From a virus, in IMG/VR virus record IMGVR_UViG_3300022668_000040, positions 1 to 64,000 of that record: a DNA stretch of 64,000 nt; one strand, given 5' to 3'. Under the pieces are notes generated by a model. That model had not been told where the DNA came from. It worked only from the letters and a program-made list of their open reading frames with translations, and did not search any database. Shown one piece after another: positions 1 to 64,000 of this stretch. The translations under genes were made by a program, and so were the position numbers. Numbering within the stretch: position 1 is the stretch's first letter; every line of letters starts with the position of its first letter.

Positions 1-1441
1 CACAAAATTATAGTAATTTTTATCAATCAAAAATATTTAATTTTATTACTATAATTTCAATTTAATATATTCAAGAATACACATAAAACAACAATACTTA
101 TTTTTATTTAGATTTTTTCGGCAATCACTCATAGATTTATAAATCAGTAAAATAAAAATTTTCCGGTAATAACTCAGCAACTGAAGAAAAACTTCTCAAA
201 AATAAAACACACAGAATACCCTCTATTTTCCCTTAAAAGAATATTCCCTATATAATACATCATACATAACAGTGAATAGCTTAAAACACCCTTTACAGCC
301 TTCTATAATATTGCATGTAGATTATAGAGCAGTACAGTATAATAGATTGCAGGCTGTAGATTGTAGGCTGCATATTGAATACTGTATTCTTTAAGCGTGA
401 AAGGAATATTAATAGAGAATATTCTTTTGATATATATTCAATACGCTCAATACACTCAATACGTTCTTTAAAGGCTCCCGCTCAGGACTGGCCGCTTTCA
501 CCCGTCACAATACACACATTGTATTAATTTTCTGTATTTTGCCTCATTATTGACACAATATTACTACATCGCGCATATTCAAAATTCCTATTAGGTAGTA
601 AGAGTTTTCATTATCCAATACAATTTCACATCTTGATTTCCCCATTGCAACCCTGGCGATCATTTCTACATGACACAATCGTACTACAAAATATCCAAAG
701 AATTTCTTTGGATAAGAAAATATTAATCACTATACTTTCCAAAGAAATTTTATTATTCCATAAAAATTACTATTAAGAATTTTTTGAAAACATCAAAACG
801 CAGATTACTAGATGATATTGATTATTGTATATAACAAATAAGAATAAACAATATCAAATAGGATAGAATATAAGAAGAATGCACAAGATAAAACAAGACA
901 AGATTCAACACATCTGCACAAAGTGGGTATAAAAGCGGGTACAAATTGCTGTGAGGATATCAAGACAGATAAAAACTACACAATAACAGTATATAGTGTT
1001 CAGCGTATGACTCCCAGGGTAAGAGGCACATTCACAAGACTGAATCTCCCCTCTGTCTGCTCTCGGTTATAGGATCATTGCTGATTGTTACAGCGCATAG
1101 CCTAAGAATAAAAATTTAGCATAAAAATTTAGTCCAAAGATGGCACGGAAAATGTATTGGAAAATAAATTCTGTGCAATATCCAAATAGGCACACAAAAT
1201 GCATAAAAAGTATTGGCAATTATTCCTACAATCTATTAATAACCAATATCATTTTTGGACCCCCTTTCTCAGAAGGGCCGGGGGCACCCTTTTCTCCATA
1301 TCCATTTTTTAGACCCTGTGTGTTATTTTTATGTTCTTATGCTTCACCATATTTTCTATAAAATACCCCGCCCCTATTTACAGCATGCTGAAGTCTAAAA
1401 TTTTTTGGAAAATACGTGTAGTATAATTCTGATTTTTCTTC

Positions 1442-1471
1442 TTGACATGAGTTATCATTATGATTTATAAA
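1442..1471 (+). promoter_or_regulatory. sigma70-like promoter upstream of the packaging operon
   Basis: TTGACA (1442-1447), 18-nt spacer, TATAAA (1466-1471), ahead of ORF 1520. Confidence 0.5.
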
Positions 1472-1519
1472 TGGTAAGAGTATTCACAATCAAATAATAT
1501 TATGTAATTTCCTGTAAAT

Positions 1520-1843
1520 ATGAAGCGCAAAGTATATAAAAAACGCAAAGTGCGTAAAGAAAAATTGAATAATTCACTACGTTTTCCAATAAGAATTTTA
1601 GGTTCCTCTACATCCCTCTCTATTCGTAGAAGCGTAGTAGCACTATGGTTGACTTTAACCACAGAAGATGATGTAAAAACTCCATACAAGGATATAATTT
1701 CTGATTTTATCTATACTTGTATCAATTCTTGGGAGGGACAATCAGCAAAAGGACTATCTGAGTATGTGGCGGAACGAATGTTACAGGATATTTTAGAAAA
1801 AGAAGATTATAAAAGATACCAAAAGATATCTTTGGGAATTTAA
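1520..1843 (+). CDS. hypothetical basic protein
   Basis: 107-aa ORF, first gene of the + strand operon, K/R-rich N-terminus. Confidence 0.6.
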   Translation: MKRKVYKKRKVRKEKLNNSLRFPIRILGSSTSLSIRRSVVALWLTLTTEDDVKTPYKDIISDFIYTCINSWEGQSAKGLSEYVAERMLQDILEKEDYKRYQKISLGI

Positions 1844-1858
1844 TTCACTTTTTTTATT

Positions 1859-2491
1859 ATGAAACGTACTTTACGAAGAAAAATTAAGAAAAAAAATTCA
1901 GAATCCAAATCTGAATCACTTAATCTTACTCCAAAACGAAAACGGATAAAGAGATATAAAAAACAGCGGTGTGCGTATATTTTAGAGGATGGCTTACAAT
2001 GTTCATCCTATGCTGTTGGAAAGGGGACTTTATGTAAAAAACATGGTGGAAATCCAATCATAAAAGAAAATTTGGTAAATGAATCTGAAGCAGCCCTTAT
2101 TATTGGGAAACGATCAAAATATAATCCTGAAACGCATCCAATCTTATACATTCATTTTGCTAAAAGAGGATTTTCTGAAGTAGAAATAGCCGCAGAATTC
2201 AAAGTCTCTGTTGAAACTCTTCATAATTGGGCTGAAAGGTATGTTATTTTCAATGAGGCCTATGAAATTGGAAAAGCTCTTCATGAAGCATGGTGGCTTG
2301 AACAAGGAAAGGCAAATTTGGAAAATAGGAGTTTCAATACTGCTTTGTACAAGTTTCTGACCAGTAATAAACTTGGATATTCTGATAAAATGGAATCAAA
2401 AAGCCTCAATATGAATATTCATGGAGTTTTAAAGGTACCGGATAAAGTATCTGAAGAAGAATGGGAATCAGATATTATTGATATTGAATAG
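1859..2491 (+). CDS. terS: terminase small subunit (HTH) with N-terminal Cys/HGG motif
   Basis: SKYNPE...EIAAEFKVSVETLHNW HTH pattern typical of TerS; CxxHGG motif; lies upstream of TerL and portal. Confidence 0.7.
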   Translation: MKRTLRRKIKKKNSESKSESLNLTPKRKRIKRYKKQRCAYILEDGLQCSSYAVGKGTLCKKHGGNPIIKENLVNESEAALIIGKRSKYNPETHPILYIHFAKRGFSEVEIAAEFKVSVETLHNWAERYVIFNEAYEIGKALHEAWWLEQGKANLENRSFNTALYKFLTSNKLGYSDKMESKSLNMNIHGVLKVPDKVSEEEWESDIIDIE

Positions 2492-2494
2492 AAT

Positions 2495-4141
2495 ATGAAA
2501 CGATCAAGACCCATAATTAAAAAATTAAAGAATGCTCAAGAAGATTTTGAGTGGTACCCAACCACAAAAGCAATTCTTGCTGTTATTCATAAAGATTTAG
2601 AGAAATTCTATATTCGGGAGTTCTCCTTATTAGATCCTTGCGCAGGAGATGGCCGTGCGCTCACCTCTTTATGTCCTAAAGGAATAAAATATGGAGTGGA
2701 AAAAAGCTCTATATTACGTGAATGCTGGCACAAAGATATTATTCCTATAGGAACAGACTTTTTTGGTACAAATTTAATAAATATAGGGGCCTCAGTAACA
2801 TTTTGCAACCCTCCCTATTCAGAATATTCAGAGTGGGCTTCCAAAATAATTAGAGAAACTGAATCTGAATTACTTTATTTTGTTATTCCTGCTAGATGGA
2901 GGAATAACAAAAATATTAAATTAGCATTAGCGGACAGAAAACTTACGTATAAAGTAATTGGAAAAGCTGATTTTAACACAAATGTAGATTCTGGAGAACG
3001 AAAAGCCAGAGCGGTTGTTGAAATTATTAGATTTGATAATCGAGGATCACATATTAGGCGGCCTGTAGATTATGGGCAATATACTTACAATGCTGATCCT
3101 TCTACAGCGTTTAAATTATGGTATTCTAAAACATTTTCAAGATCTTTTAAAGAATCAAAAGAAGAGCCACCATTCACCGAATCAGTACAGAAGCATGCAA
3201 TTGTTTGTGGAAGTTATATTCAAGCACTTGTGGAACTCTATAATAGAGAAATGCAGCAACTGCATGAATCATTCACCGCAATTAATAATCTTCCCGATAA
3301 TATTTACCAGATATTAGGTCTTTCAAAGAGTAATTTGAGCAAGGTTTTATTGGGAGAGTTAAATAGATTAAAGAAAAAATATTGGTCAGAATTTTTTAAG
3401 CAATATAAACCAATAAAACAAAGGTTGACAAAGAAAAACAGAGTGGATCTGTTAAAAACGCTGCCCATAAGCATAGATTTTACTGAAGAGAATGCTTTAG
3501 CTGTGACTGTTTGGGTATTAAAAAAAGTACAGAGTATGCTTGATTCCCAGGTGATAGATTTGATGGAGGGACTGCTTACAGCCACATCCATCAAACCATA
3601 TAAATCCAATCAAAAAACATTTGATTTGGATGAGTGGAGATTCAATAGTACTTCTTGGCAGGAAAAGCATAGTCATTATGGCATATCTATGGATTATCGA
3701 ATTGTGGTGTGTAGGCCTGAAAATACACTGCAAAAGTCTCATGATCCTTTTAGAACTACATACATAAATAAAATGGCAGAGCACACTCATGATTTTTTAA
3801 ATGATATTATGACAACTGCCAGAAATATGGGTGTATCTGTTAACTTGGAAGAAGATTCTAAAACCAGAAATTGGGAACAACGAAAGCCGGAAGTGTTCAT
3901 GTTGAGTAATGGAAACCCATTTATGGAGGTTCGTGCTCATTTTAATGGAAATTTACATATAAAATTTGATCAAGGATTTTTAAAAATTTTTAATGTGGAA
4001 TTTGGAAGATTAAAAGGGTGGCTAAGACACAAAGAGGATGCTGCATCTGAACTTGGACTTGATGCACATGAGGTAGCTCAATTTTGGAAATCAAATGGTA
4101 ATTTTCGATTGGGTACTTATTTAAAACTATTAATGGTATAG
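2495..4141 (+). CDS. N6-adenine/N4-cytosine DNA methyltransferase with DUF4942-like C-terminus
   Basis: EWYPT, motif I LLDPCAGDG, motif IV NPPY; C-terminal EVRAHFNGNLHIKF typical of DUF4942 proteins. Confidence 0.75.
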   Translation: MKRSRPIIKKLKNAQEDFEWYPTTKAILAVIHKDLEKFYIREFSLLDPCAGDGRALTSLCPKGIKYGVEKSSILRECWHKDIIPIGTDFFGTNLINIGASVTFCNPPYSEYSEWASKIIRETESELLYFVIPARWRNNKNIKLALADRKLTYKVIGKADFNTNVDSGERKARAVVEIIRFDNRGSHIRRPVDYGQYTYNADPSTAFKLWYSKTFSRSFKESKEEPPFTESVQKHAIVCGSYIQALVELYNREMQQLHESFTAINNLPDNIYQILGLSKSNLSKVLLGELNRLKKKYWSEFFKQYKPIKQRLTKKNRVDLLKTLPISIDFTEENALAVTVWVLKKVQSMLDSQVIDLMEGLLTATSIKPYKSNQKTFDLDEWRFNSTSWQEKHSHYGISMDYRIVVCRPENTLQKSHDPFRTTYINKMAEHTHDFLNDIMTTARNMGVSVNLEEDSKTRNWEQRKPEVFMLSNGNPFMEVRAHFNGNLHIKFDQGFLKIFNVEFGRLKGWLRHKEDAASELGLDAHEVAQFWKSNGNFRLGTYLKLLMV

Positions 4142-4142
4142 T

Positions 4143-4673
4143 ATGACAGTTATAATTGGATTAATAGATAATAATACTATTCTAATGGGCGGAGATTCAG
4201 CAGCCACAAATGGAAGTTATTTGGATATTTTGGACACACAAAAAGTATTCCAGAAAGAAGAATTTTTGTTTGGAGTTGCAGGAGTTCTCAGAGTCGCGCA
4301 AGTATTAGAACATTGTTTTAGAATTCCAAATAGATTAGACCACAAATCTGATATGGGATATCTAGTTTCTGAATTTGTGCCATCTTTTCAAGATGAATTA
4401 TCTACTTATTGGGATATCAACGCAGAGCATAACCAAAATTGGAGTGTTCTCATCGGATATCGAAGCAATCTGTATTGTTTGGAAGGTAATTTTCAAATAA
4501 TAAAGCCCAAAAAAGATTATTATAGCATAGGTTCTGGTTCCGATTGTGCTTTAGGAAGCTTACATTCAACTGAAAAGTTATCATTGTCGGCAAATGATAG
4601 ATTAAACTTGGCATTTGACGCAGCTAGTCAGTTTTATGCCTCTGTCAGTCCTCCTTTTCATATTCTTATGTAA
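4143..4673 (+). CDS. HslV/proteasome-beta-like Ntn-hydrolase protease
   Basis: N-terminal Thr nucleophile (M-TVIIG), GDS, K and SIGSGS motifs. Confidence 0.7.
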   Translation: MTVIIGLIDNNTILMGGDSAATNGSYLDILDTQKVFQKEEFLFGVAGVLRVAQVLEHCFRIPNRLDHKSDMGYLVSEFVPSFQDELSTYWDINAEHNQNWSVLIGYRSNLYCLEGNFQIIKPKKDYYSIGSGSDCALGSLHSTEKLSLSANDRLNLAFDAASQFYASVSPPFHILM

Positions 4674-4675
4674 AA

Positions 4676-5113
4676 ATGAACAGAATTCTGAAAAAATATG
4701 GATTAAAAAAATTTCCAAAAATATCTATGCAATCTGTACGTATGCGCAGATATTGGAAAAATAGAACAAAGGAGCAAAAAAAAGAATTTTCTAAGAAATG
4801 CTCAGCTGCAAAGAAAGAAACATACAAAAATAATCCAAAATTAAGGAAAAAACGCGCTGAAGTTTTGAGAAAAACATCCTTGAATTATTGGAAAACAGTA
4901 AGTGAAGAAAAAAGGAAAGAACATATTAAAAAAATGAGTATTGGGATGAAAAAAGCTTGGAAAAATCCAGATCCTTCTTTTGGATCTAGGGTAACGAATA
5001 AAAATAATTTGTTGCGACTTAATGGGAATTTGGAAATTATAGATGGTCTTCCCAGGGTAAATACCTATTCTGGAGTAATCACGGAATCAGATCTGGAACA
5101 ATTAAATGATTAA
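4676..5113 (+). CDS. basic NUMOD3-like DNA-binding protein
   Basis: Repeated K-rich KKMSIGMKKAWKNP-type motifs. Confidence 0.45.
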   Translation: MNRILKKYGLKKFPKISMQSVRMRRYWKNRTKEQKKEFSKKCSAAKKETYKNNPKLRKKRAEVLRKTSLNYWKTVSEEKRKEHIKKMSIGMKKAWKNPDPSFGSRVTNKNNLLRLNGNLEIIDGLPRVNTYSGVITESDLEQLND

Positions 5114-7619
5114 GCCAAAAGTTATATGGGAACCATATCCTGGGGCTCAGGTAAAATTTTTAACATGTCCAGCCTGGGAATGTCTTTTACACGGTAACCG
5201 GGGTGGGGGAAAGGGGTTACTCCCTTCTGAAAAAGTATTAACCCCTAGAGGATGGACAACTGTCGGAGAATTGAAGAAGGGATCGGTAATATCTAACCCT
5301 GATGGATCTTCTCAATCTGTCATTGCCGTATACCATAGGGACAAACAGCAAATGTATGAACTTACATTCTCTGATGGAACAAAAATTGAATGTGATGAAG
5401 ATCATTTGTGGTTTGCTAAAATAGCAAATAGAACTAAAGGCAAAACGGTAAGAAATTATATGCCTTTAGATTTTTACGGATCAATTCATAGAACAGGTGA
5501 TTTGTACGCTCTTCTTAAAAAATATCCTCATAAGCATCCTCTAATACCGTGTAATGATCCTATAAAATATCAACAAAATTGGAAAACTGTGATTAACCCA
5601 TATGTATTGGGATTAATTTTGGGAGATGGATCTATAAAGGATCTTGAAACAAGAATCACAGTATCGGATAAAGAAATAAAAGAAACTTTGGAATTATTGG
5701 GAGCTGTTTCTTATCGTGATAAAAGAAGAAATTATTTATTTTCATGTAAATTTTCTAGGCAGTCGCATATAGCCAAGCAAGTAGATGTTTTGGGGCTCAG
5801 AGGAAAAGATTCTTCTACTAAATTCATTCCTGAAAGAATTTTACGCGGAACAGTAAAGGAACGTAAGGTATGCTTACAAGGGTTAATGGATTCAGACGGT
5901 ACTGTTGATAAAGATGGGAGATGTTCTTTTACTACAATCAGTTCTAGTTTAGCAAAAGATACCAGACAGCTAATCCTTTCTTTGGGAGGGTGGGCTACAA
6001 TTTCTAAAAAAACACCAACTTACACATACGATGGAAAAGTCAAAACAGGGAAATTAGCATACACATTATACATTCAATTTCCTAAAAAATCGGAATTATT
6101 CACATTAAAAAGGAAGAAAGAACGCTGCACATTTGCTGATTATGCACATGGTAGATTGGTTAGAACTATTACATCAATAGTAAAATTAAAAGATAAGAAA
6201 CAAACTATATGTATAGTTGTAAATAATCCAAATAGATTGTTTGTAACTAAAGATTTTTTGGTTACTCATAATACGGATGTACTTATAATGGATTATCTCC
6301 AAGGTGTGGGTAGGGGGTATGGCCCAGATTATAAAGGCCTCCTATTGCGAGAAGCCACAACGGAACTTGGGGATGTTATATCAAAGTGCAAAAAATGGAT
6401 ACCTAAAATATTTCCAACTGCTAAGTACAACAATTCAAAGAAAATTTGGACATTTGAAGATGGGGAAACTTTATGGTTGAATTATGCGAGGGTGCTAGAT
6501 GATTATGAACAGTATCATGGACATGAATATCCGTGGATAGGATGGGAGGAGCTTACAAATCATCCACTACCTGCTGTTTATCTAAAATTAATGTCATGTA
6601 ATCGATCATCTAACCCAAATATTCAAAAAAAATATAGAGCCACATGTAATCCTAGTGGGCCAGGACATCAATGGGTAAAGGAAAGATTCATAGATACTGT
6701 CAAGGCGGGGAAAATTCATAGGGAGATAATGAAGGTAGAATTTCCAGATGAACATGGGGATTTAGTAAAAAAGGAGTTTACGGTCACAAGAACCCACATC
6801 AAAAGTTACTTCTCTGAAAACAAATCGATTCTCAAGGCTGATCCGTTGTATATGGCGAAAATTCATACATTAACAGAAGATAATCCTATGTTGAGAAAGG
6901 CCTGGATCGAAGGATCTTGGGATCTTTTGATAGGGGGATTTTTTACTGATGTTTGGGACCCAAAAATTCATATTATTCCTTGGTTTCCAATTCCAAGATC
7001 ATGGAGGCTATACAGAAGTTTTGATTGGGGATCATCAAAACCTTGGGCTGTTACCTACGGATTCGAGAGTAATGGAGAACAACCTGATGTTGATGGTATT
7101 CCATACATTCCAAAAAATTCTATTATTATTCCAGATGAATTGTACGGGTGGAATGGTACTGCAAATCAGGGAGATCCCTCTCAAGCACTTTCTTCTATAA
7201 TTGCAGATAGGGTACATCGGAAAGATAAACAATTGCTTTTAGAATATGGTGTTAGAGTACATGCAGGACCAGCAGATACTCAAATTTGGGAAGTACGTGA
7301 TGGTAAAAGCATCGCAACTGAATTATCTACTCATGGGTGTAGATGGACAAAGGCACATAAAGGGCCGGGATCAAGGGTGTCAGGTTGGTCTGTTATCCGC
7401 CAAATGCTGGGAGCTGCAAAGAGAAAAGATTTGGAAAACCCTCATTTATACTTTTTTGATTCTGCTGCCCATCATATTCGTACACTTCCTTTAATGCAAA
7501 GAGATTCAACAAACATTGAGGATATAGATACAGATCTTGAAGATCATGCTATGGATTCTTTGAGATACCTATTGACAAGGAAATTGACAAGAATTCAGCA
7601 GAGAAAGGTAGGAATGTAA
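5106..7619 (+). CDS. terL: terminase large subunit containing an intein
   Basis: Walker A GNRGGGK|T interrupted by the intein; WEELT, TCNPSGPGH, FDWG and EDHAMDSLRY nuclease motifs; adjacent to portal. Confidence 0.93.
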   Translation: MIKPKVIWEPYPGAQVKFLTCPAWECLLHGNRGGGKGLLPSEKVLTPRGWTTVGELKKGSVISNPDGSSQSVIAVYHRDKQQMYELTFSDGTKIECDEDHLWFAKIANRTKGKTVRNYMPLDFYGSIHRTGDLYALLKKYPHKHPLIPCNDPIKYQQNWKTVINPYVLGLILGDGSIKDLETRITVSDKEIKETLELLGAVSYRDKRRNYLFSCKFSRQSHIAKQVDVLGLRGKDSSTKFIPERILRGTVKERKVCLQGLMDSDGTVDKDGRCSFTTISSSLAKDTRQLILSLGGWATISKKTPTYTYDGKVKTGKLAYTLYIQFPKKSELFTLKRKKERCTFADYAHGRLVRTITSIVKLKDKKQTICIVVNNPNRLFVTKDFLVTHNTDVLIMDYLQGVGRGYGPDYKGLLLREATTELGDVISKCKKWIPKIFPTAKYNNSKKIWTFEDGETLWLNYARVLDDYEQYHGHEYPWIGWEELTNHPLPAVYLKLMSCNRSSNPNIQKKYRATCNPSGPGHQWVKERFIDTVKAGKIHREIMKVEFPDEHGDLVKKEFTVTRTHIKSYFSENKSILKADPLYMAKIHTLTEDNPMLRKAWIEGSWDLLIGGFFTDVWDPKIHIIPWFPIPRSWRLYRSFDWGSSKPWAVTYGFESNGEQPDVDGIPYIPKNSIIIPDELYGWNGTANQGDPSQALSSIIADRVHRKDKQLLLEYGVRVHAGPADTQIWEVRDGKSIATELSTHGCRWTKAHKGPGSRVSGWSVIRQMLGAAKRKDLENPHLYFFDSAAHHIRTLPLMQRDSTNIEDIDTDLEDHAMDSLRYLLTRKLTRIQQRKVGM
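5214..6272 (+). mobile_element. class-3 intein (353 aa) with LAGLIDADG homing endonuclease in the TerL P-loop
   Basis: Starts GLLPSEKVLTPRGW; block B DEDHLW; LGLILGDG and LQGLMDSDG; block F TICIVV; ends FLVTHN|T. Confidence 0.9.
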
Positions 7620-9112
7620 TGGGAGAATATGTAAAGAAGAATTCGGCTAGCACAAAACATCCTGATTATACTAAAAATGAGAAAGCTTGGGTACGAATTA
7701 GGGATTGCGTGTTAGGAGAAGATGCTATTAAGGCAAAAACTGAGGTTTATTTGCCTAGACCTAAAGGAATGTCTGGGATATATGCTGATGCGTATGATGC
7801 ATATTTGGAACGAGCACATTTTTCTTTGGTAACTTCTTATGCTCTATCTGGTGCCCTTGGTGTGGTGATTTCCAAGTTACCTGAATTTAATGTGCCATCA
7901 GAATTAGAATATATTCTAAAAGATGCTACGAAAGATGGACGGCCTATTCAGCAGTTATTTTTAGATATTATTATCGAAATATTCCAAACAGGAAGGGTGC
8001 CGCTGTTGGTAGATGTAGCTGAAGATAAGAATGAATTTAGGTTTGTGCAGTATAAAGCTGAAGATTTTATAAATTGGAAAACATCCATTTTAAAATCTGA
8101 AAAAAGTTTGACTTTGGGAGTTCTTAAAGAGCAAATTCCTGATTCTGATGATATATTTTCTCACAGTGTTCAAGACATTTATCGGGTTCTTTCTTTAGAT
8201 GAAAATGGAAACTATGTTTCCAGAGTATTTGGGGATAAAGAGGAGTATGTAGATATGAGGACCGCACCTTTATTTTTGGGAGATCCTTGTGAAGAAATTC
8301 CTTTAATTGTAGCAGGATCAATAAGCAATAGTTTTGATATTCAACCTATTCCATTAATAGCAGTAGCTAATTGTGCTATTCAAATATATAGAAAGGAAGC
8401 TGATCTTGCAAATTCAGAGTTCCTTTCTTGTAATCCTACTTTGGTAATAACAGGAGCATCAAATGATGATGATATTCCAACGGTTGTGGGGTCATCTGTA
8501 CTTTTTGTTGTTCCAAATGAGGCTTCCAGAGTTTTTTATACTACTACAGATACAGCAGCACTGACCCATGTCAAGGAGCACATAGATAGTCTGTATGAGG
8601 AAGCTATTAGGCATGGTGTAGCTATTCTGGATTCCAGAAAAGGTGTGGAGGCCGCAGAAGCATTGAGGATTAGACAAGCTACTCAATCAGCGTCAGTATA
8701 TTCTATTTATTTAGCGGCATTAAATGCTATCAAACAAGGCCTTGTATTAATGTGTAAGTGGGGTGGGTACGATGAGGATAAAATAGTTTTGGATGCTCCA
8801 GCCTCATTATCTCATGGAATTCCAGATTCGGCAGTTATCAAAGCTGTGAATGAGGGTTTTGGACAAGGAGTAGTTCCACTTACAGTAATTCATAGATATT
8901 TGGTAGCATCAGGATTACTGGAACAAACAGTAGGTTTTGAAGATTATGTTCAAATGTTAAATGATGATAAAGATGTAAGATCATTATTGCAGGATGATAA
9001 TTCAGGAGAAAATACTTCTGAAAATAATAATAACAAGAAAGCACCTTCTGAACAGATAAAAGTGTCTGATAAATCTGTAAAGGAATCAGAAGGAACTGAA
9101 GATCAACTTTAA
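7619..9112 (+). CDS. portal protein (DUF4055 type)
   Basis: HPDY...W..IRD..G...IK....YLP and YLERA pattern; follows TerL. Confidence 0.85.
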   Translation: MGEYVKKNSASTKHPDYTKNEKAWVRIRDCVLGEDAIKAKTEVYLPRPKGMSGIYADAYDAYLERAHFSLVTSYALSGALGVVISKLPEFNVPSELEYILKDATKDGRPIQQLFLDIIIEIFQTGRVPLLVDVAEDKNEFRFVQYKAEDFINWKTSILKSEKSLTLGVLKEQIPDSDDIFSHSVQDIYRVLSLDENGNYVSRVFGDKEEYVDMRTAPLFLGDPCEEIPLIVAGSISNSFDIQPIPLIAVANCAIQIYRKEADLANSEFLSCNPTLVITGASNDDDIPTVVGSSVLFVVPNEASRVFYTTTDTAALTHVKEHIDSLYEEAIRHGVAILDSRKGVEAAEALRIRQATQSASVYSIYLAALNAIKQGLVLMCKWGGYDEDKIVLDAPASLSHGIPDSAVIKAVNEGFGQGVVPLTVIHRYLVASGLLEQTVGFEDYVQMLNDDKDVRSLLQDDNSGENTSENNNNKKAPSEQIKVSDKSVKESEGTEDQL

Positions 9113-9127
9113 TAAAAGGAAAGTATA

Positions 9128-9883
9128 ATGGATTTTGATTTCATCACGGATGAGGCTCAACGAGAAAAAGCAAAAGCTCTTTATGAAGAGAGTATTGCAA
9201 AAATTAAAAGCGATCACCAGATTGAATTGGATGAGCAAATAAGTGGACTAAAGGCCAAAAACTCTGAACTTTTGGGAGAAAAGAAAAAGACCCAAGAAGA
9301 ACTGAAAAAATACTCAGATTTTGATATGGATAAAGCCAAAGAGGCTTTGGAGTTTTTGGAGAATAGTGAAGATGCCCAAATGGTTAAAGATGGCAAAATC
9401 GAAGAATTGTTTGACCGTCGAATATCAGTAATGCGTTCTGATCATGAAGCTGTGGTTACAGAGTTAAAAAGCTCTCTCAAAGAAGTTACAGAAAAAGCCA
9501 CCAATTTTGAGGGATTGTACAAAACCAAAACAGTACAAGATGCTTTGCGGGAACAAGCAATAGCAGCTAAAGTGAGGCCCGAAGCAATATCCGATGTGGT
9601 TATGCGGGGAAGTGCCGTTTTTTCTGTTGCAGAGAATGACCCTACGTTGATTGAGGCCAGAGACAATGAAGGAAAACTTTGTAAAACAGAGGATGATAAA
9701 GTGCTCACTCCAACAAATTGGATAAACGGACTGAAAAAAGTATCCCCCCACTATTGGCCCGAATCAAAAAGTGCTGGGGCTTATGGAGGCACTGGAGATC
9801 CAGGGGACAAAATGCAGGCACTACAAGAGGCGGCAGATAGAAATGATCATGCTACTTTTCGCAAATTGCGGGAAGAAGGATAA
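9128..9883 (+). CDS. capsid scaffolding protein
   Basis: Coiled coil with GLKAKNSELLGEKKK; C-terminal PHYWPES..GA.G; precedes the capsid gene. Confidence 0.75.
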   Translation: MDFDFITDEAQREKAKALYEESIAKIKSDHQIELDEQISGLKAKNSELLGEKKKTQEELKKYSDFDMDKAKEALEFLENSEDAQMVKDGKIEELFDRRISVMRSDHEAVVTELKSSLKEVTEKATNFEGLYKTKTVQDALREQAIAAKVRPEAISDVVMRGSAVFSVAENDPTLIEARDNEGKLCKTEDDKVLTPTNWINGLKKVSPHYWPESKSAGAYGGTGDPGDKMQALQEAADRNDHATFRKLREEG

Positions 9884-9890
9884 TTTTTAT

Positions 9891-9920
9891 TTGACAAATC
9901 ATACCAATATAGATTACTAT
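9891..9920 (+). promoter_or_regulatory. sigma70-like promoter for the major capsid gene
   Basis: TTGACA, 18-nt spacer, TACTAT in the intergenic gap; leader has hairpin caccgatc/gatcggtg (10004-10030). Confidence 0.6.
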
Positions 9921-10061
9921 TTGGTATAGATAAAATTTCTTTAATTGATGTTTCTGGGAAACATCTCATGACCTTGGGGGTCGGGAAATTCAGCAATGAA
10001 TAACACCGATCCCCTTTTATATGATCGGTGAACACAAGATTATATAAACAGGAGTCATGAA

Positions 10062-11213
10062 ATGGCGAATATCTGGCAACATCCTTCCATCATTGCCGCA
10101 GAAGCTTTGCGGCATCTTGAAAATTCTCTTATCATTGGGTCTTTGTGTACCCGAGATATCACCAGTGAATTTACCACTACCGCTAATGGATGGAAAAAGG
10201 GAGATGAAGTACCCTTTCGTACACATGGTGAGTACACAGTAGATGAGTTTTCTGGCAGTATATCTACTCAAAGTATTACCACATCTTCCAGAAGTCTGAA
10301 GATCGAAAAGCATTTTGATACTTCTGTGGAAGTGACTGCACGGGAAGAAACTTTGGAGCTTGATAGCTTTTCTGAGCAAGTTTTGCGTCCGACGATTTAT
10401 AAATTTGGGGAAACCATAGATCTTTATCTGGGCAGCAAAATTACCCAGGCTGCTGGTATGTACGTATCTCCGAATTTGTTTACAACTGCTGCTGATGTTG
10501 CTTTAGCACGTAGAGCGGCCATTATTCAGCAGTTGACTATGGACAGATTTTGCTTGGTAGATGTGGACACTGAGGCAGTGCTTTTGGGACAAGATTGGAT
10601 TAACCAATCACAGATCCGTGGGCGAGATGGTGAGCGTACTTTGCGCACGGGTATTCTTGGTGGTGCTATGGGAATGGAGTTTTACTCTTCTCTTGGGTTT
10701 CCAACCAATGAAATTGCCCATACTGCTGGAACAGGTACGGCTGTAACCAATAATGCAACTGATACTGATAATCAGATTGGGCAAACTGCACTCACTGTTG
10801 ATGCTGCTGCGGGTTCTTTTAATGCAGGGGATAGGCTCATGATTGCAGGAGTACGTAGACCTGTGATTGTAAAAACTACGATTGCAAGTGCTACAGGAGT
10901 AACCTCTATTGAATTGGTAGATCCAATCACAGAAACCATTCCTGATAATATGGCTATTACTGTAATTGGGTCTGGTTTGGATCTTACATATCATGGGGCT
11001 ATTTTTGATGGTAGATCATTGGCGATGGCATCCCCAATGTTGGAGAAACCAGCGGATAAAGTGGCTGCTGTTGCGTACTCTAACGGAATTTCTTTACGAA
11101 TTGTGAAGGGTTACGATATCAACACAAAAAGTACAGTTATGTCTATTGATATGCTGTTGGGTGCATTTATGCTTGATCCTCGGAGAGCCACTTTGCTGGC
11201 TGAAAGCGCATAA
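10062..11213 (+). CDS. major capsid protein (P22 coat-like, HK97 fold)
   Basis: MAN...IIAAEAL.HLEN.L, KKGD, C-terminal GISLRIV.GYD....SIDML.G; GGAG SD. Confidence 0.88.
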   Translation: MANIWQHPSIIAAEALRHLENSLIIGSLCTRDITSEFTTTANGWKKGDEVPFRTHGEYTVDEFSGSISTQSITTSSRSLKIEKHFDTSVEVTAREETLELDSFSEQVLRPTIYKFGETIDLYLGSKITQAAGMYVSPNLFTTAADVALARRAAIIQQLTMDRFCLVDVDTEAVLLGQDWINQSQIRGRDGERTLRTGILGGAMGMEFYSSLGFPTNEIAHTAGTGTAVTNNATDTDNQIGQTALTVDAAAGSFNAGDRLMIAGVRRPVIVKTTIASATGVTSIELVDPITETIPDNMAITVIGSGLDLTYHGAIFDGRSLAMASPMLEKPADKVAAVAYSNGISLRIVKGYDINTKSTVMSIDMLLGAFMLDPRRATLLAESA

Positions 11214-11230
11214 ACTGGAGGTAATTAACT

Positions 11231-11566
11231 ATGTATATGTATAAAGGAGATGCTGAGGCTGTTGTGACTAAGCAACAGGTCCCAGCAATGGAAAAATGTG
11301 GCTGGTGTAAAACCAAAAATGAAGCTATTGAAGCTTCTGGGGATGCCCTTGGAAAGGAGGACACCCCTTTGAGTACAGACCCTATCTCTGAAATGAAAAA
11401 CGAGTCTGTGGAAGTGGAAGAAGAATCTATTTCTGATGGCAATACAGAAAAAGATTCTTCTGAGAATGAAATGGATAAGAAGCCAGCTACTCGCCAAAGC
11501 AACAGAGGAAAATCTACTTCAAATCGAGGCAGGAAGCCATCAATAACTAAGATTACCAAAAAGTGA
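11231..11566 (+). CDS. hypothetical head-associated protein
   Basis: GGAGG SD; acidic middle and basic tail; follows the capsid gene. Confidence 0.6.
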   Translation: MYMYKGDAEAVVTKQQVPAMEKCGWCKTKNEAIEASGDALGKEDTPLSTDPISEMKNESVEVEEESISDGNTEKDSSENEMDKKPATRQSNRGKSTSNRGRKPSITKITKK

Positions 11567-11583
11567 TCTTTTGAGGACATAAA

Positions 11584-12087
11584 ATGGCACTTATCGCGAC
11601 TGTAGGGGGCACAAATACCAATTCATACCCCACCATTGCTGAAGCTAATATTTACTTTGAAGATAGGTTACACACAAGTGCCTGGGATGCTTCAGAGGAG
11701 CAGGCAGCGGCATTAATTATGGGATCAAGGATGTTGGATTGGTATTTGCCTTGGAAAGGATACAAAGCTACGGAAAGTCAGGCTATGCAATGGCCGCGAA
11801 CAGAAGTAGTTCGTCCAGATGGAACAGAAGTGGATAGTGCCATTATTCCAAGTGAAGTAAAAATAGCTGTATTTGAACTTTCCCTTGTTTCTTTATCCAT
11901 AGATAGAGTTGCTGATAATCCATTGGCGGGAATCGAACAGATAAAGGCAGGCTCTTTGATGATAAAAGCAGATAATGGAGATGCTGATTCTACTTCTATT
12001 AAAATCATTCCTGATCATGTCAAAAATATTGTATCAGATCTGTATATCAGAGGGATGCTTGGCGTTGTGAGGTTGAACAGAGCATAA
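11584..12087 (+). CDS. head-tail adaptor (DnaT-like family)
   Basis: NSYPTIAEANIYF, WKGYK...QAMQWPR, IPSEVKIA motifs. Confidence 0.8.
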   Translation: MALIATVGGTNTNSYPTIAEANIYFEDRLHTSAWDASEEQAAALIMGSRMLDWYLPWKGYKATESQAMQWPRTEVVRPDGTEVDSAIIPSEVKIAVFELSLVSLSIDRVADNPLAGIEQIKAGSLMIKADNGDADSTSIKIIPDHVKNIVSDLYIRGMLGVVRLNRA

Positions 12088-12449
12088 TGGATTTACAATC
12101 AGTATTTAATGCAGGCATTGAAACACTGTTCACTGTGTTAAAATCAGCAGTACATCAGGCCGTATATATTACGATGGATGATAATGGGTTTGATCCTATT
12201 GTGGAGACATCCCATGAAAATGTGCGGCTAATTTTTGATAATTACAAACAGGGGGATATGAATCCCCCATCTTTTGTTAAGCTTATTCAGCCCACAGATA
12301 CACTAGGTATTGTTCCCAGTAAAGATTTACCGGAAGTGGTCAACGCAAATAACATTATGGATGTAGAGGGAAGAAGGTTCACTATTGTGGCGTTTGATAC
12401 TGATCCACTAAATGTAGCATACATCTTTTTATTGAGAGATATTAAGTAA
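12087..12449 (+). CDS. putative head-closure/stopper protein
   Basis: Position, size and C-terminal beta pattern (GRRFTIVAFDTDP...YIFLLR). Confidence 0.55.
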   Translation: MDLQSVFNAGIETLFTVLKSAVHQAVYITMDDNGFDPIVETSHENVRLIFDNYKQGDMNPPSFVKLIQPTDTLGIVPSKDLPEVVNANNIMDVEGRRFTIVAFDTDPLNVAYIFLLRDIK

Positions 12450-12910
12450 TGGCTAAATTGGAGGATATAGTATCCATTTTTTCCCGTGCAGCGGAAACAA
12501 TAAGACCGGCTATCCGTAATGTTCTATTTGCTGAAAGCAATGATTTGTCCAGAGAATTTCAGGAACGATCTCCAATTGATACTGGGGAGTATGCGGGCAA
12601 TTGGAAAGTAAAAAGATCCAATTATTTGCCTGGAAATATTATAGCATCTTATACAGTATTTAACGATACAGATGATTATGGAATATTCATGGAGTTCGGA
12701 GCTACCCCTGGAGAAGCACCTTGGTATTTTGAGGGATCTTCTGATTCTGGAAAATTGGGAATTTCTGAGGGCAAAGTTTGGGCAGGTGGATTAGAACCAG
12801 GATTTTCCAATACAGTAGGGGGAGCAGTGGGACCAACTCTCTTGGATAACCAACAAAGATTGGATAGAATAGCGAACACCATTGCAGATGTTATTATAAG
12901 GAAGCTTTAG
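12449..12910 (+). CDS. HK97 gp10-like tail completion protein
   Basis: SPIDTG...NW and YGIFMEFG motifs. Confidence 0.75.
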   Translation: MAKLEDIVSIFSRAAETIRPAIRNVLFAESNDLSREFQERSPIDTGEYAGNWKVKRSNYLPGNIIASYTVFNDTDDYGIFMEFGATPGEAPWYFEGSSDSGKLGISEGKVWAGGLEPGFSNTVGGAVGPTLLDNQQRLDRIANTIADVIIRKL

Positions 12911-12912
12911 GT

Positions 12913-13350
12913 ATGTTACAAAGAAAAGGTGCAGTAACAGCTTTGTACAATAGGGTTAAAGGTAAACGAGTTGAATTAGGATTATCCTCTTTTAAGTATA
13001 CTCCCACTCCGCCGCTACGAGAGGAGATGTTGCCTGCTGTTTTTCTTTCCGAGGGAACAGATATACCAGTAAAGCCCAATTCCAGAGGAAAATTGATCTA
13101 TCCTTGTACGAGAAGATTGGAAATATCTTTGGAGATAGTCGATTTAAACAGGAATGCTGTTTGGGATTTATTCTTAAACACTAGGAAAACCGTGTTTACA
13201 GGGGAGGGAGAAAATGTAATTGATCCAGTTTTGTTTGAAACTTCATTTATTTCAGAGAATCGCACAGAAGGGCCTTTAGGGTATCAATTACCGGGGGCCA
13301 TTGGTATGAGACTTGTTTTGGATCTCATTTACACTGATAAAGGATTTTAA
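12913..13350 (+). CDS. putative tail terminator
   Basis: LPAVFLSEG motif; lies directly before the tail tube gene. Confidence 0.55.
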   Translation: MLQRKGAVTALYNRVKGKRVELGLSSFKYTPTPPLREEMLPAVFLSEGTDIPVKPNSRGKLIYPCTRRLEISLEIVDLNRNAVWDLFLNTRKTVFTGEGENVIDPVLFETSFISENRTEGPLGYQLPGAIGMRLVLDLIYTDKGF

Positions 13351-13365
13351 AGAGGAAAATACATC

Positions 13366-14406
13366 ATGGCTACGAATATGTCACCCAGCCCGGAAAATTA
13401 CACCCTTGGTAAGGGGGTTCCTTACTTTGATAGACTTAGTCCTACAACAGGGCTGCACACAGGGGAGCTTGATCTTGGCAATGCTCCGACATTTTCTTTC
13501 TCAATTGCAATTGAGAAATTGGAACACTATAGTTCCAGAGGCGGCCTTTCTGCCAAGGATAAGGAAATTACACGACAGATTACCCCATCATTAGCATTCA
13601 CTTTGGATGAAATTAACGTGCAAAACGTTTCTCTTCTTACATTAGGAGAAATAAACGAAATTTCTGCCGGGAGTGGAACTGAATCTGCCGAAGCTATTAC
13701 TGCATTTGTTGGTAAACGTACAGATCTTGCACATAGAGGAATTGGAAAGGTGTATTCTCTCCCCTACGATGATTCTGCCGCAGATAATGTGGCTTTCGTG
13801 CCGGGAGAAATTGTCTCTGGAGCGACTGGGGCAGGAATTGTCTTGGCTGTAACTGGAGATGCTACATCAGGAACACTCACTATTGCCTTGATTAGTGCTG
13901 GTTTTGTTGATGATGAAACTTTGACTGGTTCAGTCGCAGGCAGCGCTGAGGTAAATTCAACATCAGGGGAAGTAGAACTTTCCACTACTCCCGTTATTGC
14001 CGTACTTGATCAAGCAGATCCGTCTGGAGCTACAGCATACACTGCTGGAGTTGATTACGTTATTGACACTTCCTTGAAAGATGACAAAATAGGAAGAATT
14101 AGATTTCCAAACACTACCACAATTCCTGATGGATCAACAGTGTATGTGTTTTATGAGTATGCGTTTGCAGCGTATTCTGAGATTCAATTGTTTAAAGATA
14201 CACAAATTGAGGGTCGCATTCGATTTGTATCTGATAACCCAGCAGGCAATAATCAAGAAGTAGGGTTTTGGAAAGTATCCCTAACTCCTGCCGGAGATAC
14301 TGCTCTAATTGGGGATGATTGGTCTACCCTTAGTTTTACTGGGGAAGTGTTGAAAGATGAGGTTAATCATCCAAATAGTCCATATGGATATATCATAATG
14401 GATTAA
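13366..14406 (+). CDS. major tail tube protein
   Basis: NYTLGKG, LGNAP.F, EHYSSRGG, V.LTP.GD..LIGDDW..L.FTGEVL; no sheath gene nearby. Confidence 0.8.
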   Translation: MATNMSPSPENYTLGKGVPYFDRLSPTTGLHTGELDLGNAPTFSFSIAIEKLEHYSSRGGLSAKDKEITRQITPSLAFTLDEINVQNVSLLTLGEINEISAGSGTESAEAITAFVGKRTDLAHRGIGKVYSLPYDDSAADNVAFVPGEIVSGATGAGIVLAVTGDATSGTLTIALISAGFVDDETLTGSVAGSAEVNSTSGEVELSTTPVIAVLDQADPSGATAYTAGVDYVIDTSLKDDKIGRIRFPNTTTIPDGSTVYVFYEYAFAAYSEIQLFKDTQIEGRIRFVSDNPAGNNQEVGFWKVSLTPAGDTALIGDDWSTLSFTGEVLKDEVNHPNSPYGYIIMD

Positions 14407-14414
14407 ATTTTTGA

Positions 14415-14444
14415 GCTTATGTGCGAGTAATCTCGCACATAAGC
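14415..14444 (+). terminator. hairpin after the tail tube gene (attenuator or mRNA stabiliser)
   Basis: gcttatgtgcgag-taat-ctcgcacataagc perfect 13-bp stem; no U-tract. Confidence 0.45.
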
Positions 14445-14456
14445 ATGGAGAGAAAT

Positions 14457-14903
14457 ATGAATATGAATGAAAAACAAAGTCTCAACGTTGATTTTAATGA
14501 GCTTCTCCCAGGGGAATCCATGCCAATTGGAAATCAATCAGTTATGATTCGTCCTTTGGGATTTATGAAGTTAGCTGGCATTATAAAGCAAGTAAAAGGG
14601 CTTCTCAAAATTTTTGAAGAGCAAGAAGTTACTTGGGATAATTTTCAATCCCCGGAGAAATTTGTAGCCCTTGCCGAAATTATAATGATAAATGCTCCAG
14701 AGATACTGTCAGAAGCCTCTAATATTGAGTTAGCAGATTTGGGACAATTGCCTTTGGATATTATTCTTCAGATCCTGGATAAAGTGGTTGAAGTAAATAT
14801 GAAAAGTAAGGATGCTTTGGTGGGAAACTTCAAAAGCTTAGTGAAGAGACTGGGCCTTCAGCTGGAGGAGAAGGACAAATCTACAGAGCCGCTCAAAAAT
14901 TAA
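14457..14903 (+). CDS. tail assembly chaperone (gpG-like)
   Basis: Between tail tube and TMP; ATG 14457 after GGAG; contains slippery G-GGA-AAC at 14822-14828. Confidence 0.75.
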   Translation: MNMNEKQSLNVDFNELLPGESMPIGNQSVMIRPLGFMKLAGIIKQVKGLLKIFEEQEVTWDNFQSPEKFVALAEIIMINAPEILSEASNIELADLGQLPLDIILQILDKVVEVNMKSKDALVGNFKSLVKRLGLQLEEKDKSTEPLKN

Positions 14904-15166
14904 TTGAGCATGGGCATTCTTGGCTAAGCATTCAAGAGTATTCTCTGGCAGAAATAGGGGGGTTTTTGAGCACCATTCTGGAAATGGAAAAGGAAAAACG
15001 TGCTGAAAACCTTCAATATATGTGGATGTCCCACAATCTACAATATAAAGGACTACAAGAAGTGTTGGAAAAAATAAGTAAGGGAAGTACAAAGCCAAAA
15101 GAACCAACAGTTGACGAAGTTCAAGATAGTTGGAGAAGGTTAAAAGCGCGTATGAGCGGGTTGTGA
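14822..15166 (+). CDS. -1 frameshift extension of the tail chaperone (gpGT-like)
   Basis: -1 frame open from GGGAAAC to 15166, encoding ...LIEHGHSWLSIQEYSLAEI...EVQDSWRRLKARMSGL. Confidence 0.75.
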   Translation, partial: GKLQKLSEETGPSAGGEGQIYRAAQKLIEHGHSWLSIQEYSLAEIGGFLSTILEMEKEKRAENLQYMWMSHNLQYKGLQEVLEKISKGSTKPKEPTVDEVQDSWRRLKARMSGL

Positions 15167-15289
15167 ATAGGAAAGTGGGAAAGGTTAATCTCACAGGGAT
15201 AAACTCTTGGTAAATACAGCTCATTTGTCAAGAGTTTATTGTATAATGAAGTTCATGAAGAAATTAAAACTATTTTAGAAGGTATAGTA

Positions 15290-15478
15290 ATGAACGAACA
15301 AGTGGAGATAAGAATAAGTGTATCAGAAGTCACGCCCGAACAATTGGAAATAATTTCCAAACAAATGAAAAAGATTATGGTGGAGGTAAATAAAGAGGAA
15401 AGAAATGAAAAAGAGATAGAAATGAAGGAAATTCAAGATGGTTGGAAAAGGTTAAAACATTGGGCAAATGGCAGATAA
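15290..15478 (+). CDS. small chimeric protein resembling the TMP N-terminus and gpGT C-terminus
   Basis: ATG 15290 after GAAGG; ends EIQDGWKRLK; see findings. Confidence 0.55.
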   Translation: MNEQVEIRISVSEVTPEQLEIISKQMKKIMVEVNKEERNEKEIEMKEIQDGWKRLKHWANGR

Positions 15479-15526
15479 GAAGAAAGTAAAGAGTGATACA
15501 TAAGGTTACAATTTTGAGGTAATATA

Positions 15527-18500
15527 ATGGCAGAGAGAAGTGTAAATATAAAACTTAATGTAACTGGAACTTCTCCTGCGCAATTAAAAGCACTTGCTGA
15601 GGGGTTTTCTAGTATCAGTGAGGCTGTTAATGTAGTATCTGATACTATATTTCAATTAAAGAGAAAATTTGGATCTTTAAAAGCTCCTAAAGCAATTTCT
15701 CAGGTTGCAAATGATCTAAAAAAATTATCAAAAATAAATTCTGGTAATTTATCCAAAATTACTGATGACCTATCAAGTTTGCAGAAGGTGAAAGTAGATC
15801 CTTCTTCTATCCAAAATTTGATAAATTCACTTACCTCTCTTAAAGGAATTAAAATTCCTTCTCTGAAAAATTTTGTTTCTAGTTTGGAAGCAATATCAAA
15901 AATAGATATATCCAAAACAAGTACAAACATAGTAAGTTTGTCTACTTCATTAGATTCTTTATCCAATAGAAAATTTCCAAGTGTTACCACATTGGTATCT
16001 GGTTTGAAAAAACTAATATCATTGGATCTTGCCGGAGTAATCAATAAAATTAAAGATTTAGACAGTGCTATTAGGTTATTGGATAAGGCAGGGTACTTGA
16101 AAAGCTTTGCCTCTTTTGCCAACAATCTAAATAAAATCGCATCTTCTTTAGAAAAAACAAAAAAATCTTTAGATGGATATAAAGTAAGTGTTGCACAAGC
16201 AGCTAAGTCTACTAAAAGCTTTGGTGATAGAATACAGGCATATTTTGAGTATCGAGTAGTTGCAGATGCTATTATGGCTATCAAGTCAGCAGTGTATGGA
16301 ACTATTGACGCGGTAAAGTTGTATGATCAATCTTTAAAAGATTTGCAAGCTATTACTGGTGCTACAGCACTTGAAGTAACGCAGATGGGAGAAAAGATTA
16401 AGGAAGTTGCAGGAACTACCAAATTTTCTGCTCAGGAAGTTGCTGATGGTATGAAAACTTTAGGCCAAGCTGGATTTTCAGCTGCTGAAGCTGTAGAAAC
16501 CATGCAGGCTGTATCAGATTTAGCAACTGGTACTTTATCCACTATGGGATCAACTGTGGATTTAGTAACCACAGCCATGCGTGTGTTTAATTTTCAGGCT
16601 TCAGAATCTGGCAAAGTGGCCGATGTATTTGCAAATGCTGTCAATAAGTCCAAACTTACCATTGATAAGTTACGAACTTCTTTCAATTATGTGGGGCCGA
16701 TTGCAAAGGATGCAGGTATATCTTTTGAAGAAGTAAGTGCATCTATGATGACTTTGGCTAATACTGGGCTACGTGCAAGTACAATAGGTACCGGATTACG
16801 TAACGTGTTTTCCCTTTTGGTAAAACCATCAGAAAAATTACGGAATGCAGTCAAAGATGCAGGCTTATCAATGGGGGATATTGATCCACAGACTAGAAGC
16901 TTGAAAGAGGTAATACAAAATCTTGGTCTTGTGGTAAATTCCACTGGAACAGCTTTTGATATATTTGGAAAACGTGGGGCCGGAGCTGTATTAGCATTAT
17001 CCAAATCAGGGGGGCAGTATGAAAGTCTATTACAAACAGTTCGGGATTCTGGCACAGCTGCCAGAATGGCAAGCACCCAGATGGAGGGTTTAGGGGTATC
17101 TTTTAAAAATCTAAAGGATAAGTTTGGATTATTGGCTATTTCTATAGGAAATCTAGGAATAGCGGATGCTATGAGAATTATAGTAGATGTGGGAAGAAAA
17201 GTAATAGATGTAATCACTGCTTTGACCGATACTGCTTTGGTTCAATTTATTGGTAAAATGACATTGACCATTGTAGCTGTAAATGGATTGGTTACAGCTT
17301 TTACAGCTATTAAATCATTGAATTTATTGGCGACTATTAGTGGGTTCATATCTGGTATCCAATCTGCAACAACTGCATTGATAGCTTCTGAAGCTTCTGT
17401 GTCAAGTTTAGCTTTGACTTTAGGTCCTATTGTCGCAGTATTGGGACTTATTGCTGCTGGAGCAATATACGCATTTTCTTCTTTAGGGCATGCAAAAGAG
17501 GCTTCTGAAGAAGCCGCTAAGTTAGCTGATCGTTATAGAAGCCTAAGTAATTATATTCAAGATTATAAAGTAAAAGCAGCTAATATGAAAGAGGGTTCCG
17601 ATGAACTTCTTTCATCCAATAAAGAATTGCGCATCAAACTTCTTGAAGTAGCTTCAGGAATTTCTGATGTATCAAATGAGGCAGAAAGGGCAGCTGCATC
17701 TATTGATCCCTTGACCGGAGAGATTTTAGATGGTGGGGAAGCTCTAAAAAAATATAATGCTGAATTAAAGAAGCTAACACTTCAAAAGTTAATAGAATCA
17801 ACAAACGAAGCAGGAAAAAATATCACAGCTGTTTCTGGAAGAATGAACCAGTTTCTAAACTGGTTCAAGGATGCTGCCGCACAAGCCAGCACTGCTATTT
17901 CAGGTTTAGGTGCCAAAGCAGGGGCTGTGATGGATGGCGAATTTGAGAAGGGAAATAAATTATTAGAAAAATCTCAAAAAGATATTGAAAAATACACTGC
18001 TAACATAATAAAAGCAATGAATTTTTCAAAAGCTTTAAGAAAAGGTGAGGTGGATTTCAAAGCATTTGGAGAATTTGTTAATTCTTTGGATATGTCAAAT
18101 CTTACTTCTCAACAAAAGGATTTGGTGGAGTCTTTTAATATTCTTAATGATAGTGCTAATAAATTATCTGAAGAGTTGAAGGAACAAGGAAAGATAGATC
18201 TAAATGATACTATAGAAAATATTGAAAAAATAGCAAAAAGTTATGGGATTGTTGGAAATGAGCTTCAAGCAACAGTTGCTAAATTGGCTGTGATGAAGAA
18301 ATTACATGAGGAATCCAGCAAAAGTATAATAGAAAAATGGGGGAATGATGCAAAAGACACCACCGAATCTACTGAAGAATTAATTACATCCTTTGAGAAA
18401 GCTGGAGGAAAAATTTCAGTAGAGCAAAAGGAGCAAATGAAACTGTCGGAAGATGCCAAGAAAAAATTAATAGATGAATTAAATACTGCCAAAAAGGTTA

Positions 18501-21500
18501 GAAATGCGAAGATAAACGCAAAAATGGATGAGCGTGAAGCATATAAAGAGTTTTTTGCAGTTGTGCGTAAGTTAGAGAAAGAAGCTGAGGAAGTAAAAAA
18601 GGGGGACGCATCAAATACAGCGGCACAAACTATAAAAGAATTGCAAATTGCAGAAAAGGCATATACAGATCACGTTAATGAGCTAGAGGCTAAATATAAG
18701 GGAAAAGCAGAATTACTTGAAAAATATCTATCAGAAGCAGAAAGGGATTTTCAAGAAAAGCAAAAATCTCTTTTACAGCAAAGCACAGATCCTGCTGTTT
18801 TATTGGCAAATACCAAGGTTCAAATAAAAATCATTGAGGAGGAATATTCCAAATTTTATAAAGAAATAGAATTGGCATCTTTAAAAGAACATGCAAATAA
18901 AAAGGCTCTAAATGAAAAAAGAAGGGATTTAGAGTTGGAATTATCTGAAAAAATTAAAAGTATTTGGGAAAGTGTTGAGGACAGTATTGAAGAAAAAAAT
19001 TCAGCCACTGCACGTACAGTGTTAAAGAATAGACTAGATGCAGAAATTAAAAATAGCAAATTAGTGGCAAAAATAGCTCAACAATCCGCAAAAGAAACAA
19101 CCGATGCCCAAATTGCAGTGTATGAGGAAGCAAATAATAAAAGAGCAGTTGAGCAAGAATCTACATTATCCAAAATTGCTACTGCGGAAACTAATGGTGT
19201 TTTGACTCATGAAGAAGCAGAAGCTGCTAAATTACAAGTCTCTTTAAAATATTATGAACAAGCCTATATTGCGGCTAAGGATTATTTGGCACAAGTAAAT
19301 AAAGGTCAAAATCCTGATGAATATGAAAAAAGACAAGAGAATCTATTAAGTGCAGAGAAGGCATACTATGCAAAGAGAAAGTCTTTTGCAGAAAAATTTA
19401 ATTCTGAAATGGCTTCTATAGCTAAATCTTTGGAGAAAAAAGATGCGGCAAGAAAATCCTCTGTTGAATCTAATTTAGAGAAAATTCATAGATTAGAGAA
19501 TAAATTTGCTGAGGATAATAGTAAAATTCATTCTGATTATGTAGATAAGAGGGAAAAGAAAGATAGAAAGTATGCCGAGACTGTAGAGAAAATTGAACTA
19601 GGTTTATCTGACAAGATAGAAGATATCAATGAAAAATTGGTATCAGATCTTGATAAACTCAATAAAAAACGAACGGAAAATGCTGCCAATTTACAGGCTG
19701 CCCTTTTAGGTATTGAAAATGATACTGAAGATAAAATCAGAAAGATAAATCAAAGGGGCATGTCTGAATCTGAAAAAGATTTGGACAATGAAAAAGCTGC
19801 AAGAGAAAAGTTAGCTAAAGCAAAAGAATTACAACAAGAAGCTGAAGCTTCTGGAAACCAAGAACTTGCCAAACAAGCAGAGGATATGATTGGACAAGTT
19901 CAAGATTTAGCTGAAAATTTAAAAGATGCTAAAGATGCCAAAGAATTATTATATGATTCTAAAGATGCCCTAAAAGATAATGCAGCTATTCAGAATACTA
20001 TAGACAACCTTGCTTTAGAGAAGAAGGAGATAGAAGCAATAGCAGAGGTAGAGAAAAAGCGACTGGAAGCTAAAAATGATGCTGAAAAAGCCCTTACTGC
20101 CGCAGACAAAGCACACGAACGTGATTTGGCAGATATAGAAGAGTGGCAAACAAAAAAATTGGCTGCTACCGAATTAGCGTTTAATAAAGCTATATCTTTG
20201 GAAGATGCGAGACATCAAAAGGCAATGACTAACTTAGATAAGGAAATTGCCAAATTAAACGAACGAATGGGCTCAGTAAAAGAATTATCTTCTGTTACGG
20301 AATCTAGTTCTATTCAATCTAATGCCAAAGAAGATCAAAAGAGAACATCTTCAAGCAATGTTGAAGAAAATTTAAAATCTGTGACAACTGTGGCAGATAC
20401 AGCATTAGAAAAGTTAGGTATTGTTGACGAAAAAGCAAAGCAAGTTGCAAATGATAGTACATCTAAATTTACCTCTTCTATGCAGGAGATGACCCAAAAT
20501 GCTGTGGATGAACTTGAACAATTTATTGTTATCACCACAGCAACTGGGGAAAAGGTAATAACCACCGCTAACACAATGTCTACCGGATTCTCTGCTTTTG
20601 GAGATGTAGTAAAAACAGAACCTTTGGCTGCCATAGAGAAACTAAAAGAAAATACCATATCTATTAATGGAAAAGAAATTTCCATTCCTGTAAATTCTTC
20701 AGAAATATTGGAAGCATCGGATACCGTAGAAAAAATAAAGAATTCTTCGAGTTCTGAAATGGATATTACGGTAAATACGAATGATGCTTTAGAAAACATT
20801 GATGAAGTACAAAAAGAAGCTACAACAGAAATTTCTATACCCGTACAGGTGGATACAGAGGGGGTTGACACTTCCATAGAAAAGATAAATTCTGCAATTA
20901 CTGATATGGAGAATCCTTCAATAACTGTAGTTGTGGATAGAGAAGAGTTAGATTCACTTATCTCTTCGGTTCAATTATTAAGTGAATTGGAAACAGTAGT
21001 GGTTACATCTTCTGTAGTTGGGGCAGATAATGTTCAAGAATTGCTTACCTGGATACTTACATTAAATGGGGAAACGCCAAAAAATGTAAAAGTAATCACT
21101 GATGTTTCAGGTTTGGATGACACAGTCAAATTAAACCAATTGATAGATTCGTTAATAAATAAAACTGTAAAAGTGATAACTGAGGTACTAGGACTTTCTG
21201 ATGTACTAAAATTAAAAGCATCCATTGATAGCCTAAAAGATAAGACAGTAACTGTTACAACTATCAAAAAAACAGTAGAGAAGAAAGCTGGGGGAGGAGA
21301 AGTTGGATTTTTTGCTGAAGGTGGTTCTGTTTTTCGTAGATTAACAAAAAGGTTTATATCCGCTGGATCTGGGCTTCGGGATGATGTTCCAGCAATGCTC
21401 ATGAAAGGCGAATTTGTCCACACTGTGGATGCAGTAAGGAAATATGGACGTAATTTTATGGAAATGGTAAACAACGGATCATTTCCAGTTTCTTTGGCGA

Positions 21501-23614
21501 AGCAGGCTGTACCCGCATTCAAAGAAGGAGGATCTGTTGATTTTTCTTTAACATCATCAGGAATTGCTCAACAGTTTGCAAAGGGAGGATCTGTATTATC
21601 TGGTACTATTTCTGCATTAAAAAAACGCCTATATGACCTTTTTAGCATTCAGGACGGGACACAACGGGAGGTTAGCGTAGGATCTGTTAACTTTGCAAAT
21701 ACAGTGGCAAATAGTGCGCAAAATATTTCAACAGAATTAGGACAAGAGTCCATTTCCAAATTAACTGAAGCGTTTTCTTCCACTGTTCAGGCCTATGCCT
21801 CTGGAGGAGCAGTATTAAATAGTGGACAATTGGAAGAAGCTATTGGGAGTATAAGTGGAACTTATGATAGTTTAATAAAATCAGCTTCAAATGCAGGAAG
21901 TCCTGAAAGAGCAAAATTGCTAAGGGAAGAACAGCAGGCCATAACGGAAATTGCTGATGCTTTAAGAAAAAAATTGGCCGAACTGAAAGAAGAATATGAT
22001 GCCTCAGTTAATGAAGCGAAAAAATCTCATGAAGATACAGTATCTGATGCAAAAGAATCTTACACGGAATCAGTAGAAAATAGGCAAGAACAAAATGAGG
22101 ATTCTACTGAAGCAATTAATTCGGAATATGAATCAGGAAAAAACTCTGAAAATGAGGCTTATGCAAATCAGGTAACGGAAGATTCAGAAGAATATGAAGA
22201 TTCTGAATCAGAATATTTGGCTAACATAGCTACATTAAAGGGGGAATACGAAGAGTCTGTAAATAGTATCAATCAAGAATATCCTGGAAAAGAAAAGGAA
22301 CTTCAAGCAAATTTGTTTGCGGCCAGGACATCCGCCAGGGAGGCTGCCAAGGAAGTTAATGAGTTTGGAAAAGAGTATGGGGTAAAAACCACAGGAAACG
22401 CCACATACAACACTCAAAAGCAAGAGTGGACTGATCCTTCCGAAAGTAGAACATATTTTCCAGAAGGATGGGAAATTCCAGATTACAAACAGCTTATGTC
22501 TTCCATTGAATTCTATTGGATAAACTCACCAATTCCAGAAGATAGAAAGGCAGAAAAATTGGCTAACTCCCAAGAGTTAGCATCCCAAAAATGGGAGAAA
22601 TGGCTTGTAGCTGCTAATAGTCTGGAAGATCTTGGTGTATCCAATATCGGACCAGTAATGAGTGGCAAGCAGGATTTGGAAAAGTTTGCCAAAAGTATTA
22701 TTACTAAAGAAAGAAAAAAGGCATTAGCAGATGAAAAAAGCACTTATCAACAAAAGCAAAATGCATACTCATCTGATTGGGCAGAATATAAAGGTGAGTT
22801 TAAGAAATCAACTGTATCCAGAGATAAGGAACATGATCAAGTATTGTTTAATGTTGAGGATACAAGAAATACATCTTTGGGAGATGAAAAAGAATCTTTT
22901 CAAAATGATTTAGCATCTTATCTGGAATCTTTTACAGAAGCTAAAAAGGCAGCTGATGAAACATTGAATGATACTCTTTTATCATTGTTACAGGCGTACA
23001 ATGATAGTGTAAGTTCTGAAAAACAGTCAGCTGATGAAGCAATCAGTACTAAAAAAAGCGAAACACAAGCAGCCTTGGAGGAGCTAAAAAATTCTTTGGC
23101 TTCAGGAAAAACGGTTGGAGAAGCTTTAGATAATACGGCGGAATTAGATTCAGAAATAAATCAGCGGACTTCTATAGAGGAGCTACTTAGACGGTTAAAA
23201 AATGGTATTTTTGGATTTAATGTTGGGGGTAGTGTCCCCCATACACCATATTCAGTTCCTGGAAAAGATTCTTTATTGGCAGCATTAACTCCTGGGGAAT
23301 ACGTAATTCAAGAACCTATAGTGCGTAAGTTTGGTAAAGGATTTTTTGAAGCTATAAATAACTTCAAAATACCAAAGTTCAATCTAGGAGGATCTGTTGG
23401 AAGTGGATTAATGTCCGCCCTTAGTAATTTTAGTATACCGGAGTTTAATCTCGGAGGAGTTGTTGGTACTTTGTCACAAGACCAAGCATCTGTGAAACAC
23501 ACATATGCTCTGGATCTCACAATAAATGGAAAACAACAAGAATCTGTATTGGGAACAGCTTCTGGCATAGAATCCATCATAGAAGAATTACAATTTGCCA
23601 AAAGGGGTGCGTAA
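15527..23614 (+). CDS. tape measure protein (TP901 core), 2695 aa
   Basis: TTKFSAQEVADGMKTLGQAG / GLRASTIGTGLR core, long coiled coils, FAxGG and PAML..GE motifs. Confidence 0.92.
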   Translation: MAERSVNIKLNVTGTSPAQLKALAEGFSSISEAVNVVSDTIFQLKRKFGSLKAPKAISQVANDLKKLSKINSGNLSKITDDLSSLQKVKVDPSSIQNLINSLTSLKGIKIPSLKNFVSSLEAISKIDISKTSTNIVSLSTSLDSLSNRKFPSVTTLVSGLKKLISLDLAGVINKIKDLDSAIRLLDKAGYLKSFASFANNLNKIASSLEKTKKSLDGYKVSVAQAAKSTKSFGDRIQAYFEYRVVADAIMAIKSAVYGTIDAVKLYDQSLKDLQAITGATALEVTQMGEKIKEVAGTTKFSAQEVADGMKTLGQAGFSAAEAVETMQAVSDLATGTLSTMGSTVDLVTTAMRVFNFQASESGKVADVFANAVNKSKLTIDKLRTSFNYVGPIAKDAGISFEEVSASMMTLANTGLRASTIGTGLRNVFSLLVKPSEKLRNAVKDAGLSMGDIDPQTRSLKEVIQNLGLVVNSTGTAFDIFGKRGAGAVLALSKSGGQYESLLQTVRDSGTAARMASTQMEGLGVSFKNLKDKFGLLAISIGNLGIADAMRIIVDVGRKVIDVITALTDTALVQFIGKMTLTIVAVNGLVTAFTAIKSLNLLATISGFISGIQSATTALIASEASVSSLALTLGPIVAVLGLIAAGAIYAFSSLGHAKEASEEAAKLADRYRSLSNYIQDYKVKAANMKEGSDELLSSNKELRIKLLEVASGISDVSNEAERAAASIDPLTGEILDGGEALKKYNAELKKLTLQKLIESTNEAGKNITAVSGRMNQFLNWFKDAAAQASTAISGLGAKAGAVMDGEFEKGNKLLEKSQKDIEKYTANIIKAMNFSKALRKGEVDFKAFGEFVNSLDMSNLTSQQKDLVESFNILNDSANKLSEELKEQGKIDLNDTIENIEKIAKSYGIVGNELQATVAKLAVMKKLHEESSKSIIEKWGNDAKDTTESTEELITSFEKAGGKISVEQKEQMKLSEDAKKKLIDELNTAKKVRNAKINAKMDEREAYKEFFAVVRKLEKEAEEVKKGDASNTAAQTIKELQIAEKAYTDHVNELEAKYKGKAELLEKYLSEAERDFQEKQKSLLQQSTDPAVLLANTKVQIKIIEEEYSKFYKEIELASLKEHANKKALNEKRRDLELELSEKIKSIWESVEDSIEEKNSATARTVLKNRLDAEIKNSKLVAKIAQQSAKETTDAQIAVYEEANNKRAVEQESTLSKIATAETNGVLTHEEAEAAKLQVSLKYYEQAYIAAKDYLAQVNKGQNPDEYEKRQENLLSAEKAYYAKRKSFAEKFNSEMASIAKSLEKKDAARKSSVESNLEKIHRLENKFAEDNSKIHSDYVDKREKKDRKYAETVEKIELGLSDKIEDINEKLVSDLDKLNKKRTENAANLQAALLGIENDTEDKIRKINQRGMSESEKDLDNEKAAREKLAKAKELQQEAEASGNQELAKQAEDMIGQVQDLAENLKDAKDAKELLYDSKDALKDNAAIQNTIDNLALEKKEIEAIAEVEKKRLEAKNDAEKALTAADKAHERDLADIEEWQTKKLAATELAFNKAISLEDARHQKAMTNLDKEIAKLNERMGSVKELSSVTESSSIQSNAKEDQKRTSSSNVEENLKSVTTVADTALEKLGIVDEKAKQVANDSTSKFTSSMQEMTQNAVDELEQFIVITTATGEKVITTANTMSTGFSAFGDVVKTEPLAAIEKLKENTISINGKEISIPVNSSEILEASDTVEKIKNSSSSEMDITVNTNDALENIDEVQKEATTEISIPVQVDTEGVDTSIEKINSAITDMENPSITVVVDREELDSLISSVQLLSELETVVVTSSVVGADNVQELLTWILTLNGETPKNVKVITDVSGLDDTVKLNQLIDSLINKTVKVITEVLGLSDVLKLKASIDSLKDKTVTVTTIKKTVEKKAGGGEVGFFAEGGSVFRRLTKRFISAGSGLRDDVPAMLMKGEFVHTVDAVRKYGRNFMEMVNNGSFPVSLAKQAVPAFKEGGSVDFSLTSSGIAQQFAKGGSVLSGTISALKKRLYDLFSIQDGTQREVSVGSVNFANTVANSAQNISTELGQESISKLTEAFSSTVQAYASGGAVLNSGQLEEAIGSISGTYDSLIKSASNAGSPERAKLLREEQQAITEIADALRKKLAELKEEYDASVNEAKKSHEDTVSDAKESYTESVENRQEQNEDSTEAINSEYESGKNSENEAYANQVTEDSEEYEDSESEYLANIATLKGEYEESVNSINQEYPGKEKELQANLFAARTSAREAAKEVNEFGKEYGVKTTGNATYNTQKQEWTDPSESRTYFPEGWEIPDYKQLMSSIEFYWINSPIPEDRKAEKLANSQELASQKWEKWLVAANSLEDLGVSNIGPVMSGKQDLEKFAKSIITKERKKALADEKSTYQQKQNAYSSDWAEYKGEFKKSTVSRDKEHDQVLFNVEDTRNTSLGDEKESFQNDLASYLESFTEAKKAADETLNDTLLSLLQAYNDSVSSEKQSADEAISTKKSETQAALEELKNSLASGKTVGEALDNTAELDSEINQRTSIEELLRRLKNGIFGFNVGGSVPHTPYSVPGKDSLLAALTPGEYVIQEPIVRKFGKGFFEAINNFKIPKFNLGGSVGSGLMSALSNFSIPEFNLGGVVGTLSQDQASVKHTYALDLTINGKQQESVLGTASGIESIIEELQFAKRGA

Positions 23615-24297
23615 TGAGCACATATATCTACGATGATTATGTGTGGAGATTGAAAGCAGAACCGCTTTCTTTGGACATACAGTTGCCTAAAGATTTAGAA
23701 TGGGTAGATGAATTAAGTTGGTCACCTATTTCACAAAATATCTCTTTTTCTCTTTCTGGAGCACTTGTAGTAGAGGAAAGTGAACAGTTAAAAGGCCGTC
23801 CAATAACTCTACAAGGAAAAGATCAAACAGGATGGATATCAAGAGAGGTGGTCGATAATTTAATTAAAATGAAGGATTATCCAGGCCTTGCAATGCAGCT
23901 GAGCTTTGCTCACTATAATATTGACACAGAACAATATGGTGCTGTAAAATTAAATTATGATGTAATGTTTCGTCATTATGATCCTCCCGTACTAGATTTA
24001 TCCAACATTCTTGGGTTTGGAAATTTTGAAGCAGGTGCTTTATTTTCAGTGAGAAATTTAAAATTTATGGAAGCTACTCCCGGCGCATCATCTCCCTGTT
24101 CTGCAAATGTCACTTTGAATATTACTATTTTATCAGGCACTATTTCAGTTGGAGAAAGTATTACAGGAGCCCAGTCAGAGGCATTTGGGACAGTTGTTAA
24201 GTATACGGACCCTCTACTGTATGTGTATACTACAGATGGTTCTTTTATTTCTGGGGAAACTATAATAGGACCAAATGGAACAGCAATAATAAACTGA
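23614..24297 (+). CDS. distal tail / tail-tip protein
   Basis: LPKDLEWVDE.SWSP...GRPITL motif; follows the TMP. Confidence 0.65.
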   Translation: MSTYIYDDYVWRLKAEPLSLDIQLPKDLEWVDELSWSPISQNISFSLSGALVVEESEQLKGRPITLQGKDQTGWISREVVDNLIKMKDYPGLAMQLSFAHYNIDTEQYGAVKLNYDVMFRHYDPPVLDLSNILGFGNFEAGALFSVRNLKFMEATPGASSPCSANVTLNITILSGTISVGESITGAQSEAFGTVVKYTDPLLYVYTTDGSFISGETIIGPNGTAIIN

Positions 24298-24304
24298 GAA
24301 AGTT

Positions 24305-27300
24305 ATGGCAGATATAAACAAAGAAAATATAAAACTACTTCAATCACAGAGGCTTGATGACACTGATCAGGGTGGTGGTCAGATGATAAAGTATGAGGTA
24401 GTTGATGGTGAAGTCAATAATTTATTTCCAGATATCTCAAGAATAGGAAGAGTGTATGGAAATGTCTCTATGCGCAAAGTGTTTCTAGCTGTGCAAACAT
24501 ATGCTAGGGAAACTTATTATGGATCACATACAATACTAACTCAGCAAGCTGGTGACCCTAATGTATCTGTTTGTTTTTTTTCCACAGAAGATTGGTTTGA
24601 CACAAGACAAGATGCACAAAACAGAATAGAATCTTATTTGGTAAAAGGACCGAATGCGAATATTAAATTTTGGGGAAACCATTATAAGGGATCTTCTCTA
24701 TTAAAGTGTGTAACACAAGTTGGTTGGCCTGTTCCAGAAATAGGGGATGTGTTGGTATTACGTGCTTCTGGTGCAGATAATGCTGAACAATATGTGCGCA
24801 TTATTGATGTATCCACATCAGCAGAAGAATTTTTTACTAGCAGCTCTTCCACTGCGTATTATAAGTCAGTATGTGATATAACAATAGGCTCTCAACTTGA
24901 ATATGATTTTGTTGGTAGTGAAGTTTATTATGGATGGGACCAAATTTCAGGAGATGCTATTTTTTCCACTGTGGTTGCGGATGCTTCAAGGTACCACAGT
25001 GTATCCCCAGTATTGGAAAATATAACTGCTGGAGAATTGCAATTAAGAGTGGAATCTATATTCACAAGTTTGGTTCCATCTGCCGCATCAGAAACAGCAA
25101 TTGTGGATGCCGCTATTGGGTCAATAACTTCCCCGATGGTACAAACAAAAGATGCCGACCCTTCAGTTTCACGAAGTTTATCGTTCAACATTTCCTCTAA
25201 TGCCAAATTGTACATAGGGGAGGGGGTAAAACCAGGAACATTCACCTGGACAGGTGGGGCGGATTTATTTGATGATGAAACCGGTAACATATATAATGGT
25301 TCCACAATTGTTGGATCTATAGATTATCCCACAGGTGTGATTACTTTTGGATCTACAGGAATATCGGCAACTGGTACTGGCACTGCTACGTATGTTCCTG
25401 CATGTGCTCCACAGCAGGTCTCTCACTCTGGAGGCATCCAAGTTGCTATAAATAATCGTGGATTCGCATATACATTTAATTGTAACCCATTGCCCATGAA
25501 AGGCACATTACATATTAAATATTTAGCTGGAGGAAAATGGTATTCTATTTGGGATGATGGTACAGGAAAATTGACTAATTCATTAGATCCTTCTATAGGA
25601 TCAGGGGTAGTGAATGTCAACACCGGATCTGTATCTATAACTTTAGGAGCTATGCCTGATGTTGATTCTCAAATTATTTTTTATTGGGCTAAACCAGCAG
25701 AATATTATGATTTTTCAGGAGAAACTTTACCATTACGATATAAATTTACAACCAATACGGATGGGGTAGCCAGAAATACTTTTGCTTTGATTTGGACTGG
25801 GGATGGATTAGGTCCAGGGCCAGCAGGAGAATATGCCATAGTAGATGATGGTAATAGTAATCTGTGTGTAGGAGAATATGATTCAGGATCAGATAATTGG
25901 GCACCAAACCCAACTACTCCTGTATATGTTGGCAAAATACGTTATGCTACAGGAGAGGTGGATACAGGAGTCGATAGCTCTCAGAAAACCCCTGTAGCAA
26001 ATGAGATATTTACAGTGCAGTATAATTACGGTGAACCTATTACTGAATCTTTCCCTGCCCCTCCTCAATCTGGAAATAGTATTACTCTAAATCTTACAAA
26101 TACCCCCATTGTTCCAGGGACATTTAAGATAGAGTGGCACACACTTTTAGAGACGTATGATTTGGAAACAAGGATGAAATCTCCTCTTGATCCAACATAT
26201 ATATTCCAAGATGATGGCGTGGGATTATTTGAGGGGGATACAAACGATGGTACTTCTGGATGGTTTCAAGGGAATTTAGATTATAATACAGGGGAAGTAA
26301 ATTTTGCTCCGCATAGGACAGATACTTTTCCTGATCCGGTATATAAGTGGGTAGAGACTGCTTGGCACCTTCCTGGAGTAGCAGAATCGTATGTGTTTGA
26401 TCATATAGAATACAGAAGTGGAGCATCTCTATTCCCTGTGGATGGCACAGTAGTTTGTCAATATTGTTCAACCGATGGGACTAATTTTGATCAATATTCA
26501 GGTACACTTACGCCTGTATTTTTCATAAAGGAGAACAGTGCTCTTGAACTTGTAATTGGAGGGTTAACTGTAAATGCTTCCGGCACACATCTTGTGGATG
26601 GTAGGGATGGCAAATTATATTTTCATGAGGATGGTATAAGCGGTGATAAAATACATGTCGGAAATATCAATTATACCAATAAATCGTTCACTATAACATC
26701 AGATTCAATTTTATTGGATTCAATGGAGATAACCAGTGCTGTAGGAACTGCCGCAATTGATCCAGTTATGTCTATGGTATTTAATGCTCCAGGATCTCCT
26801 CTTAGGCCCGGATCGGTGTTTGTAAAAGCTGTAACAGGGGCAGGCACAGTATTAGAAGGCACTTCTGATTTTAGTGGTAATATCACAGGCACGGGTGTAT
26901 TTGGGCATGTTGATTTCAACACAGGGTTGTGCCATGTTGGATTTGGAATTTGGGTAGTAGATGATGCGGCTGCTCAAGCAGAAGATTGGTATAGTGCCAC
27001 AGCTACAGATGGTGCTGGCAATGTTTGGAAACCATATTCAGTGAAAGCATCTTCTGTAACTATGAATTGTGTAGTTACTTCCTATCTACCCCTTGATCCA
27101 GAACTTCTTGGATTAGATCCAGTTAGGCTCCCAATAGATGGAAAAGTACCAATTTTTAGAGACGGGGAACTTATTGTAATTATTGAATCTGACACAGAAC
27201 CTTGTCCATATCCTCTTGGAACAGATCAGTCATCTGTTTTGGATTGGGAAGGAAATCCATGTGCCACCTGTAATAGCGAGGGAAATCTTCCGCTATTATG

Positions 27301-28237
27301 TGATACCAAAATAGAACTCGAATCTGTTCAGGGTAGGGATTTGATAGAAGTGTATGCGTTGCCTACAGATTATGATGTATCTGAAGGGGATTTATTGAGT
27401 CCAAAATTAATCCCTGATGGGGGTGAGTACACAGTAGATTTGGGAAAAACACCAGAAGGTGAAGAGTACAATGCAGCAAGGAGAGCATCAGTTACCTTTT
27501 TGGCTGGCTTTCCTAATGGAACGGGTACTGGGAGCGCTTCTGATTCATTATATGATGGAGAAGGTACTGAACGGCAATTGATAATTATGCACAGAATTGA
27601 AGATTTGTGCTTAGCTTCAGATGTACAAGTAACTGGACATATCTCAGTAACAAATGAGATTACCCATGATTATATTGCAGGAAAAGCGCAAGTTTGTTCA
27701 GTACTACCATCAGGAAATTTGCAATCAAGAGCTTATAATGAGTTTGAAATGGAGACTTGGCCTGGAGAATGGTATGATGCCCTTCCTGATGGGTTATCCC
27801 CTCCATTGGCTAGTTATAATTTCATAGATTACCCTATTACTGTTATTAATCGACCATCCATAAAAGAGCGTTGGTTAATTTTATGGCAGACACCAACGAC
27901 AGTACAAATAATTGGCGAAAACTTTGGTGTGTTAGCCACCAATGTAAACATAGATCCTGATTCAGCAGCCACTGTAAATGGCAATATAGAATATCCTACG
28001 GGATCAGGGAGATGGTTTGTGGGAGTACGCAATAGAAATTTTGCTGGTGATGATTTCCCATTTTATTGGTTAATGGATCTTGATGGATTTGGATTAGGGT
28101 GGCAGTCAGGTAATTGCATACGATTTAATCAAGATCCGGCTAATTTTCCGTTATGGTGTGTACGAACTACTTTGCAAGCACCAGCTACAAAAACAACAGA
28201 TTACTATACTCTGCAAATTCGTGGGGATAGTTCATAA
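24305..28237 (+). CDS. large tail-tip virion protein (1310 aa)
   Basis: IKLLQSQRL.D...GGG, NNLFPDIS, repeated G.I/VDY.TG, LGLDPVRLP.DG.VPIFR, C-terminal QIRGD. Confidence 0.75.
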   Translation: MADINKENIKLLQSQRLDDTDQGGGQMIKYEVVDGEVNNLFPDISRIGRVYGNVSMRKVFLAVQTYARETYYGSHTILTQQAGDPNVSVCFFSTEDWFDTRQDAQNRIESYLVKGPNANIKFWGNHYKGSSLLKCVTQVGWPVPEIGDVLVLRASGADNAEQYVRIIDVSTSAEEFFTSSSSTAYYKSVCDITIGSQLEYDFVGSEVYYGWDQISGDAIFSTVVADASRYHSVSPVLENITAGELQLRVESIFTSLVPSAASETAIVDAAIGSITSPMVQTKDADPSVSRSLSFNISSNAKLYIGEGVKPGTFTWTGGADLFDDETGNIYNGSTIVGSIDYPTGVITFGSTGISATGTGTATYVPACAPQQVSHSGGIQVAINNRGFAYTFNCNPLPMKGTLHIKYLAGGKWYSIWDDGTGKLTNSLDPSIGSGVVNVNTGSVSITLGAMPDVDSQIIFYWAKPAEYYDFSGETLPLRYKFTTNTDGVARNTFALIWTGDGLGPGPAGEYAIVDDGNSNLCVGEYDSGSDNWAPNPTTPVYVGKIRYATGEVDTGVDSSQKTPVANEIFTVQYNYGEPITESFPAPPQSGNSITLNLTNTPIVPGTFKIEWHTLLETYDLETRMKSPLDPTYIFQDDGVGLFEGDTNDGTSGWFQGNLDYNTGEVNFAPHRTDTFPDPVYKWVETAWHLPGVAESYVFDHIEYRSGASLFPVDGTVVCQYCSTDGTNFDQYSGTLTPVFFIKENSALELVIGGLTVNASGTHLVDGRDGKLYFHEDGISGDKIHVGNINYTNKSFTITSDSILLDSMEITSAVGTAAIDPVMSMVFNAPGSPLRPGSVFVKAVTGAGTVLEGTSDFSGNITGTGVFGHVDFNTGLCHVGFGIWVVDDAAAQAEDWYSATATDGAGNVWKPYSVKASSVTMNCVVTSYLPLDPELLGLDPVRLPIDGKVPIFRDGELIVIIESDTEPCPYPLGTDQSSVLDWEGNPCATCNSEGNLPLLCDTKIELESVQGRDLIEVYALPTDYDVSEGDLLSPKLIPDGGEYTVDLGKTPEGEEYNAARRASVTFLAGFPNGTGTGSASDSLYDGEGTERQLIIMHRIEDLCLASDVQVTGHISVTNEITHDYIAGKAQVCSVLPSGNLQSRAYNEFEMETWPGEWYDALPDGLSPPLASYNFIDYPITVINRPSIKERWLILWQTPTTVQIIGENFGVLATNVNIDPDSAATVNGNIEYPTGSGRWFVGVRNRNFAGDDFPFYWLMDLDGFGLGWQSGNCIRFNQDPANFPLWCVRTTLQAPATKTTDYYTLQIRGDSS

Positions 28238-28246
28238 GAGGATTTT

Positions 28247-29224
28247 ATGGCATCAGTATTTAGATCATTTCAAGACACGGGAGCCCCTATTTTAGCAGGA
28301 AATACTTTGGGGTCACTTATCACTTTGTTAAAAGCTGTATTGGTAGATGGTTATGGGTCATTCGATCCTTTAGGATGGGAAGTGGTATTTGATGATACTG
28401 CTTCTCACTCCTGTGTTTTTAGACCTTTAGGTGGGGATCTTCGTCCATTTGTGCTAGTTCAAGATAATATGGGTTCCACCAGTGACCAATACGCAAAGGT
28501 CACTGTATTTGAATCTATGTCCTCTATTTCTGAAGGATTTTTTCAATGTCCGTCGGGTGAATCAGATTTGGATAATTATATAATCAAATCAAAGTATAAT
28601 ACGAGTGTGGGTATTCCTTGGGTAATAATAGGAGATAATCTTGGATTTTGGTTATTAACTAGGCCATACGACCAGACTGGAACAGGAGCTGATCTTAATA
28701 ATGGATCTCTGCATTATCCTCATTATATTGGATATTTTCCGTGTTTTATCTTAGAAAATAAATATAATTTTATTACTATTTTAAACAATAAAAGTGATGT
28801 AATGTTTCGCGCCAATCTTGAAACATATGGATGTTATATGCAAAGAGATCCGTTTACTTCAGAAATAGGGGCTGTCAAGTTCACCCCAACAATTCAATAT
28901 AGTGCGGGTGATAATGCATTTGGAAACAGTTGTCCAAACTCTTCCCCTAGAAGTGGTAAATATATGTATGAACCAGTTGTTGTGGTATATGATAACTGTC
29001 CCACAATAGGGCTGCTTCCAGGGTACTTTAGTATGCTTTGGCAAACTGAAGTTGAGGGTGCTTCTTGGTATACACAGAGTGAAGAAGAAAGAACCCCATT
29101 TTTTGAATATGGGCAAAATTCATCAATGTACATATTTGCCCAAAGAGTACGGGGTTACTCATATAATAGTGTAGTGAGCAGGGGATCTATATTAGTTGGA
29201 GAGGGTTTTCGCAATGCATATTAA
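28247..29224 (+). CDS. virion/tail protein
   Basis: DTGAP.L....GSLI.LLKA.LV.GYG motif of phage tail proteins. Confidence 0.7.
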   Translation: MASVFRSFQDTGAPILAGNTLGSLITLLKAVLVDGYGSFDPLGWEVVFDDTASHSCVFRPLGGDLRPFVLVQDNMGSTSDQYAKVTVFESMSSISEGFFQCPSGESDLDNYIIKSKYNTSVGIPWVIIGDNLGFWLLTRPYDQTGTGADLNNGSLHYPHYIGYFPCFILENKYNFITILNNKSDVMFRANLETYGCYMQRDPFTSEIGAVKFTPTIQYSAGDNAFGNSCPNSSPRSGKYMYEPVVVVYDNCPTIGLLPGYFSMLWQTEVEGASWYTQSEEERTPFFEYGQNSSMYIFAQRVRGYSYNSVVSRGSILVGEGFRNAY

Positions 29225-32200
29225 AAAGAGATATATTTCTAATGTTTTTTTAGCAGTAACGGCTAAACAAAAATTATCAGGTAACGTATCCTCCCCTAGT
29301 AGTGGTCTATCTACAATTTTTATTTTAGATAGAAACACTATGAATTTGATTGCGACCACAATAGCTGATCCACAAACGGGAGATTGGGTTTGTTATGTTC
29401 CTTTTAGAAATGATGAGCAATTAATTGCTATTTGTCGAGATGAATCAGGAGATTTTAACGCAGACATATATGATAGAATTTCTCTTTGTACCAATGATTA
29501 TGTGCATGTAGTGGAATTCAATTCCATTGTTATTCCAGGAGAAGATTTGTTTTTTATGTTGGAATCTCCCAAGCAAACGGGCGCAGTGGCTGGATTTCCA
29601 CATGAAGTGCAACATAGAGATTTGAAATCCACAATAAGTACCATTGGTTGTGGTAATAATTTGAATGAGAGTATATTTAAAAATATTAGTGAAGTACAAC
29701 TTTCTATTGGGGAGGGTGGGGATATTCCAGAAGTAGTTCCAGGATCGTTAATAAATGGGAATTCTGGTATTTGGCCTGAACTAACCACTGATGATAGGGA
29801 AAATAGAGGAGTAAAAACACCAGATATATTTGGAGACAGCTCTTGCAGGTTATGTTTAGATTTTAAGGATGGCCTTCTCATAGATAAAACAGGCACCCAA
29901 ATTGTGGAATATGCAAAGAGTCAATTTAGGGCAGCCCCCGGAAAATACAATAGTGGATTTGGTAACGCAAATTTATCATTTCACAATATTTTTGATTTAG
30001 GAATAAATTTTATCTCGGGGGAAGCAAATGCTCTCTCATTTTGGGTAAATATTAATGAGCTTGAGTACACAGGTGCAGACACATATATTGTACACCATTC
30101 TTCTGATTATGGTTTCAGATTGGGTTTTAGACCAAGCACACGAACAATATATCTATCTGTTGGTTCAGATACTAGCTGGAGTATAAATAATCAATATATT
30201 ACTCTACCCGTGTATCCTTACGTATATTTTGCATACAACAGTTGGGTCCATTTTGTGGTAAGCATCGGGGTTTCTTCTTCCAAAATATATGTTGACGGGC
30301 AGTTGGTAAAAACTTTTACTGGTAATGGGTTCACTGCATCTACTGGAACGTTGATATTCAATTCTGAGCTAACCAATAGAGGAACTAAAAGCACATTCGA
30401 TATCATCAGGGTATTTAATAGAGAAATTACTGATGGTGAGGCAATACAGCTATTTGAAGAAAAGAAAATGTCCACTGTTTCTGTAACAGGGATATATGGC
30501 GTAAATCCAGCTATAACAGATAAATTAATCCTTAATGGACTTTCATCTCCTCCTATATGTAACTTTAGGCTGGATGGCCATTTTGCAGATGTTTCCGATA
30601 GTAATTTCTCAGGATATCTTGATGGTGTATTCTTCAATAACGATTTTATAAATTTTGATGGAACTAATGGAATACATTCCTCAGAATTGTCTACAGATAT
30701 AGGAACAGGTTCTGTGGGGGATGAAGGTGCAATTGATTTACTTTGTAAATTTTCTTTAGAAGATATAACCAATATAGGCACTAGCTGTTTATATAAATCT
30801 GGGGATAATTCTAATGGGATTGCTTTAGGATTTAATGCCGTAGGGGATTTATGTATTTTCGGGTGCCTTTCTGGAACAGTAACTGCTATTTCCATCTCAT
30901 TGTCATATTTAACAGATAATGGGTGGTATTATGTTATTGGCTCTAAAAAAGAACTAATATTATTAAATGAAAAATTAGAAAAAATTGCCAGTTCAAAAGG
31001 GACCATAGAAGTTGGAAACGGGAGTAACCAACAATCCGTAGGTATAGTAGTTGCTGGGAGCCCTCTTACAGCAACGGCGGGAGGCCCTATTCAAGGATTT
31101 ATTGGAAGTATAGAAAAAGTTGGTATATACGAGGAAAATACTCTTTCTGTTGATTTTTTAGATAATTTGCAATTAGCCTGTGAAGTAGGATCTACAGGGC
31201 AGCAGTGCTATGGGGAAGTGTCTAAATGGGATATTTTAGATGATGAAATAATCATATGGGTGAAAGTTCCGACTATCTCCAATGCCGAGGACACAGTTCT
31301 TAGATTTTATTTTTCTGCCGGTGCAGTGCCCAATACTACCTACATGGGACATACTGGAGATGTCCAAGCTCAACAAGTTTGGGATTCAAATTATGTGGCT
31401 GTATATCATTTAGAAAGTGATGGAACAACCATCAAAGACTCTACTGCAAATAGTAATAATTTAACTCTATCCGGGGGTTCTATTGAAGAAGGAATAATCT
31501 TTGATGGAGTATCAGATTATGCTTTTGTAGATTCTTCAACTTTAAAATTAGGGGATGGAGATTTTTCATATGAAGTATTGTTAAAAAGAACATCCCAACA
31601 ATCTTCATTAGGAATTGTTATGACTGGAGGACAAACAGGCAGTTTGCTTTCTCCTATTTTGGGCATCATGCCAAATTCAGAGGTGATTCAATTTGGTACG
31701 GATGTGGGGTATATTTATGGAGGAACACTATCATATGATTCTGAGTATGTAGCTGCTACCTATGATGGGTTAGGTCAATTTTCTGGATTATCTCTGTACG
31801 TTGATGGGGCAAGCATCAGTACAAATACACAAGGAGCATTTTCTGGATTTTCTAATTCAGCAGAATATTTTACTGTTGCGGCTGAATTAGATGATGGTGC
31901 TCTTTCTAAGTTCTTTGAAGGAAATATTCAAGAAGTGCGTGTATCTTCCATCAAAAGAAATGCAGATTGGATAGCACTTACAAATAAATCTATTTCCGAC
32001 AATTTAATAACATTTATTGGAAATTATGTTAAACCATCCCTGTCTGGGTATGAAAATGCTAAATCAATGCATATTCAGATAGATGCGACAAAAATTGGGG
32101 AACAGTTATCTAATTTTCCAATTTTGTTACAAATAAATGCAAATGCAGGTATTAATGGAACAGATCTTTCTGAAATACTAACTGAGTTGCGAACACCAAA

Positions 32201-35200
32201 AAATCAGGAAGATGATCTATTATTTGGATTTATTGGAAATCAAAAAGATGGGTCCAGCGTTATTGCAGATTTTTCTATACATAATAAGCAGATAACAAAT
32301 GAGGGATGTACTCATTCCACGCAGTATATGAATAAAACTCTAGCTTCAGTTTTGTTTGAATCTAGTAGATTATTGATAGAACCATTTGATCTTCCTCTTT
32401 TTTGGAATGATATGACCATTGAATGGTGGGAATTTCGTATTAAAGGTGTATCTGCCAGTGCTATTCTTACTAATAGAGTACCAGGAGGAGAGTATACAGG
32501 AATGCTGATAGGATATCAATATGGTAGCAATATGTTGTGTTACATGAGATCAAATAAAAGTGCTTCGTGGGATATTTTAAGTGGAGTATCTATGGGCGCT
32601 ATAGATTATCTCACTTGGAATCATTTTGCCATTTCTAAAAAAGGGAATATATATAGAACATTTAAAAATGGTATTAAAATTAGTGAAGTTTCCTCTGATT
32701 TGATTCCTTATAATTCCACAAATCCAATAAAAATTGGACAAGATCAGAATTACTTTTCTGGAGCAATACAGAGTTTGCGGGTATCTCAAAAGTGTAAATA
32801 TGTGGAGAATTTTACACCAGTTATGAACTCAGATGGGCTTGTGTCCTATTCTAGGTTAGCCATTGAACACGTTCAAACAGGTCAGCAATGTTATGCTGAG
32901 ATTGCTTGTATAAAAGAAGATAATTTAGATATTTTTGTTAATATTCCCTCAATTTCAGATACTACAGATGAGGATTTATTACTAATATATGGCAATGAGT
33001 TAGACGAGAACTCTGACTATGTTTCCATTACCGGAGAAGATCGAATTAATTCGTTACTCAGATCTTGTGTTATCAATGATGAGTACTCAAACTCTGTTGT
33101 ATGGAGAACTCCAATTCCGCCAGAAATGTTTTCAGATATTCCTTCTGGGAAAAAAATAGCTTTTATATTTCCGCATATGGGTAATGATTACACTGTACAG
33201 GGTGTGTTTATAGGGCTACAAGCATCTTCAGGAGGGGCCTCAGATTTTGAACCAGGAACCAAAGTCCAACTAACATTTAATGGTGGAGATAATGGATCTT
33301 TAATTACATCCACTAATAATACTACAGATTTTGTTTTATTTAATTTTGGGGAATTAGATACTATAGTTATCTCCTTTCAACAAGTTAGTGGTAGTCAGCC
33401 TCGTAATACTGGAGAAAATGGGCTTACTACCTATTATAAATTTACTACAGATGAAGTATCCGGGGATGATGTAGTAAGTGGATTGTCTACTACACCATAT
33501 ATTATGAGGCCATTACATGTGATTACGGAGCCCGAAAGACCATATCAAAAGGTTTGGGATGATTCTTTCCTATCTGTATACCATTTAGTAAACAGCAGTA
33601 GTGGTGCAGAATCTGTGTACGACTCCACTATTAATAAAAATCATTTAACCCCATATGGTAGTTTGCCAGGGAAAATTACCACAGAGGATGGACTTTCATT
33701 TTCTAGTAGTTCAAACGATTATATAAATGGGACGGGGGATTTTTCCAGCATTATAGATGAATATTCCCTGGAAGTGTTCCAAAAATGGAATACGATTCCT
33801 GGGGAATGGGACACTGTTATTCGTATAGGGCAAGCAAATCAAGCCGGGGCTATTATGATGGGGACATACTCAACATCTTCTTATTGGGATGTTGGTGTAT
33901 GGTATGATCATTTACAATCCTCTACTCCTTTAAATAGTGATATGCAGCATACTGCCATAACATTTGAAAATGGGGATGCTAAAATTATTCAAAATGGAGT
34001 TTTTGGAGGAACTAATTCTGTAGCTTTACAAACTTTTACTGAGTTTTCTACTATTTTTATTGGTGGGGATACTCAAGGAAGTGGAACAGAAATGAGTGAT
34101 CAGACTATTAAGGAGATACGTATATCAAACACTGCAAGGAGTCAGCATTGGTTACGGGCCACAGAATACTCTCTTCATGATAATTTATTATTATATATTG
34201 ATCATTCTGCGCATGAATCCCCGTTATCTGGATGGGAAGAGCATCAGCCAGTAACGGCAATAATTTCTGCAAATGATGTAAATACTACGGTAACAGACTT
34301 TCCTGTTATGATACGAATTTCACAAGAATCAGGCAAAAATGCTGTGAATTTATTTCATATTTTGAATGAGTTTAGAAGCCAAGGCACTTTTGCAGGAAAT
34401 GTTATCCAATCATATGAATTTAATTCTACAAACAGATTAGATGGTATGTTTATGGATAATTTGCAATTTTCCTCCAACAACTTGTTTATGGAAAATCACG
34501 CAATGGAGTTTTTTCAAGATGGGAGTTCTACTATAACTCTTTCACCAAAATTAAGAGATGTATTGGTTCAAGAGGATCTCACCTATTGTTTTTGGATAAA
34601 TCCTTATGCTAGTAGGAATACTTCAGGATCTGATACAAAAAAATCCATATTTGGTACCAAATATAGTGCTGAGGTAGCTATAATATATCATTATGCAGAA
34701 TATGTAGAATTTTATATGGATAGTGACTTAATTAGAACCTCAGATGGGAGTGTTCCATTACATAAATGGACTTTTGTGGTTTTTGTAAGAAATAAAGAGG
34801 AAGATACGGTCAAAATTTATCTAAACAATAAAGTGGCTGCACAGGGAACTTATAATTATTCCTTATCTTATTCAAATTGGCCTATACTTCTTGGAGATAG
34901 TCAAACTGATTATCCATTTGTTGGTGGACTTTCAGATTTTATGATATTTGACAGAGCTTTACTCCCAGAAGAAATACATCAGATATATTTTAATAGAAGG
35001 TATGTAACGTTCAAAAATGTTTGGAGTGTATCTATATTTACGGCACAAAGTGAATTTCCTTTGTTTTTAAATGAAACTATTTCTTCTATTAATATAGAAG
35101 CCACAGAAAATGGACAATATGTGTCCCTGTGTTTTACCACTGATCAAAATACCTATTGGATATATTCTGGTTCTAACTGGGTTGCGATAGCTTCTAATGA

Positions 35201-35759
35201 TGAAAATATTCATGGGGATGTTGGAAGTGATGCTTGGCATTTTAAAAATTCTGCTGATGTATGGACATTATCTTCTAGTAATGAACCTATGAATACAATT
35301 GCTATGGCATTAGATTTCCAAGAAAATAGGATGGGCTATAGTACGGTAAATAATTTAAACCAAACAGCTATCCATGAATTATTTTCTTCAATAGAAGGTG
35401 TTTTTGATGTGGCTATAGGGTTAAAAACTAATAATGATTATGAGTTGCCAGAAGTAACAAAGGTAAAATACAATAATTCAGAATATTGGGTATCTAAAGT
35501 ATATGATTTAGCTTATATGGATGGGGCAATAGTCTCTTCAAATGTTAGTTGGATTTATAGGGATTCTTCAGACCATATCAAAGTGTTTGTTATGATCACT
35601 GGTAATCCCAATTGGGTAGAATGCACTAATAACAGTCCTATCCCTGGAATTACTTACCAAATGAATACAGTAGGAAAAGTTATGCAATTTAAAGTGGTAT
35701 TTGACTTTGATACAAATGCAAGCCCTGATGATATAGAGCTTGCAGTAAAATTGATATGA
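29214..35759 (+). CDS. giant LamG/ConA-like and DUF2341-repeat adhesin (receptor-binding/tail fibre)
   Basis: Several LamG repeats (WVHFVV...KIYVDG, WNHFAI...FKNG, WTFVVF...IYLN) and DUF2341-like IWVKVPTIS / VWD...VYHL repeats; ATG 29214 overlaps the upstream gene end. Confidence 0.75.
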   Translation: MHIKKRYISNVFLAVTAKQKLSGNVSSPSSGLSTIFILDRNTMNLIATTIADPQTGDWVCYVPFRNDEQLIAICRDESGDFNADIYDRISLCTNDYVHVVEFNSIVIPGEDLFFMLESPKQTGAVAGFPHEVQHRDLKSTISTIGCGNNLNESIFKNISEVQLSIGEGGDIPEVVPGSLINGNSGIWPELTTDDRENRGVKTPDIFGDSSCRLCLDFKDGLLIDKTGTQIVEYAKSQFRAAPGKYNSGFGNANLSFHNIFDLGINFISGEANALSFWVNINELEYTGADTYIVHHSSDYGFRLGFRPSTRTIYLSVGSDTSWSINNQYITLPVYPYVYFAYNSWVHFVVSIGVSSSKIYVDGQLVKTFTGNGFTASTGTLIFNSELTNRGTKSTFDIIRVFNREITDGEAIQLFEEKKMSTVSVTGIYGVNPAITDKLILNGLSSPPICNFRLDGHFADVSDSNFSGYLDGVFFNNDFINFDGTNGIHSSELSTDIGTGSVGDEGAIDLLCKFSLEDITNIGTSCLYKSGDNSNGIALGFNAVGDLCIFGCLSGTVTAISISLSYLTDNGWYYVIGSKKELILLNEKLEKIASSKGTIEVGNGSNQQSVGIVVAGSPLTATAGGPIQGFIGSIEKVGIYEENTLSVDFLDNLQLACEVGSTGQQCYGEVSKWDILDDEIIIWVKVPTISNAEDTVLRFYFSAGAVPNTTYMGHTGDVQAQQVWDSNYVAVYHLESDGTTIKDSTANSNNLTLSGGSIEEGIIFDGVSDYAFVDSSTLKLGDGDFSYEVLLKRTSQQSSLGIVMTGGQTGSLLSPILGIMPNSEVIQFGTDVGYIYGGTLSYDSEYVAATYDGLGQFSGLSLYVDGASISTNTQGAFSGFSNSAEYFTVAAELDDGALSKFFEGNIQEVRVSSIKRNADWIALTNKSISDNLITFIGNYVKPSLSGYENAKSMHIQIDATKIGEQLSNFPILLQINANAGINGTDLSEILTELRTPKNQEDDLLFGFIGNQKDGSSVIADFSIHNKQITNEGCTHSTQYMNKTLASVLFESSRLLIEPFDLPLFWNDMTIEWWEFRIKGVSASAILTNRVPGGEYTGMLIGYQYGSNMLCYMRSNKSASWDILSGVSMGAIDYLTWNHFAISKKGNIYRTFKNGIKISEVSSDLIPYNSTNPIKIGQDQNYFSGAIQSLRVSQKCKYVENFTPVMNSDGLVSYSRLAIEHVQTGQQCYAEIACIKEDNLDIFVNIPSISDTTDEDLLLIYGNELDENSDYVSITGEDRINSLLRSCVINDEYSNSVVWRTPIPPEMFSDIPSGKKIAFIFPHMGNDYTVQGVFIGLQASSGGASDFEPGTKVQLTFNGGDNGSLITSTNNTTDFVLFNFGELDTIVISFQQVSGSQPRNTGENGLTTYYKFTTDEVSGDDVVSGLSTTPYIMRPLHVITEPERPYQKVWDDSFLSVYHLVNSSSGAESVYDSTINKNHLTPYGSLPGKITTEDGLSFSSSSNDYINGTGDFSSIIDEYSLEVFQKWNTIPGEWDTVIRIGQANQAGAIMMGTYSTSSYWDVGVWYDHLQSSTPLNSDMQHTAITFENGDAKIIQNGVFGGTNSVALQTFTEFSTIFIGGDTQGSGTEMSDQTIKEIRISNTARSQHWLRATEYSLHDNLLLYIDHSAHESPLSGWEEHQPVTAIISANDVNTTVTDFPVMIRISQESGKNAVNLFHILNEFRSQGTFAGNVIQSYEFNSTNRLDGMFMDNLQFSSNNLFMENHAMEFFQDGSSTITLSPKLRDVLVQEDLTYCFWINPYASRNTSGSDTKKSIFGTKYSAEVAIIYHYAEYVEFYMDSDLIRTSDGSVPLHKWTFVVFVRNKEEDTVKIYLNNKVAAQGTYNYSLSYSNWPILLGDSQTDYPFVGGLSDFMIFDRALLPEEIHQIYFNRRYVTFKNVWSVSIFTAQSEFPLFLNETISSINIEATENGQYVSLCFTTDQNTYWIYSGSNWVAIASNDENIHGDVGSDAWHFKNSADVWTLSSSNEPMNTIAMALDFQENRMGYSTVNNLNQTAIHELFSSIEGVFDVAIGLKTNNDYELPEVTKVKYNNSEYWVSKVYDLAYMDGAIVSSNVSWIYRDSSDHIKVFVMITGNPNWVECTNNSPIPGITYQMNTVGKVMQFKVVFDFDTNASPDDIELAVKLI

Positions 35760-35768
35760 GGAAAGAAA

Positions 35769-36326
35769 ATGAGTAAATGGTTGCCCGATAGCACACTTGA
35801 ATTAATTCTAGTAAAAATTCAAAATTCAGAGGAAATAGCTATATGCTCACAGCAGCCACTAACCTATTTCAACGCTGCATGGGGTTCGTTGTGGATTCAA
35901 AATACGGCATATAATTTGGGGGATATTATACACCCACCCACGCAAAATGGACATATTTACGAGTGTGTGGTGGCGGGCACCAGTGATTCCACAGAACCTG
36001 GATGGGGTGTCACACAAGACCAGGAGTTTGTGGATGGTGGAGTAACTTGGAAGACACATGATAATTATTCTTTAGTAAATGCAGCATTATCTCCTAGTGA
36101 TTTAACCATTGGAGAAGGTTCAGTTAGTGGACGAGCCCTGTTTGTAGCACAAAAAGTAGGAGAAATAGTACACACAGGAGGTGCTGTTACACACACAGCA
36201 CTAATTTCTAATACCACAAGAGAATTAAATGCTGTTTCCCTTTCCCAAACAGATGGGGGTGTATTGGAGGAAGGAAAATTAACGGCAATCATAGGATTTA
36301 GCATAGAAGTTGGAGACCCTGAATAA
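35769..36326 (+). CDS. virion protein with small carbohydrate-binding-type module
   Basis: W.QNTAYNLGD..HP...NG.IYEC..AGTS...EP.W...DGGVTW. Confidence 0.6.
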   Translation: MSKWLPDSTLELILVKIQNSEEIAICSQQPLTYFNAAWGSLWIQNTAYNLGDIIHPPTQNGHIYECVVAGTSDSTEPGWGVTQDQEFVDGGVTWKTHDNYSLVNAALSPSDLTIGEGSVSGRALFVAQKVGEIVHTGGAVTHTALISNTTRELNAVSLSQTDGGVLEEGKLTAIIGFSIEVGDPE

Positions 36327-38578
36327 TGGTGTATACCCCAAAAACATGTGACGATATATTATTTCAGTTAGGAGGTACATATACCCCTCCAAATTGTGGT
36401 AGTATTGATTTTACTTTTGGGGATACTTTAACTCAAATAGTCACAACAAATAATCTGCTGATTTCTATTTCATTATCTCAGCCCATTGTTTTATCTGGGG
36501 AGATAATTCAAACAGAAAATGAGATTATTCCTATATCTGCATCCACAAACGATGTAGAACAGTTGACCAACATTATTTCTGAAAACAGCACCATTCCTAT
36601 TTTGGGATCTTCTACAGAAGTGTGGATGATTCCAACAATAATAACTTCGGATATAAACGTTGACGTTTATATTAATTCTTTGGACATACCTGAACCAAAG
36701 GAGTATGACCTTCCTGTTGGATTTGGTGGATTACTAGGAAGATTATTTTTTTGGGGCAATGCTACACCAGTAGATAAACACTTATCAATGTCTTTTAGTG
36801 AAGGCATTCATATTGATAAAAAAGAAACTCTATCTGTTGATATTACAGAAGATTTAGATTCCTCCACATCTTCATCTTGGAAATCTCAAGATATTGTGGA
36901 TGTGGTTGTTCATTCTTCTTACAGGAAGTATCAGTACCTGATTGATATTTCTGTAAGTAGTTCGTACATGGGAATAATGAATTATGTAGATTTAACATAT
37001 GATAGTTCTTGGAAAGATTTTAGAAAGCAATATGATTGGCAAATTTCTACTCCCTACAAGTCTCCATTATCTAAAGATATCCATAAGGGTATATCATACG
37101 GTACACCGAGTAAGGAAGACAAAGGGCAATCTATTGTTTGGAGTGAGCCAGGGGGGACAGATATAGAAAAAATTCAGACCTGGGGACCTTACAGCTATTT
37201 CAAACTGTGTGAAGATGATCATAAATATTATCCCCCAAAAGCATGCTCCCCCGTAAATTTTGCGTTTCCTTCTAAATACGAATTAAGACCTAATGTATGT
37301 GAAGGAGTGAAGTTTTTTCTTTCCGGTTTTGCTACAAAACCAGATCCACGTTGTCCTTGGGATCATTATCATAGTGGCATAAGAGATAGATATCCAGGAA
37401 TTTTGGTAAATGTTACTAAATTTCCATCCCCAAAAAAGGTGTATTATATGTTTAATACCATATTTGTAAGTGAATTGATAACAAATCGTCCTATTGAAGT
37501 TTTCCAAGTATCTGCTTCTATCGATAGAGATAGTTGGCTATGGCAATTTAATTTGACTATTGCTTCCAGAGATTGTCTTGAGTTGATAAAACCAAAAGAT
37601 GGGGTATTTACGCATATAAAAATAGTAATGAATGGGTATGTTTGGTTTTGTACAGTAGAAGGGTGGAAAGAGAATAGAACACACACCAAACAATCTTGGA
37701 CAGTATATGGGAGATCCCCTTCTCTAATGCTAGCTGCTCCAGTACACCAAAAAGAAACATATACAGAAACTTCTGCTTTGCAGGGACAAACTCTTTTCAG
37801 TCAAATTGTAGGGGGAGCAAATATTCCAAATTATTGGCCTACACAATTTCAAAGTTGGACAGATGATTGGAGCACATATAACAATACATGTACAGGGTTT
37901 ACTCCTTACTCCTCCTGGTATATCCCAGAGAATACATTATCTTATTCAGATAAGACACCTATTGAAGTAATGAAAGATTTGGCTGGAGCTATTGGAGCAT
38001 ACATTCAAACTGATCCTGAAGATCCGACAGTGCATGTCAAGCCTTTATATGCTCACCAACCTTGGGATTGGGACAATACTAATTCTAATATAGATTGGAA
38101 GCCAATTATTGAAGATCAATGTGTGGAAATAGCTAGTTCTTCAAATCTAAAATCATATTACCAAGCTGTGCAGGTAATGGGGGAAGCTGTGGGGGGATCA
38201 AATTCAGGTACAGGATCTGATGCATCCAATACAGCCATATTTGCGGATGTGTGTCGAGATGGATGGTGTGGGGGTGGGGCCACCTATGCACCTATGGAAA
38301 CTCACCCTTTAATAACCAGCACTAAAGCAGCGCTGGAAAAAGGACGTATGATCTTAGGGAACACAGGAGAGTGGGTGGATCATACTTTACGCCTTAATGT
38401 ATTATGCCCCGGCTCTGATTCATCGGGACTATTTCTACCCGGAGACATGATTACAGTTTTGGAACGAGGAACTCCTTGGTATGGGCAGGTAACAGGCACG
38501 TCTGTCACTGCATCTATGTCAGGATCTGCATTTACCATATCACAACAAATAGAAGTTGAAGAATATATTGGAGAATAA
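36326..38578 (+). CDS. baseplate hub / tail-tip protein
   Basis: SIDRDSWLWQF, GRSPS..LAAP, TPIEV...LA.AIGA, GLFLPGD. Confidence 0.6.
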   Translation: MVYTPKTCDDILFQLGGTYTPPNCGSIDFTFGDTLTQIVTTNNLLISISLSQPIVLSGEIIQTENEIIPISASTNDVEQLTNIISENSTIPILGSSTEVWMIPTIITSDINVDVYINSLDIPEPKEYDLPVGFGGLLGRLFFWGNATPVDKHLSMSFSEGIHIDKKETLSVDITEDLDSSTSSSWKSQDIVDVVVHSSYRKYQYLIDISVSSSYMGIMNYVDLTYDSSWKDFRKQYDWQISTPYKSPLSKDIHKGISYGTPSKEDKGQSIVWSEPGGTDIEKIQTWGPYSYFKLCEDDHKYYPPKACSPVNFAFPSKYELRPNVCEGVKFFLSGFATKPDPRCPWDHYHSGIRDRYPGILVNVTKFPSPKKVYYMFNTIFVSELITNRPIEVFQVSASIDRDSWLWQFNLTIASRDCLELIKPKDGVFTHIKIVMNGYVWFCTVEGWKENRTHTKQSWTVYGRSPSLMLAAPVHQKETYTETSALQGQTLFSQIVGGANIPNYWPTQFQSWTDDWSTYNNTCTGFTPYSSWYIPENTLSYSDKTPIEVMKDLAGAIGAYIQTDPEDPTVHVKPLYAHQPWDWDNTNSNIDWKPIIEDQCVEIASSSNLKSYYQAVQVMGEAVGGSNSGTGSDASNTAIFADVCRDGWCGGGATYAPMETHPLITSTKAALEKGRMILGNTGEWVDHTLRLNVLCPGSDSSGLFLPGDMITVLERGTPWYGQVTGTSVTASMSGSAFTISQQIEVEEYIGE

Positions 38579-38580
38579 TA

Positions 38581-38838
38581 ATGGCAAATCCTTGGGTATC
38601 CTTCCTATCTTTATTACCTAAAAATAAAAGATGGATAGGAAAAATAAAATCTATTAATTCCATAACGGCAACTGCCACTATTGAGATTCCTATTGGAATG
38701 GGAGGGGCAAGTGGATCTGATATTATGCTACCTACAAATAATTCCTATTCTGTGGGGGAGTATGTCTTTATAGAGGGCAATTCTATAGTAGGCAAAGCCC
38801 CGAATTTACGTACTGTTTCCCAGGAAATAATTTATTGA
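38581..38838 (+). CDS. small tail-tip protein
   Basis: MANPW..F..LLP...VG.YVFI....I.G.AP pattern. Confidence 0.6.
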   Translation: MANPWVSFLSLLPKNKRWIGKIKSINSITATATIEIPIGMGGASGSDIMLPTNNSYSVGEYVFIEGNSIVGKAPNLRTVSQEIIY

Positions 38839-38863
38839 CTTAATGAGTTTAATTCTTTATACT
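38835..38863 (+). promoter_or_regulatory. sigma70-like promoter
   Basis: TTGACT, 17-nt spacer, TATACT, overlapping the upstream stop codon. Confidence 0.55.
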
Positions 38864-38888
38864 TAAAAGAAATACTTTGGTATAGTAT

Positions 38889-39281
38889 ATGGCAAATAAA
38901 ATTAAAAATTTTTATCAGGGAACCACACGCAGATACTCAATAAATGTACTTATAGAAGATGAATTGGGAGAACAATCCATAGTCTCTGTAGACGGAGCCA
39001 TCTTGTTAGTAACATTCAAATCTGATGTGTACATGGAAGATGAAGACGCGGAAATTTATAAGCGTCAAGTTTGTGCTGAAGTAGACCCAAGCAATCCTAC
39101 AGGAAAGATAGAAATTTCTTTATCTAAAGAAGATACTGCTGTTCCTCCAGGGAAATACTATTATTATTTCCAAATATTATTTCCAAATGGCACACTATAT
39201 ACAATCCTACCGGATGTAAATGCAGAAAAAGCTGATAAAATCGTACACATAAAAAAACGAGTTAGAGATGAGGCCGTGTAA
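38889..39281 (+). CDS. BppU-N-like virion protein
   Basis: YQG.T, GKIEISLSKEDT..PPGKYYY.FQ. Confidence 0.55.
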   Translation: MANKIKNFYQGTTRRYSINVLIEDELGEQSIVSVDGAILLVTFKSDVYMEDEDAEIYKRQVCAEVDPSNPTGKIEISLSKEDTAVPPGKYYYYFQILFPNGTLYTILPDVNAEKADKIVHIKKRVRDEAV

Positions 39282-39727
39282 TGAGTGCTTGTGAATGCAT
39301 TGTTGTAAATATAGCAGAAAAGGAGGAAATCACTTGTACCATTCATGAAGAAAAAATACTCTGCACAATTGTAGAAAATGAACCAATTAATATAACTGGT
39401 CATTTTGCAACTGAAGATATCAAAAATGCAATTTGGAGACATTCTATACAGTTTTCAGCAGATTCTTTTTCTGGAAATACTCTATACATTGGTACGCCCC
39501 CGGAAAATTATATGATTATAGCTGTACAACTGATTGTTTCTGAGCCATTTGATACATCTTTATTATTGGGAACACTAGATAACACTTCTGAAATTGGAGT
39601 TGTTCCAATAGAAAAAATTGGAGATCTTAGATGGTCTCCAATGATCAATATACAGGGATCACTTAATATTTTTACAACTTCAGCTCCTACAAAAGGTGCT
39701 GGAAAATTGCTAATAATCGCTATATGA
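39281..39727 (+). CDS. hypothetical virion protein
   Basis: Translationally coupled 148-aa ORF. Confidence 0.55.
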   Translation: MSACECIVVNIAEKEEITCTIHEEKILCTIVENEPINITGHFATEDIKNAIWRHSIQFSADSFSGNTLYIGTPPENYMIIAVQLIVSEPFDTSLLLGTLDNTSEIGVVPIEKIGDLRWSPMINIQGSLNIFTTSAPTKGAGKLLIIAI

Positions 39728-39736
39728 GGTACACAT

Positions 39737-40153
39737 ATGTCTTACACTGACATGGATTTGCAAGGAACAGGAGAGCCCGACTTTGAAATTGGAGGGGTAG
39801 CCAATTCGTGGAGCACTTCTACAAATCCTCCCATTCTTTTGAATACTGCACTCATTGCAGCTGAGAGCACTGCTGAGCTTTCCGAAGGAGCCAGAATTAA
39901 AGAAATTATTTTTGTTGTCACCACTGGATACGATAACAATTCGCAACTTGCTTCCAGGATCGAGGGGACAACTAATTTGAATCTTCCCACACTTCCGGCG
40001 GCGCAGGCTGCTACACCTGGAGTATATAAGTACTCCACAGGATGGACAGTTGGATCTGGAGAAAATGGGCCTCTGGTGGTTACCCCATCAGACACCCCTA
40101 CTGTGGGTGCCTGTCAAGTATTTCTGTATTATGACGATGCTCCGGCTGAGTAA
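39737..40153 (+). CDS. hypothetical virion (decoration-like) protein
   Basis: GAGGT SD; beta-rich, C-terminal PTVGA.QVFL.Y similar to the preceding ORF end. Confidence 0.55.
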   Translation: MSYTDMDLQGTGEPDFEIGGVANSWSTSTNPPILLNTALIAAESTAELSEGARIKEIIFVVTTGYDNNSQLASRIEGTTNLNLPTLPAAQAATPGVYKYSTGWTVGSGENGPLVVTPSDTPTVGACQVFLYYDDAPAE

Positions 40154-40156
40154 ATT

Positions 40157-41638
40157 ATGGATTCTTGGGTAGGAATGGATGATGACCATAGCTCCCAATG
40201 GACTGTGGCGGCTGCTGAGGCCGCCACATACATTGAAGGGGAGCAAGTGTTTATCTGGGAAACAGGGAATACATATTACTGCTCTTTGTCTAGTGGAGAA
40301 ACAGTAGATCACTCTGATTTTACCATACTTAGTTGTGGTAATGGCGGAGATGCCAGATTAATATTGATAGGGAAAAATATTAATTTTTCAAGGATTACAC
40401 CTGATGCTAGTAATATTGTTGGATCTGTTACTACAGATCCAAGCTTATCCAATTTATTAAATTTAATATGGAGTTCTGGATTATTTTCTGGATTTTCCCT
40501 AACTGACAATAATAATGGTACTGTAAGTATTTCTAGTGGAGAAGGGGTATTACGTGTATCAGATTCTCCCACAGCTCAATTAAAACTTATCACAACACCC
40601 GCTTCAAATAATATTCAGTTAACTGATAATTCTATAAATTATTTATATGTAAATTACGATTCTGGAAATCCAAGCATCCAGGTCGGCACTTCTGAATCAG
40701 AATTCAATTGCTTAGATAAATGTGTTTTGTATCGAATATCTCGAACTGGTAACACTATCCATTATATTAATTTAATGGCAAATAACATTGATGCCAATAG
40801 ATCTTTACGTAGGAAAGATTTTGAGATATCCAATATAGATATTGGTATTGGAGCAAAATTATTTGAGATTGGAAATAGATATATTGGAATAACAGCAGGT
40901 AGTTTTTGGGTAATTTTATCCAGAATTTCTACTGAAGCTTTTGATTCTTCAGCAAGTGATACATTTGAGGTACATTATAGAGATGGTTCGGGAGGATGGA
41001 CCACTTCTACTGGAAATTCTCAACTTAGTAATCTCTATTATGATAACAATACTGGATCACCAACTACTTTAACTAACGGACGATTTGTAACTTACTTTGT
41101 TTTTGCTTGCTTGTCAGAAAATGGATACTCTGTATCTGTAGTAATGGGACAATTCCAACATAAAACAAGGGAGGATGCAGAAAATGAAAAGATACCCTCA
41201 GATCTACCTAGTAAAATTCAAGCTGTTGGCACTATTTTATCTTTAGTAACTATTGAAAAAAATAATACTAATTTTTCTTCTTATATAAATGTGGAACATT
41301 CCTCATTTCAGAGATCTTTACCAACAATACATAACAATATAAATGGATTGCAGGGAGGGGAAACTGGGGAATATTACCATTTACCAAGTGATGACTTTGT
41401 TAATATTACAGATAGCAACGCACAGCTTGGTAATTTGCTCACTTCAGGAACACCTACATTCCTTTCTATATTATTATCCAAAGGAATTAAATTAGGAAAT
41501 GATACTTCAATTGCCTCTTCCACTAATGAAGGGACTATTAGGTTTAGAAAAGAAACCAATAGTGTACATCTGGAGCTGTCTGTGGCTATAGATGGCGTGT
41601 ATTCCTGGCAACCTATAATGGACCCAATAACTTGGTAA
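40157..41638 (+). CDS. tail fibre-associated protein
   Basis: LTDNS.NY.YV.Y, YRDGSGGW, HN..NGLQGG...EYYHL motifs seen in phage fibre proteins. Confidence 0.6.
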   Translation: MDSWVGMDDDHSSQWTVAAAEAATYIEGEQVFIWETGNTYYCSLSSGETVDHSDFTILSCGNGGDARLILIGKNINFSRITPDASNIVGSVTTDPSLSNLLNLIWSSGLFSGFSLTDNNNGTVSISSGEGVLRVSDSPTAQLKLITTPASNNIQLTDNSINYLYVNYDSGNPSIQVGTSESEFNCLDKCVLYRISRTGNTIHYINLMANNIDANRSLRRKDFEISNIDIGIGAKLFEIGNRYIGITAGSFWVILSRISTEAFDSSASDTFEVHYRDGSGGWTTSTGNSQLSNLYYDNNTGSPTTLTNGRFVTYFVFACLSENGYSVSVVMGQFQHKTREDAENEKIPSDLPSKIQAVGTILSLVTIEKNNTNFSSYINVEHSSFQRSLPTIHNNINGLQGGETGEYYHLPSDDFVNITDSNAQLGNLLTSGTPTFLSILLSKGIKLGNDTSIASSTNEGTIRFRKETNSVHLELSVAIDGVYSWQPIMDPITW

Positions 41639-41639
41639 A

Positions 41640-42136
41640 ATGAAAACCTATTTTTTAAAAATATGCTTCTTGTGTTCTTTGTATTTATCTAGTACCACAG
41701 CATATGCTAATGAAGAAACAGCTGTGTTAGTTGAACGTTTAAAGCATTTACAGGCATCTTTAGAACAGTCTCACACTGCGCTTCAAATGACTGTTACACA
41801 ATTAGAAGAAACAAATGAACACGTCATTGCTCTTCAACAAGATCTAAAAGATTTACAAAGAATTAATACTCAACAAGATAAAATAATCTCCAAATTAGTG
41901 CAAAGTGAGGAAGAAAATACGCGCATAAAAAAAAAGTATATGAAGCTAGGGTATTTATCAACTGTATTTGTAAGTGGGGAACAGTGATAATCACAGTTGT
42001 GCTCCCGGCAGGATTGGGATTTATTTGGAAAAGAAAAATTAAACTGACAGTGGGTAAAATAAACGAAACTCTCAGTATGATTGAAAAAAGTATTAGAGAC
42101 AAACCTATCGACAAAGAGGAAAATAAAAATGGATAA
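41640..42136 (+). CDS. signal peptide + coiled-coil protein; 0 frame stops at 41987, -1 frame (A9 run) adds a TM helix and ends at 42136
   Basis: A-AAA-AAG at 41930-41936; -1 frame open 41909-42136 and overlapping the next ATG. Confidence 0.6.
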
Positions 42137-42524
42137 AGCTGTAGAGCTGTTTCTCAGCATGCTAAAAAATGGATTTACCTTGGAAGGTAGCTTCCAATTA
42201 TTTGGATTATTTGTACTTTTTGTAGTATTGGCAACATTAGGTATAGCGATTACAAAAATTGCTCATAGTCTCTTATTAGGTGCTAATAAACGATTAAATG
42301 TCGGATCAACTTGGTTACGTCGAGAAAATAATGCTGGAAAAACAATAGCTGCACTATACCTTAAAAAAAGCTTTTTTAAAGTTTGGTTGTGGAATTCAGA
42401 TAATGGGGATCTAATTGAAGAATCCACTATTAAATTTAGCCAATCCACGAAACATTTCATTTCATCTGTACCTGAAGGAATAGACAAAAAGAACATTCCA
42501 AGTGCTTCTACATTTGGAATATAA
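42129..42524 (+). CDS. membrane protein in the lysis cassette (holin candidate)
   Basis: AGAGGA SD, ATG 42129; hydrophobic FGLFVLFVVLATLGIAI segment. Confidence 0.5.
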   Translation: MDKAVELFLSMLKNGFTLEGSFQLFGLFVLFVVLATLGIAITKIAHSLLLGANKRLNVGSTWLRRENNAGKTIAALYLKKSFFKVWLWNSDNGDLIEESTIKFSQSTKHFISSVPEGIDKKNIPSASTFGI

Positions 42525-42535
42525 GGTGTAATACA

Positions 42536-43240
42536 ATGAAAACCATTCTATGCTCATCAATCCTTCTGCTTATGCTTTATGGGTGTGCTGATTCTCATAA
42601 ATTTAAAAGAGCCGAAGATATAGATGAAAAATATACAGGAATCAGTACTACGGCTATAGCAGCTGAAGAGAGTATTTCCTTAGCTGCTATGGGGGTGTAC
42701 AGAGATAAATACGGGGATATAGTAAAAATTGATTCTGTTCCTCCTAATGTAACACATGATAGTAATCCTCCGCCTTTACTAATGAATAAGGATACATCAT
42801 CACTTACACAGGAGGAACAACTTTTGGCAAATGCTATTATACAGGGTGCAGTTAATTTGGGATTAGCAACCCCAAATATCCCCTCACCAAATATAGAGAT
42901 TTCCCTGTTTTCAGGTCCTGTAATAAATAGTACTGTGCAGTTAAACACTGGAGCCGCAGCAAGATTATCTGGCGGAAGTACAAACCAAGAATCTTTTTTA
43001 TCCATTGCTAGAGAAGGATTAAAAAAGATTGGAACTCCTGTAAAAACAGATTTGGAAATAATTTCAAATACTGGATATTCCATATTTAGAAACGTAGCTT
43101 TTCCTCTGGCCGGAGCATATGTACTAAAAGAAGCATTCAAAGCTGCTGGAGACAATATCCATGTAGCTGACAGCAATAATCCTGATAATTCCACGCATGA
43201 CATTGATAATAGTGTCAGCTCTCCTTCTGCCACAGAGTAA
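42536..43240 (+). CDS. lipoprotein (spanin-like candidate)
   Basis: Signal peptide II with lipobox LYG-C; directly before the endolysin. Confidence 0.6.
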   Translation: MKTILCSSILLLMLYGCADSHKFKRAEDIDEKYTGISTTAIAAEESISLAAMGVYRDKYGDIVKIDSVPPNVTHDSNPPPLLMNKDTSSLTQEEQLLANAIIQGAVNLGLATPNIPSPNIEISLFSGPVINSTVQLNTGAAARLSGGSTNQESFLSIAREGLKKIGTPVKTDLEIISNTGYSIFRNVAFPLAGAYVLKEAFKAAGDNIHVADSNNPDNSTHDIDNSVSSPSATE

Positions 43241-43244
43241 TTTG

Positions 43245-43895
43245 ATGACTGATATCTTAATTGCTTTGTATTTGACAGTGAATGTTCTTCGGGAGGCTCC
43301 TAATGATCCTCCTGAAAGTCAAAACGCAATAGCCCATGTTGTGCTAAATAGAGCCCGCCAATGTTCAGGAGACATATCTCCTGAATCAGTCCTAACTGAA
43401 TTGCGTCGTAATGCACAATTTAGCTGGACAAATAGGGTGAAAGGAAAAAGGGATACTTCATACTCATTAGATATTTTACAACAAAATTCTTTTCAGAAAT
43501 TTGCGTATACATACCCTATAATGATACAGGCGTACTCAGAAGCTAAATCTGATTTTGATCCTACGGGAGGGGCTCTATATTATCACTTAAAAAATATGCC
43601 TGTGTATCCAGATTGGGCAGCGTTCAAAGTGGCTCTCCCGTATAATTTTCAAGGATCGCATATATTTTATTTGGGGAATGGAGGAAATCCTGATTTCGAA
43701 TTCTGTAGTAAGAAAATCATTCCGGCTAATAAAAAAGCAGTAGAAGCTTGCCAGAACTTATCAGTACATCCCAATGGTGAACACACTGATAAGGATAAAC
43801 TGAAGAAACAAAAGGAAGCTACTCCAAAAGAAACAAAGTTGTCATTTCTTTTGGAGGTAGTCAGGAAATTAACTGTTAGGCATACTTCTAAATAA
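43245..43895 (+). CDS. SleB-like cell wall hydrolase (Hydrolase_2), putative endolysin
   Basis: EA......AIAHVVLNR, QFSW, DPTGGALYYH, GSHIFY. Confidence 0.85.
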   Translation: MTDILIALYLTVNVLREAPNDPPESQNAIAHVVLNRARQCSGDISPESVLTELRRNAQFSWTNRVKGKRDTSYSLDILQQNSFQKFAYTYPIMIQAYSEAKSDFDPTGGALYYHLKNMPVYPDWAAFKVALPYNFQGSHIFYLGNGGNPDFEFCSKKIIPANKKAVEACQNLSVHPNGEHTDKDKLKKQKEATPKETKLSFLLEVVRKLTVRHTSK

Positions 43896-44525
43896 ATCGG
43901 AAATAGGGCCTCCATGAGCAAACCCGGTAAATCCTAACTGCTGGATTTGCTCATCCTCAGTAAATGCATGCATCGTGCAATCTTTCATTATTGAATCTAT
44001 ACAATCCATAATTTTAATTTCCTGAGTATAATGTAATGTTGCAACTTTATTCTCTGCTAACTTATCACAAATTGTATTCAAAACGACTTGAGCGTTCCCG
44101 ACACAAACTATTTTTTCCTCCACTGATTCTAAAACTATTTTTTCTTTTTCTAGTTTGCTCAACTCTAGCTTTAGTTTTTTCCTAATATCTGTGGTAGAAT
44201 CACGTATAACTTCAACTATAGTCAATCTTCTATTGCCCTTTATAACATGCTCTAACCACTGCTCTGTAAAAGAGCTAAGTCTTGATAATGCTTGGGATAA
44301 AATTACAGATTGTTCTTTTTTTGGAATTTCCCCATGTTTATCGTAATAAGCTCTGTCTTCCTCATTTGATAAGACAGTGTAAGCCTTATTTATTTGCATG
44401 AATAGTTCTGCGGATGCCCTGGGGCCAGTATCTGGATGATACAATTTAGCGAGGGATCTGTAGGCTTTCTTTATTTGTTCTGTTGATGCATCGTTTTTTA
44501 CTCCTAAATCATCATATAAGCTCAT
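43869..44525 (-). CDS. J-domain (DnaJ-like) protein
   Basis: LYDDLGV...IKKAYR.LA..YHPD...YD..G. Confidence 0.85.
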   Translation of the reverse strand: MSLYDDLGVKNDASTEQIKKAYRSLAKLYHPDTGPRASAELFMQINKAYTVLSNEEDRAYYDKHGEIPKKEQSVILSQALSRLSSFTEQWLEHVIKGNRRLTIVEVIRDSTTDIRKKLKLELSKLEKEKIVLESVEEKIVCVGNAQVVLNTICDKLAENKVATLHYTQEIKIMDCIDSIMKDCTMHAFTEDEQIQQLGFTGFAHGGPISDLFRSMPNS

Positions 44526-44569
44526 ATTTTTCTCCTCGGATGAAATATTAGTGTGGGATAAGCAGTACT

Positions 44570-45001
44570 CTACTTATCAGGGGTAAAGAGATCACATACA
44601 GATAAAAATACCATGTGGCAATTTGTACACGTATGTTGAGATCTTCTGTTATTTTTTACAGAATTCTTGGTTACCCCACAATGTGGGCATGTTATGGCAA
44701 AAAGAGCGCTATGCACTCCCCCCGTAAGCATATCTTTTTGTGTAAGTGTAACACATTGGAAACAACTGATATATACTTTCACAACATTTATACATGATAT
44801 CCATTCTTTCCAATTTTTCAAAAATAAGCGAAACATCCTATCTTGAGAATACTCATATAACATTTCTTCTCTAAAACAAAGTGTGTTGGAAAAAAATATA
44901 CCATCTTTAGATAGCCAAATTATGGAAAATATTCTTCCATCTATTGGAATATCTACATCACCATCACAACTTGTGCGCACTATTATCCTCTTAACACCCA
45001 T
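44570..45001 (-). CDS. hypothetical protein with C-terminal Zn ribbon
   Basis: CPHC...CTNC. Confidence 0.55.
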   Translation of the reverse strand: MGVKRIIVRTSCDGDVDIPIDGRIFSIIWLSKDGIFFSNTLCFREEMLYEYSQDRMFRLFLKNWKEWISCINVVKVYISCFQCVTLTQKDMLTGGVHSALFAITCPHCGVTKNSVKNNRRSQHTCTNCHMVFLSVCDLFTPDK

Positions 45002-45010
45002 TCTTTGACC

Positions 45011-45475
45011 TCATCTAACAAAATTAATCGCTGAGTATACTTTTGTCACTACTGCATCAGCTATAATACAATCATCATAAGCAAGGTCCACATGTTGTGA
45101 TGCTCCGGCAATTGTCTCTAAAAGAGGATCAAAGAGGGATAATTTTTCTGAACTTTTTATTTTTTCACTCAAATCAGTCATTACATGATTAATGATACAA
45201 AGTAATGTTGGCAAAGATAGAGATTGCCATTCCTTATCAGTATTCACACAATCCCCAATAAGTTTAAGGTGAGTACATATCCATTCTTTATTTTTTTCAG
45301 ATTTTCCAGTTTCTGGAAACTTTGCACAACAGTCTTCACTTACTTCCAATCCATATAGAATAATTGGCCTTATGTCCCCGGATAGCTCATAAGATTCTAT
45401 TGTTATAAAACAACTATGTACAAAAGCTAACAATGTTATTGTTTGATTAGATGCTAAGCTCATATGTATTTCCAA
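45011..45475 (-). CDS. hypothetical protein
   Basis: Packed in the - strand operon. Confidence 0.55.
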   Translation of the reverse strand: MEIHMSLASNQTITLLAFVHSCFITIESYELSGDIRPIILYGLEVSEDCCAKFPETGKSEKNKEWICTHLKLIGDCVNTDKEWQSLSLPTLLCIINHVMTDLSEKIKSSEKLSLFDPLLETIAGASQHVDLAYDDCIIADAVVTKVYSAINFVR

Positions 45476-45900
45476 GTTATCCTATGTACTATTTTATGTA
45501 TTGTTGATCTGCACACTCCAAATTGTGCTGCAAGAAGGGTCATACTTTTTCCGTTTCCATTAAGTTCACGTATTTGCATAACTTGAGAACGGGTTAACTT
45601 TTTTCTTTTTTGAGGTTTTTTATTTTGGACAAAATCTATAAACTCCATAAATTTTGGAGTTTGGAAATCTATGCCAAGTTTTACTTTTTTCCCTGTAGTG
45701 CATTGTAGGCAAACACTGGTATCATGTCTCACAAAAGTTTGTAAGTTTATGGAACTTTTGTTTCCTGATTTTATTTCCAATTTCGCCCTTCTTTGAAAAG
45801 AGAGACACATAGAGATAAATGAAGATTTACTCATACGTGTCTCTCTTTTGCCTGTAATAGGGCATCCCATATATTTATGGATACCATATTTATCAGCCAT
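45460..45900 (-). CDS. HTH DNA-binding protein
   Basis: KLT..QV..IR...LAAQFGVCRSTIHKIV...TWK C-terminal HTH. Confidence 0.65.
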   Translation of the reverse strand: MADKYGIHKYMGCPITGKRETRMSKSSFISMCLSFQRRAKLEIKSGNKSSINLQTFVRHDTSVCLQCTTGKKVKLGIDFQTPKFMEFIDFVQNKKPQKRKKLTRSQVMQIRELNGNGKSMTLLAAQFGVCRSTIHKIVHRITWKYI

Positions 45901-46378
45901 GTTGCTCCTTGATATTACCCTCGGAGATAATGGGTGCAGCGGGGCCGATCTTTGTTACTCCTGCAACTTGACCGATCTTTTCTTTAAAGTACTCAAATGA
46001 ATCAATAGCCACAAATCCTTGGGATGATGCTCCCTTTACAGTGATAGAGGTGTAAATATCATCTCGGAATACACTTACTATATGATCTATAGCCAGGAAC
46101 ATTTTTACTGTGGGTAATTTTCCGTCCTGAACGACTCCCATCCCCACCATAGCAGCCAGCATAGGAATGTGTGCTGAGTCCATAAACGACAGTAAGGCCA
46201 TTACATCACATGAGCTGATCAATATGTTCCCTTCGTATAAAATTTTTGTTCGTCTGTCTCCAGATTGGTATATCCCTACAATAAGATTTGGATCTATGAG
46301 TGTTGGCATTATGCGAGTATTTGACTCTGCATTCTCATCTTCATTTTTTCTTACATACTCTATAGGTAACTCAAGCAT
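45893..46378 (-). CDS. hypothetical protein
   Basis: AAGGAG SD; internal duplicated ID..IV.(I/V) motif. Confidence 0.6.
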   Translation of the reverse strand: MLELPIEYVRKNEDENAESNTRIMPTLIDPNLIVGIYQSGDRRTKILYEGNILISSCDVMALLSFMDSAHIPMLAAMVGMGVVQDGKLPTVKMFLAIDHIVSVFRDDIYTSITVKGASSQGFVAIDSFEYFKEKIGQVAGVTKIGPAAPIISEGNIKEQHG

Positions 46379-46390
46379 TCTTTTCTCCTT

Positions 46391-47320
46391 TTATATTATC
46401 CAGTTTCTTTGTTCAAATTCACTTTTTACGGGAGCCAACAATTCCCTGAATTGTGGGTATGCATCTTTTGCAGTGCGCAGTTTGAATATATGATTCCATT
46501 CAGGAACACTTGCAGTTACCACTATTCGTGTGGCTACCTGATTATTCAAATGTACTCTAGCTTGTTCCGCTGCTTTCTTCCCATTTATTCCCAGCATATG
46601 AGCTATTTTCAAATCCTGAATATACACAGATTCAGTGTGTGCGCAAGCATTCCTCCATGCTGAATATCTTTCTAATTCAATAGAATTAGGAGTGTGCTCT
46701 TTTTCTAACATTTTACTAAAATGCTGAGGCACAATAAATTCAACATGTTTTTTATACATGCAATACCTTTGGGACTCTTGACAAAATGAGCAAAGTCTGT
46801 GACGAACAAGTTCATGTGTGACAGCTCTATCTGTTAAAAAATGTACTGATACTCTTTTCAATTGTATTGGTATTTCTTCATTAGAACATACATGAAAACA
46901 ATTGGGGAATTTATTAAAAATAGTTTCCAAATTATCTACATTATTCTCCTCTGGGGGAAACGTCCCAAAAAAAGCATCCAAATAAGCATTATGCCATGCC
47001 AAATAATTACCCCCGATATATGCATCCCCTTCATGCATGATGAAGGCAAGATGATCTGAATTAGCCGCAATTTTGGCATTATTAAGAAGAATACGTGGAG
47101 AATATAACCCTTTAGTTTTCACAACAAGGTTTGAATGTTCTATAACAGCAGTGTGGTTTCTTTTCATTAACCCATTTACGAACCGCTTCCCGGACCCATC
47201 TATAATTTTATCCTCTGATCGGTAACAAATTCTGCCCGCCTTCTCAATTCTTAGAATATTGCCCATAAAAGTATCTGGACATTCTCCCCAAAACTCCATT
47301 CCTTGTGTGAGTATCTTCAT
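46391..47320 (-). CDS. thyX: flavin-dependent thymidylate synthase
   Basis: GRICYRS, H.AVIEH, RAVTHELVRHR..SF.QESQRY, FKLR. Confidence 0.92.
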   Translation of the reverse strand: MKILTQGMEFWGECPDTFMGNILRIEKAGRICYRSEDKIIDGSGKRFVNGLMKRNHTAVIEHSNLVVKTKGLYSPRILLNNAKIAANSDHLAFIMHEGDAYIGGNYLAWHNAYLDAFFGTFPPEENNVDNLETIFNKFPNCFHVCSNEEIPIQLKRVSVHFLTDRAVTHELVRHRLCSFCQESQRYCMYKKHVEFIVPQHFSKMLEKEHTPNSIELERYSAWRNACAHTESVYIQDLKIAHMLGINGKKAAEQARVHLNNQVATRIVVTASVPEWNHIFKLRTAKDAYPQFRELLAPVKSEFEQRNWII

Positions 47321-47323
47321 AGT

Positions 47324-47671
47324 TTATTGATCCAATAATAAATTTGAAATAACAGCTTTTATTTCTCCACTTGTGAGAGATTTTCCAAGTTCCTCTTTAA
47401 ATGATAAAGGAGTATTGCAAATAATATTGCGTATTCGTACTGGGTATGGATATTCAGTAATAAAATAAATATTTAATATATGCTCTCTTTTCGTACTATC
47501 CAAACTGTTTACAGCATGAACTTCTATTGAATCTAAACTATTTACTATAGAAGTACGAATGTGTAATTCTAATATTCCCTCTGATTCCACAATCCATTCT
47601 TTAGATGCATCGTTAAGTATATCTTGGGGAGATCTGACATCTTTTATTATAATATCTTTTGGAAAGTACAT
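47324..47671 (-). CDS. hypothetical protein
   Basis: Translationally coupled ORF. Confidence 0.55.
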   Translation of the reverse strand: MYFPKDIIIKDVRSPQDILNDASKEWIVESEGILELHIRTSIVNSLDSIEVHAVNSLDSTKREHILNIYFITEYPYPVRIRNIICNTPLSFKEELGKSLTSGEIKAVISNLLLDQ

Positions 47672-47943
47672 TATATACCCCTATTTAATATTTCCAAAAT
47701 ACACCCTTCGTTATCAATAATTTTCCCCAATTTTTGCTTTAACCTTCTTTGCTGATTACGATAGCCAATAATAGTAAACACTAATACGTTTTCTACAAAT
47801 GTGGGCATTTCTTTGAAATATACTTCATTATTCTGAACATACCAAATAATACTTCCAACTAACTTTTTGGTATTCACAGATGTGTTTGGTTCTTTTTTAG
47901 TCACCATATATGTGTAATGTCTATCTTGCATAATATAATCCAT
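47671..47943 (-). CDS. hypothetical protein
   Basis: Translationally coupled ORF. Confidence 0.5.
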   Translation of the reverse strand: MDYIMQDRHYTYMVTKKEPNTSVNTKKLVGSIIWYVQNNEVYFKEMPTFVENVLVFTIIGYRNQQRRLKQKLGKIIDNEGCILEILNRGI

Positions 47944-47952
47944 AAATATTTA

Positions 47953-47986
47953 AAAATAAGGTGTGGGATTACCCACACCTTATTTT
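47953..47986. terminator. intrinsic terminator (bidirectional)
   Basis: aaaataaggtgtggg-atta-cccacaccttatttt. Confidence 0.7.
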
Positions 47987-48017
47987 ATTTAGGGAATAAT
48001 CTAAAACACTCTTTTAA

Positions 48018-48512
48018 TTATCCCATAGCGCCTGACACACTGGAACGCAAATCAAACAAAGAGGTGATTTTTGGCAATGGGAAAGGTAGTTTCTTATTGC
48101 ACTTACCGTCTTGCTGAGAATAATTCTGCCGTTTAGCAAAATCTATCTCCGTCATACACCCAAGATTCTGTGATACACTGGAGCATTTCAACTTGACGAC
48201 CACGGAATTCGCTTTGTTTACCAAATCAACAGACACCCAGCCATCCCCTTGTGGACATTCATTTGTTTGGCTGCTATCCCCTCTCATTTTCACCACAAGC
48301 TCAGGACGATTCTGCAACTTCCAAGCATTAGCATTGAACTTTGCATTGTCATTCACGACAGCCCGCGCTGCCTCCAATGTTGCGAAGGACACTTTATCCG
48401 ACTTTCCTGTAAATATATAGAAGATAAAGAAGGTCCCAAAAATCAAAAGTAACATTCCTGCAATAGCTGACTTTGGTCTACGTTTCACTCGTTGAATTAT
48501 TTCACTATTCAT
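48018..48512 (-). CDS. membrane-anchored Cys-containing exported protein
   Basis: N-terminal TM; GDSSQ..ECPQGDGW, LKC...GC; AAGGAG SD. Confidence 0.7.
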   Translation of the reverse strand: MNSEIIQRVKRRPKSAIAGMLLLIFGTFFIFYIFTGKSDKVSFATLEAARAVVNDNAKFNANAWKLQNRPELVVKMRGDSSQTNECPQGDGWVSVDLVNKANSVVVKLKCSSVSQNLGCMTEIDFAKRQNYSQQDGKCNKKLPFPLPKITSLFDLRSSVSGAMG

Positions 48513-48543
48513 ACATTCTCCTTATTTACTACTTGGTTTATAT

Positions 48544-49095
48544 TTAAGCAACTAAACGCAACCCTGCGTATAATTGTCCTACATTTGCCTCTCTTCGTGC
48601 TCTTTTACGAGCATTTGCACGTATCTCCGCCTGCACAGGAGCTTGTTTATCCAAAGCCATTTGCAATATTTGGTCCATACTGGCCTCATGCAAATATATT
48701 TCTTTTTTTGGCTCCTCTGGGCGATGAAAATGAACAATATCCTCCAATCTTTGATAGGTAACTTCTTTCCACGTGGGGATTCCTGATATGGGGGAAAACA
48801 AAACTTTATGATCAAATGCTTGAACTAAAATTTCCCCTCCCAATGCCCGCAAATCAAAAAATTGGACTGGAAATGGCATAGAGGGATTTCTCTCCCTATA
48901 CGTAAAATCCCGCAAATTTGTTATGCCCTGTAAATTGAACTGTTTGTGCTGTATGGCTATCTGCATGGTTCCGCTGGATACATCCTGATTTGCAGAAAGT
49001 TCCCATCCATTTTGATATAAATCATACGAATTTGTTTTCCATCCAGCCCAGTAAATATCTAATGGGGCATTAAACTCCTTCCATCCGGGAAACAT
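48544..49095 (-). CDS. hypothetical protein
   Basis: 183-aa ORF, I.WAGW..N...L...GWELS motif, ends LRLVA. Confidence 0.65.
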   Translation of the reverse strand: MFPGWKEFNAPLDIYWAGWKTNSYDLYQNGWELSANQDVSSGTMQIAIQHKQFNLQGITNLRDFTYRERNPSMPFPVQFFDLRALGGEILVQAFDHKVLFSPISGIPTWKEVTYQRLEDIVHFHRPEEPKKEIYLHEASMDQILQMALDKQAPVQAEIRANARKRARREANVGQLYAGLRLVA

Positions 49096-49097
49096 TC

Positions 49098-49310
49098 CTA
49101 TTCTCCAAACTCATCACGAAGCTCTTGACGTAAATCCTCTAGCTCACGCAAATAATTGTCGTAAATATGTTTGGCATTGTTTACTCTCTCCATAAGAAGC
49201 CTCACCCTTCCTTTCGCAGCTTCTCTTTTCTCCCAGGAAACCTCGTGCTCCGCTTCTTTAAAAATAGAGCTCACTGTAAAACTACCTATCTTTTTTTCTT
49301 TATCAGCCAT
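49098..49310 (-). CDS. small coiled-coil protein
   Basis: GGAG SD; 70 aa. Confidence 0.6.
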   Translation of the reverse strand: MADKEKKIGSFTVSSIFKEAEHEVSWEKREAAKGRVRLLMERVNNAKHIYDNYLRELEDLRQELRDEFGE

Positions 49311-49322
49311 TTTATTCTCCCA

Positions 49323-49580
49323 TCATACAGAATTTAATCCTTTTTGTTGCATTACTTTTAAAAGTCTTTTAGACCTCATCCTTTCATCCATTGTGCCAAT
49401 CATACTTAGCACAGTCCTTGCCTCAAACAAAGCTTTGAACTTTTTTTCTTTAGGACCCTCCGTATCCTCCATAATAATGTTGTCTTTTACTGTCCTCATC
49501 TCATTTTGTGTGTGTGGTAGCATTCTGCCTCTCTTTATGTAGTCATACGATATTAGTACACATAAACCTATAAAAAGCAA
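49323..49580 (-). CDS. hypothetical protein (true start probably downstream)
   Basis: Fills the operon gap. Confidence 0.45.
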   Translation of the reverse strand: MLFIGLCVLISYDYIKRGRMLPHTQNEMRTVKDNIIMEDTEGPKEKKFKALFEARTVLSMIGTMDERMRSKRLLKVMQQKGLNSV

Positions 49581-50091
49581 GTTCAGTTGAATGATCGGGT
49601 ATATTTAAAACATAATCCTCACTTTGTATAGAAACTCCTTTCTCAGAAGCATGTGATTTGGAATCTATTTTTGGTGTAAAATTCCTTTGTAAATGAACAA
49701 TTACTCCATCATTTTCTCTTATTAAATTAGCTTCGTTATCAAATCTTACATCATCTATCACTAAAGAAATTCCATTTCTCATGAGTTGGGAAATTTGCTG
49801 TTGCATCCTTTGTATAAAGAAATCATGGCATATAACATCCCGAATAAATTCTGTAGCAAATAATTGCATCAATTTTCTCGGTGTAATATTTGGAATCCAG
49901 GGAATCTCTCGTTCTTTTTTATCCTGATCTGTAAACCAAGATAAATCCAACCCCGTTAATACTACTAAAGATTCTTTTAATGGATTAGCAAAGGATATCA
50001 ATTTATAATCAGCTGACCTTTGTAACCACTTTGCAGCTGTTGTTTTTCCAACTCCGGCTGGTCCGGCCAATCCTATTATAGGAGTACTCAT
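49543..50091 (-). CDS. deoxynucleoside monophosphate kinase
   Basis: IIGLAGPAGVGKTT, SFA.PLK, TPR.LMQ, DDVRF.NE, SHASE. Confidence 0.88.
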   Translation of the reverse strand: MSTPIIGLAGPAGVGKTTAAKWLQRSADYKLISFANPLKESLVVLTGLDLSWFTDQDKKEREIPWIPNITPRKLMQLFATEFIRDVICHDFFIQRMQQQISQLMRNGISLVIDDVRFDNEANLIRENDGVIVHLQRNFTPKIDSKSHASEKGVSIQSEDYVLNIPDHSTELAFYRFMCTNIV

Positions 50092-50231
50092 TTTTTACTT
50101 TCCTTTTTCACCACTAAATCTTTAGCCATGTTTGTATGTGCGTCCTTCACATGGCTCCGTAATTGCCTAGGAGTATCAAAATCTTTATTACATATAGGGC
50201 ATTTATGATCTTTTTTTCTGTGCCAAGCCAT
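50088..50231 (-). CDS. 47-aa C2H2 zinc-finger protein (below the ORF-track cutoff)
   Basis: MAWHRKKDHKCPICNKDFDTPRQLRSHVKDAH...: C-x2-C-x12-H-x4-H; AAGGA SD; ATGA overlap with the kinase. Confidence 0.75.
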   Translation of the reverse strand: MAWHRKKDHKCPICNKDFDTPRQLRSHVKDAHTNMAKDLVVKKESKK

Positions 50232-50291
50232 AGGTATTTCCTTTTAAGTACATTATTAGCAAGAATTTTGTGGGTTGTCAATAATATTTTA

Positions 50292-50897
50292 TTAAGAAGT
50301 TAATAAAATATTACTAACTCCATCGATTTGTTCAACAAAAAAAGCCTTATCTGCATGCTCTTTTAACACGGTGACATGTGTAGCAATAATAAATTGAATT
50401 CCTAATTCAGTAGAAAGTTCTCTAATCATTCGAGAGGCAAGTCTATGCTTTGTTTTTCCCAAATTTCTAAAAGGTTCATCCAATATAAGTACTTTATCAT
50501 TAGAACACAAAAGTGTATGTGCTACTTTAAGAGAAAAGGATATTATATCCAAAACACCATACCCTCTACCATCCAAGAGATCATATTGTCTTCCATCTTC
50601 TATTAGGTATATATCGCATTCTGATGTGTTCCTTCTTTCCACAAACTCTAATTTTAATTTCAAATTCTTTTCTGGAAAAACTACACTAAGAGCTTTGCTT
50701 ACAATAGATGATAATGTATTTGAAATATCCTGCTGTGTAAGCAATGTGGATTTTTTAAAGATATCCAAAGCATGAAGTAAATTTGTTTGCTCACTTTCTA
50801 AGGCATCTCTCTTTCGCGTCAATTTCGTCGCATATGAGTCTAAAATCTTTTTTTTAGACTCAACTTCCTGTAACCTACTATTCCAAGTACTCAGCAT
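50292..50897 (-). CDS. SbcC/Rad50-like ATPase, C-terminal half
   Basis: Coiled coil, Walker B VLILDEPF, H-loop IIATH. Confidence 0.8.
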   Translation of the reverse strand: MLSTWNSRLQEVESKKKILDSYATKLTRKRDALESEQTNLLHALDIFKKSTLLTQQDISNTLSSIVSKALSVVFPEKNLKLKLEFVERRNTSECDIYLIEDGRQYDLLDGRGYGVLDIISFSLKVAHTLLCSNDKVLILDEPFRNLGKTKHRLASRMIRELSTELGIQFIIATHVTVLKEHADKAFFVEQIDGVSNILLTS

Positions 50898-51117
50898 ATT
50901 TTTTTTCAAATACGTTTAGTTTTTTTTCAAAAATGCGTTTTTTTCTATCCAATTTTTTCTTTTCTTGAGATAAGGCTCTTTGTGCTTCTTCGACAGTATT
51001 CCATCCTAGATCTTTTAACTGAGACATGAGCAAATCTACCTGGGCTGTAATTCTATTTCTTTCCCTCTCATGCTCATGCGCTAAAGCAATTAATTCTTCC
51101 AATCGTTCATCATTCAT
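50878..51117 (-). CDS. small coiled-coil protein in the SbcCD cluster
   Basis: 79 aa, heptad-rich. Confidence 0.6.
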   Translation of the reverse strand: MNDERLEELIALAHEHERERNRITAQVDLLMSQLKDLGWNTVEEAQRALSQEKKKLDRKKRIFEKKLNVFEKKYAEYLE

Positions 51118-51118
51118 T

Positions 51119-52033
51119 TTATTCTCTCTGTTCTCCTAATATCGATAACACTAACTCTTTCACTTGTGGATCAACATTCTCTTTATCCATAACAAAATCT
51201 ACAGCTCTGGGAAAACTTGGAACACGTTGTTTATCAGTAAACGTTTTCAGCAATTTTTGCATCTCTTTGGAAAAATGTTTATTTTTTCCACTTTGTTTAC
51301 TTTCGGCTAAAAACACTTTTTCCTTTTTCTCAATTTTTAAATATACTCTTTTTAAATGTCCACTATAAGTGTTTAAGACCCACACAGAAGGGCGAAAATT
51401 TTTTTGAGTAACATTTTTTCGCATCATAGGACCGCAATTTATCAGCAGCCTCTCTTTGTATCTGAGAATAAAGGATTCATGGTAATCTCCAGATACTATG
51501 AATTTATAATTTTTGTATTGGGATAATGCTGTCTTTGCAGACACTGCATCTGGTAAAAAAAATGGAGGCTCTCCATCTGTTATGGATTTATGGATAACTA
51601 ATATATTTTTGGAATTATTCGCAACTGGGACTTCTTGTCCAAAAGAAGCACCATATACTTTGTACATTCCAAGCATTGTTGGGGTGGAGGATAATAAATG
51701 GATATTATTATCAAATAATATTGTTTGCAAAGGGGATGATATAAGGTCCTGAGAATGATAGGACATATCATGCTGACCAGCTACAACAAACACACCTTTT
51801 CTCACATTTTTTAATGCGCGTATAACCGTATTCACTACTTTATGGCCCACACGCACATGATCAAAAATATCCCCGGCAATTATTAAAGCTGCTTGATTCC
51901 TATTAGCAATTGAAACTATTTGTTTCAATTTTGCACATTCTGTAGTGAAGTAATCATCTACTCTAAATTGTGGTCTATTTATTTGCAGGTGCAAATCAGC
52001 GCAACATACTATATTTTCTAAATTGGTAATCAT
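51119..52033 (-). CDS. SbcD/Mre11-like metallophosphoesterase nuclease
   Basis: ADLH, AGDIFD, GQHD, IH, SGDYH motifs. Confidence 0.85.
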   Translation of the reverse strand: MITNLENIVCCADLHLQINRPQFRVDDYFTTECAKLKQIVSIANRNQAALIIAGDIFDHVRVGHKVVNTVIRALKNVRKGVFVVAGQHDMSYHSQDLISSPLQTILFDNNIHLLSSTPTMLGMYKVYGASFGQEVPVANNSKNILVIHKSITDGEPPFFLPDAVSAKTALSQYKNYKFIVSGDYHESFILRYKERLLINCGPMMRKNVTQKNFRPSVWVLNTYSGHLKRVYLKIEKKEKVFLAESKQSGKNKHFSKEMQKLLKTFTDKQRVPSFPRAVDFVMDKENVDPQVKELVLSILGEQRE

Positions 52034-53061
52034 TTGATAATACTTGCGCATGTTGGACATTTTCCTAATCGCTTTAAGTATAATTCCACATTATGTTGTG
52101 CGCGCAAAAATTCTTTATTTTCCGTGACCTTATCTTTAGAATATTTGTCTATCGACTGTAGAATATGCGCAAGGTTTTGCACATATTTAACTCTTTGGTT
52201 TATCTCATACGACTCTTTTTTAATAAACCTGGCATCTATATGTGGATAATTATTCAACAAAGTCGTATTCCGTTTGACCAACAAAAATTTGTCAAATTTA
52301 TACGTGTAGTTCATTTCTTGTTGGTGTATATGTTCTCTATCTTTATCCAACACTAACAATTCATCTATTTGCTTTTGAGATAGTAAAGAGGAAAGTTCTG
52401 ACAATTTTTCTAATATCTGATCTACAATAGATCGTACTTTAGTATATTTTTTATACCCTTTATTTAATTGCTTGTCCAAAGTAAGCAGAGTATTTAACTC
52501 ATGCCTTGCTTTATTTGTCCAATAAAGATCCTTAATATCTTTATTGGTTTCAGCTAGTAAATCATTATTTCTTTCTAAATCAGCAGATACAGTGCGGAGT
52601 TTCCCTTTTACAAATTTTAAGACCTTATCTGTTATTCCCAGCCCGGTAACTTTATTTATGGCTTGCCCAACTTGTCCAGGAGAAATATCTATCAAAAAAT
52701 ATATATTATGCTGTAATTGAACCGCATCACCATTTAGGCATAAGGCCGTCAACACTTCTTCGGGTACCTGTGTTCTAAGAGCCTTGAATTCTTTACCGTT
52801 AACCTTATAAGAATTAATGCTATGTGTCTTTTTACGGATAACAATTGACTTTTCTGTGTATATTTCTACGACTGTGGATTTTGTATCATGCCTTCTAAAT
52901 TTTTCCCCAACAGGCCTATTGGTCAATACCCAATTAACAGCTCTTATTATGGCTGATTTTCCACTCTCTGTATCCCCATAAAGTATATTCAAACCCGGAC
53001 TTAACTCTATCTGAGTATTTGTATGAGACTGGAAATTTGTTATAGCTATTTTAGTTATCAT
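52030..53061 (-). CDS. SbcC/Rad50-like ATPase, N-terminal half ending at the Zn hook
   Basis: NFQSH, Walker A GDTESGKS, Q-loop, C-terminal CPTC. Confidence 0.85.
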   Translation of the reverse strand: MITKIAITNFQSHTNTQIELSPGLNILYGDTESGKSAIIRAVNWVLTNRPVGEKFRRHDTKSTVVEIYTEKSIVIRKKTHSINSYKVNGKEFKALRTQVPEEVLTALCLNGDAVQLQHNIYFLIDISPGQVGQAINKVTGLGITDKVLKFVKGKLRTVSADLERNNDLLAETNKDIKDLYWTNKARHELNTLLTLDKQLNKGYKKYTKVRSIVDQILEKLSELSSLLSQKQIDELLVLDKDREHIHQQEMNYTYKFDKFLLVKRNTTLLNNYPHIDARFIKKESYEINQRVKYVQNLAHILQSIDKYSKDKVTENKEFLRAQHNVELYLKRLGKCPTCASIIK

Positions 53062-53334
53062 AGTATTTCTAATAAAATACTCTTTTGAAATATGTAATCA
53101 AGTAGCGATTTATACAAAGTGCAATTAAAATGACAATGCCCCAGCAATAGTAAGAGATTGAAGAACTATTGTGGGGCACTGAAAGGCGTGGACATGATCT
53201 ATTTACCCCCGTTGCCATCCGAGGGGAGGAGCAGACTATAAAAGAAAGGATGAGCTTTATTATTTCGATGTCGTCAAATGCACGATAGTCTTGCAGAACC
53301 ACTCATGCCTCATGGTAGCTCACTTATTTGTGAA

Positions 53335-53607
53335 TTACTTCACAGCTCGTTTCAGCTTCGCAGAGGGTTTAAATTTCACCCTATTGCTTGCCGGAATATC
53401 TATAGTTTCCCCTGTAGCAGGGTTTCTTCCTTTTCTGGCAGCTACTGGAGTGATAGAAAATGATCCAAATCCAGCTAAATCAACTTTCTCCCCTTCTTCC
53501 AATGCCTCAGCAATTGTTTCAAGGCATGCATTCAGCACAGGGCCTACTGTTGATTTTGGAATGTCGTTAAGATCAGAAATAGCTGCGATTAGTTCAGTTT
53601 TATTCAT
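53335..53607 (-). CDS. hup: histone-like DNA-binding protein HU
   Basis: MNKTELIAAI...GFGSF...ARKGRNPATGE.I.IPA...FKP...LK..V. Confidence 0.95.
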   Translation of the reverse strand: MNKTELIAAISDLNDIPKSTVGPVLNACLETIAEALEEGEKVDLAGFGSFSITPVAARKGRNPATGETIDIPASNRVKFKPSAKLKRAVK

Positions 53608-53710
53608 TACATTTTTCCTCCTGTCCTTATTGTTATTATCAACAATTAAATTATTTTATCAGTACTCTCATATATTATATACATTTTTTACTAAATGCAA
53701 GAATAATATG

Positions 53711-55171
53711 CTACCTTTTTAACAAATCTTCTAATGAATCTGCAACATCTCTGTCCTTCCGTATCTCTACAAATCTAGGTAGAAATAGTGAGTATTCCTT
53801 TTTATTTTTACTTATGGATACGGATTCAAATTGAATTGTAACTATTTTACCAATAAGTTCTTCAAACTTAATTATTCTCTGATCATCTGAAAATCCAGAT
53901 CCAACAGATACACACAATTTTCCATCCCTTGTGGAGCATTCGATAGCTCCAAGTTGTTTTTCATATTTTGTTCCTTTTTTACCATATTTACATTTTTTTA
54001 TGTACAGTTCCGCTTCGGATGCATTTTTTAGTTTTACTATATTTGGAGATGTATGATCTTTCCAAATACTGTTTAAATTTTTAAGTACCGCTCCCTCCCC
54101 TCCAGCTGCTCTTATTGTTTGATAAAATTTATTTACTTCTTTTAAAGAATGCACTTTTTTGGATTTTATTACATCCACAAACTCAGGGTCATTTACAGCC
54201 CGCACGAAACATCTTGTTTCATACAGTCGTGTATTGTAAGCTGAGCAATACTCTCCTTGAACAAAATTTCCCATAGAGTTAATTTGAATGTACCTTTTGC
54301 CCAATTTGTCAACATAAGATTTTGGGAGATTCACAATAGGCACAGAATCCCAACATCTAAAAGCCACACATTGGACATCCTCTTTATCTGCTGTACCATG
54401 AATGCATGAATTCAGAATACCATTACCTTCTTGTCGTGATAAAATTTTTCCATCTTTTATCACAATTAATTCCCCAGAGTATACTTTGTTACAGAATGAT
54501 TTGGAAGAGTAGTTATTTAATATTCCATATTTTGTGGATAATGTAGTTCTTCCACATTTCTTAGGGGGGAGGCCCCTTCCCTTCAGAATTATTTTTTTCA
54601 GATGATCTAACTGGTATACAGTTCTTCCATTTCTTGTGATTATTTTAATTTGAAATTTACTGTTTATCATGACATAAACAAACATGCCATCAGCTTTCTC
54701 TTGTATAATGGAAGGGAAAGTTATATTTTCAATCTTTTTCGTTGTAGAGCACCTCATATAAGGGACTACAAAAATAGTTCCCGGAACAGCCTTGTTTATT
54801 AATTTTCCACTTACACCACATTTTAAATCCTTATTTACTATTCTTCTCACCACTTCAAATGTTTTGGCATCTATAGAAGCAGCTAAATTGGCTAATTTAC
54901 TTTTTTCTTCATGGGTTGTTCCTGGCTTGTTAGCTAAAATGGATAACAAATCAAATATTTCTTTGATTGATCCCCCCTGTTGACTTGGAACTATGTTTTT
55001 AGGGTATTCCAAATCTTTTATCCCATATTTTTTATGGATATCTAAAGTGTATTTAACTACTTGTAAAAATAAAGGATCTTTTAAATGGGTCTTTAGTAAA
55101 TTTACTTTTTCATTTGTAGAAGAAGTATTTTGTAGAATCTCAAGATTTTCTAATATATGCTGTAGACTCAT
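53711..55171 (-). CDS. ATP-dependent DNA ligase
   Basis: QEKADG, GEL, GEGAVLK, VKLK, VGSGFSD, LFLPRF..IR.D. Confidence 0.92.
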   Translation of the reverse strand: MSLQHILENLEILQNTSSTNEKVNLLKTHLKDPLFLQVVKYTLDIHKKYGIKDLEYPKNIVPSQQGGSIKEIFDLLSILANKPGTTHEEKSKLANLAASIDAKTFEVVRRIVNKDLKCGVSGKLINKAVPGTIFVVPYMRCSTTKKIENITFPSIIQEKADGMFVYVMINSKFQIKIITRNGRTVYQLDHLKKIILKGRGLPPKKCGRTTLSTKYGILNNYSSKSFCNKVYSGELIVIKDGKILSRQEGNGILNSCIHGTADKEDVQCVAFRCWDSVPIVNLPKSYVDKLGKRYIQINSMGNFVQGEYCSAYNTRLYETRCFVRAVNDPEFVDVIKSKKVHSLKEVNKFYQTIRAAGGEGAVLKNLNSIWKDHTSPNIVKLKNASEAELYIKKCKYGKKGTKYEKQLGAIECSTRDGKLCVSVGSGFSDDQRIIKFEELIGKIVTIQFESVSISKNKKEYSLFLPRFVEIRKDRDVADSLEDLLKR

Positions 55172-55183
55172 AGTAAATCCATT

Positions 55184-55684
55184 TTATTTATAGAATTTAG
55201 GGAGTATATTATATTTTTTAAATAATGCAGCCAAAGGAATTGTCAATTTCTGGGCAGGTTTTCCTTTAGATGTTACGCGATATACAGGGATTTTTTGTCT
55301 TCCCCCAACTGCTCTCTGTAACTGATTATACGATGAGCGCATCAAAATTGAGGCTTTCGGAGCTTCTGAAGGGTGTATGTAAGGGTATTGCTTTTTTTTC
55401 AAATAATAGGCAGACCGTACCAACACCCTTGGCAAATCTTTTTGAGGTATATTATACCTTTTACAGTTATTCTCAAGCTTTGCGAGGAAGATATTACACC
55501 CACTACATATGACCCCACGAATAAGACCGCTACCATTATTTCTCTTCTTATGATGATGGTCCAAAACTGGCTTCGTTACAAATTTTCCACATATCGGACA
55601 CACCCCTCTCTGTTTTTTCAATATCCGTTTTCTCAGGGCAGGGATATCCTTATTTTTTAATTGGATTGGTTTACTGATTTTCAT
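55184..55684 (-). CDS. recombination endonuclease VII-like (Holliday junction resolvase)
   Basis: Q...CPIC...LDHHH...G.IRGV.C..CN. Confidence 0.8.
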   Translation of the reverse strand: MKISKPIQLKNKDIPALRKRILKKQRGVCPICGKFVTKPVLDHHHKKRNNGSGLIRGVICSGCNIFLAKLENNCKRYNIPQKDLPRVLVRSAYYLKKKQYPYIHPSEAPKASILMRSSYNQLQRAVGGRQKIPVYRVTSKGKPAQKLTIPLAALFKKYNILPKFYK

Positions 55685-56333
55685 ATTTTTGTACTTCGGT
55701 ACTAATAAAAGAAATATCCACCCCCGCCTGAGCAAATAATTGCTCTGATTCTTGGCCTGCATGATATTTTGACGCACAGACTACACGAACTATTCCACAA
55801 TTTATAATCAGCATGGCACACACCCGGCAAGGGGTCATTTTACAGTAAAGAGTTGCACCTTTTAATGAAATACCATTTTTTGCTGCTTGACATATAGCAT
55901 TTTGTTCTGCATGAATTGTGCGTACACAATGAGTGGTGATAGTACCATCGGAATCTGTATGTTTTACTTGCTTTAGCTGATGCCCCACATCATCGCAATG
56001 GGGAAGGCCTTTGGGAGATCCCACATAACCTGTTACCAGTATTTGATTATCTCTAGTTACAACACATCCACTTCTCCCTCTATCACATGTCGCTCTGGAA
56101 GCTACAGTTTCTGATATTTCAATAAAATAAGCGTCCCAGGAACATCTGACACTTAAATGTTGCTTACAATAGAAGGTAAATGTACGTGAAATTATACCTG
56201 TTAAATGATTTATAATAGAATGAGCATCAGTATGGGTATAGGATTGCATGTTATTGGCAAATATAAAAAATTCTACTTTTTTATCAATCTCTAAATTACT
56301 TTTACCATTAATCTGTATACTAATATGTTCCAT
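55671..56333 (-). CDS. dCMP deaminase with N-terminal extension
   Basis: WDAYF...A..RATC.R, HAEQNAI, TPC..CA. Confidence 0.9.
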   Translation of the reverse strand: MEHISIQINGKSNLEIDKKVEFFIFANNMQSYTHTDAHSIINHLTGIISRTFTFYCKQHLSVRCSWDAYFIEISETVASRATCDRGRSGCVVTRDNQILVTGYVGSPKGLPHCDDVGHQLKQVKHTDSDGTITTHCVRTIHAEQNAICQAAKNGISLKGATLYCKMTPCRVCAMLIINCGIVRVVCASKYHAGQESEQLFAQAGVDISFISTEVQKYENQ

Positions 56334-56358
56334 AAGCTATCCTTATTATGTATAAGTA

Positions 56359-56530
56359 AGAGAATAATGCAAATATGTACCTTTTTCCTATGCGTAATAA
56401 AAGGGTGTGTCGTCCTAAAATTCACGTTTGGAACTTTTTGGGTGTGTGGCAATGTGGAGTTGCCCCTTCACCAAGGCTCCATTTGCTCCTAAATCAAAAG
56501 TTAAGGCATGCACTATTTGCATTATTCTCT
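56359..56530 (-). ncRNA. putative ~172-nt structured RNA of unknown class
   Basis: Perfect 17-bp terminal inverted repeat (56359-56375 / 56514-56530) with nested inner stems. Confidence 0.5.
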
Positions 56531-56535
56531 ATTTT

Positions 56536-56611
56536 TGGTTCCCGAGTGGAGACTTGAACTCCAAACCTATCGGTTATGAGCCGATGGCTCTACCAGTTGA
56601 GCTACACGGGA
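56536..56611 (-). tRNA. tRNA with CAU anticodon, probably Ile2 (lysidine); elongator Met possible
   Basis: UCCCGUG-UA-GCUC AACUGGUA GAGC-C-AUCGG CUCAUAA CCGAU-AGGUU-UGGAG UUCAAGU CUCCA-CUCGGGA-A-CCA; encoded CCA. Confidence 0.9.
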
Positions 56612-56640
56612 CTATCTCAAGCTACACGGGACTGTCTCAA
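56601..56640. repeat. tandem 20-bp direct repeat overlapping the tRNA 5' end
   Basis: gctacacgggactatctcaa / gctacacgggactgtctcaa. Confidence 0.9.
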
Positions 56641-57029
56641 GAATTTCTACCAAGATTAAAATTAGTGAAATCCTCTTTACACCCGGTGGCACCAAATATC
56701 TTCACTGCTATAAAACTTGCGGGACAAGATAATCTGATTTTTTCTTTCTCCATAGTTACTATATTACAAGTTCCATAGCCATCACCATCAGAGTCCCCTG
56801 CACACGTCATTCTTTCTACAGCAATACTGTTGTTGTCGGCATATGCATATGCAGATTCATATGCCAATTTTTCGGTGTATCCTCTGCTGGAAATGACCAT
56901 TACAAAAATACCTATACTGAATAATATGCCTATAGAACACAGCGTAATTACCTTACAGTTGTGCTTACGTTTGCTCTGTGCCTTTTGTCTCTCAATACTC
57001 ATTTTATTCCCCATACGTGATAGTAACAA
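56637..57029 (-). CDS. membrane-anchored Cys-containing exported protein
   Basis: TM helix, then CAGDSDGDGYGTC...LSC...GC. Confidence 0.7.
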   Translation of the reverse strand: MLLSRMGNKMSIERQKAQSKRKHNCKVITLCSIGILFSIGIFVMVISSRGYTEKLAYESAYAYADNNSIAVERMTCAGDSDGDGYGTCNIVTMEKEKIRLSCPASFIAVKIFGATGCKEDFTNFNLGRNS

Positions 57030-57049
57030 ATTGATTGATAGCCATACTT

Positions 57050-58672
57050 TTATTCAGAAATATATTGAGAAATTGCCGCTGGAGTATTTGGAGAAAACCC
57101 GACAACATCCAACATATTATCATAATCTGGCCGCGCTATAGAAAACCTACTTGCAGTCATGCTGCAAACTACAAGTTTTACAGAATGCCCTACTTTATTT
57201 TGATATATATCCAATGCTTGCCAAGGATGAATATTCCCATGAGCAGTTTCATTATCTGTGTAAATCACTATTGCATCCACATCCCAATTTCGTTCTTTGG
57301 CATATAGCATAGGTAACGCACAGTCGGTTCCGCTAAAAGGTAAATTGGAAATTATCTGCAATGTTTGATGTAGTGTCATGCCAGAAGTAAGACACAGCTC
57401 CCCTACACACCCATTTGCACTCAGATGTTTAACATTACGGGGAGCTCCATGTGTGGTGAATCCAATTATTCCAGTGTGTTCTTCAACTCGCATAGTAACC
57501 ATAGCCAGAGCAGCAGATGCCATTCTGCAATCCAACAAGGGGGACCCGGATACTAAATTACATGCCATTGATCCTGATACATCCAATGATAATAGTATCT
57601 TTTTACCCGTGGACTTTACATTTTTAAACGACAAATAAAACGCAGTGTCGAGAATCTGTAAAACTTTAGCGTTCACACTCCAAGATAATGATCCTTTTAT
57701 CCCCCTTCCTCTATTATAAACCAATATAGCATTAAATAGAGATAACGGGTGAATCCTACTATGCAATATACTCTCACGGTTACTCAGTGCCTCCAAAGTT
57801 TTGTTTAATGAATCACTAAACGAATCATGCATTCCTAAAGAAGCCATTTTTCCCAAATTACGCACAAGTGCAGTGTATGGCATGTTTTCCAACAATGCCT
57901 CCCACACATCTCTATTTCGCAGCAATTCTGTGGGGACTACCTCTCTAGTCAATGCGTACTTTTTAATTATACCTGGGGCTTTAAAAGATTTGCATTTTCT
58001 AATCTTTCTTGCCCCTTCTGCATAAGGAGATACTTTTGGAATTTTTCTTATTCCTCCAGTAACGTAACCAAACAATCTGTTTTGATCTTCATTTTTTGGT
58101 TGTGCATGACACATTCGCAATACATCAGCATGTGTCCATCCCGATCTATTTTGGTATTTTAATAATTGATAAGCCAAAACATCTGTATTTTTAGAGGTGT
58201 ACCAATTTGCAATCTGCTCTCGTAAATTTCTACCAAACCCTCTCATATTCTTAATAAAAGAGACAAAGGTAAGAATATGTGTACCTATTCGACAAACTGC
58301 ATTTAAGTGTTGCAACGCATATTTTCTGGTTTCCAAATCTTCAGTGGATGCGGCCATAGCCAAACAAAAAATAGCGGCATCATTGCTTGCAGACAAACCT
58401 TCTTTTGATACAGATACTATAAGGTCTACTGCCCGCTTGCCATCTGATTTAATACACTTCTGTGCTGATTTACATGCCTCTACAGTAAGAGCCCTTTCCG
58501 AGACATAATAGGTCCCTCCTTCAGTTCCTATAACCAAGAGCCTTTCAAAATGTGCCCATTTTGAAATTTTAAAAGATATCCCTCCGGCATTATTCCTCTT
58601 TTGTTCTTCTACTCCGGGAACCTTATCTACTTGTCCGGTTACTTTATTACCATAATGTTTATTGTAATTCAT
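57050..58672 (-). CDS. rsr: Ro60/TROVE-domain RNA-binding protein with vWA domain (Rsr)
   Basis: NNAGG, GTEGGTYY, LLKYQNR.GWTH.D.LR..H, MP.TAL.RNL..M, SRIHP; vWA MIDAS DVSGSM, GTDC, TDNET; GAGGAG SD. Confidence 0.93.
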   Translation of the reverse strand: MNYNKHYGNKVTGQVDKVPGVEEQKRNNAGGISFKISKWAHFERLLVIGTEGGTYYVSERALTVEACKSAQKCIKSDGKRAVDLIVSVSKEGLSASNDAAIFCLAMAASTEDLETRKYALQHLNAVCRIGTHILTFVSFIKNMRGFGRNLREQIANWYTSKNTDVLAYQLLKYQNRSGWTHADVLRMCHAQPKNEDQNRLFGYVTGGIRKIPKVSPYAEGARKIRKCKSFKAPGIIKKYALTREVVPTELLRNRDVWEALLENMPYTALVRNLGKMASLGMHDSFSDSLNKTLEALSNRESILHSRIHPLSLFNAILVYNRGRGIKGSLSWSVNAKVLQILDTAFYLSFKNVKSTGKKILLSLDVSGSMACNLVSGSPLLDCRMASAALAMVTMRVEEHTGIIGFTTHGAPRNVKHLSANGCVGELCLTSGMTLHQTLQIISNLPFSGTDCALPMLYAKERNWDVDAIVIYTDNETAHGNIHPWQALDIYQNKVGHSVKLVVCSMTASRFSIARPDYDNMLDVVGFSPNTPAAISQYISE

Positions 58673-58696
58673 ATCGACTCCTCTTTGGAATTAGAA

Positions 58697-58772
58697 ACCC
58701 CGACCACACAACGGCAAGGCCGTAGGCAGAAGCAGAAGCTAGGCGAAAGGCAGAAGCAGGTGTGGACGGGGT
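58697..58772 (-). ncRNA. closed hairpin RNA with a 7x GCYU repeat loop
   Basis: ACCCCG.CCACAC / GUGUGG.CGGGGU stem around CUGCUUCUGCCUUUCGCCUAGCUUCUGCUUCUGCCUACGGCCUUGCCGUU. Confidence 0.55.
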
Positions 58773-58794
58773 ATACAGTATTTTTAGGAAAATA

Positions 58795-58881
58795 GGGCAG
58801 CTGATTTTTTGTTTGCGGCCAGCTTTATAACATCTGCATGCTGGATGTTAACCGCTTAAATTCAGCCATAGTCATTTACCC
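58795..58881 (-). ncRNA. closed RNA with a predicted H-type pseudoknot
   Basis: GGCUGA/UCAGCU, GCGGU/GCCGC, AACAUC/GAUGUU; loop CAGC complementary to downstream GCUG. Confidence 0.45.
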
Positions 58882-58926
58882 ATATAGTGTGGGCGAAATT
58901 TAATACCGGGTATTCTACTGTGCATG

Positions 58927-58970
58927 CAAATAATAGTGAACAAAACAAACATGATTATCACTATTATTTG
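58927..58970 (-). ncRNA. hairpin unit of the RNA array
   Basis: Perfect 13-bp stem caaataatagtga/tcactattatttg with an 18-nt U-rich loop. Confidence 0.4.
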
Positions 58971-59057
58971 ATTCAGCATGAAAATTAACATAAGCAACAT
59001 TGATTATAGGTTTAACTTTTTACTTCCTACTTCTTCATAGAGTAAGTAAAAATAAAT

Positions 59058-59118
59058 ATGGGCAAAATGTAAATTCAATCTTTCTGACTCAATGCGATAA
59101 CGAATTTTCGCGGCCCAT
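59058..59118 (-). ncRNA. minimal Y RNA-like (Y-d)
   Basis: AUGGGCCG...AAAUUCG-UUAUC...UGAAUUU-ACAUUUUGCCCAU; bulged-C Ro helix shared with the other three units. Confidence 0.7.
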
Positions 59119-59125
59119 TTTGATA

Positions 59126-59479
59126 TCACTTAATCAATCTTAATTTTGAATGTTTGTTTTTCTTTGGTTTTTTATCTTTTTTTGAAGCACTCATAGCTAC
59201 AGGAAGTATATAACGCGGATTCCCTTGCATTGTGAATTCTTCCGATCCATTTATTTGAGGAACTCTAAGTGTCCAAACAACGCGCCGGGGAGGCATAGAC
59301 AACATGTCTATTGTTACATGAAACCAGTCATCTTTTTTAGTTTCATCTCTCACAAATTCTCGTATTATGCCCCACATTAAAGAAGAATCTTCTCCAAAAA
59401 ATACCAGAACCGTACTTCCTTGTTCAGCACTTTTTGCTTGTGTTACAATAGATTTTACTTGTTTGATAAGTTGTTTCAT
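59126..59479 (-). CDS. hypothetical protein embedded in the RNA array
   Basis: Probable ATG 59479; DWFHV...PP..VVWTLR...I.G.EEFTM.G; ends KLRLIK. Confidence 0.7.
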   Translation of the reverse strand: MKQLIKQVKSIVTQAKSAEQGSTVLVFFGEDSSLMWGIIREFVRDETKKDDWFHVTIDMLSMPPRRVVWTLRVPQINGSEEFTMQGNPRYILPVAMSASKKDKKPKKNKHSKLRLIK

Positions 59480-59503
59480 CGAAATTCCCAATAAAAATAA
59501 AAA

Positions 59504-59625
59504 GTGGATAAAATAAAGCTCACAATGCGCGTCCTAACCACTAGACGATCACCGAATAGTCGGTGAGCAGGATTTGAACCTACGTTTCGGTCTCCAAATG
59601 ACGATAAGTGAACTTAACGACCCAC
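59504..59625 (-). ncRNA. yrlA: YrlA-type Y RNA (tRNA mimic) (Y-c)
   Basis: GUGGGUCG/UAUCCAC Ro helix; T arm GUAGG-UUCAAAU-CCUGC; acceptor-like stem UCACCGA-CUAU-UCGGUGA; D arm GUCU-AGUGGUUA-GGAC in permuted order. Confidence 0.85.
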
Positions 59626-59640
59626 AAAAATTTAAAGTGT

Positions 59641-59707
59641 CCCAGGGTTTCAATTTTAAGCAATACTAATAGGGTGGCTACTTAAAATATGGCAGAGCAA
59701 ACCTGGG
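59641..59707 (-). ncRNA. closed hairpin unit of the RNA array
   Basis: CCCAGG/CCUGGG plus AUUUUAAGUAG/UUGCUUAAAAU; G-U pairs form only on the - strand. Confidence 0.45.
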
Positions 59708-59740
59708 TAATGCCTTAGCCTGCATTTTTTACCTAAATTT

Positions 59741-59771
59741 GTGCTGAATGGTCCACTATCCCCTTCAGCAC
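59741..59771 (-). ncRNA. small hairpin unit of the RNA array
   Basis: GUGCUGAA/UUCAGCAC stem; loop region has two GGA motifs. Confidence 0.35.
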
Positions 59772-59785
59772 TCCTTTACGCTTAA

Positions 59786-59918
59786 TTATGGACAAAATGT
59801 GAAAAATGAGTATTCTTTAGACTATTGCTCTACCAGCTGAGCTACACCTTCTGTGAAGATGAATGGACTCGAACCATCGACAAACAGTTTTCAGTAATCA
59901 TTTTTCTTCGGCCCATAA
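59786..59918 (-). ncRNA. yrlA: YrlA-type Y RNA (tRNA mimic) (Y-b)
   Basis: UUAUGGGCCGAA/UUUGUCCAUAA Ro helix; T arm GAUGG-UUCGAGU-CCAUU; CAUCUUC-ACA-GAAGGUG; D arm GCUC-AGCUGGUA-GAGC. Confidence 0.85.
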
Positions 59919-59926
59919 ACTTGTAA

Positions 59927-59988
59927 TTGAGCAAATTGCATATTTGGAGGACATCATTAACAGTGATAACCAAATACCTTCGGCCCAA
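59927..59988 (-). ncRNA. minimal Y RNA-like displaying a tRNA-Asn(GUU) anticodon stem-loop (Y-a)
   Basis: UUGGGCCGAAG-GUAUUUGG-U-UAUCA-CUGUUAA-UGAUG-UCCU-CCAAAUAU-GCAAUUUGCUCAA. Confidence 0.75.
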
Positions 59989-60002
59989 ATTTGTAAAAGT
60001 AC

Positions 60003-60060
60003 CCACCTGCCACCTAGAGTGATATGTGCCACACTATGCGGCGAGATAAGTGGCAGGTGG
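60003..60060 (-). ncRNA. closed hairpin unit sharing the UUAUC motif
   Basis: Perfect 11-bp CCACCUGCCAC/GUGGCAGGUGG, followed by UUAUC; inner GCCGC/GUGGC hairpin. Confidence 0.5.
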
Positions 60061-60067
60061 TATTAAA

Positions 60068-60126
60068 TTCGGATCAACGGGGGAGGAATGGGTTGTGAGA
60101 GCCGTTTTATTTCCCGCTGATCCGAA
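60068..60126 (-). ncRNA. closed hairpin unit with an anti-SD-like loop
   Basis: 14-bp UUCGGAUCAGCGGG/CCCGUUGAUCCGAA (G-U only on the - strand); loop ends CCCAUUCCUCC. Confidence 0.5.
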
Positions 60127-60143
60127 ACTCATTTCTTATACAC

Positions 60144-60172
60144 AAAATACTCTAAAACATTTTTTGTGTCAA
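60144..60172 (-). promoter_or_regulatory. sigma70-like promoter ahead of the RNA array and rsr
   Basis: TTGACA (60172-60167), 17-nt spacer, TATTTT (60149-60144), 17 nt before the first hairpin. Confidence 0.6.
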
Positions 60173-60188
60173 CAGAAAAAAACTACAT

Positions 60189-60509
60189 CTAATCTTTTTC
60201 ATATACTTTGCTAGTTCTACGCATCAACTCTTGTAATAATTCATCCTCAGAAAATTGTGACAAAGACATAGCATTTTCTTCAGATACAGTACAGGTAAGT
60301 TCAGAAGTTTCTTCAATCTTATCCATAGATGAACAGATTGCTTTAAGTATAGGGAGACCAGAACATACAGACCTTATGTAGGGGCCATTATGTGCAGATC
60401 TATACTCATACTCAGGAAGATCTACTTCCATAGAAATTAGTCCACATACATATATTCCTTTGTTGGTGTGTAAATGTAGTTCCCCGTGCAATTGGTATGT
60501 GTCCTTCAT
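60189..60509 (-). CDS. hypothetical protein
   Basis: ATG 60509 overlaps the upstream stop; AAGGAG SD; C-terminal SLSQFSEDELLQELMRR. Confidence 0.6.
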   Translation of the reverse strand: MKDTYQLHGELHLHTNKGIYVCGLISMEVDLPEYEYRSAHNGPYIRSVCSGLPILKAICSSMDKIEETSELTCTVSEENAMSLSQFSEDELLQELMRRTSKVYEKD

Positions 60510-60934
60510 TTCTTTCTCCTTGCTATTCCTATAAATTTCCAAACATCTTGCCATTTAGCTATCATTTGGGCATCCTCATCAATATGTAACCTGAATATAC
60601 ACTGCCCTTTATCTCCCTCAATGGACATAACTGTAGATAATTTTGAAAATGGTCCTTCTAAGAAACACCCGTGAAACCCGTCCGGGCTTATCCCTATAGC
60701 ATATTTTACACTGGTATGATATTTTAATTCCTCTTTTCTAGGAGAAGGAAAAGGCCCTATCCATCCATAAACAGGACCTCTAAAGTGCTGGTCGGATCTT
60801 GGATAATACCAAGTATTCTCTTCCAGCATAAATACCATTAATTCTTTGGAAAGAATTTCACACTCTGTTCCAAATAAATCAGTGTATATCAGGTACACCC
60901 CAGATTTTTTTGGATTTTCATTTTGTATTTTCAT
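60506..60934 (-). CDS. hypothetical protein
   Basis: Translationally coupled 142-aa ORF. Confidence 0.6.
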   Translation of the reverse strand: MKIQNENPKKSGVYLIYTDLFGTECEILSKELMVFMLEENTWYYPRSDQHFRGPVYGWIGPFPSPRKEELKYHTSVKYAIGISPDGFHGCFLEGPFSKLSTVMSIEGDKGQCIFRLHIDEDAQMIAKWQDVWKFIGIARRKK

Positions 60935-61827
60935 ACTTTTTCATTACATAATATATGCCAATCTTCAATTTTACCAAGTATGGATTTGAACCCATATCTG
61001 TTGCAAATATCTTTTATCGACGATATAGTTACGTGGTCATCCTGTAAAACATATCTAGGAGTGCCCGCAAACGGTAATTTTACCAATTTTCGATTATGCT
61101 TTACTCGGATATGTCCAGCTGGCCTTTCTATAGCTTTATAGGCCTTATAATGTGCAGGAAGCTCCCCGCGTAAGTATTTTAATGCAGTTACTTCCCCCAC
61201 TCTCATTCTTTTCTTTGTTTTATCCGATTGTGGAATTGGTATTCCCAACACATTATCTGAGGAACATCCTCCAATTGCTTTTACCTCACCCCATAATTTT
61301 GGAGATATTTTATACTTATTGGAAAAGCTAGATAAAGTAAAAGGCATATTTGTTCTCGTATCAATTATGGATACATTTTTTGTTAATAATTGATACATGT
61401 CTTTATCCCCGCTATAAATAACAATTTGTTCATAGGAGTATGAATCACATATTGAAGCTATGATATCATCAGCTTCAAATCCAGGCGCTCCAAAAATATT
61501 AGAAAATCCTAGTTCTTGCAAAAGTTTTGTTTCTATCTCTGCAAATTGCGGATATGCCAGGGCATCAAGAGCCATCTGCTCTTCTGTCTTATTTTTACTT
61601 CTTTTTTCTTTGTATATTTTTGATAATTTTTTTCTATGACTTTCTTGACTGTCCAAAGCAAACACTACTTTAGTTGGTCTCACCTTCCTAAATAAATAAG
61701 GAAGATTCATCATAAAACCATATATTACAAATGTTGGTTTATCTTCATTCGATAATCTATGTTTACCCAAACTAAACTTTACTGCATGCAGTATAGCACT
61801 CAAATCGATTACAAGTATTCTTTCCAT
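60931..61827 (-). CDS. 5'-3' exonuclease / flap endonuclease (T4 RNase H, Pol I N-terminal-like)
   Basis: LVIDL, FALD, YK..R, GFEADD, SGDKD.YQL, GCSSDNV.G; probable start MERILVID at 61827. Confidence 0.85.
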   Translation of the reverse strand: MERILVIDLSAILHAVKFSLGKHRLSNEDKPTFVIYGFMMNLPYLFRKVRPTKVVFALDSQESHRKKLSKIYKEKRSKNKTEEQMALDALAYPQFAEIETKLLQELGFSNIFGAPGFEADDIIASICDSYSYEQIVIYSGDKDMYQLLTKNVSIIDTRTNMPFTLSSFSNKYKISPKLWGEVKAIGGCSSDNVLGIPIPQSDKTKKRMRVGEVTALKYLRGELPAHYKAYKAIERPAGHIRVKHNRKLVKLPFAGTPRYVLQDDHVTISSIKDICNRYGFKSILGKIEDWHILCNEKV

Positions 61828-61831
61828 AATA

Positions 61832-61863
61832 ATAATGCCGCCTAATTTCTCAGGCGGCATTAT
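61832..61863 (-). terminator. GC-rich hairpin between genes, directly before the exonuclease start
   Basis: ataatgccgcct-aatttctc-aggcggcattat. Confidence 0.5.
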
Positions 61864-61882
61864 GCAGAAGGGCGCTATTTGA

Positions 61883-62383
61883 TTACTCAAACAGTAGATC
61901 GATAACTTCTTCTCGCAGATCTGCGAGCTTTGCCTTTGTATCAACCCCATCTGTGAGATCTTCATCCTCAATCAGCTGGAGCAAATCCTTCTTGCTCATC
62001 TTTTGGATATCTTCAGGAAGGATATCATCTTCTTCGCCACCTTCAGCCCCCTCCTCTGGATCATCTTCTGGATCATCTTCATATACTTCAGAATCGTACC
62101 CAGGCTGTCCTGCATCCTCAACTCCAAATTTCTCGGCCATATCAGCTGCTTTTTCTTCCAGCATAGCAGTAAGCTCTTCATACACAGCGTCTGTAGCCTG
62201 CTGAATATCCTCATCATCTTTGATATTTTTTGTCAGCCCAATTGAAATTTTTGGATTTCCAAATTCTCCAGATGTTCCAACCATCACTGAGAGTCTGCGA
62301 TCCTCAGAAAATTCTGCGGAGCAGGGTTCTGGAGTAGTAGTTGCTTTCTTTGGGGATTTGCCAGTTGTTGAACGTCGTCTCAT
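61883..62383 (-). CDS. acidic protein with C-terminal HeH/Rho-N-like helices
   Basis: D/E-rich linker; EDIQKMSKKDLLQLI. Confidence 0.6.
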   Translation of the reverse strand: MRRRSTTGKSPKKATTTPEPCSAEFSEDRRLSVMVGTSGEFGNPKISIGLTKNIKDDEDIQQATDAVYEELTAMLEEKAADMAEKFGVEDAGQPGYDSEVYEDDPEDDPEEGAEGGEEDDILPEDIQKMSKKDLLQLIEDEDLTDGVDTKAKLADLREEVIDLLFE

Positions 62384-62384
62384 A

Positions 62385-63557
62385 TCAATACCTTTTTTTC
62401 CTTTTTGGTTTTAATTTACGAATGGCTTCGTCATATGCTGCTTGGCACAAAGAAAATAAATCTTCATGCAAATTATGTTCTTCGATATACATCACACTTT
62501 CTTTAAGAGTTCTATCGACCTCCCTTTTTTTACTGTCTATTTTTTTAGGAATAAAACCTAGAGAATTTAATTTTTCTCCATTTTTTTTCCATTTTTTTTC
62601 ATTTAACAAAAAGAGAACACAGGCAGTGGTATTATCTAATCCGTATCCATACAGACTTGAAAAAAATGCAGATCCCTTCCCGCCTGTTAGTTTATTTTTC
62701 TCCACTTTTGCCTGAATATCAGTGACACTTATTCGGTTATTGGTTTTTGTATTCTTAACACATGCCAACCAGATCTCATGCGCAGAATAAAAGCGAAGGG
62801 CTTTTCCCCCAGACCGTGTTTTTGGGGAGAACATAGCCCCAAATCCGATATTTTCTCTAACCTGGGAGATTATAACCACCAAAGACTCTGTTTGCTTTAT
62901 CCCCTGAGTTCTGAGAGAAAACATCTCAGAAGCTTTTTTAGCTTTACCATCTCCGTAGCTACCTGTGGATTCTTTGCCAGAATCACGAAGCTTTCTATTC
63001 TTTACATCCTTTTCTTGAGCAGCTTCCGAAGTTAATGCATCAAAACTGTCAAGAATGTAAATAAAAGGAACTCCCGTAGCAATAGCTTTTGCTAGATTGT
63101 CAGAAAAATCTTCTATTGTAACACTCTGGTGTAATCCGTCATAAGTAGTCTTTTCCTTCGTCTGAGCAATAGCTGCTAAATCCTCCATACGATCAACAAC
63201 TGCATTTCCAAATAATGCTTGTATATTGAACGCATTTGCTGCTTCAACATCATCATATATGAAACGGTAATGACCAAATCTTTCATATATTGACATCTCT
63301 GCAAATATGGTAAATCCTAGCAGGGTTTTTCCTGCATGACTATCACCTATTATATTTACTATTGTTCCCGGACAAAATGCCCCTTCTACCCTTCCAGAAC
63401 ATTCCAAATTAAGGGGAGTAATTCCTGTTGGAATTAATTTTAATGGATCAATAATAATAGGCACATCTGTTTCATTAACAAATTGAGAAAATCCTTCGGT
63501 GATATCTTCTGGAGATCCTTTCTCAATTTTTTTTAAACGTCTCCTTGGTCTAACCAT
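62385..63557 (-). CDS. RecA/UvsX-like recombinase
   Basis: IPTG, Walker A GDSHAGKT, D.E.A, ILDSFDAL, ISQVRENIG, SGGKALRFYS, KNKL. Confidence 0.88.
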   Translation of the reverse strand: MVRPRRRLKKIEKGSPEDITEGFSQFVNETDVPIIIDPLKLIPTGITPLNLECSGRVEGAFCPGTIVNIIGDSHAGKTLLGFTIFAEMSIYERFGHYRFIYDDVEAANAFNIQALFGNAVVDRMEDLAAIAQTKEKTTYDGLHQSVTIEDFSDNLAKAIATGVPFIYILDSFDALTSEAAQEKDVKNRKLRDSGKESTGSYGDGKAKKASEMFSLRTQGIKQTESLVVIISQVRENIGFGAMFSPKTRSGGKALRFYSAHEIWLACVKNTKTNNRISVTDIQAKVEKNKLTGGKGSAFFSSLYGYGLDNTTACVLFLLNEKKWKKNGEKLNSLGFIPKKIDSKKREVDRTLKESVMYIEEHNLHEDLFSLCQAAYDEAIRKLKPKRKKRY

Positions 63558-63562
63558 AAAAC

Positions 63563-64000
63563 TTATCTCCGACGACGTTTGCGTCTCACGGGCCGGGAAG
63601 CAGTTGAAGTGGACCGTCTTCTCTTAGAAGAGCTATCTGACGATTTTCTTCTTCTGGAATATCTTTGGTTTTTTCTTTCTTCATCAGTATATAAGGGCAC
63701 ATCATCTCCAGCTGACATTGACACCCTATCATCAAATCCTTCTTCCTCTTCTTCCTCCTCTTCATCAATAAGTTTCATTTCCTTCAATGTTCCAAGAAAT
63801 GCCTCATTGATTTCATTATACGAAGGATGCATATTAACTATGGAATCAAGAGGGAACGTTTGATCAAGAATTCTATCTGGTATAGGCCCTTCACGATCAA
63901 GCAGCTTATGCCCTACATACTCAGTATCCCTGCCTTTACCAACTCGCTCCCATGACAAAGATTTTCCAGTATCAATATCAGAAAAATCTACATATCCTCC
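63563..64000 (-). CDS. probable gp32-like ssDNA-binding protein, C-terminal part (starts beyond the window)
   Basis: Frame open to the window edge: DFSDIDTGKSLSWERVGKGRDTEY, acidic tract; upstream of the RecA-like gene. Confidence 0.55.
   Translation of the reverse strand, partial: GGYVDFSDIDTGKSLSWERVGKGRDTEYVGHKLLDREGPIPDRILDQTFPLDSIVNMHPSYNEINEAFLGTLKEMKLIDEEEEEEEEGFDDRVSMSAGDDVPLYTDEERKNQRYSRRRKSSDSSSKRRRSTSTASRPVRRKRRRR

What the first reader, a model, noticed from the sequence alone, without database searches (positions are those of the whole stretch)
59927..59988. Minimal Y RNA presenting a perfect tRNA-Asn anticodon stem-loop; sibling Y RNAs carry other anticodon-like loops
Seen: the 62-nt unit is a Ro helix plus an 8-bp stem topped by UAUCA-[CU-GUU-AA]-UGAUG, a 5-bp stem with a canonical 7-nt loop (U33, purine 37) matching tRNA-Asn(GUU). 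At the equivalent position Y-b has CU-GAA-AA (Phe-like) and Y-c has GUC-[AU-UUG-GA]-GAC (Gln-like, with a Glu/Gln-style D arm). Known: anticodon nucleases such as PrrC, RloC, colicin E5 (which cuts tRNA-Asn) and PARIS AriB cleave specific anticodon loops. Inference: Ro60-stabilised anticodon decoys, each tuned to a different tRNA-targeting nuclease or modification enzyme.
Basis: partly seen in the sequence, partly recalled or inferred. Interest (0 to 1): 0.82.

Follow-up and report, generated by a model that had tools for sequence, protein, structure and literature searches.

The report
Anticodon-arm mimic on phage Y RNA
A phage that carries its own Ro60 RNA-binding protein also encodes a 58-62-base partner RNA whose tip looks exactly like the anticodon arm of tRNA-Asn; the same design recurs in many phages and bacteria, which suggests what these partner RNAs present to other proteins, although what that tip does remains untested.

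Summary
On the minus strand at 59988..59927 lies a minimal Y RNA. It has a Ro60-type bulged helix (GGGC-C-GAAG / UUUGCUC), an 8-bp helix, the conserved UUAUC, and a 5-bp hairpin with the 7-nt loop CUGUUAA. It is one of four Y RNAs upstream of an intact phage Ro60 gene.

The fold energy alone is not significant; the support is comparative. About 360 Ro60 loci gave 160 non-redundant Y RNAs.
- The hairpin after UUAYC carries C-U-NNN-A-A loops far above chance (14 against 0.17 in shuffles).
- Its stem covaries.
- CUGUUAA is the commonest loop (at least 12 different stems) and equals the loop of 25 of 25 real tRNA-Asn genes carrying that loop in the same loci.
- In tRNA-like Y RNAs this hairpin sits 9-10 nt before the T stem, as a real anticodon arm does.

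The stem-loop published as a "variable arm" is therefore better read as an anticodon arm, and Y-a keeps only that arm.

Y-c's Gln-like loop and Glu-type D arm hold up. Y-b's CUGAAAA is not a hairpin loop. The decoy-for-nucleases reading is plausible but untested.

The scan reached the same anatomical conclusion on another genome (e1-5931656); I got there independently.

The parts
59927..59988 (-). Y-a, a minimal Y RNA (core GGGCCG...GCUC = 59986..59929)
   Evidence: Sequence; MFE fold; 45.2 bits to model R1, by construction; same architecture in over 100 Y RNAs beside Ro60 genes
59978..59986 (-). 5' strand of the Ro60-docking bulged helix, GGGC-C-GAAG (bulged C at 59982)
   Evidence: Matches GGNCCGA / GNCGAAN0-1G, the Ro60-contact motif (PMC4201824 section 6); invariant in alignments A2-A4
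59929..59939 (-). 3' strand of the Ro60-docking helix (GCAAUUUGCUC)
   Evidence: GGGC pairs with GCUC in the MFE fold; the UUG.YY closing is conserved in homologues
59970..59977 (-). Helix 2, 5' strand (GUAUUUGG); pairs with 59940..59947
   Evidence: 8 bp in the MFE fold; the sequence differs freely between homologues while pairing is kept
59965..59969 (-). Conserved UUAUC (the published YUAY motif), junction and 5' half of the apical stem
   Evidence: Invariant UUAYC after helix 2 in 203 scanned Y RNAs; YUAY noted in PMC4201824
59952..59968 (-). Anticodon-arm mimic: stem UAUCA/UGAUG (5 bp) and loop CUGUUAA (59963..59957; 'anticodon' GUU at 59961..59959)
59790..59914 (-). Y-b, a tRNA-like (YrlA-type) Y RNA with no hairpin after UUAC
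   Evidence: Rfam YrlA 46.5 bits, E 6.8e-09, below the gathering score of 69; R1 15.9 bits with the stem unformed
59504..59625 (-). Y-c, a tRNA-like Y RNA with anticodon-type hairpin GUC-AUUUGGA-GAC (59602..59590), 9 nt before its T stem
   Evidence: Sequence; fold shows T, acceptor and D hairpins; D arm closest to tRNA-Glu
59060..59116 (-). Y-d, a fourth minimal Y RNA (GGGCCG...UUAUC...UUUUGCCC) between the 121-aa ORF and the Ro60 gene
   Evidence: Found by my scan
60144..60172 (-). Promoter-like site TTGACA-17-TATTTT at the head of the array
   Evidence: Best match in the region, 10 of 12; a consensus match only
57050..58672 (-). Ro60 (Rsr) orthologue, 540 aa
   Evidence: Pfam vWA_Ro60 7.5e-49 and TROVE 1.3e-36; closest relatives 61% identical

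Best explanation
Y-a is a small partner RNA of the phage's Ro60, cut out of a long leader transcript that also carries Y-b, Y-c, Y-d, some plain hairpins and the Ro60 mRNA. Ro60 docks on the bulged terminal helix. The 8-bp helix acts as a stalk. The apex is an anticodon-arm mimic, homologous to the anticodon arm of full-length, circularly permuted tRNA-like Y RNAs; Y-a keeps only that arm. I propose it works as the effector module. A protein that reads anticodon loops takes the CUGUUAA loop for tRNA-Asn (U33-G34-U35, U36-A37-A38). That protein is thereby either tethered to Ro60 or titrated away from real tRNA. Shown here: the anatomy, the conservation, the covariation, the identity with real tRNA-Asn loops, and the tRNA register of the homologous hairpin. 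Inferred: Ro60 binding, processing into a discrete RNA, and recognition by an anticodon-loop-binding protein. Within this statement I split the odds roughly as follows: a tether for a tRNA modification, repair or decay enzyme 0.3; a decoy or competitive substrate of an anticodon-loop nuclease 0.25.
For: The locus holds Ro60 on the same strand and four units with the Ro60 motif. The same apex UUAUCACUGUUAAUGAU occurs in contig L002, whose helices are entirely different. Among 160 non-redundant Y RNAs, hairpins with at least 4 bp and a 7-nt loop after UUAYC gave 14 CU...AA loops, against 0.17 in shuffles (maximum 2 of 1000) and 43 of 2334 at other UUAYC sites. There are 59 distinct CU...A[AC] hairpins; 75% have at least 4 bp, against 37% for other 7-nt hairpins, and every stem position shows four Watson-Crick pair types. 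Covariation of the stem: 24 against 6.4 and 44 against 10.9 both-side changes, 0 of 500 shuffles, with slid controls low. CUGUUAA is the commonest loop, on at least 12 different stems. It is the loop of 25 real tRNAs in the same loci, all of them tRNA-Asn. G37 appears only after G36, as in tRNAs. In tRNA-like Y RNAs the hairpin's loop ends 9-10 nt before the T stem in 53 of 69 cases, the same spacing as in real tRNAs. ARAGORN and Rfam's tRNA model read it as an anticodon arm. Positions 34-36 do not follow the YUNR rule of antisense loops. In 12 near-identical orthologues the apex is the only fast-changing part. Published work shows that Y RNAs tether Ro60 to effectors and that tRNA enzymes act on YrlA (PMC4201824; 10.1101/312249).
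Against: There are no expression, end-mapping, binding or modification data for this RNA, and no RNA run holds it. The fold energy of Y-a is ordinary. The outer two pairs of the stem form in only about 35-40% of homologues, so many 'arms' have 3-4 bp. About two thirds of Y RNAs have other apexes. T-arm sequence does not track the displayed triplet, so whole-tRNA identity mimicry is not shown. The resemblance could be inherited from a tRNA ancestor and serve no present purpose. The only established bacterial and phage effector of Y RNAs is PNPase, which is not an anticodon reader.
Confidence: 0.55

Rival explanations
1. One reading: each Y RNA of the array is a Ro60-stabilised decoy tuned to a different anticodon nuclease (Y-a against enzymes that cut tRNA-Asn, such as colicin E5-type nucleases). 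The decoys protect the tRNA pool the phage needs.
For: Units within a locus never repeat a triplet: 0 real duplicates in 26 multi-unit loci, against 2.65 expected. The triplet is the hypervariable part of otherwise invariant orthologues. The related contig L084 carries CRISPR-repeat-like hairpins in the same array, hinting at a decoy theme. Hughes et al. speculate that YrlA may competitively inhibit an anticodon nuclease; that enzyme cuts NNA-A37 tRNAs (Tyr, Cys, Phe, Trp), and the Tyr-, Cys- and Phe-type loops are among those displayed here (PMC7790460).
Against: The duplicate test is not significant. The same loops occur in chromosomal Ro60 loci of many bacterial phyla, not only in phages. 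CUGUUAA dominates everywhere, whereas an arms race should scatter specificities. No nuclease, RtcB or RNA ligase is linked in this record. A stoichiometric decoy must out-compete abundant tRNA, and no abundance data exist.
Confidence: 0.2
2. The hairpin is a structural cap or a generic protein or RNA contact site, for example for PNPase KH/S1 domains or a kissing loop. Its anticodon-like look is a leftover of descent from tRNA and is not read as an anticodon.
For: PNPase is the only demonstrated effector, including for phage phiLo Yrl RNAs (PMC12135203). Stems are often only 3-4 bp. Many Y RNAs have other apexes. T arms do not match the triplet's tRNA identity.
Against: Minimal Y RNAs lost every other tRNA part yet kept this arm. 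Positions 32, 33, 37 and 38 and the exact loop CUGUUAA are conserved across phyla on covarying stems. The G36-G37 coupling has no reason to exist in a mere cap.
Confidence: 0.2
3. There is no RNA gene here: a chance hairpin in an AT-rich spacer, or part of the 67-aa plus-strand ORF 59863..60066.
For: The fold z-score is only -0.85. Rfam gives no match for Y-a.
Against: The Ro60 motif, UUAUC and the apex recur beside Ro60 genes in hundreds of loci. G.U pairs fit the minus strand only. The ORF overlaps three conserved structured units.
Confidence: 0.03

Closest known systems
Short second Y RNAs of bacteria (S. Typhimurium YrlB, M. smegmatis YrlB, D. radiodurans Yrn2; Chen et al. 2014, PMC4201824)
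   Same: A small Ro60-bound hairpin RNA encoded beside rsr together with a tRNA-like Y RNA. It carries the GNCGAAN0-1G motif and is processed from a common precursor.
   Different: [quoted passage not shown] No anticodon-type loop or UUAYC-plus-hairpin apex is reported. I could not compare sequences directly because none was available here.
YrlA, the tRNA-like Y RNA (Rfam RF02553; PMC4201824; crystal structure 10.1101/312249)
   Same: The same Ro60 module and YUAY motif. Its 'V' stem-loop upstream of the T arm is the homologue of Y-a's apical hairpin.
   Different: Y-a has no T, D or acceptor parts and gives no RF02553 match. The published model calls the hairpin a variable arm and states that Salmonella YrlA lacks an anticodon loop. 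Loop consensus and spacing to the T stem here fit an anticodon arm.
tRNA-Asn(GUU) anticodon arm
   Same: A 5-bp stem and the 7-nt loop CUGUUAA, identical to the loop of 25 real tRNA-Asn genes in the same set of loci. It contains the U33-G34-U35 and U36-A37-A38 elements that, from my own knowledge, TGT and the t6A enzymes use.
   Different: The stem sequence is dictated by UUAUC, not by any tRNA-Asn. There is no tRNA body. ARAGORN and Rfam find no tRNA here.
Metazoan Y RNAs and nematode stem-bulge RNAs
   Same: A GGNCCGA bulged helix followed by G(G)UUAUC on the 5' side. This comparison rests on my memory of hY1/hY4 and the sbRNA motif.
   Different: Rfam's metazoan Y RNA and sbRNA models gave no match here at E up to 10. 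The animal RNAs have large internal loops and are not known to end in anticodon-type hairpins.
Thermus phage phiLo Yrl1/Yrl2 with phage Ro60 (PMC12135203)
   Same: A phage-encoded Ro60 with Y-like RNAs upstream. Hijacking of a host factor has been proposed.
   Different: Those RNAs are defined by the CGAA motif and a stem-bulge-stem shape and bind PNPase. No anticodon-like apex is described.

Membership tests
Y RNA (Ro60 partner RNA) | Encoded within about 2 kb of a Ro60/Rsr gene, on the same strand | tested here: met
   Ro60 gene at 58672..57050(-), with TROVE and vWA_Ro60 domains. Y-a lies 1.3 kb upstream on the same strand.
Y RNA (Ro60 partner RNA) | Terminal helix with a bulged C and the GGNCCGA / GNCGAAN0-1G motif on the 5' strand | tested here: met
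   GGGC-C-GAAG at 59986..59978 pairs with UUUGCUC. The motif definition comes from PMC4201824.
Y RNA (Ro60 partner RNA) | Bound and stabilised by Ro60 in vivo | not testable with these tools
   Needs immunoprecipitation. No RNA run holds the locus.
YrlA (RF02553) | T arm, closed acceptor hairpin and D arm forming a tRNA elbow; match to the Rfam model | tested here: not met
   Y-a has none of these and gives no RF02553 match at E up to 10. Y-b scores 46.5 bits, below the gathering score of 69.
tRNA anticodon arm (as a mimic) | 5-bp stem, 7-nt loop, pyrimidine 32, U33, purine 37 | tested here: met
   UAUCA / CUGUUAA / UGAUG.
tRNA anticodon arm (as a mimic) | Loop sequence found in real tRNAs of one identity | tested here: met
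   CUGUUAA occurs in 25 real tRNAs in the fetched loci, all of them tRNA-Asn.
tRNA anticodon arm (as a mimic) | Homologous hairpins sit in tRNA register (loop end to T stem = anticodon-stem strand plus variable loop) | tested here: met
   53 of 69 lie at 9-10 nt, with the mode at 10. Real tRNAs give 9 (191 cases) and 10 (287 cases). Chance hairpins are spread out.
tRNA anticodon arm (as a mimic) | Recognised or modified by anticodon-loop enzymes | not testable with these tools
   Needs modification mapping or enzyme assays.
Genuine tRNA gene | Complete cloverleaf found by ARAGORN or Rfam RF00005 | tested here: not met
   The only tRNA found in the window is tRNA-Met at 56536..56611.
YUNR U-turn loop of antisense RNAs | Y-U-N-R at the 5' side of the loop | tested here: not met
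   Y-a reads C-U-G-U. Across the 59 hairpins the fourth loop position (tRNA position 35) is not restricted to purines. The YUNR rule is taken from my own knowledge.

The most novel reading that the evidence does not exclude
Ro60-Y RNA particles of phages and bacteria are a display system for interchangeable mimics of translation RNAs: anticodon arms with at least 21 different triplets, whole permuted tRNAs, and even a 23S rRNA helix. The displayed piece sets which RNA-directed enzyme (anticodon nuclease, toxin or modification enzyme) is captured, sensed or neutralised. Y-a would be the tRNA-Asn/queuosine-family module of such a set.
Probability: 0.25. Interest if true: 0.9.

Novelty: new variant of a known kind. 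Interest (0 to 1): 0.7.

Why it matters
The function of the tRNA-like part of bacterial Y RNAs has been open since 2014, and the published model says these RNAs lack an anticodon loop. This locus and its relatives show three things. Many Y RNAs do display an anticodon arm. A whole class of minimal Y RNAs consists of nothing else besides the Ro60 handle. One loop, that of tRNA-Asn, is the most widely kept. That narrows the search for the missing partner to proteins that read anticodon loops. It also gives a simple handle for experiments: swap three bases. Finally, it links Ro60 particles to the tRNA-cleavage and repair biology around RtcB and to phage counter-defence. On the practical side, gene finders call some of these Y RNAs as tRNAs.

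Tried and rejected
The arrays of the closest Ro60 relatives (57-61% identity, P0002-P0005) could therefore not be fetched. Only L083 and L084 (56% and 52%) were available.
- Exact-peptide search of viral contigs with the window's Ro60 found nothing.
- No RNA holder is listed for the locus; read laying was not used.
- The fold energy of Y-a is not significant, and I do not use it as support.
- MFE-based picking of the first hairpin mixed in T loops and missed short stems. I replaced it by explicit enumeration with controls.
- Test for whole-tRNA identity mimicry: the nearest real T arms do not share the identity of the displayed triplet, so this was rejected.
- Test for avoidance of repeated triplets within a locus: 0 real duplicates against 2.65 expected, not significant.
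- Rfam did not flag the 23S-like Y RNA; BLAST against E. coli did.
- MAFFT could not align the 3' halves in structural register. The covariance model therefore covers only the 5' 36 nt, and helices 1 and 2 were not formally tested for covariation.
- No RtcB or Rnl2-type ligase lies in the 76-kb record, which is 69% complete. The 121-aa ORF inside the array has no Pfam or PHROG match.

Full report
**Context.** The window belongs to a 76,088-base IMG/VR virus record estimated at 69% complete. The genes around the finding are phage-like and lie on the minus strand: an ATP-dependent DNA ligase, endonuclease VII, dCMP deaminase, a RecA-like protein and a 5'-3' exonuclease. ORF 58672..57050(-) is a Ro60/Rsr orthologue (vWA_Ro60 7.5e-49, TROVE 1.3e-36). 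Its nearest relatives are 61% identical metagenomic proteins, and cultured phages reach only 40%. A promoter-like site (TTGACA-17-TATTTT, 60172..60144) heads about 1.5 kb of non-coding sequence upstream of Ro60.

**The observation.** Read on the minus strand, 59988..59927 holds the following parts:
- a terminal helix GGGC/GCUC with a bulged C, followed by GAAG;
- an 8-bp helix;
- UUAUC;
- a 5-bp stem UAUCA/UGAUG;
- the 7-nt loop CUGUUAA.

RNAfold returns this structure, but the energy is ordinary (z = -0.85), so thermodynamics gives no support. Rfam and ARAGORN report nothing for Y-a. Rfam finds YrlA at 59908..59797 (Y-b, 46.5 bits, below the gathering score of 69). My scan found a fourth unit with the same handle, Y-d, at 59116..59060. 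Y-c (59625..59504) has a variant handle (GGGUCG) and clear T, acceptor and D hairpins.

**Relatives.** A pattern search found a viral contig (L002) with three minimal Y RNAs directly upstream of its own Ro60 gene. The first of them has the same 17-nt apex, UUAUCACUGUUAAUGAU, on completely different helices. I then fetched 80 viral, 80 metagenomic and 80 genomic (MAG) Ro60 loci with a Ro60 alignment, plus pattern-derived viral loci. A scan for the Ro60 motif, UUAYC and a closing helix gave 232 distinct Y RNAs. Of these, 203 had a well-formed helix 2, and 160 remained after clustering at 80% identity. In all of them helix 2 ends in GG followed by UUAYC. This is the 'YUAY' motif that Chen et al. 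2014 describe as beginning the 'V loop' (PMC4201824).

**The hairpin after UUAYC is real and anticodon-like.**
- I enumerated hairpins with at least 4 bp and a 7-nt loop (T loops excluded) in the 30 nt from UUAYC. This gave 64 loops, of which 14 fit CU...AA. Shuffles averaged 0.17 (maximum 2 of 1000), and UUAYC sites elsewhere in the same loci gave 43 of 2334. CUGUUAA itself occurred 5 times against 0 in shuffles.
- A slightly wider handle definition gave 59 distinct CU...A[AC] hairpins. Of these, 75% have at least 4 bp, against 37% for all other 7-nt hairpins (the chance level). Each stem position shows four Watson-Crick pair types.
- A covariance model of the 5' 36 nt (R1) found 53 matches in the window plus the viral and first metagenomic loci, and 129 in the 80 MAG loci. 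In both alignments, both-side changes exceed every one of 500 shuffles (24 against 6.4, and 44 against 10.9), and the slid controls are low.
- The inner three pairs are nearly always formed. The outer two form in about 35-40% of sequences. In Y-a all five form.

**Which loops occur.** Twenty-one triplets occur in the CU...A[AC] set. The most frequent are GUU 14, UGA 6, GCU 5 and GAU 4. CUGUUAA sits on at least 12 different stems: UAUCA, AUCA, GCA, UCGU, UCGA, UCGGA, UUACC, CCU, ACC, UCUCA, UCUA and UUAUC. These come from phage contigs and from Verrucomicrobiota, Polyangiaceae and Anaerolineae MAGs. Among 827 ARAGORN-called tRNAs in the same loci, CUGUUAA is the loop of 25, all of them tRNA-Asn. 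Most other frequent Y loops are also genuine tRNA loops: CUGCUAA Ser, CUGAUAA Ile, CUCGAAA Ser, CUGUAAA Tyr, CUGCAAA Cys, CUUUUAA Lys. G37 occurs only after G36 (6 of 11 against 0 of 55), a coupling that real anticodon loops also show. Position 35 is not restricted to purines, so the loops do not follow the YUNR rule of antisense RNAs.

**Anticodon arm, not variable arm.** In tRNA-like Y RNAs that have this hairpin, the distance from the loop end to the T stem is 9-10 nt in 53 of 69 cases, with the mode at 10. This is the sum of a 5-nt stem strand and a 4-5-nt variable loop. Real tRNAs in the same loci show the same spacing (9 in 191 cases, 10 in 287, after correcting an off-by-one in my script). 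Chance hairpins are spread out. The linker often reads (G)AGGUC, like a class I variable loop. ARAGORN itself called five Y RNAs as tRNAs; in three of them (Ser-gct, Asn-gtt, Leu-tag) it used this hairpin as the anticodon arm. Rfam's tRNA model weakly matches the same part in L084. The published model places the Ro60-proximal helix at the anticodon-stem position and calls this hairpin 'V'. For Salmonella YrlA, which has no such hairpin, the authors state that it lacks an anticodon loop (10.1101/312249). The data here fit a complete cloverleaf opened between the D arm and the anticodon arm, with the Ro60 stalk attached at that point. Minimal Y RNAs such as Y-a keep only the stalk and the anticodon arm.

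**The siblings.** Y-c has GUC-AUUUGGA-GAC 9 nt before its T stem. In Y-b the homologous letters CUGAAAA follow UUAC, but no stem forms: they are a junction strand. In the closest fetched relative (L084, Ro60 52% identical), CUGUUAA sits on stem GCA/UGC in the tRNA-like unit, and a minimal unit shows ACACU-CUUGCAU-AGUGU. No locus repeats a triplet (0 real duplicates in 26 loci), but with 2.65 expected this is not significant. In twelve near-identical orthologues (the five from named MAGs are Verrucomicrobiota), the apex is the only part that changes.

**Function.** Nothing here measures function. Published work shows the following:
- Y RNAs tether Ro60 to PNPase.
- tRNA enzymes modify YrlA.
- In many bacteria rsr sits beside the RNA ligase gene rtcB; in Salmonella this shared rsr-yrlBA-rtcBA operon is switched on by tRNA halves cut in the anticodon loop.
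- Hughes et al. speculate that YrlA could inhibit the nuclease responsible.

(Sources: PMC4201824, PMC7790460, PMC12135203.) I therefore commit to the apex being bait for an anticodon-loop-reading protein (0.55 overall), with tether and decoy as sub-cases. The held record has no RtcB or Rnl2-type ligase.

**Novelty.** Y RNAs, short second Y RNAs, phage Ro60 and the 'V' stem-loop are all published. I found no paper describing the anticodon-type loop consensus, the tRNA register, the dominance of the tRNA-Asn loop, or minimal Y RNAs as 'anticodon arm on a Ro60 handle'. An earlier follow-up in this scan reached the same anatomical conclusion on another genome (e1-5931656). My analysis was done before I read it.

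Noticed in passing
L143:4924-4954 (also L287:1442, L331:4955, L349:4867): Some Y RNAs carry, directly after UUACC, a stretch that is 30/31 identical to E. coli 23S rRNA (from memory, the helix 69-71 region). This looks like a Y RNA displaying an rRNA helix rather than a tRNA part.
   Followed up: partly
L084:2394-2424 and 2480-2510: In the closest fetched relative's Y RNA array, two copies of a 31-nt unit ending in GGAUUGAAAC give weak matches to Rfam CRISPR-DR9 (22.2 bits, E 0.028). The first copy sits inside a long helix. They may be solitary CRISPR repeats, as in RNA anti-CRISPRs.
   Followed up: partly
window 60003-60060 (-) and 60070-60124 (-): Two G+C-rich hairpins at the head of the array fold far better than shuffles (z -4.2 and -3.3). 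The second in transcript order has UUAUC right after its 12-bp stem but lacks the bulged-C handle.
   Followed up: no
window 59060-59116 (-): A fourth minimal Y RNA (Y-d) lies between the 121-aa ORF (59491..59126, no Pfam or PHROG match) and the Ro60 gene. Its apex does not form a 7-nt anticodon-type loop.
   Followed up: partly
window 59819-59881 (-) against Sphingomonas phage PAU 1319-1384: Y-b's T arm, acceptor hairpin and D arm align at 82% identity, in sense orientation, with the 3' part of tRNA-Asn plus the 5' part of the next gene, tRNA-Trp. This hints that permuted tRNA-like Y RNAs could arise from the junction of two tandem tRNA genes.
   Followed up: partly
L363:5163 (Gordonia phage Sixama, MN484601, between its annotated tRNA-Arg and tRNA-Gln): An unannotated tRNA-like Y RNA with CCUU-CUGCUAA-AAGG sits inside a cultured phage's tRNA array, and minimal Y RNAs lie upstream of that phage's Ro60. 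This makes it a usable experimental system.
   Followed up: partly
L282:978-1044, L107:774-846, L107:1028-1098, L339:2794-2867, L350:5054-5134: ARAGORN calls the 5' parts of Y RNAs as tRNA genes (Ser-gct, Asn-gtt, Leu-tag, and two Asp-atc). This is a likely source of false tRNA annotations next to Ro60 genes.
   Followed up: yes
window 59957-59963 and 59593-59599 (-): The two anticodon-type loops of this array are Asn-like (GUU) and Gln-like (UUG). These are the two tRNAs served by the GatCAB transamidation pathway. It may be coincidence.
   Followed up: no
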